DNA of 64,000 nucleotides, taken from NCBI GenBank assembly GCA_024704765.1, contig JAKMXF010000303.1, forward strand, positions 264,790 to 328,789, in the 5' to 3' direction. A program made the position numbers and the translations under genes. Position 1 is the stretch's first letter, and each line of letters begins with the position of its first letter. Of the stretch, positions 1 through 64,000 are shown piece by piece. Source of the DNA: Oopsacas minuta. Taxonomy: Eukaryota; Animalia; Porifera. The notes beneath the pieces were generated by a model. That model was not told the origin of the DNA. It was given only the letters and a program-made list of their open reading frames with translations, and ran no database searches.

Positions 1-308
1 TAATTAAACAAGTCAATGTCTTATCCGAGTTATACCGTATGAATGACTGCTGCAGAGTTAATATTTAAAATGGGTAGGCAAGGTGAATAACAGACATACG
101 ATGTAACAAAAAGTTGTGTTACCCATTGGGTTGGTATTGTATTCGCTAATTTGTATTAATTAATACGAGTATGTAGTATGTCTGATTTAATATAATTATA
201 TCCGTTGAGACGATCGACAATACTAATATATTCCAATAGCACATAATTATTAATGATGTCACATGAATTATTATAGTCATAGAGTACCATCTACACTACT
301 GTATTGCA

Positions 309-3300
309 TCAGTGTCTGTATCTCTCTTTCTCTCTGTACCGATCTGAGTAAGATCTATGACGTGGATCTTCTGGGGAGCGAGACCGATCCCGTCTACTAT
401 CTCTCTCATAATCTCTCTTCCTTTCCCGGTCTCTATCTCTATCATGTCTGTGTCCACGATGTCTGGATAAGTATAATAATTATTAAATTTAACACTATGT
501 AATTGAATACTAATGGTATTATACATGCCTGGAGCTTGAACTGCTTCTGGAATGATATCGCTTCTCTATATCCTTCATCCGTTCGTATAGAGACTCTATG
601 ACTAGCTGATTACCGTTTGAGTCAGGACCTGACTGCTTCACTAGGGATATAGCAGTACGTAGCGTGTCAATAGCAGAGTCATAATTCCCCAGATTTGATT
701 CTGCTACAGCTCTCTGAATTGCGTTATATGACACAGCCTTGTTACGCTGAGTAGCATCATTGTCTTCAATTCCTTATACAGAATAGTATAAATACTGATT
801 GTAAATAAATAAATATTTGATTTTATTGTATTGTATTTAGAAACACATAGGATGATATTTTAAGTCTTATTCACCTAACCTAAAAGAGAGAAGAATATAA
901 ATATCCGAGATTAATACAGCAACGGATACAACTCACATAGCTGACTGTGAGAACATCTCAACCTACAATAAAGTGAGTTATAATTAGATGAAGTAGTTAT
1001 CATCAGCTATGTATATGTACTACATACATGAGGCTGTGCTCCTGAGAAGAAGGCTGGATTAACGTGTGGAGCTAGGCCCTTGGTGCCTCCCAATCCTCCC
1101 AATACTATACAATAGAATAATATTTAACTGGTGATATAGTAAGGTTAGTTAGTTAGCATACCTCCTGCATGTAGAGATACCTGCGGTACGGGAGGAGGGA
1201 GTCCAGCTAAGGTAAGACCAGGGGGAGGAACATGGTGAGGGGGTATAGGAGGGAGGAGTTGTGATGGGTCTGCTATGAGAGGTCCTGTAGCTGAGAGGAC
1301 AGGAGGAGGAGGTAGACCTGCGTAAGTTTGTAGACCTACATACATCTAGTATAATATAATTACCATATAATTACTCAGGATAAGTACCTATAGGTCCTGC
1401 TGGTGGAAACATAGTTGGAGCTGAGAAGGCCTTTACTTCTGTAGATTTCTTCATTGTATTCTGACCTGCTTTCATAGGACCTCTCCCGCCTTTAGAATCT
1501 GATGCTAGATTGTGTGACGTATAAATTAAGAAGGATACATAGGTATAATAGAATCACTAGAATGTAATCTTACCTTCTCTGGACCTCTGCTCAAACTGGT
1601 GAGCACTCGTCTTGGAAGCCATAGCTAATACTGGAATCTGGCCATGGATAACACTAAATGAGTTCAATTAAGTTTTGGGTGAACTTCGTTGAATGAATTT
1701 AATCACGGAATTATGTTTATTCTAGGCTCATGTACTCACCAGTCTTTTAGCTTCTCCACTGCTTCTTGTGCTGTCTCCTCGTTCTTTAGCTCGATTAGAG
1801 CAAACCTAAATTTAGAAACATCGTTTTAATAGCGAATACACTACCTCTATGCTGTGATATAATACCTTATCAACTAGTTGTACAGGAGCATACTCTTTAT
1901 GTATAATTATTAATATATAATTTTAATTACCCTTTAGATTGTCCATTTGCTCTATTTTCGAAGAATTTAATAGCCTTAACTTCCTGGAATTCATTCTCCT
2001 TCAACAGCTGAACTAAGTCTACATCAGTTGTCCACTAAATGAGAATATTTGATATACAAACAGAAATCAGTGTGTAAATTCATAGTAAGTATAGAAACTT
2101 AATGTTATAATTGAATTTAATAAATTTTCCAAAAACATACAGAATTATACTAAAATACAAATACGTAGTACATTACAAATGTAGTATTTCTATCCCTTAT
2201 ATCGGTATAACAGAATTAACTATATAGCTATCATGTAATACAAATGCTATATTGAAGTCCAGATGGAGAGATGACTGTCTTTAGCCTTCAGGGCAAATTC
2301 AGCATTTAACAATATATGCAATAAATCTACACAAAATCGCTACAGCCATCTTATCAGATACAGCATGAGGTATGTAGTAATACAAAATGCGCTTAGTTAC
2401 AAGCCCACCAAGTGGGATTACAAACAATTTTGATCTATACAATTTGACGTATAACTATCCGTTAAGTAACAGAAGGTAGTATAGCATAAATTAACACAAA
2501 ATAATCAGCTAAATACCCATGTCAGGTTGCCAATGAAGATGGCGTTCCTCTTATTTGGGTCAAATGAGATCCCTAGTGTAGAGTTGTCCACTGAAGTGCT
2601 CTGAGAAGTTTTTCCAGCAGGAATTCCCTCCTGTGTCTGTTTGGATAACAGCTCTGCCTTAAGCCGAGCTGACTCTGGTTAGAGAGAGTTTGAAATACAA
2701 GCATTCGAGAATGTTCACAACATAGTGTCATTTCAAAAAGTACAATTATTCGAAATGTGAAAATTATATCTATATATGTTAGTTATTAATTATCGCTGTA
2801 TAGTAGTGATAATATAATGTTTACCTCCTAATTCTTCGTTGTTATTGTCAGCCTCAAGTGCCAGCTATAATGTAGACAAAATATTATATAAACGTGTGCA
2901 GACATTCGCAAGAAGGCTGGAAGATTTTGCGGCCAGGGTCATCACCAACCTGACAGTTTCCGCCGATCCTGGCACCTAACATTCGATTATTTTATATTTC
3001 CACAAGTACTGTCAAATCAGGTTAAAACGAAGCTTAAGTGACTGCAATTATTTCGTATTTCAATATAATCGATGAAATAAATGTTACTTCGACGCTTTGG
3101 GTCCTTATTGTTATAATTTCAGACTTGGATATAAGCGGGTGTTTGGATATATCCGTATTCGATATAAATGAAGTCGACTGTATATACAGTGAACTCCCGT
3201 TAAAACGAAGTGATTCTCTAGCCCCTATAACTTTGAAAGTAATTGATTTTACTCCGCTTATAACGAAGTGAAATCGTAGCCCCGAGCACTTCGTTATAAC

Positions 3301-3641
3301 GAGAGTTTATTGTATATAAATTATAAGTATGTATAAGTACGTATGCAATGTTGGTCCGGTATGTCCAATAATTGCTAGCAATTTCAGTACTCACATCATC
3401 CATTTCTTGTTTGAAATTATGTATGGGTACAACTGGGGCAGTGAGCACGTCATCTAACAGATCTTCAGACACACTAACGGTTCCTTGATTCTCCAATTTA
3501 ATATTCTACAATATAATATAATATATAATTATTCTTATAAGATGTATTGTAAAATATTCAGGAACTCACCACCTCCTCCATTTCCAAATCAACTGGATCA
3601 TCCAGAACATCAGTGTACAGATCGACTCCCGAAGTAGACAT
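309..3641 (-). CDS. CPSF6: Cleavage and polyadenylation specificity factor 6 (CFIm68)-like, multi-exon
   Basis: Hand-spliced exons include 3570-3641, 3395-3505, 2825-2864, 2517-2674 and further exons near 1933-2037, 1737-1806 and 1575-1656. They give the RRM (NAIFIGNLTWWTTD...IKFFENRANGQSKGFALIE), then Pro-rich exons, the AIQRAVAESNLGNYDSAIDTLRTAISLVKQS helix and an RE/RD/RS tail ending TGA at 309-311. Middle Pro-rich exon boundaries were not all resolved. Confidence 0.9.
3187..3312. mobile_element. pogo/Tigger-like MITE in CPSF6 intron 2
   Basis: Imperfect TIRs cagtgaactcccgttaaaacgaagtg / (rc) caataaactctcgttataacgaagtg, TA on both sides. A second TIR-like end (...gaagtcgactg) abuts at 3180. 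Confidence 0.6.
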
Positions 3642-3896
3642 GAGTATAATAACTCTAATATACTGACAATTGAAGTGCATTTAATTTCCTATTAATTGAC
3701 TCGTATATTAGGTACCGTAAATATTCATACGCCAATCCTTTTTGGATGTACTAACGTATTAAGTATTTTTGATTGAAAAACACTTCAGAGAGAATTATAT
3801 AAAGTGTACAAATTGAATAGGTACAACTCTTAATAATTGTTAAGTAAAATAGGTAAGTCGATATCGCTTCGGTTTAATGATTACAAAAATAATGTA

Positions 3897-4063
3897 CAGT
3901 AGAGTCTCGTTAATACGTACACTAGGGGACTACCAAAATTCGTACTCCTTATCCGGAGTACGTATTATCCGAACTAATTTATATTGAAAAGGCATCGAAG
4001 GGGACTGATAAAGTGTACAAATTTGTTCTCCTTGACCGTGTTCGTATTAACGAGACTTTACTG
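3897..4063. mobile_element. pogo-like MITE (family shared with 14079-14177)
   Basis: TIRs cagtagagtctcgttaatacgtacac / (rc) cagtaaagtctcgttaatacgaacac. Confidence 0.7.
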
Positions 4064-4117
4064 ATATTTAATCACAAAAGGTAAATAATAGTCACAAGAC
4101 TGTTTCAGATAATTAGG

Positions 4118-5376
4118 ATGATTACCTTCAAACTGTTCAATAATTACGGAACTCAACAGCTGATGAGGCCAATCGTACCAGGTATTGCGAGGAGACTGTT
4201 CGGCTCGACGAACCAGGGAGACTTCGAATCAGCTCAAGAGAGAGTGAAACAGCTCTCAGCAGATCCGGGAAACGAAGCTAAACTCAAACTGTACGGATTT
4301 TTCAAGCAAGCTACTCTAGGAGTATGTAATACTCCGAAACCTGGAATGATGGACTTTGTAGGAAAGGCTAAGTGGTCGAGCTGGAAAGAACTAGGTAACA
4401 ATTACGTATATATCCCGTGTATTTTCCTGATGCTTTTCCTTGCGAATAATGCAATATTTCGCAATAATGCTTGTTCCTAACAATTGTTTTGATTATTATA
4501 GGAGCAATGACGAAAGAGGAAGCAGCTAAATGCTATGTGACATATGTCAACGAACTAGTGTCAATAGACGCAGGCAGCAGTACTAACACACCTCCCTCTC
4601 CAGTTGATAAAGACGCCAATATAATATACAGTATAAAGCATTCGTATGCTGAGATTAGACTGAACAGACCTAAGAAGTTCAATGCAATCACATGGCAGAT
4701 GTATGGAGAGATTGGGGAGTTCCTAGATAGAGCGAGGAGAGATACGGTTAAGTTCGCGGTTATAACAGGTACAGGAGACTATTATAGCAGTGGAAATGAT
4801 CTTGGAAATTTCGCAGAAATTCCTCCCGAGGGACCTGAAAAGATGGCAAAAGATGGAGAAAAAGTTTTGAAAAAATTCGTCGCTAGTTTCATAGATTTTG
4901 ATAAACCTCTGATTGCGGTTGTTAACGGGCCAGCGGTAGGAATACCAGTCACTACTCTGGGGTTATGTGACATAGTCTACGCAAAAGATTCCGCGACTTT
5001 TCACACTCCATTTACAAGTTTAGGCCAAAGCCCTGAAGCTTGTTCTTCCTATACATTTCCCTTGATGATGGGTCCTGCAAAGGCTAATGAAATTCTACTA
5101 TTTGGTAAGAAGCTATCAGCAGAAGAAGCATGTGATAGATCCTTAGTGACTAGAGTAGTTCCTTCAGGCAATTTCGAAGAGGAAATAGAATCTATGTTGA
5201 AAAAGTATTCAGAACTTCCTCCTATCTCTCTGCGTACTTCAAAACAAATAATCAGAAACACACACAAGGAAAAGCTACATGATATTAATATCAAGGAGTG
5301 TGCCTTACTGGCAGAGAGATGGATATCTGATGAATGCATATCAGCTATCATGAAATTTTTTCAGAGGAAGAAGTAA
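4118..5376 (+). CDS. ECI2: Enoyl-CoA delta isomerase 2 (ACBP domain + crotonase fold), join(4118..4394,4502..5376), 383 aa
   Basis: ACBP motif ([34 protein letters not shown]) spliced in frame through a phase-1 GT-AG intron to the isomerase domain ([36 protein letters not shown]). Confidence 0.93.
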
Positions 5377-5769
5377 AGGACAAAAAACATTATCATAAGT
5401 ATTATTCTATTTGATATCCAATACACTGATTCTGTTCTGTTCTGTTTTGTTAGTGTGATATCATTAATATATTGCGAATCACATAATTATATGTTTGGGA
5501 ACCTAAATGGGAAATGCTATGTACGCATACATATATCATGTAACAGTTTTGCAATCAACGTATTATAGATTCAGTATTGTAGGGGATAGTTGTATAGAGG
5601 ACATCTGAAGTTATTCGTTTGTAACAGAATAAATCCTAATTGTTTTGATTAAATGAAGGTCACAAAAGAGCGAACATATTCGAATACAGATAAACTCAGC
5701 GATATATAAATACATAACTCAACTAACAAAAGCAAAATCTACAAATAATGTTAAAAATACAGCTCATCA

Positions 5770-7503
5770 CTATACTGTTTTCCCTCTAATCAGAACTCTT
5801 TTCCGTGTAAAATTATTCAAGATTCGTTTGGTATTTACACACGACTTCTCATCTGTTCTAGCTTCCAGCCTTCTAGTACAAAGCAGTAATTTCTCTTGTA
5901 CTTTCTTAGTAACTATCTCTTCTGAATAAAGAGATCTATTTTTACCTACATACACAAATGGTTTCTGTTTAAACTGAGCTTTGACAAGCTCCGAAACAGC
6001 TGACTTATGAGAATCCCAATCTTCCCCTCTCTTCTCGACGACACATTCCAGCTCATCAACTATGACGTCATTCAAATTACTTAACTTTCCAAAAAGCTCT
6101 TCACAGATTCGGAACTTTGAAACAACTTGTAATAACTCCAGACAGAGCTGTTTGATAATGATATACACAATATTAAGAGTATTATAGTTGTTGTATTCTA
6201 GAATAACCTGTATAACGTCTGGAGAGAATACTTCATATAAGTCCCTGGTTACCACACGGAAGGTTGGCATGTGTAAATGATAGAAAGCTAGGAATGCTTT
6301 AGAAACATTACTGAGCATGGTATGCTGTCGGTTGGTTGATGGTTGTAAGAACCTAAATCTCTGTAACTCAACTGCTAGCATAGAGAAATGGTCAGACAAG
6401 TCAGCTTGGAGTCTGGATAGCTCACTGGCTAGCACTCTATCAGAAGTTCCTTGTGACAGCCCTTCTACTTGCTGTATGAATGGAGGGAATGAATTTAGTA
6501 TATACTCTTTGTGTTTAATCAGAGATGTGTATAGATCTAATAAATTCTCTATGAACTCATCATTTGTGTCTCGTTCTTCTACTTTCTCAACAGTTGTTCG
6601 TTTTTCTAGTAACAGCTGTTGTGTCTGTGACTCACAACTGCGACACATTCTCAGCAGCTGGAACACAGGTGGCTCAACAGCTGGACTTCCTTCTAACCCG
6701 TTAATAGCCCAATGTGTAGTGGTATCTTCTACAGAGTTCTTGTATAACATAAGGAGAGGAGATACACAGTCTGAACAGAAAATACGTCCACAAATACGAC
6801 AGTGTTGTTTGCTTGAGAGCAGTGAGAATACTTTCCTACAGGTGTGACAAGCCGTAACTTCGTGTCCTGGCTGCCAGAATATTCCTTGTTGCCACTCAGG
6901 CATCTTGGCAGTGCTAACCCACTCATTGATAGAAGACTTGAAACGACTAGTAGTGCTCCTAGAGAATCCTGTACACAACCGATCAAGCTCCTTACTGACT
7001 TGTATATTCATATTTCTATTCTTGTTAACTGGTCTAGACTTATGGTATCCATTAGAAATGGATGTTTGCATGGGAACAGATTTTCTTCTCAGACAGAAAA
7101 ACCCTTTGAAATCCCTCAGGTATCCTGGCTGTTGTCTAACGTGTAGGTCTGCGAAACAGGGGGCACATGTTTGTCTGAGGGTCCCTCCCAGTTCTCTACC
7201 GTGAGAGGTACATTCAAAACAGAAGGTACGTCCACACAGGTAGCACTTTCTACGGTAGAGTAGTAGTTTCTTATTACACAGAGGGTTACAGCAATGAGTT
7301 ATCAGGTCTTGACTGTCAAACCTTGATAGTATACTACTTCTAACAGACTTAGAACCTATTGGAGTAGAACTGTTATCATTATATGATTCTGACTCGTTGA
7401 ATACATCATTCAGTTCTTGTTCGTTTAGCTTATCATCTTCATTGAGTGAGCTATATTCTGGCTGGCGAGTGAGTTGAGATAGAGGACGATCTCTGTAAGC
7501 CAT
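5770..7503 (-). CDS. Double FYVE-like zinc-finger protein, rabenosyn-5/Vac1-like, intronless 577 aa
   Basis: Two FYVE-type Cys patterns (CCNPLC...CYLCGRTFCFEC; W.PGHEVTACHTC...HCRICGRIFCSDC...CRSC) followed by a helical region resembling the post-FYVE segment of rabenosyn. Confidence 0.8.
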   Translation of the reverse strand: MAYRDRPLSQLTRQPEYSSLNEDDKLNEQELNDVFNESESYNDNSSTPIGSKSVRSSILSRFDSQDLITHCCNPLCNKKLLLYRRKCYLCGRTFCFECTSHGRELGGTLRQTCAPCFADLHVRQQPGYLRDFKGFFCLRRKSVPMQTSISNGYHKSRPVNKNRNMNIQVSKELDRLCTGFSRSTTSRFKSSINEWVSTAKMPEWQQGIFWQPGHEVTACHTCRKVFSLLSSKQHCRICGRIFCSDCVSPLLMLYKNSVEDTTTHWAINGLEGSPAVEPPVFQLLRMCRSCESQTQQLLLEKRTTVEKVEERDTNDEFIENLLDLYTSLIKHKEYILNSFPPFIQQVEGLSQGTSDRVLASELSRLQADLSDHFSMLAVELQRFRFLQPSTNRQHTMLSNVSKAFLAFYHLHMPTFRVVTRDLYEVFSPDVIQVILEYNNYNTLNIVYIIIKQLCLELLQVVSKFRICEELFGKLSNLNDVIVDELECVVEKRGEDWDSHKSAVSELVKAQFKQKPFVYVGKNRSLYSEEIVTKKVQEKLLLCTRRLEARTDEKSCVNTKRILNNFTRKRVLIRGKTV

Positions 7504-7804
7504 TAAGAGTTCATTTGATATATTAAATTTGATAAATCAAATAGAACTTTCCTATCAATAGAAATTAAATATATTCAGAAAACAGCAATAAAATTACTTG
7601 AATTGAGGTACCAAAACTCACTATATGTTTAATTGATACAATGTTTTACTGGTATACGTATGTGTAATCTACTACATAACTACATAGATTTTCTGTTTCA
7701 AAAATACACAAATTAGATATACAGTCAGAGATGAAATGATAACATGATACAAACACAACTCAGAATAGTTAAATGTGATGGAACTGTGGAGTATTGACAG
7801 AATT

Positions 7805-10800
7805 CTAAGCATTTTCAAGTTTGATCTTAATCCCGTGCTCTGCTTTTATAACTAAGCGAAAAGCAGGCTCATAAGAATGTGTATCGTCAAGAGATATTTT
7901 GAATTTCTTGAGGATAAGCGCTAGAACTATTTGCATTTCTTGCAAAGCAAACTTCTGTCCAATACAGTTCCTAGCTCCAGCTGAGAATGGTATAAAAGAG
8001 AACGGATTAATCTTATCAATATTCTCAGGGCTAAATCTATAGGGATTAAATTTGTCTGGTTCTGGCCAGAACTCTTCCAGATAATGAGCTTGATATATAC
8101 CTACATTTAATAGTGATCCTGTAGGTATTGTATGTCCATCAATAACCATAGGTCTAGAGTTGACCTTTGATACAGACGTGGCTACAGGATACATTCTGAG
8201 AGTTTCTCGTATAAACATAGAAAGGAACTTAAGTTCCTGAATATCTTCTTTAGTAACTTCATCTCTATCTCCTATAAATGAACATAAATTTAAAATCTAG
8301 AATAGAATAGAATTGAATGCATTAAAAAGTCGCATCTTAAGATTTCAATTCATTGAATATTTCGATTGTGTCCGTTTTATCGGTTACCTAAACTCCTTTA
8401 ATGATCTGACTATATTCGCGTAGATTGGGTAATGACGGATATACGTATTACGTAGCGTAGAATATGTCTCAAAAAGAATAAAATACAGTATTTCCCTGAA
8501 TAAGCACCGGGCTAGAAAATGGCTCCAAAACCTGTGAATATCACCACCCTCTAGAAAAATAATTTATTGAAATTTACGTCACATCTTTTGTATTTTCGAA
8601 AATTGGCAAATAATTGGACGAAAAAATGCCAACGAAAAGAATAAGCAATAAAACGGTATATTTACTCAGGTCCTAAACAATTATTAAGAAAAAACAAGCA
8701 AAATTGATTGAACAAGAATTACAAGGTAAACTGGATGTATTCTGGTAAGGTTTGTTTTTCCAAAAATATCAGATTGAGCATTAACCAAAATAAAAGCACT
8801 CACCAAAGGGAAGAAATAAGAAAACTTACCTATCTAGCAGCAAAATAGAAAGTATATCTACCTCCAAACAAAAAGTAATAGGTTTAGGGCAGAAAATAAG
8901 AAAAACTCAGTCACAGATAAAACTCCAAAATCACAGCTATCGAAGACTGCTAGACAGGACACATACACTTATTGAACGGTTTACTCACGGCTATGGAAGA
9001 TGAACACTTAGACCACTCAATATTGTCCCTAGAAGAACTAGAAATACAGCCTTTCTATAAGGGGTCTTATGAGAATTCAATAAGACTGGACAGAACACCA
9101 GCAGGTAGATTTCAGAAAGTCCCCCTGGCTATTCAGGAACCACTCCAGCAACTACACCCAGATCCACCAACTCAGCATGCAGCAGCATTCTCCCTCTTCA
9201 ATAGCTAGTTATCTCCTCCATTGTAATGAGTCCATTCAATAAAACTGTAAATTTATTGTTGTTTTTATGAATATAAAGTAAACACATTTCAATATTGTTG
9301 TAGAAACATGCTTTCAATGGTTATACTGAGGTAATCGAGTATGCTGAGTCCAAATATGATATTGTAAAGAACATTTTGGGAATATTTGTTCACTTTTGGG
9401 GTCATAAAGTAAGCAGATTTAATTGATAATGGCAGTATCATGTTTGCTACAGTTAAGATTATGAGTTAATGTACGCGAGGGCCGTAGGCCCGAGTGTGGA
9501 CACAAAGTGTTCGCAACCGCGTAGCGCGAGCAAGCGAAGCGTGCTCGTATAAGTGAAAATAAAAAGGTTGTTTTTATCAATAACTGTGTACCTTCCCAAC
9601 CTTACCACAAGTCAAATGTCACAGGAAGAACATTCGTGATGCAAACTATCAATACACCAGACAACTAATAACTAGTCCGCCAATTCTCAAGGCATACAAC
9701 TATCTATGGGAGGAGTAGACAGACACAATCGTCTTGTAGCTCCTCATGCAATCCCTCTAACAGCCAAACGGGATTATCTGAAGGTATTCTTTCATATTCT
9801 TGATTCAGCCATGGTCAATGAATGGATCCTAATCAAGATAGCTCTAGAAGCTAGAAGAGAGTTGAATTAAACAGCAAAATGTCGCTATACATTGGCCTGG
9901 TTTAAAGAGTCTGTAATTATATCACTATATGATAACTATACCAGTCGAACACAACAACAGAATTAACCAACAAGCAAGGGAAGATAATTCTTCCCATCCA
10001 ATGACAGGATTTGATTACCCAGCACCAAATACAACCAGTAACACAGATAGAAGGTAGGAAGATATATCGTTTGTAAAAAGTCAAAACGTACTGCCTGTAT
10101 GGGTACAAACAAAGATATTGCTACGATTGCAGGTAGACAACACTTGAACTTATAAAGCAACATCAAGAGATAGCATGTCTGTAATTGAAGAACAGCGTCA
10201 GCTAACTCAATCTGAAACCATTGCTCATTCTGGCGAATAGCTTTAGAATAAATAATAATTTGTCTAAATAGATGCTTTTTACAGCCATACCATTAGTTAA
10301 GTTGTGTTTTTCAGTTGAAATAATATGACAATAGGCATTACCGTTAAAAATATAATTAAAAAGCTATTTCTGTATTTAGCAATCAAAGAAAAATTGAAAA
10401 TTTGTCAAATACTAGACATATACAGTATTCCAATTACTAATTGTATCTAAGAGCCAGAAGTAAAGTATAACTATAATTATGTGATCAATAAATAATTATT
10501 AAGTAAATCGAGCATATAAGTACATCTTAATACGGACATGTTATCTGAGTATTGTTGAGAGAGGAGGAGGTATTAAATGGAGCAGTAATAAACACATTAG
10601 AAGAAGGAGGTCTGTAGAAAGAGAATCCTAAACCTACTACAAAGGAAGCTATTAAAACTACAATTATAACTATCTTAACAATATCCTGATACCCAATCAT
10701 ACAGCTCCTACTTGTCTTACTAATATTATGTGTCAAGAAAGGATTTAATTCATTGTTTGAACGAGCCAAATCATTGGTAGAAGAACTACTGTCATTGTTT

Positions 10801-13792
10801 AATTGTGAAAATCCAACATTATCCTGAGCTATATCTGCAACTCTCCTCCAATTAGTACACACTAGAAGTATATTGTATAATATAGCCTGTAAGAATACAG
10901 CTGATCCCATTCCTATAAAATAACCTTTAGTAGCCATCTTCAAACCAACAGACAAGCAAATAGCAAGAGGAGTAGCGAAAAATTGATAGATTAACAGATT
11001 CGTAATAGATGCAATTCCCTGACGACCACATCCCTTCAATATTCCACTCGCCATTAACTGGAACCCATCAGCATTTTCGAATATACCAATAACAACTAGA
11101 GTCTGAGAAGCCCCCGCTATAATACAGGCATCTTTAGTGAATAGGTGAGGCAAGTGATATCTGAGTAGCAGTACTCCAGCTGAGAAGTGTAGTCCAATCA
11201 CAAATATTATAGATAGACATAAATACGCTACCCTACGAGCTAACTTAGGATTATTGGCTCCTAATAGATTACCAACACGAACAGTGGCAGCTACTGTATA
11301 ACCGATAGGGATTGAATACAACTGGTCACTTATCTTAAACATAATCGAATATATACCAATTTCAACCTTGGGATAAGCACTAGTTGCTCCTACAACTAAA
11401 TATCCAATTTCAAAAGCCCACCATTCAAAGCATATCATTATTAATCCAGGTACTCCATACTTACAGTAATGTAACCAGCCTTTTAACGCGTCACAGCTCC
11501 AACCTGGCCACGACGTGTGATAGAGAGAAGAAAACCGAATATATAGTAAGTATAGAATTGCAAGAGACCAGTAAGATAAGGACAGAGCCATCGCCGACCC
11601 CTCCACACCAAGTCCCAGATGCACTACGAATAGATAATGACAACCAATATTAACTACATTACCTATTGCTGTTAAGAATATGGTAGGATTAACTACATTC
11701 TGTGTTTGTAGAAACTTAGTGGAGAGAATGTATATAATTACAGCTGGCTTAGCAACGCATAGGATCCTCAGGTATTTACCAGCTATAGCAGCTACTTCTA
11801 CATCTTGATGTAGCAGGATCAGAAGTGATTCTGTATTCAACCACATGGCCCAAATAGGAAAACAAACAAGTAAACAAAGTATGCTAGCACGCTGGAAATA
11901 CACACCCACAATACGGTAGTTCTTACCTCCGTAAGCTTGTGAACACAGAGTATCCATGCCAGAACTAAGTCCAACTACAATAGAAGTACCTGTAACGTTA
12001 GCGAATGATAGAGCTAGTGCAGTACCGTCAAGGTACACACCTCTTCCAATATGACCTGTGAATATCAAACATATTACTGATAACATTGTGGTACTGAATG
12101 AAGATAGAACACTAGGCCAAGCTAGTTTGTTAATGATAATACATTCATGGATTATCCAGAATGATAGTAACTTTCTATACCATTTTGTAGATGGAAGATT
12201 TTGATACTTCTCTGACTCATGCATATTGTAATGTAGTAAATATAATAATAGAGGAATTTTGTGTGTGTATATAAGAATCCATCAACTTAGGTCACAAGTA
12301 ATGGATAATACAACTGTCTTATACAGAGAGTATGTCAAGAGGCATATCGTCACAATGTTCATGTATTATTTATTTATACGTAATCTGGACAAGTGGAAAA
12401 ATGAAGTTTAAAAATATTTAACTATGTTCCTTATGATTCAATACCAAGTATATAGTTACTACGAAAGAATTGCTACTCAGTATCTGATAGTTTGTACAGG
12501 AAAATAGGGAGAACTAAGAACAGTCCGCTAATAGTGGATAACTGAATACAAACACTTTTTATTTACATCCTCTATGTCAGTGATTCTCAACTGGACTCAA
12601 CCGGTGTACCCCAAAAACTAACTTGCACAGATTATCTTTGTTTAAAATGCTTTCAGTGGCTTTTATCCTAGCTCTCTGAGTATAAAATGGGAAGTATCAA
12701 AAGGAACTACCCTTCACATCAATATTTACACTTACGATATAACTCACCTAAAACCTTGATTATTTCCTGTCTACACTCTTCCTGTAACTGAGGATATCTC
12801 CCAAAGTTATAAATAGCCCATCCCATAGAGCTAGAAGTAGTATCATGACCAGCAAAAATAAACACATTAACTTCTGACTGTATTTCTTCATCAGTGAGAT
12901 AGCTGCCATCTGCTTTGGGAGTCATTAACAAAATTGTACAAAAATCCTTCATATTCAATGAATCATTCTCCTTAATCTCTTTACGACGTTCATTCAGAAA
13001 ATCTAGATTAGCCTTACGTACGTATTCCTGTGCCTCGAATAGTTTTTTATAGTGTGAAGATAGTTTGTATATAAAATTAAATCTGTACAGTGGGTTTTTA
13101 ATACGTACTTCAATTGCTGAATTTGTGAAATTATGCGCTTTTTCATACTCTTGTAATGAGAATCCCTCTCTCTTCTGGATGGAAGACTTCATAGAGAAAG
13201 CGGATTGTAAAAAGGCGTCGAGTGCGAGAATATCTAGATCAGGAGAACAGTTGAAGTACTCAGATGCTGTACAATGCTCCTCCCATTTACTTAACATCAT
13301 TCTAGCAGTTCTATTGAATTGCTCAACATAGATATTGAGCATATCAAAATGGAACACAGGAGTTAGCATTTTTCTCCTCTCTTTCCAGTCTGATCCATCA
13401 AGTAATAACAAGTTATTCCTCGAAAACTGTGTAATCAATTGAGTTCCTCCACCCTTCTCCGATTTCATTTCGAGAATTAGTTGTTTAATAGTTTCAGGGT
13501 GACTAAGTTGAATTTGAATAACCCATGGAGCAAATACATAACGACAGAGTTTGGGAAATTTCGCAGCCCACTTCCTCTTAAAAAGAAAACCTTTAGAAAC
13601 AGGTCGCATATCTCTCAAATGTCCGTAGAACCAATGGGATATGGGAGGACCTGGAAGAGCCCTCACAATCTGGATTCGTCTCCAGTAAGGAATCACTACC
13701 ATAACCAAGTAGAGACATAAAGAAATCAAGAAGATGAATGGTAAAGAGCTCCATATGAAATAGGATAAGTGATATATCAGAGCTATCAGCAT
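7805..13792 (-). CDS. Cytochrome P450, CYP4-clan-like, join(12748..13792,7805..8271), 503 aa
   Basis: Exon 1 has the TM anchor, PGPP hinge and I-helix FIFAGHDTTS and ends KVLG at a G|GTGAGT donor. Exon 2 follows a TTTATAG acceptor in matching phase 1 and has ETLR, the PYRF meander and the heme motif FSAGARNCIG. Confidence 0.92.
9600..10160 (+). mobile_element. Decayed piggyBac-like transposase fragment inside the P450 intron
   Basis: Frameshifted translation PPILKAYN/MGGVDRHNRL...KVFFHILDSAMVNEWIL matches the piggyBac YN..MGGVD...FF..LD.A.VNAWIL pattern. Confidence 0.65.
10527..12224 (-). CDS. MATE-family multidrug/toxin exporter (SLC47A-like), intronless 565 aa, nested in the P450 intron
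   Basis: Motifs LAWP, GLSSGMDTLCSQAYG, KFLQTQN, EWWAFEI, ATVRVGNLLGANNP, GILKGCGRQ; about 13 hydrophobic segments. Confidence 0.95.
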   Translation of the reverse strand: MHESEKYQNLPSTKWYRKLLSFWIIHECIIINKLAWPSVLSSFSTTMLSVICLIFTGHIGRGVYLDGTALALSFANVTGTSIVVGLSSGMDTLCSQAYGGKNYRIVGVYFQRASILCLLVCFPIWAMWLNTESLLILLHQDVEVAAIAGKYLRILCVAKPAVIIYILSTKFLQTQNVVNPTIFLTAIGNVVNIGCHYLFVVHLGLGVEGSAMALSLSYWSLAILYLLYIRFSSLYHTSWPGWSCDALKGWLHYCKYGVPGLIMICFEWWAFEIGYLVVGATSAYPKVEIGIYSIMFKISDQLYSIPIGYTVAATVRVGNLLGANNPKLARRVAYLCLSIIFVIGLHFSAGVLLLRYHLPHLFTKDACIIAGASQTLVVIGIFENADGFQLMASGILKGCGRQGIASITNLLIYQFFATPLAICLSVGLKMATKGYFIGMGSAVFLQAILYNILLVCTNWRRVADIAQDNVGFSQLNNDSSSSTNDLARSNNELNPFLTHNISKTSRSCMIGYQDIVKIVIIVVLIASFVVGLGFSFYRPPSSNVFITAPFNTSSSLNNTQITCPY

Positions 13793-14078
13793 TATAACTA
13801 TGGAAATATTGCGGAATTACCTGAACACATCTAAAGAGATACAATCTATTAAAGTTTCATTATACTAAGTAAAAGAATAATTCAACAGTAATGTAAAAAC
13901 AAATGTAACCCAGTACTCGTAATTGCTTCTAGCACCGTAAAAAAAGAAAATTTATTAAAAATATCAGTTGAGAGACCGGAGTGCAGCTTGAGATCTCTTC
14001 CAACCCTGGCACTCAAATACACTGACTAGATTTTGGAACCAAATAGAGTTAGTCATAGAATGCTATGATTTAATTTGC

Positions 14079-14177
14079 CAGTAGAGTCTCGTTAATACGA
14101 ACACGGTAAGCGTAACTTCGGACAAGGAGTACAAATTTTGGCAGTCCTCTGGCGTACGCATTAACAAGACTCTACTG
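14079..14177. mobile_element. Internally deleted copy of the 3897-4063 MITE, opposite orientation
   Basis: Same TIR (cagtagagtctcgttaatacgaacac) and shared internal sequence (aaggagtac.aatttt.g.agtcc). Confidence 0.7.
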
Positions 14178-14703
14178 TAGTTTAATTCTGATGTATAGGT
14201 GTGAAATAAGAAGATAATCGTGAAAATTTTGCAATTGTGTACTATACCAAATGAAGATAGGACACTCAGCCACGCCAGGATTAACTAGATTCTGTGAAAA
14301 TTCGGAAGGCTAGACTAAACAGAGTCAAGCTAACGAACAGATTAAAGTACCTCTCAACATCGTTCATGTGAATATACCGTATTTCCCTGAATAAGCGCAG
14401 GGGTATTCCCAAAAACGAAATCAACGAAATAAGGTATTCTCAACTTTAGAAAATAATACACGTATACAGCAGAGATATAAAATGAGAAGAACTATTTAGA
14501 ATAAATTTTAATTAGAGTAAAACTCCTCAAATCAAGTCACCCAGTCTGTAGGGCGGCCGACAATGACCGTATCACCAACAAATCATCATAATTAAGCAAA
14601 TAAAACAAGAAATGGAATTCAATATTCTACCATCAAACATGCAAAAGGAATAAAATAAAGACAATATAATTCAGATGAACAATAGTTACAATACAGAGAT
14701 TAC

Positions 14704-15660
14704 TTAGACCTCTTGAGGAGCTCCCTCATATTCTAAGATTTTTGGCAACTTGTTCAAATTATTAACGTCATACATAGACAAGTCACATACAACCTCTTCT
14801 TTAGCTCGCTCCCGTTTGTAGAGAATATTAAAATGTCTCCTTCCTACTATGAAAATGAACAATACTAGAATAATTGTAGCGAATATTATCCCAATGATTA
14901 CCAAAATAACAAGGATGACTAATAGCATAATCACCAGGACGTGTGAGTTCCCTCCCATGTTACAAGATGTTCCTGTCCCGGTACATCCGGTACATCCGGT
15001 ACAGCCTCCACACCCACCTCCGTATAAAGGCGCCACTGGGTAGTAGTACCCCATGTGACAAGGATACCCGAACCAACAGCAGTACAAACCTAAGAAAGGA
15101 ACGTTTGGATCTCTACAACAGCTCGGAGCTTGACAGCACAGACAGAAGCTGCCTACGATAATACCAATAATACCGAGACTAGCAAAGAAGAATACTATAC
15201 CAGCAAGATAGTACACACCCACTTGTGTAGCAACAGGCCACGATTCATATGGAAACAGATGCCAGATGTTCCTACCAGCTGCTATGTCAAGTCCATAGCT
15301 AATAGCAGACATCGCCACTATCAGGAGCTCTACTATGATAAGAAGAGTCAGAATGTCACGTGTCAATAGCATGCAGAGCTTCACACGTTTGGACACACGT
15401 GGCTCCTTCATACACAAGCGGTATTCGTAAGTACAGGTATTACAGTGTGTGAAACAAGTTAGGTTATAGTTAGTAGCACGCCAGTTATCGAGACATTTCC
15501 TGTGAACCCATTTAGAAGACCCTGTACACAAGCAAGGAGCAATAAGCCCTGCACCTCCATCGAAACAGATCCTGCAAATGTCTCCTTGATTTACATCCTC
15601 TTCTAAAGTGCTATAGTTACCTCCACGGACTTTGTAACAGCCACAACATCCTGTTGGCAT
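14704..15660 (-). CDS. RING-CH (RINGv) multi-pass membrane E3 ligase, plant/protist-type architecture, 318 aa
   Basis: First ATG at 15660 (the ORF track starts earlier at a non-ATG codon). C4HC3 RING CRIC...APCLCTGSSKWVHRKCLDNW...CNTC, then TRDIL-TM, YYLAG-TM, a Cys/Gly-rich loop, a long TM and RRHFNILYKR. Confidence 0.85.
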   Translation of the reverse strand: MPTGCCGCYKVRGGNYSTLEEDVNQGDICRICFDGGAGLIAPCLCTGSSKWVHRKCLDNWRATNYNLTCFTHCNTCTYEYRLCMKEPRVSKRVKLCMLLTRDILTLLIIVELLIVAMSAISYGLDIAAGRNIWHLFPYESWPVATQVGVYYLAGIVFFFASLGIIGIIVGSFCLCCQAPSCCRDPNVPFLGLYCCWFGYPCHMGYYYPVAPLYGGGCGGCTGCTGCTGTGTSCNMGGNSHVLVIMLLVILVILVIIGIIFATIILVLFIFIVGRRHFNILYKRERAKEEVVCDLSMYDVNNLNKLPKILEYEGAPQEV

Positions 15661-16210
15661 TTCTCTAACTAAAAGAAATCTATAGTAGAGTAAGTTGAGT
15701 ACTAAATCACTTCTAAACTTCAGTAAATTCGCAATAGGTGAAACAAATTTTGAGGATTCCGATAGTAACAAGTTTGTATGGTAGATTGTAAGTATTTCAA
15801 TAAGGGTATGTCATAAACAAGTTGAAATCAGAATTCGTGTTCTTCCATATGCCAAAACAGGCCAACAATGAATGGGAAGAACTCATTGTCGTTTAACATC
15901 AAATTATTGAATTAAGTAAATTAGACACCAGCAGAGCAAAAGCAAAGAAGTGATTTTAATTAATAGAATAAATTATTCGAATGTATAAACAGGTAAAATA
16001 CTACAATAATATAAAATAGGAGTAAACATAACTAAACATGAATTCAAAAGAACTAAGAGGTGAGGTGCAGGAGTGTTGTAAGTGAGATGTCAGATTGATG
16101 GTAAGTAGTGCCAGTTAGTTGAAGAAAGCTCGTTTTCACACAGTTGAGAATGTACCAGTCAGAGAAAAGGAAGGAAAACCGTTGGAATTAGGGAGGTCTA
16201 CATTCTTTCC

Positions 16211-18679
16211 ATGTTCCCCTACCCCTCAGGGGCTCTCCACATGGGGCATGTGCGTGTGTACACCATCAGTGACACACTCGCACGCTATCACAGAGCCAGA
16301 GGTGAGAGTGTGCTACACCCGATGGGCTGGGATGCATTCGGTCTGCCAGCAGAGAACGCAGCCATCGAGAGAGGACTGAGTCCAGTCGAGTGGACACAGA
16401 CCAACATCAGTCAGATGCGTCAGCAACTGAATCAGCTGAACTTCCAGTTCGACTGGGAGAGGGAAGTGACCACGTGCAGACCCGACTACTACCGCTGGAC
16501 ACAGTGGCTGTTCACACAGCTGTATCGTCATGATCTGGCCTATCAGAGGGAAGCCTACGTGAACTGGGATCCTGTGGACGGGACAGTACTGGCCAATGAA
16601 CAGGTGGATGCTGAGGGGAGGTCGTGGCGGTCCGGTGCAAGGGTAGAGCGTAGACGACTGAACCAGTGGTTCGTACGTCTCACACACTACAGAGAAGCCC
16701 TCCTGAAGGGTCTAGCCGAGCTGGACTGGCCGGAGAAGGTGAAGCAGATGCAGCGGCACTGGATCGGTCGAGCTGAGGGGTATCTGATCAGTTTCCAGTT
16801 ACAGGAAGGAGATGGCAGTGTGAGGGAGGGCGACAAGAGACAGGAGCCGTTGAGGGTATTCACTACCAGCCCAGAGAAGCTCTTGGACACCACCTTTCTG
16901 GGTGTGTCACGTGAACACGCGTTGAGTGAGGGGTATTCGCGTGATACACACCTGAAGCACACTTCCAGCAGTGAGGCAGACTGTGAGAGGGAGGGCATCA
17001 GGCAGGAGACGGTGAGAGGCGAACTGCTACCAGTTCGAGCTGTCCATCCTATTACTGGTGAGCTGCTACCTGTACTCAAGTTGGACCATGTGGTACAGGA
17101 GTATGGCACGGGTGTGGTGATGGGTGTACCGGCTCGCAACAAGAGAGATGCTCGTGTGGCAGAGCACTGGGGCTGTGCTGCTGTATCGGGAGTAGCTCTC
17201 TCTCCGGATGGTACTCGCGTACAGTCCGGTGACATGCTGGGGATGAGTGTGGAGGATGCACGGGGTGTTATCCTGTCTCAGAACTGGATTCAGGCTAGTG
17301 AGCAGTTCCGTCTACGTGACTGGCTCATCTCACGACAGCGCTACTGGGGCTGTCCTATCCCGATGGTACACTGTCCCACATGTGGGACCATCCCTGTGCC
17401 TGAACAGGAGCTGCCTGTCCTTCTACCGACTGACCTGCAGCTGACGGGTAGAGGCAGTTCCCCGCTACGCACCTGTCAACAGTTCACGTCTACTGTCTGT
17501 CCTCAGTGCGGCAGTCTACACGCACAGCGGGAGACAGACACCATGGATACGTTCATCGACTCTTCCTGGTACTATATGCGCTATTGTGACCCTCAGAATG
17601 GATCAGCACTGTGTGGAGTAAAGGCAGCACGCCGCTGGCTACCAGTAGACACGTATATCGGCGGGATTGAGCATGCAGTTCTCCACTTGCTGTATGCACG
17701 CTTCGTGAGCCACTTCCTCTACGACTTGGGCGTGTCACCTGAACCGGAGCCTTTCAGGAAGCTGATCACCCAGGGCATGGTGACCGGCAAGACATACCGG
17801 CTGATCGGCTCCCTGCGTTACATCCAGCCCGAGCAGGTGGAGACAGGAGCGGGAGGGGTGCTGGTAGAGAGGGGCTCACAGCAGAGGGTGGAGATGTTCT
17901 GGGAGAAGATGTCCAAGTCGAAGTACAACGGTGTGAATCCACAGGTTATGGTGGAGAAGTACGGCGCGGATGTAGTCAGGCTGTTCCTACTCTTTAAGTC
18001 ACCCCCACATCTGGACCTACAGTGGGATGAGACGGCCATTGTGGGCATTGTACGCTGGAGGGCTAAACTGGAGGGAATACTCGCTGAGCACGTCCGCCAC
18101 TACCACGCCAGTCAGGATACACACAGGGAGACTGCACCTGCTGACGGGGAGGTGCTAGAGGGCCTGGAGTCACTCACCCAGAGAGCAGTACATGTTTCTA
18201 CACAGGCTATGACGCACATCTTCAACTTCAACTCCCTCATCGCCCAGCTCATGAAGCTCACCAACTATATACGCAAGCACAAGGATGTGCTGTCTGGCAC
18301 ACACGCATGCCAGCACAGTCTGAGGACGCTACTGGCGCTCTTACACCCCATGGCTCCACATATCTCCACTGATCTCTGGAGCCGACTGGAGAGGGATACA
18401 TACTCGCCAACCATCCGTGCCATGTGTCGCGGTATCAAGGCAGACACTGCAGGCCAGGAGCACCAGGGAGCAGGCAAGCCTATCCCATTCTCTGTCCTGC
18501 TGGACAACCAGTGGGTGTGCACTATCTATATCCCCCTGGGTGTCACAGACTCAGAGGAGGGCATACGTCAGGCAGTACTAGCACACCCGTGTGTACAGGC
18601 GGTATTGGGGGGTCAGCAGCCCTGCAGAATGGTCTCTCAGATCAATCAGAAAACTATTGTATTGATCACCAAAGAATGA
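16211..18679 (+). CDS. LARS2: 5'-truncated duplicate of mitochondrial leucyl-tRNA synthetase (822 aa from MFPYPSG); coding status uncertain
   Basis: HIGH (HMGH) and KMSKS motifs intact. There is an in-frame TGA at 16145-16147, and the upstream region is frameshifted relative to the minus copy, so there is no N-terminal extension. Ends ...KTIVLITKE. Confidence 0.6.
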   Translation: MFPYPSGALHMGHVRVYTISDTLARYHRARGESVLHPMGWDAFGLPAENAAIERGLSPVEWTQTNISQMRQQLNQLNFQFDWEREVTTCRPDYYRWTQWLFTQLYRHDLAYQREAYVNWDPVDGTVLANEQVDAEGRSWRSGARVERRRLNQWFVRLTHYREALLKGLAELDWPEKVKQMQRHWIGRAEGYLISFQLQEGDGSVREGDKRQEPLRVFTTSPEKLLDTTFLGVSREHALSEGYSRDTHLKHTSSSEADCEREGIRQETVRGELLPVRAVHPITGELLPVLKLDHVVQEYGTGVVMGVPARNKRDARVAEHWGCAAVSGVALSPDGTRVQSGDMLGMSVEDARGVILSQNWIQASEQFRLRDWLISRQRYWGCPIPMVHCPTCGTIPVPEQELPVLLPTDLQLTGRGSSPLRTCQQFTSTVCPQCGSLHAQRETDTMDTFIDSSWYYMRYCDPQNGSALCGVKAARRWLPVDTYIGGIEHAVLHLLYARFVSHFLYDLGVSPEPEPFRKLITQGMVTGKTYRLIGSLRYIQPEQVETGAGGVLVERGSQQRVEMFWEKMSKSKYNGVNPQVMVEKYGADVVRLFLLFKSPPHLDLQWDETAIVGIVRWRAKLEGILAEHVRHYHASQDTHRETAPADGEVLEGLESLTQRAVHVSTQAMTHIFNFNSLIAQLMKLTNYIRKHKDVLSGTHACQHSLRTLLALLHPMAPHISTDLWSRLERDTYSPTIRAMCRGIKADTAGQEHQGAGKPIPFSVLLDNQWVCTIYIPLGVTDSEEGIRQAVLAHPCVQAVLGGQQPCRMVSQINQKTIVLITKE

Positions 18680-18696
18680 GTAGTAAGGAATTCATT

Positions 18697-18726
18697 CCTA
18701 GATTGAGGCTCTCACCTCAATCTAGG
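18697..18726. other. Perfect 12-bp stem / 6-nt loop at the palindrome centre
   Basis: cctagattgagg-ctctca-cctcaatctagg. Confidence 0.95.
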
Positions 18727-18733
18727 CTACTTA

Positions 18734-21658
18734 CTACTCATTAAATAATACAATAGTTTTCTGATTGATCTGAGAGACCATTCTGCAGGGCTGCTGACCC
18801 CCCAATACCGCCTGTACACACGGGTGTGCTAGTACTGCCTGACGTATGCCCTCCTCTGAGTCTGTGACACCCAGGGGGATATAGATAGTGCACACCCACT
18901 GGTTGTCCAGCAGGACAGAGAATGGGATAGGCTTGCCTGCTCCCTGGTGCTCCTGGCCTGCAGTGTCTGCCTTGATACCGCGACACATGGCACGGATGGT
19001 TGGCGAGTATGTATCCCTCTCCAGTCGGCTCCAGAGATCAGTGGAGATATGTGGAGCCATGGGGTGTAAGAGCGCCAGTAGCGTCCTCAGACTGTGCTGG
19101 CATGCGTGTGTGCCAGACAGCACATCCTTGTGCTTGCGTATATAGTTGGTGAGCTTCATGAGCTGGGCGATGAGGGAGTTGAAGTTGAAGATGTGCGTCA
19201 TAGCCTGTGTAGAAACATGTACTGCTCTCTGGGTGAGTGACTCCAGGCCCTCTAGCACCTCCCCGTCAGCAGGTGCAGTCTCCCTGTGTGTATCCTGACT
19301 GGCGTGGTAGTGGCGGACGTGCTCAGCGAGTATTCCCTCCAGTTTAGCCCTCCAGCGTACAATGCCCACAATGGCCGTCTCATCCCACTGTAGGTCCAGA
19401 TGTGGGGGTGACTTAAAGAGTAGGAACAGCCTGACTACATCCGCGCCGTACTTCTCCACCATAACCTGTGGATTCACACCGTTGTACTTCGACTTGGACA
19501 TCTTCTCCCAGAACATCTCCACCCTCTGCTGTGAGCCCCTCTCTACCAGCACCCCTCCCGCTCCTGTCTCCACCTGCTCGGGCTGGATGTAACGCAGGGA
19601 GCCGATCAGCCGGTATGTCTTGCCGGTCACCATGCCCTGGGTGATCAGCTTCCTGAAAGGCTCCGGTTCAGGTGACACGCCCAAGTCGTAGAGGAAGTGG
19701 CTCACGAAGCGTGCATACAGCAAGTGGAGAACTGCATGCTCAATCCCGCCGATATACGTGTCTACTGGTAGCCAGCGGCGTGCTGCCTTTACTCCACACA
19801 GTGCTGATCCATTCTGAGGGTCACAATAGCGCATATAGTACCAGGAAGAGTCGATGAACGTATCCATGGTGTCTGTCTCCCGCTGTGCGTGTAGACTGCC
19901 GCACTGAGGACAGACAGTAGACGTGAACTGTTGACAGGTGCGTAGCGGGGAACTGCCTCTACCCGTCAGCTGCAGGTCAGTCGGTAGAAGGACAGGCAGC
20001 TCCTGTTCAGGCACAGGGATGGTCCCACATGTGGGACAGTGTACCATCGGGATAGGACAGCCCCAGTAGCGCTGTCGTGAGATGAGCCAGTCACGTAGAC
20101 GGAACTGCTCACTAGCCTGAATCCAGTTCTGAGACAGGATAACACCCCGTGCATCCTCCACACTCATCCCCAGCATGTCACCGGACTGTACGCGAGTACC
20201 ATCCGGAGAGAGAGCTACTCCCGATACAGCAGCACAGCCCCAGTGCTCTGCCACACGAGCATCTCTCTTGTTGCGAGCCGGTACACCCATCACCACACCC
20301 GTGCCATACTCCTGTACCACATGGTCCAACTTGAGTACAGGTAGCAGCTCACCAGTAATAGGATGGACAGCTCGAACTGGTAGCAGTTCGCCTCTCACCG
20401 TCTCCTGCCTGATGCCCTCCCTCTCACAGTCTGCCTCACTGCTGGAAGTGTGCTTCAGGTGTGTATCACGCGAATACCCCTCACTCAACGCGTGTTCACG
20501 TGACACACCCAGAAAGGTGGTGTCCAAGAGCTTCTCTGGGCTGGTAGTGAATACCCTCAACGGCTCCTGTCTCTTGTCGCCCTCCCTCACACTGCCATCT
20601 CCTTCCTGTAACTGGAAACTGATCAGATACCCCTCAGCTCGACCGATCCAGTGCCGCTGCATCTGCTTCACCTTCTCCGGCCAGTCCAGCTCGGCTAGAC
20701 CCTTCAGGAGGGCTTCTCTGTAGTGTGTGAGACGTACGAACCACTGGTTCAGTCGTCTACGCTCTACCCTTGCACCGGACCGCCACGACCTCCCCTCAGC
20801 ATCCACCTGTTCATTGGCCAGTACTGTCCCGTCCACAGGATCCCAGTTCACGTAGGCTTCCCTCTGATAGGCCAGATCATGACGATACAGCTGTGTGAAC
20901 AGCCACTGTGTCCAGCGGTAGTAGTCGGGTCTGCACGTGGTCACTTCCCTCTCCCAGTCGAACTGGAAGTTCAGCTGATTCAGTTGCTGACGCATCTGAC
21001 TGATGTTGGTCTGTGTCCACTCGACTGGACTCAGTCCTCTCTCGATGGCTGCGTTCTCTGCTGGCAGACCGAATGCATCCCAGCCCATCGGGTGTAGCAC
21101 ACTCTCACCTCTGGCTCTGTGATAGCGTGCGAGTGTGTCACTGATGGTGTACACACGCACATGCCCCATGTGGAGAGCCCCTGAGGGGTAGGGGAACATG
21201 GAAAGAATGTAGACCTCCCTAGCCCCAACGGTTTCCTCCCCCTTCTCGTCATGATACATTCTCAGGTTTGTGTGAAATAGTGATGAGCTTGATTTGTTAG
21301 TAGGCACCTTATAGTTCGAATAATTATGTTGCGGAATATATCCACGCCGAATTTCCTTTATAATACATTTTCCATTGAGAAGACCTCCTGCACCCCATAG
21401 CCTCTGATTCTGTCGCGAATGAAGAAAACGATGCAGAGCAGATGAGAATAAATATTGCCCCCTATCTGGGGTTGAGTATTTGAAGTGATGTAGTTGTGAA
21501 AAACTAAGTGATCTGTGTGAAGATTGGAATGTAAAATTGAAATTTTTGGTAACAATAGGTAAGGCAATAAATGGTATAGAAATATTTGAGGAATAAATTT
21601 GTGGTTTGATATAAAGTATAAGCGTACTAATGAATATCAGAAAAAGAATGGTAATCAA
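18734..21658 (-). CDS. LARS2: Mitochondrial leucine--tRNA ligase (full copy; true start unresolved)
   Basis: MFPYPSGALHMGHVRVYTISD, WDPVDGTVLANEQVD..GRSWRSGARVE, DWLISRQRYWGCPIP, DTMDTFIDSSWYY, KMSKSKYNG. The ORF opens at TTG 21658; the first in-frame ATG is at 21259. Ends ...KTIVLFNE. Confidence 0.93.
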   Translation of the reverse strand: MITILFLIFISTLILYIKPQIYSSNISIPFIALPIVTKNFNFTFQSSHRSLSFSQLHHFKYSTPDRGQYLFSSALHRFLHSRQNQRLWGAGGLLNGKCIIKEIRRGYIPQHNYSNYKVPTNKSSSSLFHTNLRMYHDEKGEETVGAREVYILSMFPYPSGALHMGHVRVYTISDTLARYHRARGESVLHPMGWDAFGLPAENAAIERGLSPVEWTQTNISQMRQQLNQLNFQFDWEREVTTCRPDYYRWTQWLFTQLYRHDLAYQREAYVNWDPVDGTVLANEQVDAEGRSWRSGARVERRRLNQWFVRLTHYREALLKGLAELDWPEKVKQMQRHWIGRAEGYLISFQLQEGDGSVREGDKRQEPLRVFTTSPEKLLDTTFLGVSREHALSEGYSRDTHLKHTSSSEADCEREGIRQETVRGELLPVRAVHPITGELLPVLKLDHVVQEYGTGVVMGVPARNKRDARVAEHWGCAAVSGVALSPDGTRVQSGDMLGMSVEDARGVILSQNWIQASEQFRLRDWLISRQRYWGCPIPMVHCPTCGTIPVPEQELPVLLPTDLQLTGRGSSPLRTCQQFTSTVCPQCGSLHAQRETDTMDTFIDSSWYYMRYCDPQNGSALCGVKAARRWLPVDTYIGGIEHAVLHLLYARFVSHFLYDLGVSPEPEPFRKLITQGMVTGKTYRLIGSLRYIQPEQVETGAGGVLVERGSQQRVEMFWEKMSKSKYNGVNPQVMVEKYGADVVRLFLLFKSPPHLDLQWDETAIVGIVRWRAKLEGILAEHVRHYHASQDTHRETAPADGEVLEGLESLTQRAVHVSTQAMTHIFNFNSLIAQLMKLTNYIRKHKDVLSGTHACQHSLRTLLALLHPMAPHISTDLWSRLERDTYSPTIRAMCRGIKADTAGQEHQGAGKPIPFSVLLDNQWVCTIYIPLGVTDSEEGIRQAVLAHPCVQAVLGGQQPCRMVSQINQKTIVLFNE

Positions 21659-21740
21659 TCTTTATAGCTATACATTATTACGTAAGTATTTTGATGATTA
21701 CACAAGATATTTAGGACAAAAAGAACTTAAAATGATAAAA

Positions 21741-22005
21741 GCACCACGATGCAACTTTGTTGCATGAAACAAGGCAACATGCGCGGTGCAACAATGCAAA
21801 ATTATCATGCAACATTGTTGGAGAAAACAGAACATGTTATTTCCATGCAACAAGTTTCTTACAACATTGTTGCATACAAGATACAACTCTGGCCATATAG
21901 GGTGTAACAAATTTGCCCCCAAAATTCATGCAACAATGTTGCAAGCAATCTTTTGCATGGAAAATTTAATATACACGATGCAACAGTTGGCATCGTGGAT
22001 GGTGC
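21741..22005. mobile_element. Harbinger/PIF-like MITE with internal tgcaaca/tgttgca palindromes
   Basis: Ends gcaccacgatgcaactttgttgcat / (rc) gcaccatccacgatgccaactgttgcat. The superfamily call is tentative. Confidence 0.55.
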
Positions 22006-22721
22006 AAAAATAAATTGATAAGAAGAATTCTTTTCTTTAAAGAATAAACGCAATCTGTTGTCTAAATAAGTAAATACTAAATACACAGAAATCAAACATT
22101 TAGCTGGGTGGTTTTCCACGATTTGCCATAAAATAAAACTAGAGCAAGGCATATGATATATGTGAACCAGAGTCATATAGATTATTCAGAGCACGCTCCT
22201 AAATATAATTTCATCAAAATCATACACCTAGAAGAGCGTTAGGCGCGCGGGGCAGTCCTAGATAATTACTTGATGTGAACGGTTGTTTTAATTGGAGAAT
22301 ATATGAAAAGCGTGAGAAGAAAGTAAACAACAATGATTGCATAAGAAAATAAAGTGCCTATAGTAAATTTTACTATATTGATCTAAATTAGGGAGAAAAG
22401 CCAAGACAGGGGTGGATTGGGGACTTAAAGCGGCCTCGCCAAATAGTCCTAAACCAATTATGTTAGTCAACACACACCGGTCCACTAGCTCACCAGCTCA
22501 CTAGCCTATCAGTCCATACGACCACCAGCCCACTGGGCATTTGCTAGGTATCTTGGTGGCCCAATCTGCCTATGGGCCCGGGTCTAGCTATATCACTTCC
22601 ATCTCAAGTGACAGGTGTTTGTAGCGAACATAAACAGTAACTAACTATACTAACTATATAAGATAACACAACTAAGGTTAAAATATAAATGCAAAGAATA
22701 AGTTAAGGAGCGGGGAGAAAC

Positions 22722-22753
<32 letters not shown>
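22722..22753. repeat. (AAT)n microsatellite
   Basis: About 10-11 AAT units; a similar interrupted tract lies near 28806-28843. Confidence 0.9.
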
Positions 22754-22755
<2 letters not shown>

Positions 22756-22805
22756 TCATCTCAAATTTAGTACAATGAATAATTCATATATAATTTGTTC
22801 CTAGG

Positions 22806-24248
22806 CTAAGTTTGACTGAATCTTTTGCATAAGAGTGAGTCTGGGTCTGAATTGGTAAATACGAAGTCATTAGAGATAAATGTTTCTTCGAAGTATATAG
22901 GGTGGTGAATCGGTTCATCAGTTATATGACTTGGGAGAATGTCTTGATCACTGACGAGCCAAGAGTCGAAATCAAGAGGAAGATTAGCAAAGTATAAAAG
23001 GTCGTTTTCAGGATATTCCATAGAATCCTCGTCAGAACCAGTTTCTATGAATCCGTTAGGGAATGCAGAGAGTAGGAGAGCTGCTTGTGTATCACTGGGC
23101 TCAGAGGCTGGTCTAGGTACCTGCTTCATAACATTAACAGACTCCATTACACATTGGAAGCTACCTACTTCCTCTACATGTACGTGTAGCTTGGAATCAT
23201 TCATAATAGCGTTATCTTTGTTAAGTAATGGGATTATAGGAGGTTGAGGTTGTGGATCTAGCTCCCAGTGCTCATATACTTGTTTATACATATCTAGATC
23301 AAAATCTGGAAGTAGATGAGCCTGGTTATAGAACAGATAGCAATTGTATACGGCGTGTCTGAGACAGTCAGACCAACAACGGAGCCTCTTACTATCCATG
23401 AGACGCTGATCAGTTTTGATGTTTTGCCAGGGTACACAGCCTGGCCACCAGTCAGGAACCATGGATGGGTTATGCCACTGCGGAGTCTTCCTCCCCTCTG
23501 CTTCACACAGTAACATCCGGAGGAATGATCTCAGTTGAGCTTGAGTCATCTCCTCCACAGAAGTAGGGATACCATGGATTAGGATGGGTGGCAGAATATT
23601 AGAGACTGATTTGAAATTTATATCAAATTTACTCGCTACTCTCTTGTGCATCTGCTTCAATTTACGATGAGTATTCTTTTGTATGTGGTGTGCGTACTTG
23701 CTAACATACTCTTTGATAGGAGAGGTCCCGAATATCTTCATAGCGTTAGTGGGATTTACCTCACTCGGTTCATAGACAACTACTGTTGCCTGAAGACCTA
23801 CATGCATTGAGAACTGGTGGAGTAGATCTTCTAACTGCTGCACATACTGGGCATACAGCTTCTTTCTAATCTCAGGATTTTTCTCGAACACAACACTCGG
23901 TTCCTTGTGACGGCCACTCGAGATAGCAGCAATGGAAGACATCCCTGCAATGCCTTGCTGACAGAGCTCTTGGAACAAGGGACCCTCTTCGCTGTCTAGA
24001 AGGAACATCTTATTGGAATCCTTCCTGATCTGACCTGTTGATTTTATACTCTCCAATTTGCGACGTCTCTTCAGATCATTCCGCTCTCCATGACAGTGTC
24101 TCTGTTTAGCCCGCTTCTGCAGAGAGCCCAGCTGATTAGTCTGCCTCTTGCAACAATCCTTTCTCTCTGAGTAGGAGGAACTAGAGTTCACAAGTAGAGG
24201 ACAACTCTCAGTTTTATTTTCTACATTTTGTGTATTAGTGTCAGCCAT
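22806..24248 (-). CDS. NRF1: Nuclear respiratory factor 1 / erect-wing family transcription factor, intronless 480 aa
   Basis: DNA-binding domain signature: GIPTSVEEMTQAQLRSF...WWPGCVPWQNIKTDQR...WSDCLRHAVYNCY. Confidence 0.9.
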   Translation of the reverse strand: MADTNTQNVENKTESCPLLVNSSSSYSERKDCCKRQTNQLGSLQKRAKQRHCHGERNDLKRRRKLESIKSTGQIRKDSNKMFLLDSEEGPLFQELCQQGIAGMSSIAAISSGRHKEPSVVFEKNPEIRKKLYAQYVQQLEDLLHQFSMHVGLQATVVVYEPSEVNPTNAMKIFGTSPIKEYVSKYAHHIQKNTHRKLKQMHKRVASKFDINFKSVSNILPPILIHGIPTSVEEMTQAQLRSFLRMLLCEAEGRKTPQWHNPSMVPDWWPGCVPWQNIKTDQRLMDSKRLRCWSDCLRHAVYNCYLFYNQAHLLPDFDLDMYKQVYEHWELDPQPQPPIIPLLNKDNAIMNDSKLHVHVEEVGSFQCVMESVNVMKQVPRPASEPSDTQAALLLSAFPNGFIETGSDEDSMEYPENDLLYFANLPLDFDSWLVSDQDILPSHITDEPIHHPIYFEETFISNDFVFTNSDPDSLLCKRFSQT

Positions 24249-24750
24249 GTCTGGATTTTACAATTTGCTTGTCAAATGTTTTCCTAGTAATCATTCTCTT
24301 TAGTGCTAGTAGGTACTGTTAGAGAAGTCCAAACGAGTAATTGTAAGTTTACGGTTTTGGGACGACTCTTGTTTCTAATTATGTGACATAAATAATTAGT
24401 AAATAAATAAATAAATAGAAGTAGATCAACATTAATAAAAGTCATAATCATTAATGTATTATTGAAATGTGTGATTACTGTAGAATGTAGACCCCCTAGC
24501 TAATCCGAACAGCCCAGTATAATGAAGTATAACAAATATACGTATGTTATCATTCGGATTATTGAATAGCATCGAATCTATATCAACATTATTAAATCTC
24601 AATTGTTGTTTGTTTATTTGGTTGTTTATCCGTTGTCAAGGAAAGGATTTACGGTATGCAATTTTGAAATTGTCTCATAACTATGTATTTATTGTGTTTA
24701 TCAAGGAAGTAAATAGAATTCAATAAAACTTCACTAAATATAGCGAACAT

Positions 24751-24870
24751 GCTGAATCCGATTTTCACACTTTTGGATTAATCATACGAAATTTATTGTT
24801 GTTTTTATGAATAGAAAGTAAACAAATTATCCAAATCTCAAAATATAAGTACAAGCTTGCTCTAAACGGC
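24751..24870. repeat. Dispersed repeat family (other copies about 9248-9420 and 61409-61620), probably a TE subterminal region
   Basis: Shared gctgaatccgattttcacactttt.gattaatcat...ttgt.gtttttatgaata.aaagtaaaca. Confidence 0.65.
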
Positions 24871-26057
24871 AATTTTTGGGACGAAATTCACACCTATGAC
24901 GAAATTATGAACGAAGTCCCGAGATTACTAGCCAAAAGCGACATAGCCTCTCCAGTGTCACAACAGAAGGCCATTGAATGTAATTTGGATCGGCTATGGA
25001 TAATATAATCTTAACTATTCTGTGAATTCGAGGCACGTAGTGTCGAGTATATCTGTTGCGTAGCGCCCAATAACACTACAAAATTTAGCTGTTGAATTAA
25101 TACTTAAGCTAACCTGGAGCACTAAGCTGTCACGGAGCGGCCTAGCAAGCAAAGCGCGTTAGTATTATACGATCTTGGAGAACGTACATTTTCACGAAAG
25201 TTGTACAAACCATAGAATGATATGTACAAGCGATTGTGTAAGAAATTCAAAATAAAATAACTTAAAGTGCAAATGAATAATTACTATTACTACTACTACT
25301 ATGCATTTATATATATTGCATGTGTCTAATTATTAATCTTCTATTTATAGAATGTGGTAATAGCCCTTGATTAAATTACTGTAACTTATTACATAACATT
25401 GTTGCCTAAAGCAGTTATAACAATCAGAAATGTAAATATCGTCACCAAATTTATCAATTGCTATACATCAGGCTGGTTGTATTCACAATATAATTCAGGA
25501 TACAATTTAATAACTCTTGGTGATAAGAAACCAAAATTGTAAACAGGTATTCCATTCAGATATATTCCGTGTTCGATATAACGGGAGTTGACCTTAGCTA
25601 ATTAACTATTTTCACCTCCGATTTATTACAGACTACATGGTTAGTAATACAACTAATGACACATTACGTTTCCCTGTATTATCTATGTAAATCCCTGGAA
25701 GCTGGAGCAGATGTTTAATTCGATAACTACTAATCTAGGAAGGCACCATTTTGGAGTTATGTGTTCTGAGATATTTCATATGAATTATATGCATAAATAT
25801 ATCGCAGATATCATAAGTTTCAAAAAGAACCAGTATCTCTGAGGAGGAGCTTGAAACTCTTTGACAAATGATCCACAAGATAACCAGGCCGATGCGAACT
25901 TTTGTAGATTGGCAAGTCTGCCTGTAGCTGTATCCAATTGAAAATTAATAACCGGGGAGGATTACAATTGGAACAATAGACTACGATTATAACACAGTGT
26001 ATTCATTATCCAAGGAATGTTTTAATCAACAACAAAATAACAGAGAAAAATAATTTC

Positions 26058-27548
26058 TCACATAGTGAGACATACATTCCTCACTACTCTTTCCCAACAA
26101 GTGAGCAGATGAGAAACAGTGTACTCCCCTGCAACTGATACCATCTCCTCAACAAAGCTCTTCTTAACCTGACGAAGGAATGGAGTAGAGTCATAATGCT
26201 CAGTGAGGTCTGATTCAGGACTAGACCGAGGGTAGTCAGCTGGTATCTTTACGATTAGAGGCGGGACTACTGGAAGACCTTCTCGCTTGAGGTTACACTC
26301 CAGTTTTAAGTTAAAGCATACACTATTAGAAGTAGAGATTATGTCTACGGAGAATATACGGGGATCGAGACGTTCTATTTCAAACTTGAGGAAATACTCA
26401 GTTCGGTTGATTGGAATATCTAATGTAAAGTCAGCAGGCAGTCTATTGTCTGGGAACTTGCTATCAGAGAAGAAGTTAAGAGAGGTTGTATTGATAGAAG
26501 TATCAGTGAGAGTTAATTGTAATATCTGTTTCCACAAGTGTTCACACTCCTGAATAATCTCACGCAATCCTTCCTGCTTAGGTTTTAAGAGAGGTAGGAA
26601 GGAATTTATCTTCTTAACATACTCGTTATCTTGTTCCTTATTCTGAGCTCGGTAAGTTTCAAATGTAGAAACGATTTCCTTTGATCTTTTAACCAAATCA
26701 TTTTCCTCTGGGAGCGGGTTAGGTACAGATGGAATGTTTGGATACTGCTGATACAGCTGAGTATTAGAGGGAGGCTGGTGAGTATCATGGGACATTCCTA
26801 TAGGAGGATGAGAGGGCCCCGAGGAGGCTAGAACACTCCCCATCATTGGATGTTGATCTTCTATCTTAATTCCTTGGAGCTGTGTGTTAACATTCATACG
26901 TAATCCATCAAGTGGAGGCTTAGGTACCACGTGAGAGATCCCAGGCATACTTAATCTAGGGTGTTGCTGTGGATGTGTGGGATACCCCATAGACTGAGTG
27001 AGACTCATTTGTCCAGGAGGAGGATACATGGAATTTCTCAACATGTAAGAGTTACCAGCATGACCACTACTCATGCCTTGTTGGGATCCATGGTAGCTCT
27101 GCATCATTGTACTCTGACCCATGCTTATGTTACCCATGCCCTGAGCACTCATGATATTCTGAGGGGTTTGTGTCAACTGGTGGGGATGAGGTGCGTAATG
27201 TCCATTCATACCATAGCTCTGATTTGTCATTGCAGGATTGAAACCTGTCATATGATTTGGATTAACTCTCCCTGATCCCATCCCCATAACAGCTTTACTA
27301 GGCATAACTGTACCCATACCACCAGCAGGATGTATGCTCTGTGCTGGACGATAGGGTCTATTGAAATTTTGGTTAGGATAGTGATGATTGCCTGAATAAT
27401 GTGCGTAGCTCCCCTGTTGTCCTAACATCATTGAACCTCTCGGTTGATGGTACGAAGCATCAGGTGGCATTCCTTGCATTGATCCTATACTCATCATTTG
27501 TCTATTACTTTCCAAATCATATTGAGGTTGTCTAGGATGTGTATACAT
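26058..27548 (-). CDS. MED15: Mediator subunit 15-like (Q/M/P/G-rich region + Med15 C-terminal domain), 496 aa; no KIX domain seen
   Basis: C-terminus EIERLDPRIF...GLPVVPPLIVKIPADYPRSSP...YDSTPFL...YTVSHLLTCWE matches the MED15 C-terminal domain. Confidence 0.8.
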   Translation of the reverse strand: MYTHPRQPQYDLESNRQMMSIGSMQGMPPDASYHQPRGSMMLGQQGSYAHYSGNHHYPNQNFNRPYRPAQSIHPAGGMGTVMPSKAVMGMGSGRVNPNHMTGFNPAMTNQSYGMNGHYAPHPHQLTQTPQNIMSAQGMGNISMGQSTMMQSYHGSQQGMSSGHAGNSYMLRNSMYPPPGQMSLTQSMGYPTHPQQHPRLSMPGISHVVPKPPLDGLRMNVNTQLQGIKIEDQHPMMGSVLASSGPSHPPIGMSHDTHQPPSNTQLYQQYPNIPSVPNPLPEENDLVKRSKEIVSTFETYRAQNKEQDNEYVKKINSFLPLLKPKQEGLREIIQECEHLWKQILQLTLTDTSINTTSLNFFSDSKFPDNRLPADFTLDIPINRTEYFLKFEIERLDPRIFSVDIISTSNSVCFNLKLECNLKREGLPVVPPLIVKIPADYPRSSPESDLTEHYDSTPFLRQVKKSFVEEMVSVAGEYTVSHLLTCWERVVRNVCLTM

Positions 27549-27612
27549 CTAAATGGTGTAAAGTTAGATATTCAGTCGGGAAACAGTTTGTAATTGCGAA
27601 GACCTGTTAGAA

Positions 27613-27699
27613 CAGTGCAGTAGTTCTCAACCTGGGGTCCACGACCCTTAGTGTTTCTGTGGTCCCAGGTACGCGGGTGAAAAAAGCTTGAGAACCTTG
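27613..27699. mobile_element. hAT (Charlie-like) MITE with 8-bp TSD
   Basis: cagtg-cagtagttctcaacctggggtcc...ttgagaaccttg, flanked on both sides by TGTTAGAA. Confidence 0.75.
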
Positions 27700-28114
27700 T
27701 GTTAGAACAATAAATATAGCAATATTTTGAGTCAATGTTAAACTATCCTAATTTTATTTTAATCGGATTAGTTCAAGGGATCGTGGGAAGTATTTAAAGA
27801 ACTGTGAGGTATTAAGTGGGATAGGGCCGGTGTTTGTACTCAGGCAAACCCACTTTCTCTGCCCTGGCAATAACAAAATCTCAAATACGAAAATGAATAA
27901 AATTTAAATAAAATCAAGCAGTTAAGAAAAATAATAACTCAAAAAATATACGTCTCACACAATCTGACTAGTAAATTTAAATATTCCACGGTATTCCAAT
28001 TATATTATTATATTCGCAAGAACACGAATACTACAAAAACAGTTTAACGTCTTTGACAGTAAATCATAAATAAATATAACTAAGTTAGCACAAATGAGAA
28101 TAGAAAAGAATAAA

Positions 28115-30673
28115 TCAGAAACATCTTTTGATGACTCCATCTTTGGCATAAATAATAATGTATTCAGGAACACAAGCCTTATCTGTGTATAGACACAGTT
28201 CATCATAATTTAAACTCCCTCCTGCGTGACCGTAGAGTGAGTTGTATTTCGAATCTGGAGCTGTCCTATTTGGGTTATCTTTGAATTCTAGCTGCTTGAA
28301 TCCTGGAGCACATTTCACATAGAACATAGCTCTATATCCATAGCTATCAACTCCCAATGTGTAATCATGACACTTTGAACTTTCAGGAGCAAAGTATAGC
28401 CCCCTCCCAAAACGAGTGAAACTAACATTAGTACCAACTTTACTTATGTCAAATCCTTGACGAGACACCAGACATATTGTACAATCAGTACGATTACACA
28501 ATGTTTTTGTATTTAGCAGGTCACAGGTTATTTTACAACCATGGAAATAATATTCAATAGTCTTTGCCTTTTCTCTCAGGCTCTGCAGATATTCATTGAA
28601 CTTACCCTCTACTCCATCTGGTCTCACTTTAAATATTGCAGTTACTGCTGGACAACCCCCTTTATGTTGGTTCCATTGCTTTTGGAATTCTGCAGATACA
28701 GAGACAAAATCTTCGTGCTTATTGTCAAGTTTAAGCACACCGTAAGCTAAAAATATTTAGTATTAAATATGCAATAAAAGAATAATATATTCTGTAAATA
28801 AGTAAATAATAATAATAATAATATAATAATAATAATAATAATACAGAATAGTAAGCTATCCTCTCCCTCTCTTTGGAAAACGGAACACACTTTATTGCAT
28901 TTTTCTTATCTTTCTAGAGTAACATTAAGCTGCACAATAGTAAACCAGGAGAGGATTGTTTGAAGGTGCTAGAGCTACTTACAAATCTTGCAGTCGATTA
29001 GTATTCATGTTTTGATATGTAATGTACCATAATTCGATTTACACTAAGATTATATACAGTTTAATTACCTGTAAAGTGCTGCTGTGCACATGTCTGTCCA
29101 CAGAAATCGAACAATTTCTTCTCTTTTATGTTATAAAACTTAGGTCTCCCACAGAGGCACGCCTTATTAGCAGGGATTGGCACTACTTCTGGAATAATAC
29201 AATCTACAGGATTTTCTTGAGCTAGATAGCAAGCCTCGCACCATTTGTATCCTTCATTCGGATCATTCTTTCCGCACTTTCTACATGTGTCATCAGTTTC
29301 AAAACAAGCCTGACACCAAGAGAATCCCGGGTTAGCCTTACCGGATTTACATTTGGTGCAGAGAGAAGGAGGTTTATTCTGCATACAAGTCATGCATAAC
29401 TGGCCCTTGTTAGTAGGTCCAGGAGGTAGTATTACTCCACACATGGTACAGGATTTGTTTCCTATATATTGTAAGTAGTTATTGGACATTGTTATTACTT
29501 ATTTGTGTAATATATTGGATATCAGTCAATTCCCGTTAATTAATGCCTTCCGACATTATCACTATATCATTATCATGCTAATATCAGTGGCGCATCCAGG
29601 AGAATTGTGAGGGGGGTGTTCTGGAGCGAGCGAAGCGAGCGACGGTAAGAGGAGGCTTGCCCCTCAGAAAATTTTTTGGATCTTAGACGCTAAAACATCA
29701 ATGTACAGCTATTCTTGTCGCATAGTAGGAGGAGTGTAATATTGTGCAGTTGTACCAAAGTTGTTTAGATAACATGAAAATTTATTACATAATCATATTT
29801 ATACTATTTAGTGAATACAAATTTAGTCTACTAATACATAGTCATCGGGAGCCTTTGAGATATCGTCTGGAAAACTGGTGAAAAAATATTTGTGAAAATT
29901 GGATAGCATTCTGTAAATAAGATTCCAAAAGCTCTCCGATTATTAAGGAAATCCTCTTGGAAACCAATTATGTGGGGGTGTTTGAACACCTAAATCTCCC
30001 CCTTGGATACGCCACTGAATGTTCTATGAATTTGGAAATTTGACACCATAAATATCACAGCAGTGGTTCCACAGCTTGTGTTAAAATTGGTATAGGAGTC
30101 CCACGGATGAAAAAGGTTAGGATCCGCTGACTTAGTGCAATATGTACCAATACGTATTATACGTATTCCCTTTTAATTGAAAGACATATTAAGCAATTCA
30201 ATTACAGTATTTAAACTACTAGCTACTCATATATTCTAGTATTTATTGAGCTAATTCTTACCCACATAAGCTGGTTGTTGGTTAGGAGGATTCATAGGCA
30301 TTCCTGTGTAAGGTTGGAATGAATTAGGTTGCGGACAAAATGGGTTCATGTTAGGAGGCATGAATGGTTGTTGCATAGAGGGCAAAGAGTACATGGGCTG
30401 TTGGAATTGGGACTGGACAGGAAATGAAGACTGCATTGGAAAAGGTTGCATATTCTGATGTACACCCATGCCCTGTTGATGTTGATAGCCCATCTGTGGC
30501 TGTTGAAACGAGGGCTGGGTAGGATTGAATCCTAGATTTGGCATGTCTCTCATGGAAGGTTGTACTCGACCTCCTGGGGTGTGGTCCTCATAAGGACAAT
30601 CGCAATAGTCACAATTACCACTTGGTGTTTCAAAATACTTGGTACAACTTCCACAACGTCCACAACTTGACAT
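28115..30673 (-). CDS. Cys-repeat / PARP-like ADP-ribosyltransferase-fold protein, join(30262..30673,29069..29497,28115..28746), 490 aa
   Basis: Three ORFs join through phase-1 GT-AG junctions into one frame. The C-terminal domain has the H-Y-E triad (YFHGC, FGRGLYFA, LNYDEL). The exon 1-exon 2 link is less certain than exon 2-exon 3. Confidence 0.75.
29585..30017. mobile_element. hAT-like non-autonomous element in intron 1 of the ART gene
   Basis: TIRs cagtggcgcatccagg / (rc) cagtggcgtatccaag; no matching TSD found. Confidence 0.6.
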
Positions 30674-31281
30674 TTTAGCTATTTAGAAATAGTAAGTAGT
30701 AACAGAAATAATCCTGGCTTATAATCTGCATAATTAAACATAGGCAATGGAAGAATAATTGCTACTTGATACCCTCGTGCAATCATGTATGCTCTATATA
30801 CTTATTCGTTGATATTTACATTCTACTTATATTTAATAAATATGAAGTAAGCTTTCAAGATAATCTGTACTAGTGGGAGTATTGCTAAAAAAGTTTCGAC
30901 CCCTAAGAATTGAATAATCTCTCTCCAAAAGGTGGTCGTTATCTGACGTAGATATAATCAACGTAGCAGTTATATGGCACATGTCGTCAATACCGCAAAC
31001 TACATATTTTGTCCACACCTTTGAATACTTGTTATTAATAGATTATATCGTGGATTACGAAGTTCATGATTGTATTTACCTTTCTACAAACAATTAAAAA
31101 ACTATAGTATACAAATAGTAGTCACTCTGTAACAATCCATAGTTAGATATAGGTATATTGTTAATAAGATTATTAATTAAGCGAATGCAATCAACTCAAG
31201 ATACCTAAAATGCGGTTAACAAATGAAAGAAAGACTAAGTCAATAGCGACTTTCAAATGGAACAAGTGTAGAAATATAAAA

Positions 31282-34200
31282 TTAACTCTCATTAGAGTGA
31301 GTTACTTTCTCTAAGGTTTTAGCTCTCGTTATATGACAGGTAGTATAACTATCATTCGTATAGCGTGTCTTATACTCTTCTGGTGTAGATATGTCTTTGT
31401 CTGAGTGATGTTCTAGATTGATTAGTTCTGTCTCTAAACAGCTGCGATTCACATCAATCAGCTGGCGCTTGATCTTCTCTCTCCTGCAGATCATATAGGA
31501 GAGGTTACGCGCCTTCTCCAGGTCTAGTCTCAGTTTGTAGAGCTTCCTCTCATTGACTTTATCTCTAGAGGGTAGGAATACTCTCTTCACTTTATCTTTA
31601 TTTTTTCTAGGGGGAGAGTCTGGAGGTGAGGAACTGACGTCAGTGCTATAGGAGCTGACACTCTGTTTGAGTTGACTAGTATCGAACTTGTGTAAATGAG
31701 GTTTCACTACTTCCTGTAGAGACTCTGTCACTAGAGGTTTACAGTGATTAGCTCGTCTCTTCATGCTCCAGTAGTTATATACTAGTTCTGATGTTTCTCG
31801 TGAGATATTAAGCTGAGATAGCTCAGTAGCATCAGTGTAGTTATCGAACTGTTGCTCCATCTCCACCAGCTTGCTGGAGCAAGGTATGTGAGTAGACCTA
31901 TCAGATTTGTCACATGATCTGTGTCTGGGACAGAAGGCTTGGAGGTGACCAGAGGGAGCTTGGAACATTTCGAAGTTATTCTTCCGAGCACAAGATGTGT
32001 GAAAAGCTGTGACACAATGAGGCTCAGAGCACTGAATACAGGCACCCTTCCTGATTCTACATACTGAGCATATGAGGTTCCATCTGCTGGTGTTGATCTT
32101 ACTGACGTCAATATATTCTGTTAGAGATCGCTTGTTGGAGCTCAGACGTGTCTTGGTCCGGGGACTTAGACCGAGTTCTGGGATCCAGCGGGCACAACTC
32201 ACATGTACCCAGTACTTCCCACAGTTAGAAGGCTTGAGAGCTCCTCCTGGGGGAGAGGGACATAGATGGCAGTTAGGTTGAGGGCTGTCCTGAGACACAT
32301 CTAAGATAAGAATATAGGTACGTATATTAAAATAAAAAGTATAGAAAATAGCTTACTGTGTATCGCGAATCCTATATAATCCGCATAGTAGTCAATATAC
32401 AATGTGATTATACAAATTGTGCTAACCATAGGTTTCTAAATATGTTTATAATCTCCTCAGCGTTTATTTGGGGTAAATCAAAATTAAATTATCCTACAGT
32501 ATCGGTCCGTAGCAAATATGAAAGGAAGTTACATTAATTTGTGGCCGAATTGTACCACGTAAATGCATAATGGAACCTATTAAGCCGAGTCCATTGTATA
32601 TTTGAATTTATAAGATTTCAAATTATTAATTTATCAGGAATTTATTAATTGTAAATAAGATAAGAATAATAGATAATATTATATGATAAGAGATAGTTAA
32701 CTAACCAGTATCATTGATGGTTGGTTTTAGACAAGGAGCACATAGCCATGGTCCTTCAGGTACTGTAGTGACTCCATAACAGAACTGATGGACACACACA
32801 TTACAGTAGTCACAGAAGACAAGTTCGTTGTCTCGTGACGCGTCTAGTTCTCCACATACGTCACAAGCAACCTCGTCATCATACTGTATCCCTAGTTTCT
32901 CTTGTGTACGGATAGCATGAGCCATATTTCTGTAGACAGCATGTTCGAGTAGGATGATAGACTACAAATAGATATGCAATCAATATAAACAATTGAATAT
33001 TGTAAATTATTCATCTTCAAGCTCTGCTATAAATGAATTTGATCAGAAAACCTATAAGTAAGAATTTCTCTAGCCACAAATCAGTCCCAGGAAATATAGA
33101 CTACATCTATCTATAAGTTACATTCCCCATCATTATCCTACACATCAGTTTCGATTCAAACTTATTGGTATCGCAGTTGCAGAATGAATTTGAGACAATT
33201 AAATAAATCATGAATGAGATGCTATAATATAGCTATAGAACAGCAAGGAAAGACCTGCCAAAATACGTTCTCCTTATATGGATTTCGTTTTCTACGTATG
33301 AATATGTTACCGTCATACTACTCAGTTTGACGGATACTCAATTTGGACGGTGACATATATAGAGATAAGATAGAGTTATTGTGACTAGGGATAGGTAGAA
33401 ACTAAGTTATAAATAACCCCAAATATAACCATAGAAGTTTATACTCACGTAATCAACTCTTTTGTTTTGATGTAAAATAATTGAGATTAATGAATTAAAC
33501 ATACCTGTCTTAAAGTTTCGGGAGTAAGTGAAGAGATGTTTTGATTCAATTGAGTGTGATTGATTGTTTCTTTGGTATGATTACAAGTTCGAGATACAAG
33601 TTCAAGCCAACAAGCATCCAGATCATCTAGAGAGTAGGATGATGTTATCGGTAATCCCTGGTCTTGAATGTATTTCTTAGGTCTGTGAGAATTACTCGAA
33701 TAGTCAGGCGGTGGCCAGTATGTATTCTGAGGTATAAGGTCTCCTCGTTTCTTGTTTTTACTGCCAGGAGTGTCTGACTTTATTGATGGAACCTGTACAA
33801 GAAGTATTGTAACACCATGTACGATATCACTCAGAATAAGCCGTCTTAGAATTACAGTAAAACCTCCACAAACGGGGCTGTGGAAACTAGGAACTTATAG
33901 AAACGGAGTGAAATAAATAAAGTGAATTTGTGGTCACATACGAATGAACCTCTACAAATGGGAATTTGACTGAAACTGAGAAGACGGGGTAGCATTTTCG
34001 GCCTCCCAGGCCGGCCCCATTTGTGGAGGTTACATTGTACCAGTTATAGAATAAAATATCCATCATAATTAGAGATATATGAAACTTACTTGTACTCCTT
34101 TCTCCCATGAGTGTCTCCATTGATCCTGTATGATGACATATGAGCCATGATCTAGATGCGTGCTGTCAGACAGCTTCATGTTAGTAATTAGGTCAGTTCT

Positions 34201-34368
34201 GAAACATTCCATAGTTTTAGAATGGGAAGGAAGGAATGCTTGGTTGGTTGTATGCGGAGCAGACGCGGGGTGATCAGTTTTACACATGTCTAACACCGGA
34301 GATATGATGTCAGACCTCTGATGTACAGGGAAGATTGAGCTCTTGCTTCTCAAGTTGGGAAGAGACAT
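31282..34368 (-). CDS. JADE1: JADE (PHF15/16/17) HBO1-complex scaffold, join(34090..34368,33505..33792,32706..32961,31282..32300), 613 aa
   Basis: FRTDLITNMKL...WRHSWEKGVQVP, EPc YSLDDLDACWLEL, PHD1 CDVC...FCDYCNVCVHQFCYG, ePHD WVHVSCARWIPE, and LRLDLEKARNLSYMICRREKIKR. All junctions are in phase. The paralog number is not meaningful in this lineage. Confidence 0.9.
33855..34037. mobile_element. pogo-like MITE in JADE intron 1 (partial copy near 56477-56517)
   Basis: TIRs cagtaaaacctccacaaacgggg / (rc) caatgtaacctccacaaatgggg with TA flanks. Confidence 0.75.
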
Positions 34369-34774
34369 GATTTGAAGCTAGTCGTGAGTGGAAGGGGCTG
34401 GAATTCATGTTACATTCATTCATTCACTGAAGTACAGTAGGCAGTGCTACGTAACGTACAGTATGTAAAATATTAATTATTTAGGCGCATGTCTAGTAGC
34501 CACAAACTTAGCATTGTAAGCAATATCTGCTGTATTAGTAATGAATGGAATAGCAGCTGTGTATAAATGAGAAGCCACTCATCTAATAATGAAATAGCTA
34601 TTGTTGTTTGTGGAGTGAAGTTACGTAAGATGATTAGTAACGTATTAGATATATTATAATGGTGTTGACATATTACATACTTGCCACCTGAGTGAAGACA
34701 AAGCGGTCCGGGAGTTACTAAATTAGCAAGACATCGCGGGAAAAAGCATATTTACAATTTAGGTTGGGGTGCTA

Positions 34775-36385
34775 CAAAAGTGGAACAATTAGGGTTGGAC
34801 TTAGAATATGTTGTAATAAAAGCGAATTACGATTTTTGTTTTAGCTTTATTATTGTAGTTTAACAGAAAAAAAAACAAGTCTCATGCCAAAATGTGTGTG
34901 TAACTTCTATTTTTAGCCACTTAATTACAGCTTACTAAACTTTGACATATTTTCTGTTAAATGACAATTTTTCGTACATCTGTATAAGTATTTCAGATCT
35001 AAAGGCAGTGCATAGCAAATTTCCAGAAATATGTATGAATTTAATAGAAGTCAGTATTCCCCAATTATTAGTAAAATTATTTCTAGAAAGATTTTCTCAT
35101 ATGCGTATTTCATTTTTCATAGAAGATAAGTATTTTTGGTGAACTTGTATTGTCAAAGTGATCAATGTGGGCCACGGTTTGTCACGAGTACGTTAGGTGA
35201 GGGGTTGGATCGTGTCTACACGAGAGACACAGGAACTTGAGTAAAATGATATCTTGGGTTACAGGTGAAGGCATGTTATACACAGCCAAGATAGAGATCA
35301 CCGCAATCCTTCGTTGGAGAGAGTTCTGCTGGCATCAGGGTACGTATGAGTATATCTCCCCGTAACTCACGAAAAAACGATTATTCTATTAGTTTCGATT
35401 GACTGCGAGTATTTGTCGATCGTGTGGGAGGAAGCTATACACTGCACATGCGTGATAGTTGCTATGATTCATAGGAGTAAAGGTTGGCTGCAGTATGTTA
35501 TGAGGGACATAGGGTTCCTTTAAGGGAGAAGAGTTACTACTACTTCTTTTGGAATTATTGTTGCATACATTCGGAAGATTGAGCTTGCCAATAAGCTGCA
35601 TTCGAAGCATCCTCGGTTGAGCAAACCGCATAACTTACATTCCACAAATATTTCCGATAAACCAATATGACCGTTGGACTCCCAAGACATTAATTCCTAT
35701 ACGACGATAATACATTTCCCTTGTCTAGCATTAGCGGATTACGGTTTATAAATAAGTACACAGCAGCCACGAATTGTGCTTTTAGGCAATTAAATTCATA
35801 ATTTTTTATGACCTAAACATATAAAACTTGATTAAATATCGTTAATTACATCTTAACTATATATTTTGTAAAATTTTCTCACAAAAACATACGATGACAT
35901 TATGTATTCTTAAGAAATATGTGAAAGACTTTAACGAAATTATTAGGCCGCAGCGGCCGATCCCGTAAAATCGTGTCTAGATTTAGAGGGTTGATATGTG
36001 CATAATTAGACTCAGTACGCCTACCGGCGTTGAACAAGGGGTCATTTCGATAGGGTTAGGACAAATTTTGAGAATGGAAAGTTACCACATTCCTGCGTTG
36101 CTAGGGAAAAATATTCCCAAATATATTCAAGTGACCACTCAAACGACGAGAAGTTTATCACTGATAGCGAATATCGACAAAAAATTCGTTTCGAATTGAA
36201 CTGAATTCGCATTTTTAATCTTCAAAATGTATCAAAAGTGGTACACTTAAGTGGCTAAAAAAGAACTTTCACGCACATTTGGGCCTGGGACTTTTTCTGA
36301 TAAACTACAATAATAAAGCTACAAGAAAAATCACATTTAGCTTTTGTTGCAATTTATACTAGGTTACCCCTTTTTGTTACGATAC
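34775..36385. mobile_element. About 1.6-kb element with about 150-bp imperfect inverted repeats (MULE/foldback-like)
   Basis: 34775-34928 is the approximate reverse complement of 36243-36385 (shared core tagctttattattgtagttta.cagaaaaa...tttttagccacttaa). Boundaries are approximate. Confidence 0.55.
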
Positions 36386-38629
36386 TATAAGTATGATATT
36401 AGCACTTTAGCAGTTGTTTCAGTAACATAAAGTCAGAATGTTAACACCTTTATTGGGCAGGCATATCAAGAACAGTAAAATCCATAGGATATGCAATACC
36501 TGAGCTTTCCTCCAATTATATTATTAAAAAGGTGGCATTGTAACTACAGAACTTTATGGTTTAAGATCTTCATATAGGGTCGAATTTACCTCACATAGAT
36601 TTTGTAAAAGTTTGGTGCCTATGCAGCAGTGCTCGACAAATTCAATATGATAGTAGTTCCAAAAATATCTGTGGTTAATTAGCCACGATCAGGCAGAAGC
36701 TAACTTAGCCATCTGAGCTAGTTAAGCTTTAGGCAATAAAATGAAAAATCAGTGAATAAGTCACTTGTACGACTAAAGCACCACATTTAGACTCTTAAAT
36801 CCTCTAATTAATACAAGGCCATTGAAAATTCTGCGTGTAAATTGGTGGTTTATCAGAAGGTCTTGGTGGCTAACACCAAACCACCAGATTTGTCGAGCAG
36901 TGCTATGCAGTCAAAGCGGCACGAATTTTGAAGTGGTCCTTTAAAATCAGTAGTAGAAATACCATAGTGGTCTTAATTAACAACTATAGCAATACAGGAG
37001 CGGCGCAAACTGACAGGCTAGACCACTTTTTGGTTTCTATTCAATCCTGTAAGCCGGACCATTTTGCCCTAAATCAAGCCAATCGCCTGCCTATTAAACA
37101 GGGACGTCGCCACGGGGGGGGCATAGAGGTCAATGCTCCCCCTGGTAAATCCTTGCCCCGGGGCATGCCCCTCCTGGTAAATTCGTGCCCTGGGCATGCC
37201 ACAGGACCCCTTGACTTAAATTGCAACTGGAAAATTTCGGCTCGCTTCGCTCGCATCTTACCCTAACATTATTTAATCTAACCCATAAATAAGGGATATA
37301 GCTTGTATTGATCTACCGAACTAGGTAATATTTTTTAGTGTTTACACCCTGAGCAAATGCAGTGTTTTCCCCAGGCCGTTTTAGCGTACTGGGCCGGCAT
37401 CCCTTCAGTTGTTAACAAATATAGGCACCCATTTACTTTAGCCACTATACTAAAGTATAGTCGGCACAGTAGAAAGTAGAATTGACCATAGAAGTTATGA
37501 TATCAAGGATTATCGTACGATTTATCCGGTCGATGCCTCCATTGATATAATTATTGATAACTTCTCGTTGTTTGTTTCAAGATTTCATTAATTATTCCTA
37601 AAATATAACTGAGAAATTGTTTCAAGATTCAAACCTACGTGGCAGTACAAAGGTAATTAATGTAGTAGCTATTATAGCTTATTGTCCAAGGGCTACGCCC
37701 CGTCACGACTGGAAAACCTACAGCACCTCAGACCCCCAGCTGCAGTAGCGTCGTGCATATGTGACTGAGAGCCCACCAAATATTCTCCGAGCTACACATC
37801 ATTACTCGACCAGAAAAAACAACTTTCTTGGGGCAATTGCAGACCATACGTTATTTCTTTCAATTGTTTGGCTCTTGGACCTTACTGATTGTTTACAGCG
37901 CCCAAGGCTTTGAAATCTGGGGTGCACAAATTCAATCGGGTAGGAAACATCTAGAACTTTTTGACAACCAGATTGAATTTGTGACCCACTGGAACAAGTG
38001 GCGCCGGCCCTGCTATGAATGGATATATCCCTACGTAGCTTGATTGGGTGAGATGAGAAATTATGACAACTATTGCTAACTATTGTGTATCACTAATGGA
38101 GACGGACGGTCAGTCTCTCTGTAGTATAATCATATTTACGGCTTTAAGTTGGAAAAATCTGGATATTAATTAAAAGTGATCTCCTGTACGATTTCGCATC
38201 TATTGGGGAATTGATCGTAGACATAGTATAGTGGTAGCTCCCTTTCATTCGAATTTGCAATAGCATTAACTAATTCAGTTGAATAATACAACTGCTTTGA
38301 AAAGTTCAAGATTTCGAAATTAACTTACCTGTATTCTGTAGTACATTTCTTGTTGCCTATTTAGGCCCGCGTACGGCAGGTCCGGCCATTGCCGGATTTA
38401 GGGCTTAGGCCGACCAAAAATATTTGCAATGATTCATAAGGATCAATATCTGATTCTAGTTTATCTAGAATCTAGCACAGCTGCACGTAATTGAATTAGT
38501 GTTGTTATTCAAGAACTCCAACAAGCAATTTTCTATGAATCAGCAGTGAATAATTAATACTTAAATAAACTACACAGTATCATCATCATCACTATCTATA
38601 ATTATATCTATACAACCATGAGTCTATTG

Positions 38630-39205
38630 CTAAGAAGGTTGAGAATCAGTAGTATCTCCTGTCTTACTCAGATGCTTGATAACATCTACCCAGTTCCAGC
38701 CACGAGGTTTCTCTCCTTTAGCATCTGTCATGTTTGCTAGTTTCCTCTTAGTAGCCTTGGTAAGATGTTCCTTCTTTTCTCGTCTCACTTTAGGTAATTG
38801 TGAAGAGTTTGCTTGGTTAGATTCTGCTGAGAACTCAGCTACTACTTCATCCAGATTATCTTTCCCCCATTCTAATAACGAGTATACCATCTGTACTCCT
38901 AACAGGTTATCTGCCTCAGTCTGTAGTGCGTAGATTATAGCATCTTTCTCCTCAGTTCTCAGTTTAGTATTGTACAATAATTCCATGTGTATGTTAGGTG
39001 GATCATCTGGATAACTGGAAGTGAAATCGAATTGTACTATAAACTCTTTAAAGTCTGTAGGATAGAATTTATAAGTCAGAGATCGAGGATCTAAAATCTT
39101 AAAATTATCGTCATCTTGGTATATGCTATCTAAAGTCTCAAATTCCTCTTTCAACTGCTCATCGCTAGATTCACTACTACTACTACTTGATAGCTTCTCT
39201 GCCAT
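38630..39205 (-). CDS. RWDD4: RWD domain-containing protein 4, intronless 191 aa
   Basis: EEFETLDSIY, YPDDPP, LLGVQMVYSLLEW and the RWDD4 tail LTKATKRK...GEKPRGWNWVDVIKHLSKTG. Confidence 0.92.
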   Translation of the reverse strand: MAEKLSSSSSSESSDEQLKEEFETLDSIYQDDDNFKILDPRSLTYKFYPTDFKEFIVQFDFTSSYPDDPPNIHMELLYNTKLRTEEKDAIIYALQTEADNLLGVQMVYSLLEWGKDNLDEVVAEFSAESNQANSSQLPKVRREKKEHLTKATKRKLANMTDAKGEKPRGWNWVDVIKHLSKTGDTTDSQPS

Positions 39206-39820
39206 CAGATAATGTAACCTTAAAGTAAATTACTTGTTTCTCACCCATCTATCTCTAGGAGATAGGGATACGGACGTTATTTTATTTTTATATTCGTTAA
39301 GCATAGGAATGCTGACTTATGCTATTGTGTACGAACATTCAGCAGGAGGGGGAGGATCGGGGAGAATCGAAGAAGCTCAGCCCAGCCATAGTGGTCAAGC
39401 TACACCCTGCTAGTCTCTAACAATGTTATACTTATCTATATAGGACAGGACCGGCGGAACGGGTTTTGTAATGGACCGTTAAAACTGAACCAACCGGACC
39501 GGTGAAGGCTGCCCTATATATAGGTATGATCGATAATCAGGGATTGTTAAATACGAGACCGTTTTAAGTTCACACCCACAAAATTTAAGGTCGCCTGATT
39601 ACAGATAAATACGAAGCTCCTAGCAAGACATACGAATAAGTACGTGGCTATTATTAACATAATACAAGTATTATTATAATAGTACTTTAATGAAAATTCT
39701 TCAATTCTGTACAAATTAAAACTCGTAATTATTAAATGCAAATTACAACATTCAACTGAATCGAATTAATGATACAAGTACGTAATACAACCTTATTGAT
39801 TAAGTAAAAATCACTAGTGT

Positions 39821-41092
39821 TTAACGGGATATAATATTTTGACTGGGGAAAGTAGGATAGATTTGGAATGCCTGTACTTTAGAGAGTAGAACAAGAGTAA
39901 TACCAGAAAGGATGACAAAAATAGACACAAGGAATATAAATAAATTCTTCCAACCTCTGTAAGCAATTATACTCCAGAGGAATCCAATAGTAGGAGTAGC
40001 TGATGCAATTATAGGGAAGGTCACAGCTGACGACATTTTTTGGTTGAGGAACGCCCACAACGATATAGCTATGCCAGTGAATATCCCTACAATAAGGGCA
40101 GGGAGTATAGACCGAGGTAGTATGCGTGGTGCATTACTCATATACAGAGAGTACAGTACCATGAATAGAGTAGAAGTCATAAACACACCAGTTGTATAGG
40201 GGAATATATAGTCTAGAGAATTATAGCTGTAATAAGAATTACTATCAGCTAGAGTTTGTAGTATCCGCATAGGTAGGAAATGGGTACCCCACGCTATACC
40301 CATGAGTATTGAGAGAATATAGCCTATAACTTTCTTCTTGAATGGACTGAGTGTGTATAAATATCCTCTTAGTAGTCCCAACCTACCAAAATTCCTGGCA
40401 TTACGGTATATTTCAGGAGTAGGATAACCTGGTGCAGACATTAATTTGTTTAGATTGTTATATGAATTATTACTATTGATAAGTAATGTAGTATTAATAT
40501 TGTAAGTATCTGTACGGTGTTCTTTCAGGAAAGCTAAGAGAATTACTCCAGACACACACATTACCAATCCACCGTAGTTAAAGAATGGAATACATAGCTT
40601 TTCATATTGTACTCCCATCATACTCAGGAATCCTGTACTCCACCCACTCCCAATGAATACTAAGCTCCACATTAGAACTCCTGTATTAAACCCAACTAAT
40701 CGTATCATTGGAATTAGAAAAACGTTACCCCCGGACCATATGACACCTCCTAATATAGCTAGCGGGTAGAAATGAGCTGAGGACTGTATTAAGTGCACAA
40801 CTAATCCACATATCCATACTCCAGTACATACCATCCACTGAAAGAATATACCATCTCCAATATTGTATCTCTTAAGCAGAACATAGTTACTACCCAATAA
40901 CATAGCAGGTATAAATATGAGGAGAGAGTCCTTCACTCCAATACTGGTGGTACAGAATTGAGTAGAATTGGAGATGTTATACCAGGCATGTGTTGTGGTA
41001 TGTGTTGTTGTGTATGGCAATACTTGCAATAGAGAAGAAATTAGTAGAAATTGTACAACAAAAAAAGAAGAGCTAAGTGTGAAAATCTTCAT
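39821..41092 (-). CDS. TMEM144: Transmembrane protein 144 (DMT-superfamily transporter-like), intronless 423 aa
   Basis: GDGIFFQW, FYPLAILGGVIWSGGN, GVLMWS, LDYIFPYTTGVFMTST, VTFPII. Confidence 0.88.
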   Translation of the reverse strand: MKIFTLSSSFFVVQFLLISSLLQVLPYTTTHTTTHAWYNISNSTQFCTTSIGVKDSLLIFIPAMLLGSNYVLLKRYNIGDGIFFQWMVCTGVWICGLVVHLIQSSAHFYPLAILGGVIWSGGNVFLIPMIRLVGFNTGVLMWSLVFIGSGWSTGFLSMMGVQYEKLCIPFFNYGGLVMCVSGVILLAFLKEHRTDTYNINTTLLINSNNSYNNLNKLMSAPGYPTPEIYRNARNFGRLGLLRGYLYTLSPFKKKVIGYILSILMGIAWGTHFLPMRILQTLADSNSYYSYNSLDYIFPYTTGVFMTSTLFMVLYSLYMSNAPRILPRSILPALIVGIFTGIAISLWAFLNQKMSSAVTFPIIASATPTIGFLWSIIAYRGWKNLFIFLVSIFVILSGITLVLLSKVQAFQIYPTFPSQNIISR

Positions 41093-41786
41093 TCATTTAA
41101 TGTACAGAATTGTTTTGTTGAGATAAAATACATTTACAGCTACCCAATAGAAACTCAGTAAGATATTAGATTTGGAAATGGTATAATGTAAAATTACTAA
41201 TTTAGTTCTACGCACTCATTTTTATGTACACAGACAATACTTAATACGGCATCTCTTAATAATGAGTGCATATGACTACATATAAATACTGTATTGACTC
41301 GAACAATAGCCCCTCGCTCACCAATGAGCTAACTAGAAATAATTATTAATTATATAACTGGGGTATAAATATAAATAACTCTCAGTAGCACAGATTAGTT
41401 GGTGTATTTCTACAGGGCAGTGGCGTAGACAGGGTGGCACAAGTGAAGCATTTGCGCCACCTGTTTTTACTTCGCGCCTGGTGACATCGCACCACATGCC
41501 CCAATTTCGGAGTAAGGAAAGTAATATTTTCGTGCGTTAAATGATTTAAATCATTTCACACTGTAGCAATTATCAGTGAATATTTGTAAATTCTCAATTT
41601 CAAGGAAAATACAACAGAAATATTAACACAGTCCTAATGAGCTTATTTCAGTTGAACATTCGTCTAATTATAATTTAATTAATACACATGTAAGAATATA
41701 TAGCATTGTTCAAAAACATATATTCTACCATAAAATACAACTTTCCTGCAAATTGACTAGCCCGTATGATACAGGGTAATCATCTC

Positions 41787-44700
41787 TCAACCATCAAGAG
41801 CTTCCAATACTGTACGACGATGCCAGAATGCTACCTGTAAAATGAAGCAGCAAGCTAGACTAGCAATGAAGAAAGTAGCATGGATTGAGTACAAAGTGAA
41901 GATAATGAAGTTGAGTGGCACACCAATGGTGCTTATAGAAACTAGTGCTATCTTATCTCCCATCTTGTAAGCGTTGATAAAATTGAAATGGAAAGGTATA
42001 TTTATTGATATAATGATAACTTCAAAAATAGTCAGCCAGCTCAAACGGTGTAGGATTAATATCTCAGCGAAATAATAAGCGTGTAGGAAGAGATCAAATG
42101 CAGCAAGGGAAGGCCAGAGCCTATTCTCAGAGTGAATAGAAGAGATCAATAAATTATCATTCTGCATCAACAACAGTATTACGCTACCAAATAGGAAAGA
42201 AAGTTCAATCTCGTGTTGAAACGGAGAAAAGATGAGAGAAATATACGCAACGAAACAACTAAAGTTAGCTATAAGAGGATAATATGTCGTCTCAATCTCC
42301 ATAAACCCAGAGGTCTCATCTCCCCCCAGTGCGTATTTCTTCACCTGCTGCTTCAGCTTATATCCTACCGCAATTACCAGACAGTTAATCACCCAGAACT
42401 GAGAGCACTTTATATCGTTAACACGAAACTGAATTTGAACATAAGCGAATACGAACTGTAGTACAAATGTACCTAGCAACACGAAATATGTGAGTATGTC
42501 TTGGTAACAAGGAGGCTGTTGAGGAGATGCTACTACAGCTCTATAGAGGAGATATGACGTCACACTTCCTGATAGACCGTATATTTGCCAGAGCAGGTTA
42601 GGAAATGGACCTAACAACAAAGCTATCCTCAGTCCTATCAACCAACCAGATACAAGACAAGTAGTTTGAATGAATCTGAATCTCTGTTTCCACTCCAGGA
42701 TATGAGATAAGAAGAAATGTATTCCAACAAATGATATAATAGAGAAGAGAGACCAGTCAATAACTAGTCTCCAGCTTACAGCTAGTAGCAATCCCTTCTC
42801 TCTGAGAGGAGAGATATCACTCTCCATGCCTAGTATAATATGGATAGCACTGAGTAGCTCTGATATCTCTAGACTGGGTTTAAAACTGTTGAGTAGAGTG
42901 GAACAGCCTCCACACACAATGACAACCCCTGCTAGTAACTTCTTGGTAGCCTGACCTCTCATCTGGTCAGGTCGTGCCAGGAGCAGACCCACGGATAAGC
43001 AGAAGGCAGTTAGTGTGATAGCTAACAGATCTGCTGGAGTAGGAGAGTTGATGTAAGCAAGAGAGAGAGCTGGCTTAATCAGTGATTGTTGAGACAGTAA
43101 TAACGTCAGTAGCATGATACCAGCATAAGCTAATCTCTTTATACCTACTAGCTCTGTGTCAAACCTCAGAGCTCCTAGCGTCAGTAATGCTATTACGAAG
43201 CCTGGCAGGAAGCTGGGGAGAGCTGATGTCTATGATATAAACAATAATATCACGTATAACTTGATTAGTATCAATTAGATTAGTGGTAACCTTTTTCGCC
43301 CGTGGACAACCTATACCAAATTTAACACATTCTGTTGACCTCCTCTCATAGACTGCAATACAAAACAATCCAGGTAGAGAACAGCTGTATTAGATCAGTG
43401 GTTCTCAACCTAGGGTCTGTGGCCCTAAAAAGTTTGCATTATCTTTACTGGCTAGCGGTCTACAGACCCAATAAAATTGGCCAAAGGGGTCCGTGGGTGA
43501 AAAAGGTAGAATCACTGTATTAGATCATAAGCATACTTACCTGTGAGAACTCTATGTTAGTGTGAGATAGGTCAGGGAGCATCCATACTAGTTTGGTTAA
43601 GTGCAGACTAGCACTGACCCATGAGACCGTGAGTTTAAGAGACTTGCTCCTGTGTAGACGGTCTGTTACCATCATGCCTGCAGCAGAGGTAGATAGGAAC
43701 ATCCAGTAGGAGTAGAGCTCTTCTCTCACCAGCCAATACTCACAGAGTAGTATCCCGGATAAATGTAACAGATACAGAGGAGAGGGTATATTCCTCCATT
43801 TGTACATTAATACTACAGACAGGATAGCTGTACAGAGGAGTAGCAGTAGGAACAGCTGGAGAGAAAACTCTATCCCCCATGCTATTAGGGGCCCGGAATA
43901 TTCTAGTCTCCAGGGGAGGAAGTAAGAAGCTGTGACGTAGAATATACTCAGCAGAACACATACTAGTTTGAGTCTAGCAGATCGTTTCTCTGCTGCACTG
44001 ACTATAGTAGCAAATAGACCAGCTAATACTAGCAGGATAGGGAGAGATACAGACCAGTTAATTAAGAATGTCTCTTTAGAGAATATGAGACTACCTGTAA
44101 CAACTGCTACACATCCAGACACAGCCCTGACATATACCAGAGGAGAGCTGTTACCCATTGTATACCCACCCAAGAACCAGAATAGTCTAGCTTTAGATAG
44201 GAGAGTGAGTAGAAATATTTGGAGAGAGAATACCCATACTAGTCTAATCGGTTGCAGCTGCTCTCCTAGTATCAGAACCTTATATATATTACAGATGAAT
44301 TCTACTCCACAGGGAGCCATGAGAGAGCCAGCTGTTAGGATAGCTGTCATAGGACGAGTAAGTATAACTACTGGGAACTTAGTAGAACCGGGACGATAGA
44401 AGGAGGAAGTAATGGGTACAAAATACAGGAAGGCAATGGCTGACATCACAAAACATGAGATAGTACCTATATAGTGTATACTGAATAGGAAGAGACAAGC
44501 CCACAGGTACACAAGGAATAGGAGAGGAGGAACTAGTACAAACATTAGCTCCTCTATCAGTACACACATAGCAGGCTCTGTAACTCTCAAATGTGGGAAT
44601 TGTAGAAGTGTCCATCCTCCTAGACCTATTATGAAGCTATAGGTAAGACTCAGGAGGGGTGTGTTCATGAAAGATCTCCATATCAGGGGGAGTATGGAGA

Positions 44701-45690
44701 AGAAGTTAGCAACCTACACAATAGATAAGGAATACCATATTAATAGTAGTAACTAGTGCTCATATATTAGCAATATTCCCTTAATGAGAATTTTTTCATG
44801 GATTTAGAGTCCATTTTGTATTAGAAATAATTATTTCAATACAGTAGACCCTCTCTAATCCGAACAGGCTAAAGATGCTATACAACTTTTGGAAATGTTG
44901 TAAAATGTTCATAAATAACTATTTGTATCCAATTCTACTGGGGACAAATACATATTACTATTTACACATGTTGGCAGCCTTTTCATCGTATGTACAACAT
45001 TCGAAAAATGCACCATAGATCCTATAGTATTGTTTCAATGCATTTCGCTAATCAGAACGAATTAGGTATATTTGAATTGAAACAATGCTGTTTGGATTAG
45101 CGAGGATGTACTGTAGAAGTTCGCGTATTAGTAAGGGAAATTAGTGCAAATACGACTTGCCAATAGGAAAACTCCACTGAACTGCTATGATGCTGTATAA
45201 TATAACTCACCTCAGCTGATATTATCGTAATCAGACACACCAATAGAGAGTGTTTAGGTAAACTGAAATTAAGTGTGAAATATATAGCTAGAGCTCCTAT
45301 ACAGAGAGTAGCTAGGAGACCCTTGCCTGAGAGAGATAGGACCACGAATAGGGCGGGGAATATACCTATAGCTAATCTCAAATTGTGTGAGAAGGGAGAG
45401 TTCTGGAACCAGGAGGGTGGATGTTTAAAATCTTTAGATTTGATAGGATTCTGGTTAATGAGGTCTTTGAAAGGAGCTTCATACTCCTGTTGTATCTGTG
45501 TAGCATCGTCTAGAGATATGGTGTTAGGAACCCTAGCTCTAAGACCACTGCCCTCTCCATCTATATCTACAGGCGCCAATACAGATGTATAGAGTTCTGA
45601 GGTGTTGTTACCTGGATCTTGTTGTAAATTTGTTACTATCGTTACGTTATGACCTGGCACTATCTCAGATTGTTCTGTTAGAGTCGCCAT
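41787..45690 (-). CDS. NO EXINE FORMATION 1 (NEF1)-like polytopic membrane protein, join(45211..45690,43541..44713,41787..43229), 1031 aa
   Basis: Three hydrophobic ORFs join through phase-0 GT-AG introns (exon lengths 480, 1173, 1443 nt). Co-linear similarity to plant NEF1, as recalled, at N-terminal, middle and C-terminal segments. Confidence 0.8.
43396..43517. mobile_element. hAT (Charlie-like) MITE with perfect 8-bp TSD, in NEF1-like intron 2
   Basis: cagtggttctcaacct...aggtagaatcactg flanked by TATTAGAT on both sides; same family as 27613-27699. Confidence 0.85.
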
Positions 45691-46483
45691 ACAGACTATT
45701 ATAATAGCCTATAACAAGAATAAAGTACAGAAAATGTTTTATGTAGAATATTAATATAATATTTCTATGATAATATTCCCCATAGCATCCTATACATGTA
45801 TAGAATACTATGTATCACCATATTAAGCTCGGGCACAATCTGACAAACTTTAGGAATATTTAATTCTCTCTCAATCAGGTCTTGTAGATGTTCTATGGAA
45901 GGATGAAAATCCTTCCCACTGATGCGAATTTTCTCTCGATGAACATTTCCATCGTTCAACCTGTTACCATCAACACTACCTCAATGTAATTATTGTTGTT
46001 ATTTTCATAATTAAACACAATGAATCTTTGGAAGGAAACAAAGTTAGTCAATAAATGTACTACCAACCACAATTCACAAACAAAGGGCGATTTGCGAGCA
46101 CTACTTTGACTCACATAACTTCATAACCCCTCCACAGATTATCCTGATATTTCATTAACATATATATCTCAAGTGTAGCTTTCCGCCATTTAAATTGTTA
46201 ACACTTAGCATTAAGGATAATCTGTGGAGGGTTATGAAGTTATGAGAGTCAAAGTGGTGCAAACTTTTTGCTGCTAAACGTGCTGCTAACTTCACATCCA
46301 CACATAAGCATACCATAAATGATAAATCCACGAATAAGCGCCAGGAGTTCGTCTAGCCGAAATATAAAGATCTCAAGCTGGGCATAAAACTGTGCTCTAT
46401 ATACATTAATTCATATTTAAATGCATAATACAGAAAAAACAAAACAATAATAAGACTCTACTGAGTTCTACCAAGTTGAGAGT

Positions 46484-47995
46484 TCATTTATTTCTTATCA
46501 TAATCTTTATGTTGAGACAATTTCCAATTAAGAGATCTCTATTGAAGATGTAATCATGAGATATCAAATTAGCACATCCGTAAGCAGAGTTCCTGGGTCC
46601 CTCCGGTCTGACAAAGAAATGAATGTTCTTCTCGCTGAGTATGATAGAGTTTGTTACAGCTTCGTTACCTTGTTTGTCTAGAATAGCGAAAATAAACCTG
46701 TCATTCCCCATTCTGAAAGGCCAGGCAATCTCATTATCATACGGGCCCTTGAATAGCGTGATAAATAGTCCCATGTTTGGGATAGAATTACAGAAGAATC
46801 TGACTGATGGATGGAATAGGTAGCGACCTACGTAGAAGGAGGGTCCCCACTTCTCCTTCTTTTCTTCCATCATCTTAGATATATTCTCTATCTTCCAAAC
46901 AACCCCTACCCCCCTAATATCCTGACTTCTGAGTAGAATCTGAACCTCTCTGTTGAGATCCTCAATTGGATCAGTTCTATTACGCACACAGGTTGTAACA
47001 GTGATACAGTCTCCAGAGCAGTAGTCTGAGAGGAGAGAGGAGATGGATACCAGCTCAGCGGTACCAGGAGCCTTGTTCCTACTGCTTTCTGGCCTTTTGA
47101 AGTTATCAGTATTCGATTCACTAGTAGATACAGTGAGAAGTGTCACTTCAGTCCCACATGTCTTTCTCAAGGTGAATACGAACTTCTCTCTGTCCAGGCG
47201 GAAGGGCCAGATCATGTCTTGATCTCTCTCACCTCTCACCAGACACAAGAACAGAGCTACGTACGAGGTATCTTCATACCCGAAAGCAAGCATTATCTGA
47301 AATTTGTATCCATCTACGTAGAAGTAAGGGCCCCATATCTTAGCTCTCTCTTCTATTTGCTGTGCTACACCAGTGACTACCCACGACACTCCGTCTGCCC
47401 GTATTCTATTACTGAGCTTTACAGCCTCTATCTGAGCAGCTAGTAACCTTGTCTGTTGTTTTAAACTAGATTCTAACTCTAAATTCCTAACCGTCAATGC
47501 TTCTATCTTTATATTGCTACTATCTAATTTCAGTGTACACTTTTTAACTTGTTCTAGCAGCTGTAGCATATGTTCATTACAGCTCTCTTTTAAATGAGAA
47601 TCAATCTTTCCTCTTTGTATCAGTGTTTTACAGCCGTATTCTGAATATACACAGCTCTTAGCTCTGTACACGCAATGCTCAAAATGTTGTTGTACTTTAG
47701 GTATTACATCTACCCATATACAGCCGTGTGTGTGTAGAGGACATTGTATCCTGAGCTCTGCTACCGTCTCACCTACTACTCCAGGATCTACACCCTCACT
47801 ATGTGAATCATCGTGCTGTTTGAAACATTCTTCTCTCATAACTCCACCACACACACGACATATTAGCATCTTCTCCTCTAGCTCGGTTAACTCTTTAATT
47901 AGTAGATCCTTCCTGTATCCCCCTAGTACAGGTTGTTCATTGTTCTTTCCTACGTGCTCGTATAGTAACTCATACGCCGAAATATTCGTGCACAT
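46484..47995 (-). CDS. TRAF-like protein: degenerate RING, TRAF zinc finger, coiled coil, two tandem MATH domains; intronless 503 aa
   Basis: CRVC..., CPLHTHGC...HFEHC...CVYSEYGC...HLKESC.EHM, then two MATH repeats (WGPYFYVDGYKF...LFLCLVRGERDQDMIWPF; WGPSFYVGRYLF...LFITLFKGPYDNEIAWPF). Confidence 0.85.
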   Translation of the reverse strand: MCTNISAYELLYEHVGKNNEQPVLGGYRKDLLIKELTELEEKMLICRVCGGVMREECFKQHDDSHSEGVDPGVVGETVAELRIQCPLHTHGCIWVDVIPKVQQHFEHCVYRAKSCVYSEYGCKTLIQRGKIDSHLKESCNEHMLQLLEQVKKCTLKLDSSNIKIEALTVRNLELESSLKQQTRLLAAQIEAVKLSNRIRADGVSWVVTGVAQQIEERAKIWGPYFYVDGYKFQIMLAFGYEDTSYVALFLCLVRGERDQDMIWPFRLDREKFVFTLRKTCGTEVTLLTVSTSESNTDNFKRPESSRNKAPGTAELVSISSLLSDYCSGDCITVTTCVRNRTDPIEDLNREVQILLRSQDIRGVGVVWKIENISKMMEEKKEKWGPSFYVGRYLFHPSVRFFCNSIPNMGLFITLFKGPYDNEIAWPFRMGNDRFIFAILDKQGNEAVTNSIILSEKNIHFFVRPEGPRNSAYGCANLISHDYIFNRDLLIGNCLNIKIMIRNK

Positions 47996-48047
47996 CTACC
48001 CTCAGATTAATAGGATAATAATACGCACCTATATAATAACTCAATTA

Positions 48048-48205
48048 CATTGGGCATCGCTTATAAGAACACCGGTTGTAATAACATATCGAGTATAACA
48101 ACCATTTCCTGGAAAACGGTTCTCATATACTCTTGAATAAAATACACCGGTTATAAGAACATATTTTCCTACTATCAAGGGTGTTCTTATAAGCAATAAC
48201 CACTG
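48048..48205. mobile_element. pogo-like MITE
   Basis: cattgggcatcgcttataagaacacc / (rc) cagtggttattgcttataagaacacc, TA flanks. Confidence 0.65.
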
Positions 48206-48448
48206 TATTATACAGTCATAGTAGGTCATGATACAGTCTATTATCTGCAATCAAAGATGCCAACTCACATGGATTTTAACTATCCTCATAGATAATCATT
48301 GTCTCACGGATTGTGAGACACCAGGTTGGCTTATAGGTAATCACCTGTTGTATCTTATAAGAGATATCAAATATTAAACCTGTATAATTTAGAACTACGT
48401 ACAATAAACATACATCTTGCATAGCAACTAGAATGGAGTACAAATATG

Positions 48449-49863
48449 TTAGGCTAGCTTAGCTTTATGTTTCCCTTTGGTTTCGGGTCGTGGATACTCT
48501 TCAACTGTTTCATTCAAGCACTCCTGTTTTAGAAACTGATCCAATACCTTCTCTAACCCATCTTCATAACAAGCTACTTCTAGTCCCTCCCACTCAGCCT
48601 TAAATATTTTATTCATGTCTTGCTGCTTCAGACCAGCAGCCATAGTTTCTGCCTGGTCAGCAAACAATTTAGTCTGATCTAGAGCAGCACTAGTCTCCCC
48701 CAGGATGATAGGATATATTGAGCGTAGACCAAATGCACACAGTATGTAGAGACTCATGCTGCTTACCCAGCTAGCATCTAGATTCTCTATGTCTACACCG
48801 GTTTGTAACATCGGCTTGAATCTAGCTGTCAAGGGGAATGGTACCTAAGATGACATAAGTATACTTAACAACCCATTGTAATAATTCGGGATATTCGAAA
48901 AATTCGAAAAAAAGTTTTACATCCATCAATACTTTTCTGGCATTTAGGAAAAGGTACACAAATACAGTGGTAGTACCTCGAATATCCGAACTTGCTCCAG
49001 GTCCCAGTTCCTATTCCACTACGTTTAAACGACCTCAATCATTAGGACAGTAAATTATCCAAACGTTTTTTACCAGTCCGAATTAGTTCGGATAATCGAG
49101 GTTGTACTGAACTAGGATTCATGTAAATCCAGAGAGGTGTAAGATATTACTTATGAGAGTTAATACGTGATCTAGGTTATCACACACATCTACAAATATG
49201 AATCTCACTATACATACTGTTACTAATTGATATTGAATACAACCTGTTCAGAAATATAATTTACAATCAGCGCCCAGACGTTATTAATTACTCTACAGAG
49301 GGATGGCAAACATGTATAATATTTGGTATAGCTAGAATATCCATCTTAGTACCTTAGTAAGGAGAAACCCTGAGAACACATAAGACATCCATCCGCCGAT
49401 CAACATCATAGGAATTATGTGTGCCATCTTACCCATCTGCATATTGAGCATAGCTGAGGGATCCTGTAACATATTGAGGGTGGGACGGGTCTGTTTGAAG
49501 TACCCATCCTCAGGATCATTGAAATATGATTTGCGAGATAGAAATGCTTCCTTTGGGATTAGTCTATTGGAAAAGAATATACAATACAAACTCGGCATTA
49601 AATGTCCTACAAGGGAAGGAACCAAAAATATAGGCGATATTTAGGAGACAGACAACATACCCGCCATTACGAATAAGCTGCTTAGCTCTGACTAGTGCCT
49701 GACTGTCCTTGATCTCCTGGGGAGTTACATTCTTATCGTGTGGAGATGAGAATATAGTAGTGATATAATGAACGCAAATGTTGAATAAGAAAGTTATTAG
49801 AAAGATAGGGAGTAGTACCCACAGTCTGGTGGCAGGGTCTAGAGTAAGTTCTGTTTCCGACAT
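48449..49863 (-). CDS. EMC3: ER membrane protein complex subunit 3, join(49661..49863,49353..49563,48449..48844), 269 aa
   Basis: LDPATRLWVLLPI, IIPMMLIGGW, GFLLTKVPFPLTARFKPMLQ, LDASWVSSMS; junctions are in phase. Confidence 0.93.
48965..49109. mobile_element. pogo-like MITE in EMC3 intron 2
   Basis: cagt..agtacctcgaatatccgaact / agttcggataatcgaggttgtactg. Confidence 0.6.
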
Positions 49864-50490
49864 AGTGATAAGCTAATTGCATATGATATAAATCAGTGAG
49901 TAACAACTAACAAGTTGGTTATATACTGTGTTATAGTACCAGGTATAATAGCTAGAAATGGCTTGTCGTGAAGCTATCTACTAGACATGTTTATTTTCCT
50001 ATCAATTTGTCCTGAATAGGTAGGCAAAAATAGTTGAAATTACCATTTATTCATAGCTACTAGGCTATGCCATTAATTCCATCAATAAAATAAGTCTGTT
50101 CGATAGATATATCCCAACTGGATGCAATAAAAACAAATTCTTCTAGCTCTAGCTGGGCTTTTATACCTATATACGAGTCTATACCACTAGCTATATGTCT
50201 GTAATTCATATAACATAAGTACCTGAGAAGACAGGGGGTCGCCACAAAGAGCTATTACGAAAATATATGTATATATATGAGCGCCCTGGATCGAGACTTA
50301 ATATAGTAAAGAAGCATATTTAATAGCATATCAGCCAAGTACATTAACATAACATAATTACAGCTTGTTCATAAATACAGATTTTATGGAGATGATATAC
50401 TAATTATCAACAGGGTAGTGCGCATAGTGCGAGAACTAAAAATCTCCAATAAACTATACAATCAACTGTAAATTCGAATAATTACAAGTC

Positions 50491-51933
50491 TCAGAAGGAA
50501 TCCGAGGAGATTGGGTTAATACATTTAGAACCCTTTCTCTTCTTCACATATAGCTCACTCCTATTTATAGCTGATCTAGTGTCAGGGTTGAGCTTACGTT
50601 TATTGAGTTTGTTGGTGCATGTTGGGAGTATCTCTCTCAGCACCCTACGACTATTCACTTGTTTCTGAGCTGTGAAATACTTAACTAATCCATTGGAGTG
50701 TAGGAGAGGAGTGGGAGAGTATCTATACGGCTTCTTACCTGAGCTGATAAACTCCTCAATACAGAGACGGTGAATGAGAGCCCCGGCCTCAGCAGGAGAT
50801 ATCAGCATCTTCCTAGTCAGTGTGTTCTGTGTTATAGTACTCATGTCAGAACATGCCTGTAGACACCTCCTCCATATACACAGAGATTTAGCTTCATCTA
50901 CACTCAATCTAGCTAGCTGGTGTTCAGTAGAGTTATCAGTACTAACTGTACAATTCTCGCAAACATGATTTGTACTAGAAGTTGATTCTAGAATACCAAA
51001 ACACACCGCATGTTGTCTAATGCTACACAAACTACATGTTAATATTAATCCGGTATTATCCTCTACCCCACAGGGACATACCAGGTGACCAGCTGACCTA
51101 TTGACAGGTACCTGTGATAGAGATGACGTGTCCATATTACTGGGTACACATACTTCAATATCCTTAGTGATATCATCAGCTTTGGGAGTATCAGCTGGTT
51201 CTATCTGTTCCTCATCAAAATTAGAAGATAACGCCTTTACCCTCATCTGTATATCATGAAATGGTGTCTCCACACGTCCTACATCAATCAAGAATGCTTC
51301 TTCTTTGAAGGAGAAGTCCCCAGAAGAATTAGCCTCAAATCCATTAGGATGGTAGTCAGGAGGCGTGACGTCATCTAGATAGAATAGTTTTATAGCCATG
51401 TACACGTCATTGGGTAGAGGATCCAGAGTCTGTGTAAGCACAAGTATTGATCTCAAGAGTTTAATGGTAGCTCGTTTCACGTCTTCACACTGGGAGAGAT
51501 GAGAACTGCTAGCTATCTTCCTCTCATTACGGTAGATTTCAAGATAAGAATTATGAGCGTAGGAGAAACGGAATGTGTACGTTTCTATAGCAGTCTGGCT
51601 ATCTGATGGATCTAAGTATATTCCCAAGACTATCGTACGTAAATACTTTCTATCTAAAGCATCAAAACAACCTTTGACCCACTGAATCAGCTGGAACGCT
51701 CCAGGACACTTCCCATCCTCCTTCAGGACCTTCAGATTCATATTCTCCAACTTCTTATCACCAAAGGCAGCCTCTGGGAATATAGTTCTGAGATATGTTA
51801 TATTAGATACTGCTATTGCTAATAACTTTTTCACGAATACAGTAGACTGTTGGACTCCTAGAGTAGAGTTAGGGAAAATACTCTCCCACGTGCTGAGAGC
51901 ATTCTCAGGCCGTGTTTTTGTGATTAGAGCCAT
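50491..51933 (-). CDS. HORMAD1: Meiotic HORMA-domain protein (HORMAD/Hop1) with PHD and winged-helix-like region, intronless 480 aa
   Basis: KKLLAIAVSNITYLRTIFPE, GCFDALDRKYL, ETYTFRFSY, VGRVETPFH; PHD VCPCG...CSLCSIRQHAVCFG...CENC; basic C-terminal closure-like motif. Confidence 0.9.
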   Translation of the reverse strand: MALITKTRPENALSTWESIFPNSTLGVQQSTVFVKKLLAIAVSNITYLRTIFPEAAFGDKKLENMNLKVLKEDGKCPGAFQLIQWVKGCFDALDRKYLRTIVLGIYLDPSDSQTAIETYTFRFSYAHNSYLEIYRNERKIASSSHLSQCEDVKRATIKLLRSILVLTQTLDPLPNDVYMAIKLFYLDDVTPPDYHPNGFEANSSGDFSFKEEAFLIDVGRVETPFHDIQMRVKALSSNFDEEQIEPADTPKADDITKDIEVCVPSNMDTSSLSQVPVNRSAGHLVCPCGVEDNTGLILTCSLCSIRQHAVCFGILESTSSTNHVCENCTVSTDNSTEHQLARLSVDEAKSLCIWRRCLQACSDMSTITQNTLTRKMLISPAEAGALIHRLCIEEFISSGKKPYRYSPTPLLHSNGLVKYFTAQKQVNSRRVLREILPTCTNKLNKRKLNPDTRSAINRSELYVKKRKGSKCINPISSDSF

Positions 51934-52342
51934 GTGATCGGGTTATTGTCTAATTTAGAATACAATAAGTATAAATGATTTCAATAATAATCCTAAATTT
52001 TGAGGAATATTTACAGAGAGATAGAGTAGTTCTCAGAAAATGGAATTCTCTTGATATGAGAAACAGAGACGGTGGTCTTTGATTGGTAAATAGAGATTTA
52101 TAGTCGGAAATATTACAAATTATCAATGCATGAAATAGCAGCAAATTGAATCTGGACATGTCATACGTGTTTGTAAAGGAATTCACGACAACTTAGGTTT
52201 AAGGGACACGAATTGAATGAATGGAAAATCAATTACCAATAAACAAAAAAATGTAAAGCAGCAGGAAATCAATGATGAATGATGGAAGAAATTAAGAAAT
52301 GGTCAAATAAATGAGTAGGTTAAAGGGACATTGATAGTTTAA

Positions 52343-53365
52343 TTATTGTAATTTCAAAATGACTCTTGTACATGCATTAAATATAAATAGTTTGCAAAAC
52401 TGTCTTATTTCTCTGTTCCTCCAAAACTTAAATATTTCTATTTCTGGTTTTGGTTCATATTCTTTGTACTCTGTCCAATATCTCATCACCCAGTACTTTT
52501 TCAAAAATGTCGTTTCACTTTGATGTCTTTGTATTTCTCTCAAATAGTCATTCGCCCGTTGTACTGCATCATCTTTTGATATCAACTTCAGTGTATTTAT
52601 GTATGTTCTTACTACTGACTTCTTGATCATCTTCGTTCTTTGAATCCAATTGCTAAATCTGCTGTCTTTTTTTCCGAGATGGGATAATCCAACTTGAATG
52701 TTTCACCAGATTCTGGTAGTGTTGAGGAAGGTGTAGGTACATCTATTTCTGATGAGATTAACTTGCCAATGGCCTGTTCACCTGATTCTGCAACCGTTTC
52801 GAAGGGTATAGGTTCAGGAAGGCTCGTACCAGATTCCTTATTAGTTTCAACTATTCCATTTTCGATGCAAATTCAATTAGCTTTTGCTAATAGTGTTGCT
52901 TCTTTTCCCTCTTTGGTTGCTGATTATATTTTATGAGCTCTGAGCAATTGTTGATCTTAATAATACCTGCAAGTAATGAATGTTAATACATATAATAAAC
53001 TAATCCAATAGTATTTCAATTTTTATTGAGTAATAGGGATTTTTTTCCCATTTCACACATTTTTTTGCAGCATTGTGGCATTCTTACTACTCATCTGTAA
53101 GTGGTATTACTTATTATGGTAAAATGTATATTATGTGGAAATATTAAACTGACTGTTTTTGATAAACTACTTACAATTTCTCCAGAGTAGAAATGCCACA
53201 TGCTCTACCATCCACTATAACAGGACAGCATAAGTAGGTCTGCTGGGTATTGCTGTTATCTTTTCTCTTCTTATTACGAAGAATCATCATTTCGCGGACC
53301 TCTATTTCTGTATCCGGTGTACTAGAGTTAAGTGGCGTTTTAACTTTGAAATGAGTTTTCCACAA
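52343..53365 (-). pseudogene. Decayed coding-like remnant, possibly a hAT transposase
   Basis: Broken ORFs; YWTEYKEYEP...FKFWRNRE loosely resembles the hAT dimerisation region. Multiple stops. Confidence 0.25.
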
Positions 53366-53658
53366 ATGTTAAATACCTTTTTGTCACTACTTGTAAACCT
53401 AAGTTGTCGTGTATTAGATTAGAAATTACAGATTTGAAGAAATTTTCTAAATTAATCGCGGAGAAAATCAGTAATTAAAAGGGTTTATATTTCATTACAG
53501 TGATTACACCCTCACACATTCCTGATTGTAGATAATAATACGATAGAAATGACCAAAATAAGCTGTGTATTCATTAAAACTAGTAGTCCTTAGACTGCAC
53601 TACATAATTAACAAACAGAGGAGCTAAAACAATAATGAAATATAACAATAATCAGTTA

Positions 53659-55981
53659 CTAGTTTACTTCGGTACGATTTCGCTTTGAAGGACCGAAGAA
53701 CTTTAGAGTTCTATCCATAGAAACAGAGGCCAGGAAGCCAGCATCTGGTCCGAAATTAACTGCAGTAGCTACTGAATTGTGATCTTTGAACTTGTGTAAT
53801 AAGCTCCACTGTCTTACTAGGAATACCTGTATATCTGACCCAGCCATCGCTAGATACTGTCCGCTCTGATCGAAACTAAGTCCACGTACTTCATACCTGT
53901 CATCTAGTGATATCGTCTTGATATTCTTAAGTTTCCGTAGATCCCATATCCTGACTAGAGAGTCATCAGCAGCAGAAGCTAGATAGTATCCGTTCTCAGA
54001 GAATGCGAGACTAGTGATGGATCCCTGGTGACCCTCAAAGTTAGCTACATTGTTCTGATCCTCCAGGTCCCATATACGGATAATACTGTCACTAGTTCCT
54101 GTACCGAATATGTGACCGTCTGGATGGAACTGTCCGCAAGACAGTCCTGAGTTAGAAGTCTCACTTGCCACCTTAGCCATAATGGTTCCACTTTCAATGT
54201 CAATAAAAGCCCAGTGTCTATCAAGTGAGCATGTGAGCAGATAGTCTCCAGTAGCGTGAAGAGAGAGAGCAGTCACGTCTGAATCATGAGCCTTCACAAT
54301 ACGCACACATCCTCCCCCAGGACTATCCCACATACGTACAGTAGAATCTGCTGAAGCTGTGAAAGCGCGTGATTTCTGAGATTGTAGTACAACGTGGTTA
54401 ACACGCTTAGTGTGTCCTTTGAGAGATGTAACGATTTGCTCAGAGGGTCGATGGAATAGAGTAGCAGTCTTATCTACACCTCCTGTCAGGACATGGGAAC
54501 AATCCTCAGACATGTCTAGACAGAGAATTCCAGGAGTTGCAGCAGAATGCAGACCTATAGAAGAGTAATTTTAATACATATCATAGTTACTAATATACAC
54601 AAAAGGAATGTATAGTTATATCGATAAGTACCTGAGTGTGACTCTAACAACTCATAGTCTTGAATATCATCAGGGTTAGCTAGACCCTCGGGTGGTTTCT
54701 TACCTCTCTTTTTCCTCTCAGCTGTTAGATAGCTAGAAGTCTCCTGCAGTCTCTGCTTTACGTCTTCTGTAATGCTACTGAAGTTTGACTCAGGTTGTAA
54801 CTGAAATAATAAAAATTGATTAAATCAAATACAATCAAGTTGCTTATTGTGAACAACCACGGGTACAAAATCATGTTTATAATAAAGATACTTCAAACAA
54901 GGGAGCATAATTATATTATATAGAAATGATTGTATATGGGCCACTGGCTTAGATCAGAATAGCTAGGACGTAACTAGCATTGAAGCAGAGGAAGGAGATG
55001 CCTCCTCGCTTTTTCGGACGTTGCCTCATCTCCTTATTATAATCGCCATTATATTGAGGTAAATATCCATTCTTGCCTCCTCGCTCTGGGATCTCTAGTT
55101 ACGCCCCAGAATAAGGGAATGTTTATAATCAGCGGCCCTGACTGTATGTCAATTAGTGTAGTATCTACATGTATTTTAGCCACCTCCCTCCCTCGAATAG
55201 TTTTCAGCAAAGCAATTACAGTGGAACCTTATTAATACAAACAAATACGATCTCTGGATAAGGCGAACAAAATTCGAGCGTCCGTTGGTGTCCGTAATAA
55301 CGAGGTTCCACTGTAATAAGCTAGTGCTATTGAGTACTTTGATATTTTCGAGTGATGTATCTCTTCAAATAAAATCCAACTAAAATAGCCGCAATAATCA
55401 ATAATTGCATCCCCTAAATAATCCTGGAGCTAATATTGTATTATGTATAAACTTACGGGTATAGGTGTTGCTGCTTCAGCTGGTTGCTCTCCTGTCTCCA
55501 TAGGAGTACCAGGCTGTAATAGAGGAGCTCTACCCTCAGATACTATACCTACACCCAGAGGCGGTAATGATATAGGCTTCATATTAGATAGTGTTTCTCT
55601 AAGCTCTCCGTTCTCTCTGGTAATCCTAGCTATAACTCTACATGCTGCATCGTGCTGATAAAGCACGTGTGATAACTCTTGTCTAGTGGTGTGCAGGTGT
55701 TGTCGAAGTGTGAATGTCTGAAGCATACAAGCGTCCCATTCATCTTGGAGAAGTTTGAGGATAGCTGGAATGCTGGTAGCAGTAGGGGGTCTAGGACGTA
55801 CAAGAGGATTGCTCCTCACTTCTATCAGATCGGCAGGGTCAAGAGGCTCCCCATTCATTGGGTCGGTATGATTCTCCTCTAAATACTTCTCAATAAGTCT
55901 CCGCTCAAATATGTGATGAGATACAGGGGAGAGTACAGGCTGTTCAGGAACTTCGTTACTGATGGAGCATATAAGAGCCAT
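53659..55981 (-). CDS. PRPF19: Pre-mRNA processing factor 19, join(55457..55981,54632..54800,53659..54554), 529 aa
   Basis: U-box ([15 protein letters not shown]...FERRLIEKY), [15 protein letters not shown]...[20 protein letters not shown] coiled coil, and WD40 repeats; junctions are in phase. Confidence 0.96.
55219..55313. mobile_element. pogo-like MITE in PRPF19 intron 1
   Basis: cagtggaacct...aggttccactg with TA on both sides. Confidence 0.65.
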
Positions 55982-57113
55982 GTTACACTAGCTGGAAATA
56001 ATCTCAAATGCATTCTTATATATTGCATAATTTATTGCATAAATAAATAGACGTCGATCGAGAGCGTTGAATCGTTACATAAGTTATCAAGGGGAGTAGA
56101 GGTTGTGGTGTGTAAAGTGACAGCGCCATTCTTTGTATTGCATAAAGCGTGACAATGGGAGGGGAAAATTCGGGGAATTGCGTTACGTAAAGTAAGAAAG
56201 ACCCAAGGATGGAAAGTTTTGATTCAGCTTCGCATATTCAAGGGGGATCCCTGGGGGAGGGCAATTGGTCCCCACGATTTTTATACTAGAATCTTTACAT
56301 TTTAGTTAGAAATGCTAGATATGAAAATATATTTAAGAACAACTGCACACCCAATCTATCGGCTGGGTATTATTATTTATCTATCAGTTTGTCCTATTTC
56401 GAAATTTCCTAATTACAATTTGATCAACATTTGATAGTTGTATAGGAATAGGAATTTGCTATATTATTTTCACTTCAGTTCCCTTATTCCACAGCCCGTT
56501 TGTGGAGGTTACACTATAATAATTTTGGTATGTTATTTTAAATCCAAAATCACACGACGGATTAATTATATTTAGGCACGAAACAATTGCGTGAATAATT
56601 ACAGATATTTAAGGAAGTATTTTGATTTATAGCTTCGAGTTTGAATGTGTTGGTTCATGGCTATGGTTGGCCTTGTATATCCTAAATACCGTATATACTA
56701 CAGACTACAGTGCAGTGGAACCTCCAGAAGTGGGGATCTCTAAAAAGCGGAGGGTAAAAAAACGTTCCATGCAAATGAACCTCTGAAATCGGAGAAGTGG
56801 GCACCAAATCTTGGGAGCCCAACCTCATCGCTTCGAGAGGTTTCACTATAGAATAATCGCTCTGAGGGACTTACTGGAAATTAACTCGACGGAATAATCA
56901 CTTATATAACTGGAGTTTACTCTACTATGGAAACATTTATCATGACTACCATACTTCACGAGATGCAATAATGCTGTCTATAGTGTTTGAGATATAATAA
57001 ATACTTGAGAGGAAACAACTTAACAACTAACTACTAGCAATCCATATATTACAATGACGTAATGGAAAATTCTAGTCGTCACACAAGTCTATGTCATGCT
57101 TTGGCATAGGTGA

Positions 57114-57959
57114 CTACCACACAAAAGGAATAAGTTTCTTGACGTTAGCCTGATACTCTTTGTAGCTAGGCTGATTTGCATATTTCTCTTCTTGGTCGAT
57201 AGCCCTTTCATTCGTCACTGATACCATCATTGGGACAAATAATAAAGGAACTATCCCTACTAAAATCCACCGAGGAATGCTGGGAAAGAGAGAATATCCG
57301 GATATGAAAACTCCCAGATTTAGGATCAGTTCACCGAGATAGTTAGGATGTCTACAGAGCTTATACACACCGTCTTTACAGTACGCGTTAGGTCCGTGTA
57401 TATACTTCTGTCTCTGCTTCTGATAGTCAGCTATTGCTTGTAGAACTGATCCTATTACAATGAGAGATATACCCACCACGCTAGCACGAGATGACATATC
57501 TCCCCTTATGGTATAGAGATAGGGAACAGCATTCCAACAGGATAACATACCAGACATAGATAACCAGGTAACTATCTTAACAAGCATAGAGGCGCCACGC
57601 AATGCCTTGAATTTATCGTTTTTATCGATTATGTGAGTATTGAAATGCTCGACATAAACTTTATTTCTCATTCTCTTTAACGAGTACGCACTAAGTACTA
57701 GTCCGTGTAACGCGATGGTGCCGTTATATAGGAGAGTTGATGTAGATAGAACTGATCCTCTATTCCATGCAGCTATAGTATTGTATACAGGTAGTAGAGC
57801 AAAGCAGAGCGGATATCCTTGCTGAAGGGCGTAGAATGGATATATCAGACCGCTGCTACAGAGGACCAGCGGAACGGTAGAACTGAAGAGGAACTCCCTC
57901 GTTAGTCCAGGGTCTAGTTTTATCAGAAGTGACACTACTTGATTCAGTTCAAAGTTCAT
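57114..57959 (-). CDS. DUF1295 / steroid 5-alpha-reductase C-terminal-like membrane protein, intronless 281 aa
   Basis: LQAIADYQK, GVYKLCRHPNYLGELI, EKY...SYKEYQ..VKKLIPF. Confidence 0.85.
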   Translation of the reverse strand: MNFELNQVVSLLIKLDPGLTREFLFSSTVPLVLCSSGLIYPFYALQQGYPLCFALLPVYNTIAAWNRGSVLSTSTLLYNGTIALHGLVLSAYSLKRMRNKVYVEHFNTHIIDKNDKFKALRGASMLVKIVTWLSMSGMLSCWNAVPYLYTIRGDMSSRASVVGISLIVIGSVLQAIADYQKQRQKYIHGPNAYCKDGVYKLCRHPNYLGELILNLGVFISGYSLFPSIPRWILVGIVPLLFVPMMVSVTNERAIDQEEKYANQPSYKEYQANVKKLIPFVW

Positions 57960-58196
57960 TGCTCTTGTGAAGAAATATTAACTTATGGAGGTAAATGAAT
58001 TATAATACACGACCAAGGACATGTACACGACATATAATGTCGGAAATACAGATTCCAGTTTATTGTACATATGACCTATTTCTGACATAAGCCCTGGTTG
58101 TACTCCCATTTCTACTTACAACAATAGATGTTCATAATTGTATGAAAAGACATCAAATATACAACTCATATATCACGAATAGAATTATTACACACG

Positions 58197-60905
58197 TCAT
58201 GTAAGGATATGTCCTAGATTGTTAGAGGGGCGTAACCTTGTAGCACTCACATTATTACAGAATGAACACCGCAGTATCCCACCAGCCTCTGTGTTATTAC
58301 GTAAACAAGTTTCATGATACACGTGATTACAGTTGAATACTACTAATCCCCTCCATACCCCGCTAGCTACCATTCCACCATGTCCTAGTATAACACCGTT
58401 ACATAACGCACATGTACGTGTATCTCTAACCAACATCCCTCGCTTCATGAGACGAGACAATCTGTCTAATAACGCATTAGAATCTTTGGTAAGAACATCT
58501 TTGCAACCTCTGTTGAGCGCGATCTGTAGCTGGAAATCTTGCAGGATCTTGACAAGAGCATCTCGTAATCCGGGGATATCTGTACCCTCTGGTATCCGTT
58601 TAATCAGTGCTACTCTATCCACGTGATCAACTATGTTCTCACAGAGTGCTTTAATGAATTCAGGCTTCTTCATGGAATATTCTATTAAATCCTCCCATAG
58701 ATCATTATCATCTGCCTCCTTACAGAACTCTATAGCTTTATGTATATTCTCTAGTCTGTTAGTGATTAGGTGTAGAGCTTCCTTATTGTTACCCATACGA
58801 CCATGTAAGTACACCTGTACATCAACGAAGTCTTTAGCTTTACATATCTCTAGTGCTTTAGGTAGAGGGATATTGTGTGTGGTACGACGTAGGAAGTTAA
58901 GCAGTTTATCTTTGTTGTACTCAGCATATAGGTAGACCTGTTTCTGATGGAATTTAGTGTTTCTCTGTGGATTCTTCTCAAACAATGCATCTAGATAGCA
59001 ATGGAGGAAATAAGGCTTGTCATCAGACTCCAGCTGTAAAACCACTGAGTCAGGTGTTATCTTCTCTTCTTGCTCAACCAACATACCTACCCCTCTGTCT
59101 TGATCCAGCTCCAGGAGAGTTGATATCTTGTCTTTCACTGATACGTACAGATTGTAGTTTTTTATCAGATCGAATACATCAGAATTCTTCAGTTCTAAGT
59201 AAATAGACAGAGCTTTATCAAACTGCTCCTGACTAGAGTATAGCAGTGCTAGACATGAGAGTAGTATTCCTCGGATAGGAGAGGTATCATTGAATCTGTC
59301 CAGCTGTTCCTCTACTGCTGAGATTATATTCTCAGATTTATAGATGCCAGATGGCCATTGCTTAAGTAATCTGTGAAATGTATCACAATCCATTTTGAGA
59401 AATTCATTCAAAACTAGCTCGTAAATGGTGGCAGAGAGGATAGGACTCTTCACTGGTATGAAGGGCGCCATAATACGAAGTTGTCCAATTTCTAGAAAGA
59501 TATACACCCTTTCCTCCCACAACTTCTGATCCTCTTGGTACAGTTCTGGACAGAGTTCAGCTGCCTCTTTAAACTTTCTGTCTTGTATAAGATGGTTAAT
59601 ACAAATCTGTCCTATTTTGATCAGTTTAAGTCGTTTTAGGAATCTGCTCTCTCTCTTCGCTACTTCTAGAGCCTTCCTGTAATCCTTCCTCTCCAGTAAC
59701 CACTCCACATGATCGTCTACATCTCTCTTTTTACCCAGAATTATATCATGAGGACACACAATATAGAACCTATCCTCATCAGGAACTCTCTCCAGTCTGT
59801 AATCGTTACAGCGTAGCACTTGATGACGTCTCACTTTAATCACATCTACAGATATCTCATCAGCTGCTTCGTAGCCGTTTACCTTCAGCACGGACAGATG
59901 AGGGGGGTGTGCAGGGTGTGCGGGACTCAATGGAGCACCTTCAACTTGACTAGATGCTGATGTGGTGTATAACAGTACTACAATCTGATCAGGCTCTTGT
60001 GGGTAGGGAGCTAGACCAGCTACTAGGTCCTCTAACTCTACAACACTTACTATCTCCACAAACTTGTTAGGCATGTCTTTAGAATTAGGTTTTTCTCTTA
60101 CAACATTGATTTTAACAGAATGTCCCCACCCAACTAGAAATCGAAGAGGCCCCTGCCATACGATCTTACAGGGAGACAGCTGGGGACGAGGTCCTTCCTT
60201 GTCACGAGTTATTCGCGATATTCTAAGTTTAGACTGAGAGTCATATACAATTACAGCAGCGTCGTTAGCCCAGGAAATAAATTGGTTATGCCATCTGATA
60301 ATATTAATAGTGCCTTCTGCTTCATGTAGTACCTGTATGCTCTTACGCACCCATCCCTTCTCTACCATCATTAGCTTCTCATTGCCTGTCACGAAGGCAC
60401 GAGTAGCACTCTTGGTGTAGTCCGGCTTGAGAGCCACTGACTTGACAGGCCGCTCTATATCCACTACTTGGTTATGTTCAGATGAATAGAGACCGTTTAT
60501 CACTACCTTACCGTCATCTGAACAACTAGCTATGTACTCACCTGCCCCGTCTATACTAATATCATTCACAGTACAGGAGTGTACAGGGAACTCCTTGCTG
60601 ATGATAAGGTGCCCCTCATGGTCTGCTATTAGCACCTGTCCGTCATGAGTGCCTATTGCTAAGAATTTGGAATGAACAGCCATGCAACTGACAAGATCTT
60701 CTCCAATTCTATTCAGAATATCCTCTCCTATTCTATCATATTTCAATTTAGGTTCTTCTTCATCATCACTACCACTGTCTGTATCACCTGTATCTCCACT
60801 ACCACTGTCAGTTCTGTACTCTTTATTGTTATCATCACTACCTGAGTCAGAAGTGTAACCAGACCGCTGTGTCAGCTGCTCGGTTTCTCCATAATATGTT
60901 GCCAT
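58197..60905 (-). CDS. VPS41: HOPS complex subunit VPS41, intronless 902 aa
   Basis: EEEPKLKYDRI, WD40 region (YIASCSDDGKVVINGL), DVDDHVEWLL, clathrin repeat, IPGLRDALVKILQD, C-terminal RING-H2. Confidence 0.96.
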   Translation of the reverse strand: MATYYGETEQLTQRSGYTSDSGSDDNNKEYRTDSGSGDTGDTDSGSDDEEEPKLKYDRIGEDILNRIGEDLVSCMAVHSKFLAIGTHDGQVLIADHEGHLIISKEFPVHSCTVNDISIDGAGEYIASCSDDGKVVINGLYSSEHNQVVDIERPVKSVALKPDYTKSATRAFVTGNEKLMMVEKGWVRKSIQVLHEAEGTINIIRWHNQFISWANDAAVIVYDSQSKLRISRITRDKEGPRPQLSPCKIVWQGPLRFLVGWGHSVKINVVREKPNSKDMPNKFVEIVSVVELEDLVAGLAPYPQEPDQIVVLLYTTSASSQVEGAPLSPAHPAHPPHLSVLKVNGYEAADEISVDVIKVRRHQVLRCNDYRLERVPDEDRFYIVCPHDIILGKKRDVDDHVEWLLERKDYRKALEVAKRESRFLKRLKLIKIGQICINHLIQDRKFKEAAELCPELYQEDQKLWEERVYIFLEIGQLRIMAPFIPVKSPILSATIYELVLNEFLKMDCDTFHRLLKQWPSGIYKSENIISAVEEQLDRFNDTSPIRGILLSCLALLYSSQEQFDKALSIYLELKNSDVFDLIKNYNLYVSVKDKISTLLELDQDRGVGMLVEQEEKITPDSVVLQLESDDKPYFLHCYLDALFEKNPQRNTKFHQKQVYLYAEYNKDKLLNFLRRTTHNIPLPKALEICKAKDFVDVQVYLHGRMGNNKEALHLITNRLENIHKAIEFCKEADDNDLWEDLIEYSMKKPEFIKALCENIVDHVDRVALIKRIPEGTDIPGLRDALVKILQDFQLQIALNRGCKDVLTKDSNALLDRLSRLMKRGMLVRDTRTCALCNGVILGHGGMVASGVWRGLVVFNCNHVYHETCLRNNTEAGGILRCSFCNNVSATRLRPSNNLGHILT

Positions 60906-61969
60906 ACTATTACTAGTAATAGCTAATTAGACAGTTGAAAGTAACAATTATGTGAAAAATATGAGTTAGAGGGAATGGGGAATTTTGCTACTACCACAGC
61001 AGGTCAAAGAAAATACATCCCTGGCGTCATTATAGGTCCCGGACCGCTTTGTTCCTTTGAGCTCAGTACAGTGCTCCGGCTCGGGCCCTGGTAGTTTTGT
61101 ACCAGCACCCGCCGGTAAATGGTGGTTACAAAAACCGGGACGGGATAGAGACAGGACTATTCACTAGCTAAATGATGAAATTGACCAACAGGTTGATACT
61201 AAGTTTACAAATTGTTTTACCTAAATACAAGCCAATCTTATGAAAAAGTCGTTATGTTTACGTAGCATATTTAACACATTCATTGAAGGTTGTGTCAAGA
61301 CAGTCACGTTTTGGTAATTTTTGGCAAAAATATGTCATAGTGGCTATTATATCTCTGGGGCCTGACTGAAGACAGAAAATGGTGGAAAATGAATGAGGGC
61401 ACCAACAGCTGAATCCGATTTTCACACTTTTAGATTAATCATATGTACATTAATTGTAGTTTTTATGAATATAAAGTAAACAAATAGCTGAAATCTCGAA
61501 ATAGATTTAGAGACTTGCTCTCACAGAAATATATGGGTAATCAAGTACCTGAATCCGAATATGATATGTTCAACACGTATTGTGAATATTTGTTGTTTTT
61601 TAGGTGTATAAAGTAAACAATCTTCTAATACATAACCCTGAGCTGCACTACCAGTTTGTTGGCCGGACATTTATATTCTTATCGTTATTACAAATTATCA
61701 TGGAATTTCAAGCCCATCAATAACAGGCGGAAAGGTGGCAAACTATTCCATTCTTCTGATCGGCGCAAACACTTTGGCCATAAATCGAAAGGCAAAATCT
61801 TTATTAAGATATGCTCCATATAAAATGTCCAGCCGACAAACTGCTAGTGCAGCTCAGGGTGATATATTTTTGTTCTTTTCAGGGGCACACCCTTCATGTA
61901 AATCCCACAATGCACCAGACCCCGACTGATTTGGGCTCCTGGATCTGAAAAATATTTCAGGATATTATT

Positions 61970-62183
61970 CATTGGCGTAAATCCGTTCGAAAAAGTGGGG
62001 GGATGAGGTAGTTGTATTATAGTATAATTATCAATAAAGGTATAAAATCCATTAGAGTATCCTCTGACCCACATGGGGGGGGAAAATCCACCACAAAAAG
62101 TAGGGGATATATGTATGCAGCATCCCCCAACCCAAAAAGTGGGGGATATATCCCCTCCATCCCCCCCGGGATTTACGCCCATG
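61970..62183. mobile_element. hAT-like MITE
   Basis: TIRs cattggcgtaaatcc / (rc) catgggcgtaaatcc. Confidence 0.6.
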
Positions 62184-62655
62184 AGGATATTCAATATTAT
62201 TCGTCTCCTACTGAACTTCATGTTCTATCCTCAAATCATATGAATAAAATTCCAAACAACTATCCTGCAATTGCCCCTTCTCTAACTTTGGAAACGAAAT
62301 ATCTAGCATCAATTTGAAGTATGTGCAAAAGGTGTGAAAATATGATAAATCAAATGATAGATCTGTGAATTAGTTACTTTCAAGTTCTGAAATTCTCAAA
62401 ATCGGACTCTACGTACCCAATTACACCAGAGAACATATTGTAACCTAATCTCTAGCTTGCTTTTGTATTTTACATAGAAGGGTGTGAAAATATGATTAAT
62501 CACCCAAAAAGGTGTGAAATATTCACTTTAGAATAATATGCAAAAATTCAAGAACTGATTCCTCGATTAGAGCCTGCACCTGTTAGCTTAATGTCAGATA
62601 GGGGGGAAGGAGCTCGTAACGCATTTAGGCAAGTTTACTTTGGAGCTAGCATACA

Positions 62656-63102
62656 TGTGTTTTAGTTTCACTATACCCAGGTAATTTGGAGGAATATTCA
62701 CAAATGTGTTTTAGTTTCACTATACCCAGGTAATTTGGAGGAATATTCACAAATGTGTTTTAGTTTCACTATACCCAGGTAATTTGGAGGAATATTCTGT
62801 GTTTTAGTTTCACTATACCCAGGTAATTTGGAGGAATATTCACAAATGTGTTTTAGTTTCACTATACCCAGGTAATTTGGAGGAATATTCACAAATGTGG
62901 TTTAGTTTCACTATACCCAGGTAATTTGGAGGAATATTCACAAATGTGGTTTAGTTTCACTATACCCAGGTAATTTGGAGGAATATTCACAAATGTGGTT
63001 TAGTTTCACTATACCCAGGTAATTTGGAGGAATATTCACAAATGTGTTTTAGTTTCACTATACCCAGGTAATTTGGAGGAATATTCACAAATGTGGTTTA
63101 GC
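62656..63102. repeat. 49-bp minisatellite, 9 units plus a partial tenth
   Basis: Unit tgtgttttagtttcactatacccaggtaatttggaggaatattcacaaa. Unit 3 lacks acaaa; some later units read tgtggttt. Confidence 0.97.
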
Positions 63103-63220
63103 TTCAAGTTTACGCGGTAACTATGAGTTAGCTTCATTCTTAAAGAAAGTTCCAGCCGAGTTGATTTCATCAACATATTTCTTCTACAAACACCAACTAT
63201 ACTACCCAGTGAAAGTAATA

Positions 63221-64000
63221 CAGGGTGATTTTTTGAAAGTGTAACTTTTAAACTTTTCTGAACGTGAATTATTTAACAAATTTGAAGCTTTCAACTACTC
63301 TACTATCCTTCCTAATATATATAAATTTAATAGTAAACCTGAACCATAAATAACTAATCAAGTTGATGTTCAAAGTGACCACCTCCATACTTCACACAGG
63401 TTACCGCTCTTTTCATAAAATTCCACAACTTTATGCAACATCTTTGAGTCCATATTATTCGCTGTATCTTCAATTACTTGTCTTAATTCGTTTATGCTCT
63501 TGAGTTGCTTTTCAAACACCTTTTTGTTTGCATAGCTCCAGAATAAGTAGTCGAGAGGATTTAAATCAAGTGAATGTGGTAGCCAAATTCTATCGGTTAA
63601 ATTTGATAGAATTCTTCAATGAAACTTTTTTCGCAGAAATCCAAAACAGTTTTGCATGTATGTGGTCTAGCACCATCTTGTTGAAACCACAATCTCTTAC
63701 GTGTCGAAATATACCGAATTTGAGGCCAAAGCACTTCCTTGAGCATTTTAAGGTAAGACTCCCCATTCACAGATACTGATTTCCCTTTGCATCGATAAAC
63801 CAATGGACTTTGAGTATTTCTCCATCCACAAAGCCTGCCCAACACATAATTTTCTCCCCATGAAGCCTCTTAGAGGTCACAGAAATATTGGGATTGATCG
63901 GAGCCCAAGTCCTGTCGTTTTGTTGATTAGGAGATTGCTGGAGTACGAACCATTTCTCGTCACTGAATATTACTTTTTGGATATTCTGGAGATTGTTGGA
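63221..64000 (-). mobile_element. Tc1/mariner (maT-like) transposon, frameshifted transposase, continues beyond the window
   Basis: IFSDEKWF...NQQNDRTWA, WFQQDGARPH, then WLPHSLDLNPLDYLFW in another frame; TA-cagggtg terminal at 63221. Confidence 0.85.

Follow-up and report, generated by a model that had tools for sequence, protein, structure and literature searches.

A glass-sponge gene for a large membrane protein and its possible kinship with plant NEF1

A gene of the glass sponge Oopsacas minuta encodes a 1031-aa membrane protein that may be a far-diverged member of the ancient eukaryotic lineage of plant NO EXINE FORMATION 1 (NEF1), inherited vertically and engaged in endomembrane lipid handling. 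We put the probability of this reading at roughly one half. It is possible, at odds a little short of even, that glass sponges are the only animals to have kept a NEF1-type membrane protein of ancient eukaryotic origin, and that it is under tighter constraint there than its neighbours. The gene lies at positions 41787-45690 on the minus strand of the window, by which we mean the whole stretch of 64,000 nucleotides that was analysed. The gene is real, nuclear and present in one copy, and its transcripts are spliced.

Gene structure, transcription and protein architecture

Three minus-strand open reading frames of the window (45097-45690, 43520-44668 and 41787-43115) join as three phase-0 exons, and the spliced product of 160, 391 and 480 aa is followed by TGA. 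Exon 1 (45211..45690, minus strand) starts with ATG and encodes a hydrophilic N-terminus of ~95 aa together with the first two hydrophobic helices. Exon 2 (43541..44713, minus strand) contributes ~11-12 membrane helices, and exon 3 (41787..43229, minus strand) a further ~12-13 with a few conserved polar loops. Intron 1 (44714..45210, minus strand; 497 nt) begins with the donor GTGAGT at 45210 and intron 2 (43230..43540, minus strand; 311 nt) with GTAAGT; both acceptors are AG. In the public RNA-type run X4, word depth was ~800-2400 on the exons versus 0-240 in the introns, falling to 0 at 43363-43513 within intron 2. Contigs from this run covered the exons alone and contained the joints 43229->43541 and 44713->45211, which match the predicted splice sites exactly and have GT..AG borders on the minus strand. 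Exon 3 had a single match in the sponge's own genome assembly (365 contigs, 61.46 Mb, ~37% GC), indicating a single-copy gene. The published O. minuta genome comprises 365 scaffolds and ~61 Mb at 36% GC, with 1.59 introns per gene (PMC10280926).

Intron 1 also harbours a dispersed repeat of ~280 bp (roughly 44825-45119), at which the DNA word depth is 3-9 times that of the flanks. Genome-wide, 40 scored copies of this repeat were found at 74-82% identity, and a first look gave 252 candidates.

In the predicted protein, the hydrophilic N-terminus is followed by roughly 25 membrane helices joined by short loops, and the GRAVY values of exons 2 and 3 are 0.95 and 0.80, respectively. An earlier note, made from the sequence, had described a clean three-exon gene for a very hydrophobic protein of 1031 aa; the exons and the length were recovered unchanged, the joints are present in the run X4 contigs, and the hydropathy values and helix count agree with the description. 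The N-terminus was shown to be of cytosolic type and to bear a conserved motif, and a few of the inter-helix loops were shown to be polar and invariant within the sponge family. Comparison of exon 2 with exon 3 revealed no internal duplication. AlphaFold2 models of the two long exons, built on shallow family alignments, reached pLDDT values of 38.8 and 36.3 and were unusable.

The most conserved part of exon 1 (45295..45486, minus strand) spans the invariant columns of the exon-1 alignment and comprises the first helix and a juxtamembrane motif, EYEAPF..DLI.QNPIK..DF.HPP.WFQ..PFSHN. The end of exon 2 (43589..43714, minus strand) falls within a second conserved stretch, with invariant columns from Y334 to L375, reading CEYWLVREELY.YWMFL.TSAAGMMVTDRLH and onward. 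In exon 3, 42111..42281 (minus strand) falls within a strongly conserved region that has invariant columns from P318 to P373 and contains the blocks YPLIAN.SCF, SPFQHEIEL, LLLMQNDN and EN.LWPS. The three segments that had been quoted as resembling NEF1 are all present, at 45295-45408, inside the most conserved part of exon 1, and at 43589-43714 and 42111-42281; each falls within a strongly conserved stretch of the family.

A conserved sponge family with fixed introns and neighbours

Across five related loci the exon boundaries are identical wherever an exon falls inside the DNA examined, at 64-81% identity, and about seven further contigs also carry the gene. Exon 1 is 70-74% conserved in three relatives, and exon 3 has five relatives at 64-77% identity. 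For exon 2, a protein word search gave seven relatives at 63-80% identity; tblastn covered aa 1-391 in three relatives and ended at aa 223 in a fourth locus, which stops there at its own edge. The word-search matches are all unnamed open reading frames from ENA or Logan assemblies and have their gene order in common; the related ENA assemblies are ERZ25072740, ERZ25072730, ERZ25766962, ERZ20067936 and ERZ23489589. The genomes bearing the gene form a small set of relatives, presumably other hexactinellids.

The downstream neighbour, a single-exon TMEM144 gene (39821..41092, minus strand; Pfam PF07857, E=2.6e-65), is adjacent in all relatives, and the upstream neighbour, encoding a TRAF-type zinc-finger protein with two MATH domains (46484..47995, minus strand), is adjacent in two. 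In these loci TMEM144 reaches no more than 58-68% identity, and this comparison of identities shows the gene evolving more slowly than adjoining TMEM144 within the group. Synonymous sites are saturated among the relatives, for which dN/dS is 0.05-0.2. At the level of sequence, these comparisons show a sponge family under strong purifying selection, in which intron positions and neighbours are fixed.

Kinship with NEF1 and the competing explanations

The protein was shown to fall outside every family model searched. Pfam scans at E<=10 of each exon and of every family member gave noise and no family, NCBIfam at E<=10 likewise gave noise (e.g. oligosaccharide repeat polymerase at 12.6 bits), and the family profiles had no match at E<=10 among all PDB chain sequences. 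An exhaustive search of 1.84 billion protein representatives with the exon-3 profile (E<=0.001) found the family's own cluster only, and the exon-2 profile found nothing at E<=10 among candidates that share words with it and are 215-684 aa long, too short to include full-length NEF1. Word-index protein searches, made with exon 3, with exon 2 and with the profile of exon 2, yielded unnamed close kin only. Scans with family patterns, two of JGI metagenomes and one of GTDB genomes, brought up no relative. The earlier note had recognised no animal family in the protein, as the Pfam scans bear out for each exon, and had allowed that the family might prove widespread and already annotated in animals; the exon-3 search points instead to a narrow distribution.

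One explanation is that the family is restricted to glass sponges and unrelated to NEF1, having arisen in the hexactinellid stem or diverged past recognition from another polytopic protein. The resemblance to NEF1 would then reflect composition and architecture common to very long all-helical membrane proteins. It is favoured by the lack of any match outside the family in the Pfam, NCBIfam, PDB, protein, metagenome and prokaryote searches, and by the database members of the family's cluster, none of which carries a name. However, a protein of 1031 aa with 25 helices and a dN/dS of ~0.1 is unlikely to have arisen de novo. We consider a restricted family of this kind tenable, although we would wager against it.

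The ESM Atlas, which holds 7.7 million clusters, was queried with the two long exons. With exon 2, a eukaryotic cluster named 'No exine formation 1' (1111 aa, no common Pfam family) appeared at rank 2, with 146 of 256 features shared and a score of 0.83, a value in the chance-or-distant range of a scale on which scores <0.9 are rated as leads only. A bacterial cluster ranked above it, and the NEF1 cluster was absent from the matches listed for exon 3. The different neighbours of the two protein halves fit the restricted family, as do scores that nowhere exceed 0.90 and recognition values of 1179 and 1192, far under the 2300 typical of known families. On the other side, the Atlas and the earlier note independently named the same obscure family, although the resemblance stated in the note is in itself no evidence.

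Two further leads came from the weak Atlas neighbours of exon 2. DUF2339 (PF10101) and an unnamed Bacillota cluster resemble the sponge protein in having many helices and no soluble domains. DUF2339 was dropped after neither hmmscan nor a six-frame search across the whole genome gave a match at E<=10. Run against five and then 401 bacterial genomes, the latter Bacillota, the exon-2 profile gave no more than noise, four short matches whose E of 0.004-0.04 per genome is at the level of chance, and this lead was also rejected.

The best Atlas neighbours of exon 3 were the PIGG and PIGN clusters (score 0.90, 184 shared features), which would fit a C-terminal half descended from the membrane domain of the GPI ethanolamine-phosphate transferases (PIGN, PIGO, PIGG), diverged and with the catalytic domain lost. 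The membrane domains of these enzymes (PF19316 PIGO_PIGG and PF04987 PigN) are, like the sponge protein, polytopic, helical and of ER type, with a similar composition. Unlike it, the transferases have an N-terminal catalytic domain of alkaline-phosphatase type: no phosphatase-type domain was found in the sponge protein, exons 1-2 had no Pfam match, and only ~95 hydrophilic residues precede the first helix. Neither PF19316 nor PF04987 matched a member of the family at E<=10, and scans of the sponge's own genome with both models found true PIGO/PIGG and PIGN genes elsewhere and missed this one. Alignment of the family profile with the PIGO/PIGG and PIGN membrane regions by hhalign gave a probability of 0.1-0.2%. 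Judged on sequence, a GPI-transferase origin is thus close to refuted, and we hold it to be very improbable.

NEF1 has been known since 2004 as a protein needed for pollen exine, and we know of no account of its biochemistry. Arabidopsis NEF1 (At5g13390), together with its relatives in plants and algae, resembles the sponge protein in being very long (1111 aa for the cluster versus 1031 aa), nearly all membrane-spanning, devoid of Pfam domains and present in single or low copy. An architecture of ~1100 aa with a short hydrophilic N-terminus, helices up to the C-terminus and no known domain is found in the sponge protein; the topology of NEF1, a short hydrophilic N-terminus and then membrane helices, we take to be established. 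Sponges have no plastids, and the sponge protein, in its plastid-free animal host, is in this respect unlike NEF1, a plastid protein of plants. NEF1 has been described as an integral membrane protein of plastids, located in the envelope, that takes part in the accumulation of lipids and the formation of primexine (PMC3220415). We found no paper connecting NEF1 with sponges or animals; the supplements of the Oopsacas paper mention neither exine, NEF1 nor TMEM144, and the Aphrocallistes paper does not mention exine.

NEF1 was not found among the exon-3 profile matches (E<=0.001, 1.84 billion representatives) or the exon-2 profile matches (E<=10, 215-684 aa). By arithmetic, E<=0.001 in the library of 1.84 billion demands ~40 bits, here from less than half of the protein. 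Arabidopsis NEF1 is 41-44% identical to its moss and Selaginella counterparts (PMC3220415), but against Chlorella even the full-length protein scores only 69 bits (E=4e-12; PMC4928020). Because NEF1 diverges so fast, these negatives weigh little: non-detection would be expected even for true kin, which also counts against the restricted family. As a whole, the reading in the earlier note is partly supported; the homology that it proposed is matched by a sub-threshold Atlas neighbour for exon 2 and given no statistically valid support by the profile searches with exons 2 and 3. For the parts of the protein that were searched, the note's own ground for refutation, the lack of a significant full-length match to NEF1, formally applies, at the low power just described. 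Taken together, homology of the sponge protein to NEF1 is plausible, with the odds about even.

Were the two proteins kin, the gene might also have reached an ancestor of these sponges by transfer of a NEF1-type gene from an alga or protist. Exon 3 has no HMMER-detectable homologue in other animals, and the sole named eukaryotic neighbour, that of exon 2 in the Atlas, is a plant or algal family. However, the two spliceosomal introns of the gene occupy positions common to all relatives, the gene lies in a conserved animal gene neighbourhood, and its composition is native: GC3 is 0.35-0.43 versus 0.33-0.42 in neighbouring genes, and codon usage is similar (RSCU correlation 0.57-0.79). Any transfer must thus predate the radiation of the group, and the identities are so low that no donor can be named. 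The suggestion that the gene was acquired laterally found no support in its introns, GC3 or codon usage, and we regard transfer as improbable.

Proposed role and significance

Under descent from the NEF1 lineage, the sponge gene would be a far-diverged member of an ancient eukaryotic lineage that it shares with plant NEF1. In the sponge the gene would have been inherited vertically, and other animals would have lost it or altered it until it can no longer be recognised. The protein may work inside an endomembrane on a lipid or lipid-linked substrate; a carrier, a scramblase or a transferase embedded in the membrane is thought of here, not a channel or a receptor. The grounds for proposing lipid handling are the all-membrane architecture, the conserved His/Asp/Glu/Asn residues in the loops, the lipid phenotype seen in nef1 plants, and the language-model neighbours.

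Until a function or a firm homology is established, the finding has limited practical value. If the protein is indeed an animal relative of NEF1, the family predates plastids and pollen, and its core function would be narrowed to something general in membrane lipid handling. The 'pollen-wall' protein NEF1 would then be part of a pre-plant, plastid-independent lipid-handling system that is open to study outside plants. Glass sponges have unusual syncytial, silica-building tissues. Even without the link to NEF1, this is a large, slow-evolving protein of 25 helices limited to one early-branching animal lineage and unnamed in the protein sources searched, and it is therefore a candidate for lineage-specific membrane biology.

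Gene model, expression and genome setting

The gene was delineated by an ORF scan of the window, which revealed three long ORFs on the minus strand of 41787-45690. Exon 1 (45690-45211) begins with an ATG, ends at a GTGAGT donor and encodes 160 aa. It is followed by intron 1 (497 nt), exon 2 (44713-43541; AG acceptor, GTAAGT donor, 391 aa), intron 2 (311 nt) and exon 3 (43229-41787), which runs from an AG acceptor to a TGA stop and encodes 480 aa. All exon junctions read in phase 0, and the translated exons sum to 1031 aa (160 + 391 + 480), in agreement with the three-exon, 1031-aa gene described in the earlier note.

Expression was assessed in four public sequencing runs from one sample. Three of these showed even, DNA-like depth across the stretch. 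In the fourth, X4, word depth was ~800-2400 over the exons and 0-240 over the introns, and contigs contained the joints 43229->43541 and 44713->45211, GT..AG on the minus strand, which are exactly the splice junctions derived from the sequence. Because of this exon-only depth and the exon joints, we infer that X4, whose run type is not recorded, is RNA; if so, transcription and splicing follow the gene model given above. In two of the four runs, contigs differed from the window at 41737 (A>G), 42648 (A>G) and 44101 (C>T), differences that are most simply allelic. Intron 1 carries a dispersed repeat of ~280 bp (44825-45119), for which 252 first-look candidates were found in the same genome; the 40 of these that were scored had 74-82% identity. 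DNA word depth over the repeat, probably a short non-autonomous transposable element, was 3-9x that of its flanks.

The assembly of the hexactinellid O. minuta has been reported to have 36% GC, 1.59 introns per gene and a mean intron length of 341 bp (PMC10280926); GC in the assembly of the window was ~37%. A match search of 365 contigs (61,460,524 bases) showed the gene to be single-copy, and its GC3 and codon usage are in line with those of neighbouring genes. Upstream lies a single-exon gene (46484-47995, minus strand) encoding a TRAF-type zinc finger and two MATH domains, which adjoins the gene in two relatives too. Elsewhere in the window, a LeuRS gene (16211-18679, plus strand) with a mirror ORF (18734-21658, minus strand) is located in a 55%-GC island. 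Its top-ranked relatives in a prokaryote genome scan were picocyanobacteria (Cyanobium, Synechococcus; 45-48% identity), with Gamma- and Alphaproteobacteria ranking below them (38-44%), an unexpected closeness for a mitochondrial-type LeuRS.

A conserved all-membrane protein family

Residues 1 to ~95 of the protein are hydrophilic and the remainder is hydrophobic, with GRAVY values of 0.95 for exon 2 and 0.80 for exon 3, which bears out its earlier description as very hydrophobic. Both a scan of hydropathy and the helices called in otherwise poor structure models point to ~25 membrane helices joined by short loops. AlphaFold2 models of exons 2 and 3, built from shallow alignments, were unusable (pLDDT 38.8 and 36.3), and comparison of exon 2 with exon 3 found no internal duplication. 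An invariant juxtamembrane motif in exon 1 directly precedes the first helix, and the few invariant polar loop residues are His, Asp, Glu, Asn and Arg.

Word-index searches returned five proteins for exon 3 and seven for exon 2, at 63-80% identity, all of them unnamed ORFs from ENA or Logan assemblies on ~12 separate contigs. Five of these loci were fetched, and the window exons were aligned to them by tblastn. Each exon aligned end to end wherever it was present: exon 3 (aa 1-480) in every locus, exon 2 (aa 1-391) in three, being cut by the locus edge in the fourth and lying outside the fifth, and exon 1 as far as aa 160 in three. It follows that the relatives have their introns at the same positions. 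The introns vary in length between 53 nt and ~5.4 kb; intron 2 is expanded to >5 kb in two relatives (L004:510-5886; L005 upstream of 5887), containing in L004 an opposite-strand ZER1-like ORF (783-3167), and measures 53-131 nt at the same position in other relatives.

Synonymous sites were saturated (pS 0.52-0.80), with dN of 0.10-0.27 and dN/dS of 0.05-0.2. TMEM144, the gene directly downstream in 5/5 loci, showed 58-68% identity versus 64-81% for the membrane protein, which is thus slower-evolving than a family that Pfam recognises across eukaryotes. An RWD-domain gene follows TMEM144 in 4/5 loci, and the TRAF/MATH gene lies upstream in 2/5. The encoded all-membrane protein is conserved and expressed, and its short, cytosol-type head is conserved as well.

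Lateral acquisition had been raised as one origin of the gene. A recent transfer is disfavoured, since the introns are shared, codon usage is native and the animal neighbours are conserved; this part of the proposal gained no support. It is simpler to suppose that the gene descended vertically and was either lost elsewhere or altered there past recognition; an ancient horizontal transfer is a less likely origin.

Searches for kin outside the family

Exons were queried one at a time. No match outside the family was found in Pfam (E<=10, each exon and each family member) or NCBIfam, and the family profiles matched none of the PDB sequences at E<=10. The exon-2 profile retrieved nothing beyond the family in a word-index search at E<=10, nor did the exon-3 profile in an exhaustive HMMER search of 1.84 billion cluster representatives, and no relative emerged from two scans of metagenomes or from one of prokaryote genomes. 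The family is without a name in every source searched, consistent with the first impression that it belonged to no recognised animal family.

Other leads were rejected. In the ESM Atlas language-model feature search, the neighbours of exon 3 were membrane domains of GPI ethanolamine-phosphate transferases (score 0.90); the Pfam models match the sponge's real PIGO/PIGG and PIGN on other contigs, not this gene, and comparison of those membrane regions with the family profile gave a probability of 0.1-0.2%. A genome scan found no DUF2339. Run against 401 Bacillota genomes, the exon-2 profile gave four short matches at different query positions, at chance level (E 0.004-0.04 per genome).

The NEF1 question and a proposed function

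The earlier note had likened three segments of the protein to plant NEF1 (NO EXINE FORMATION 1), and all three fall within strongly conserved stretches of the family. For exon 2, the Atlas ranked a eukaryotic cluster, 'No exine formation 1' (1111 aa), second among 7.7 million clusters, below a bacterial cluster, with a score of 0.83, a lead only by the tool's own calibration. It is striking that, out of so many, the same obscure family was named. Furthermore, the sponge protein resembles NEF1 in overall length, a short hydrophilic head, membrane helices extending to the C-terminus and the lack of a known domain. The HMMER check gave no NEF1 match, but was run with the exon-3 profile, less than half of the protein, and by our own arithmetic E<=0.001 in the exhaustive library requires ~40 bits. 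Arabidopsis NEF1 shares 41-44% identity with its moss and Selaginella counterparts (PMC3220415), and against Chlorella protothecoides it reaches, at full length, no more than 69 bits (E=4e-12; PMC4928020), showing that NEF1 diverges fast. The exon-3 negative therefore has little force, because a true plant-animal homologue could give <40 bits from under half the protein. We put the probability of true homology to NEF1 at about one half: the observation itself is sound, and the reading built on it is plausible but unproven.

The protein might act within an endomembrane on a lipid or lipid-linked substrate, as an embedded carrier, scramblase or transferase. We offer this tentatively, as a guess prompted by the all-membrane build without a soluble domain, given which a receptor or channel would be less likely. 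Such a role is in keeping with the lipid and sterol-ester phenotype that nef1 plants show, as well as with the kinds of protein placed nearby by the feature searches. A confirmed link to NEF1 would raise the significance of the gene; if the link were refuted, it would be a lineage-restricted orphan.
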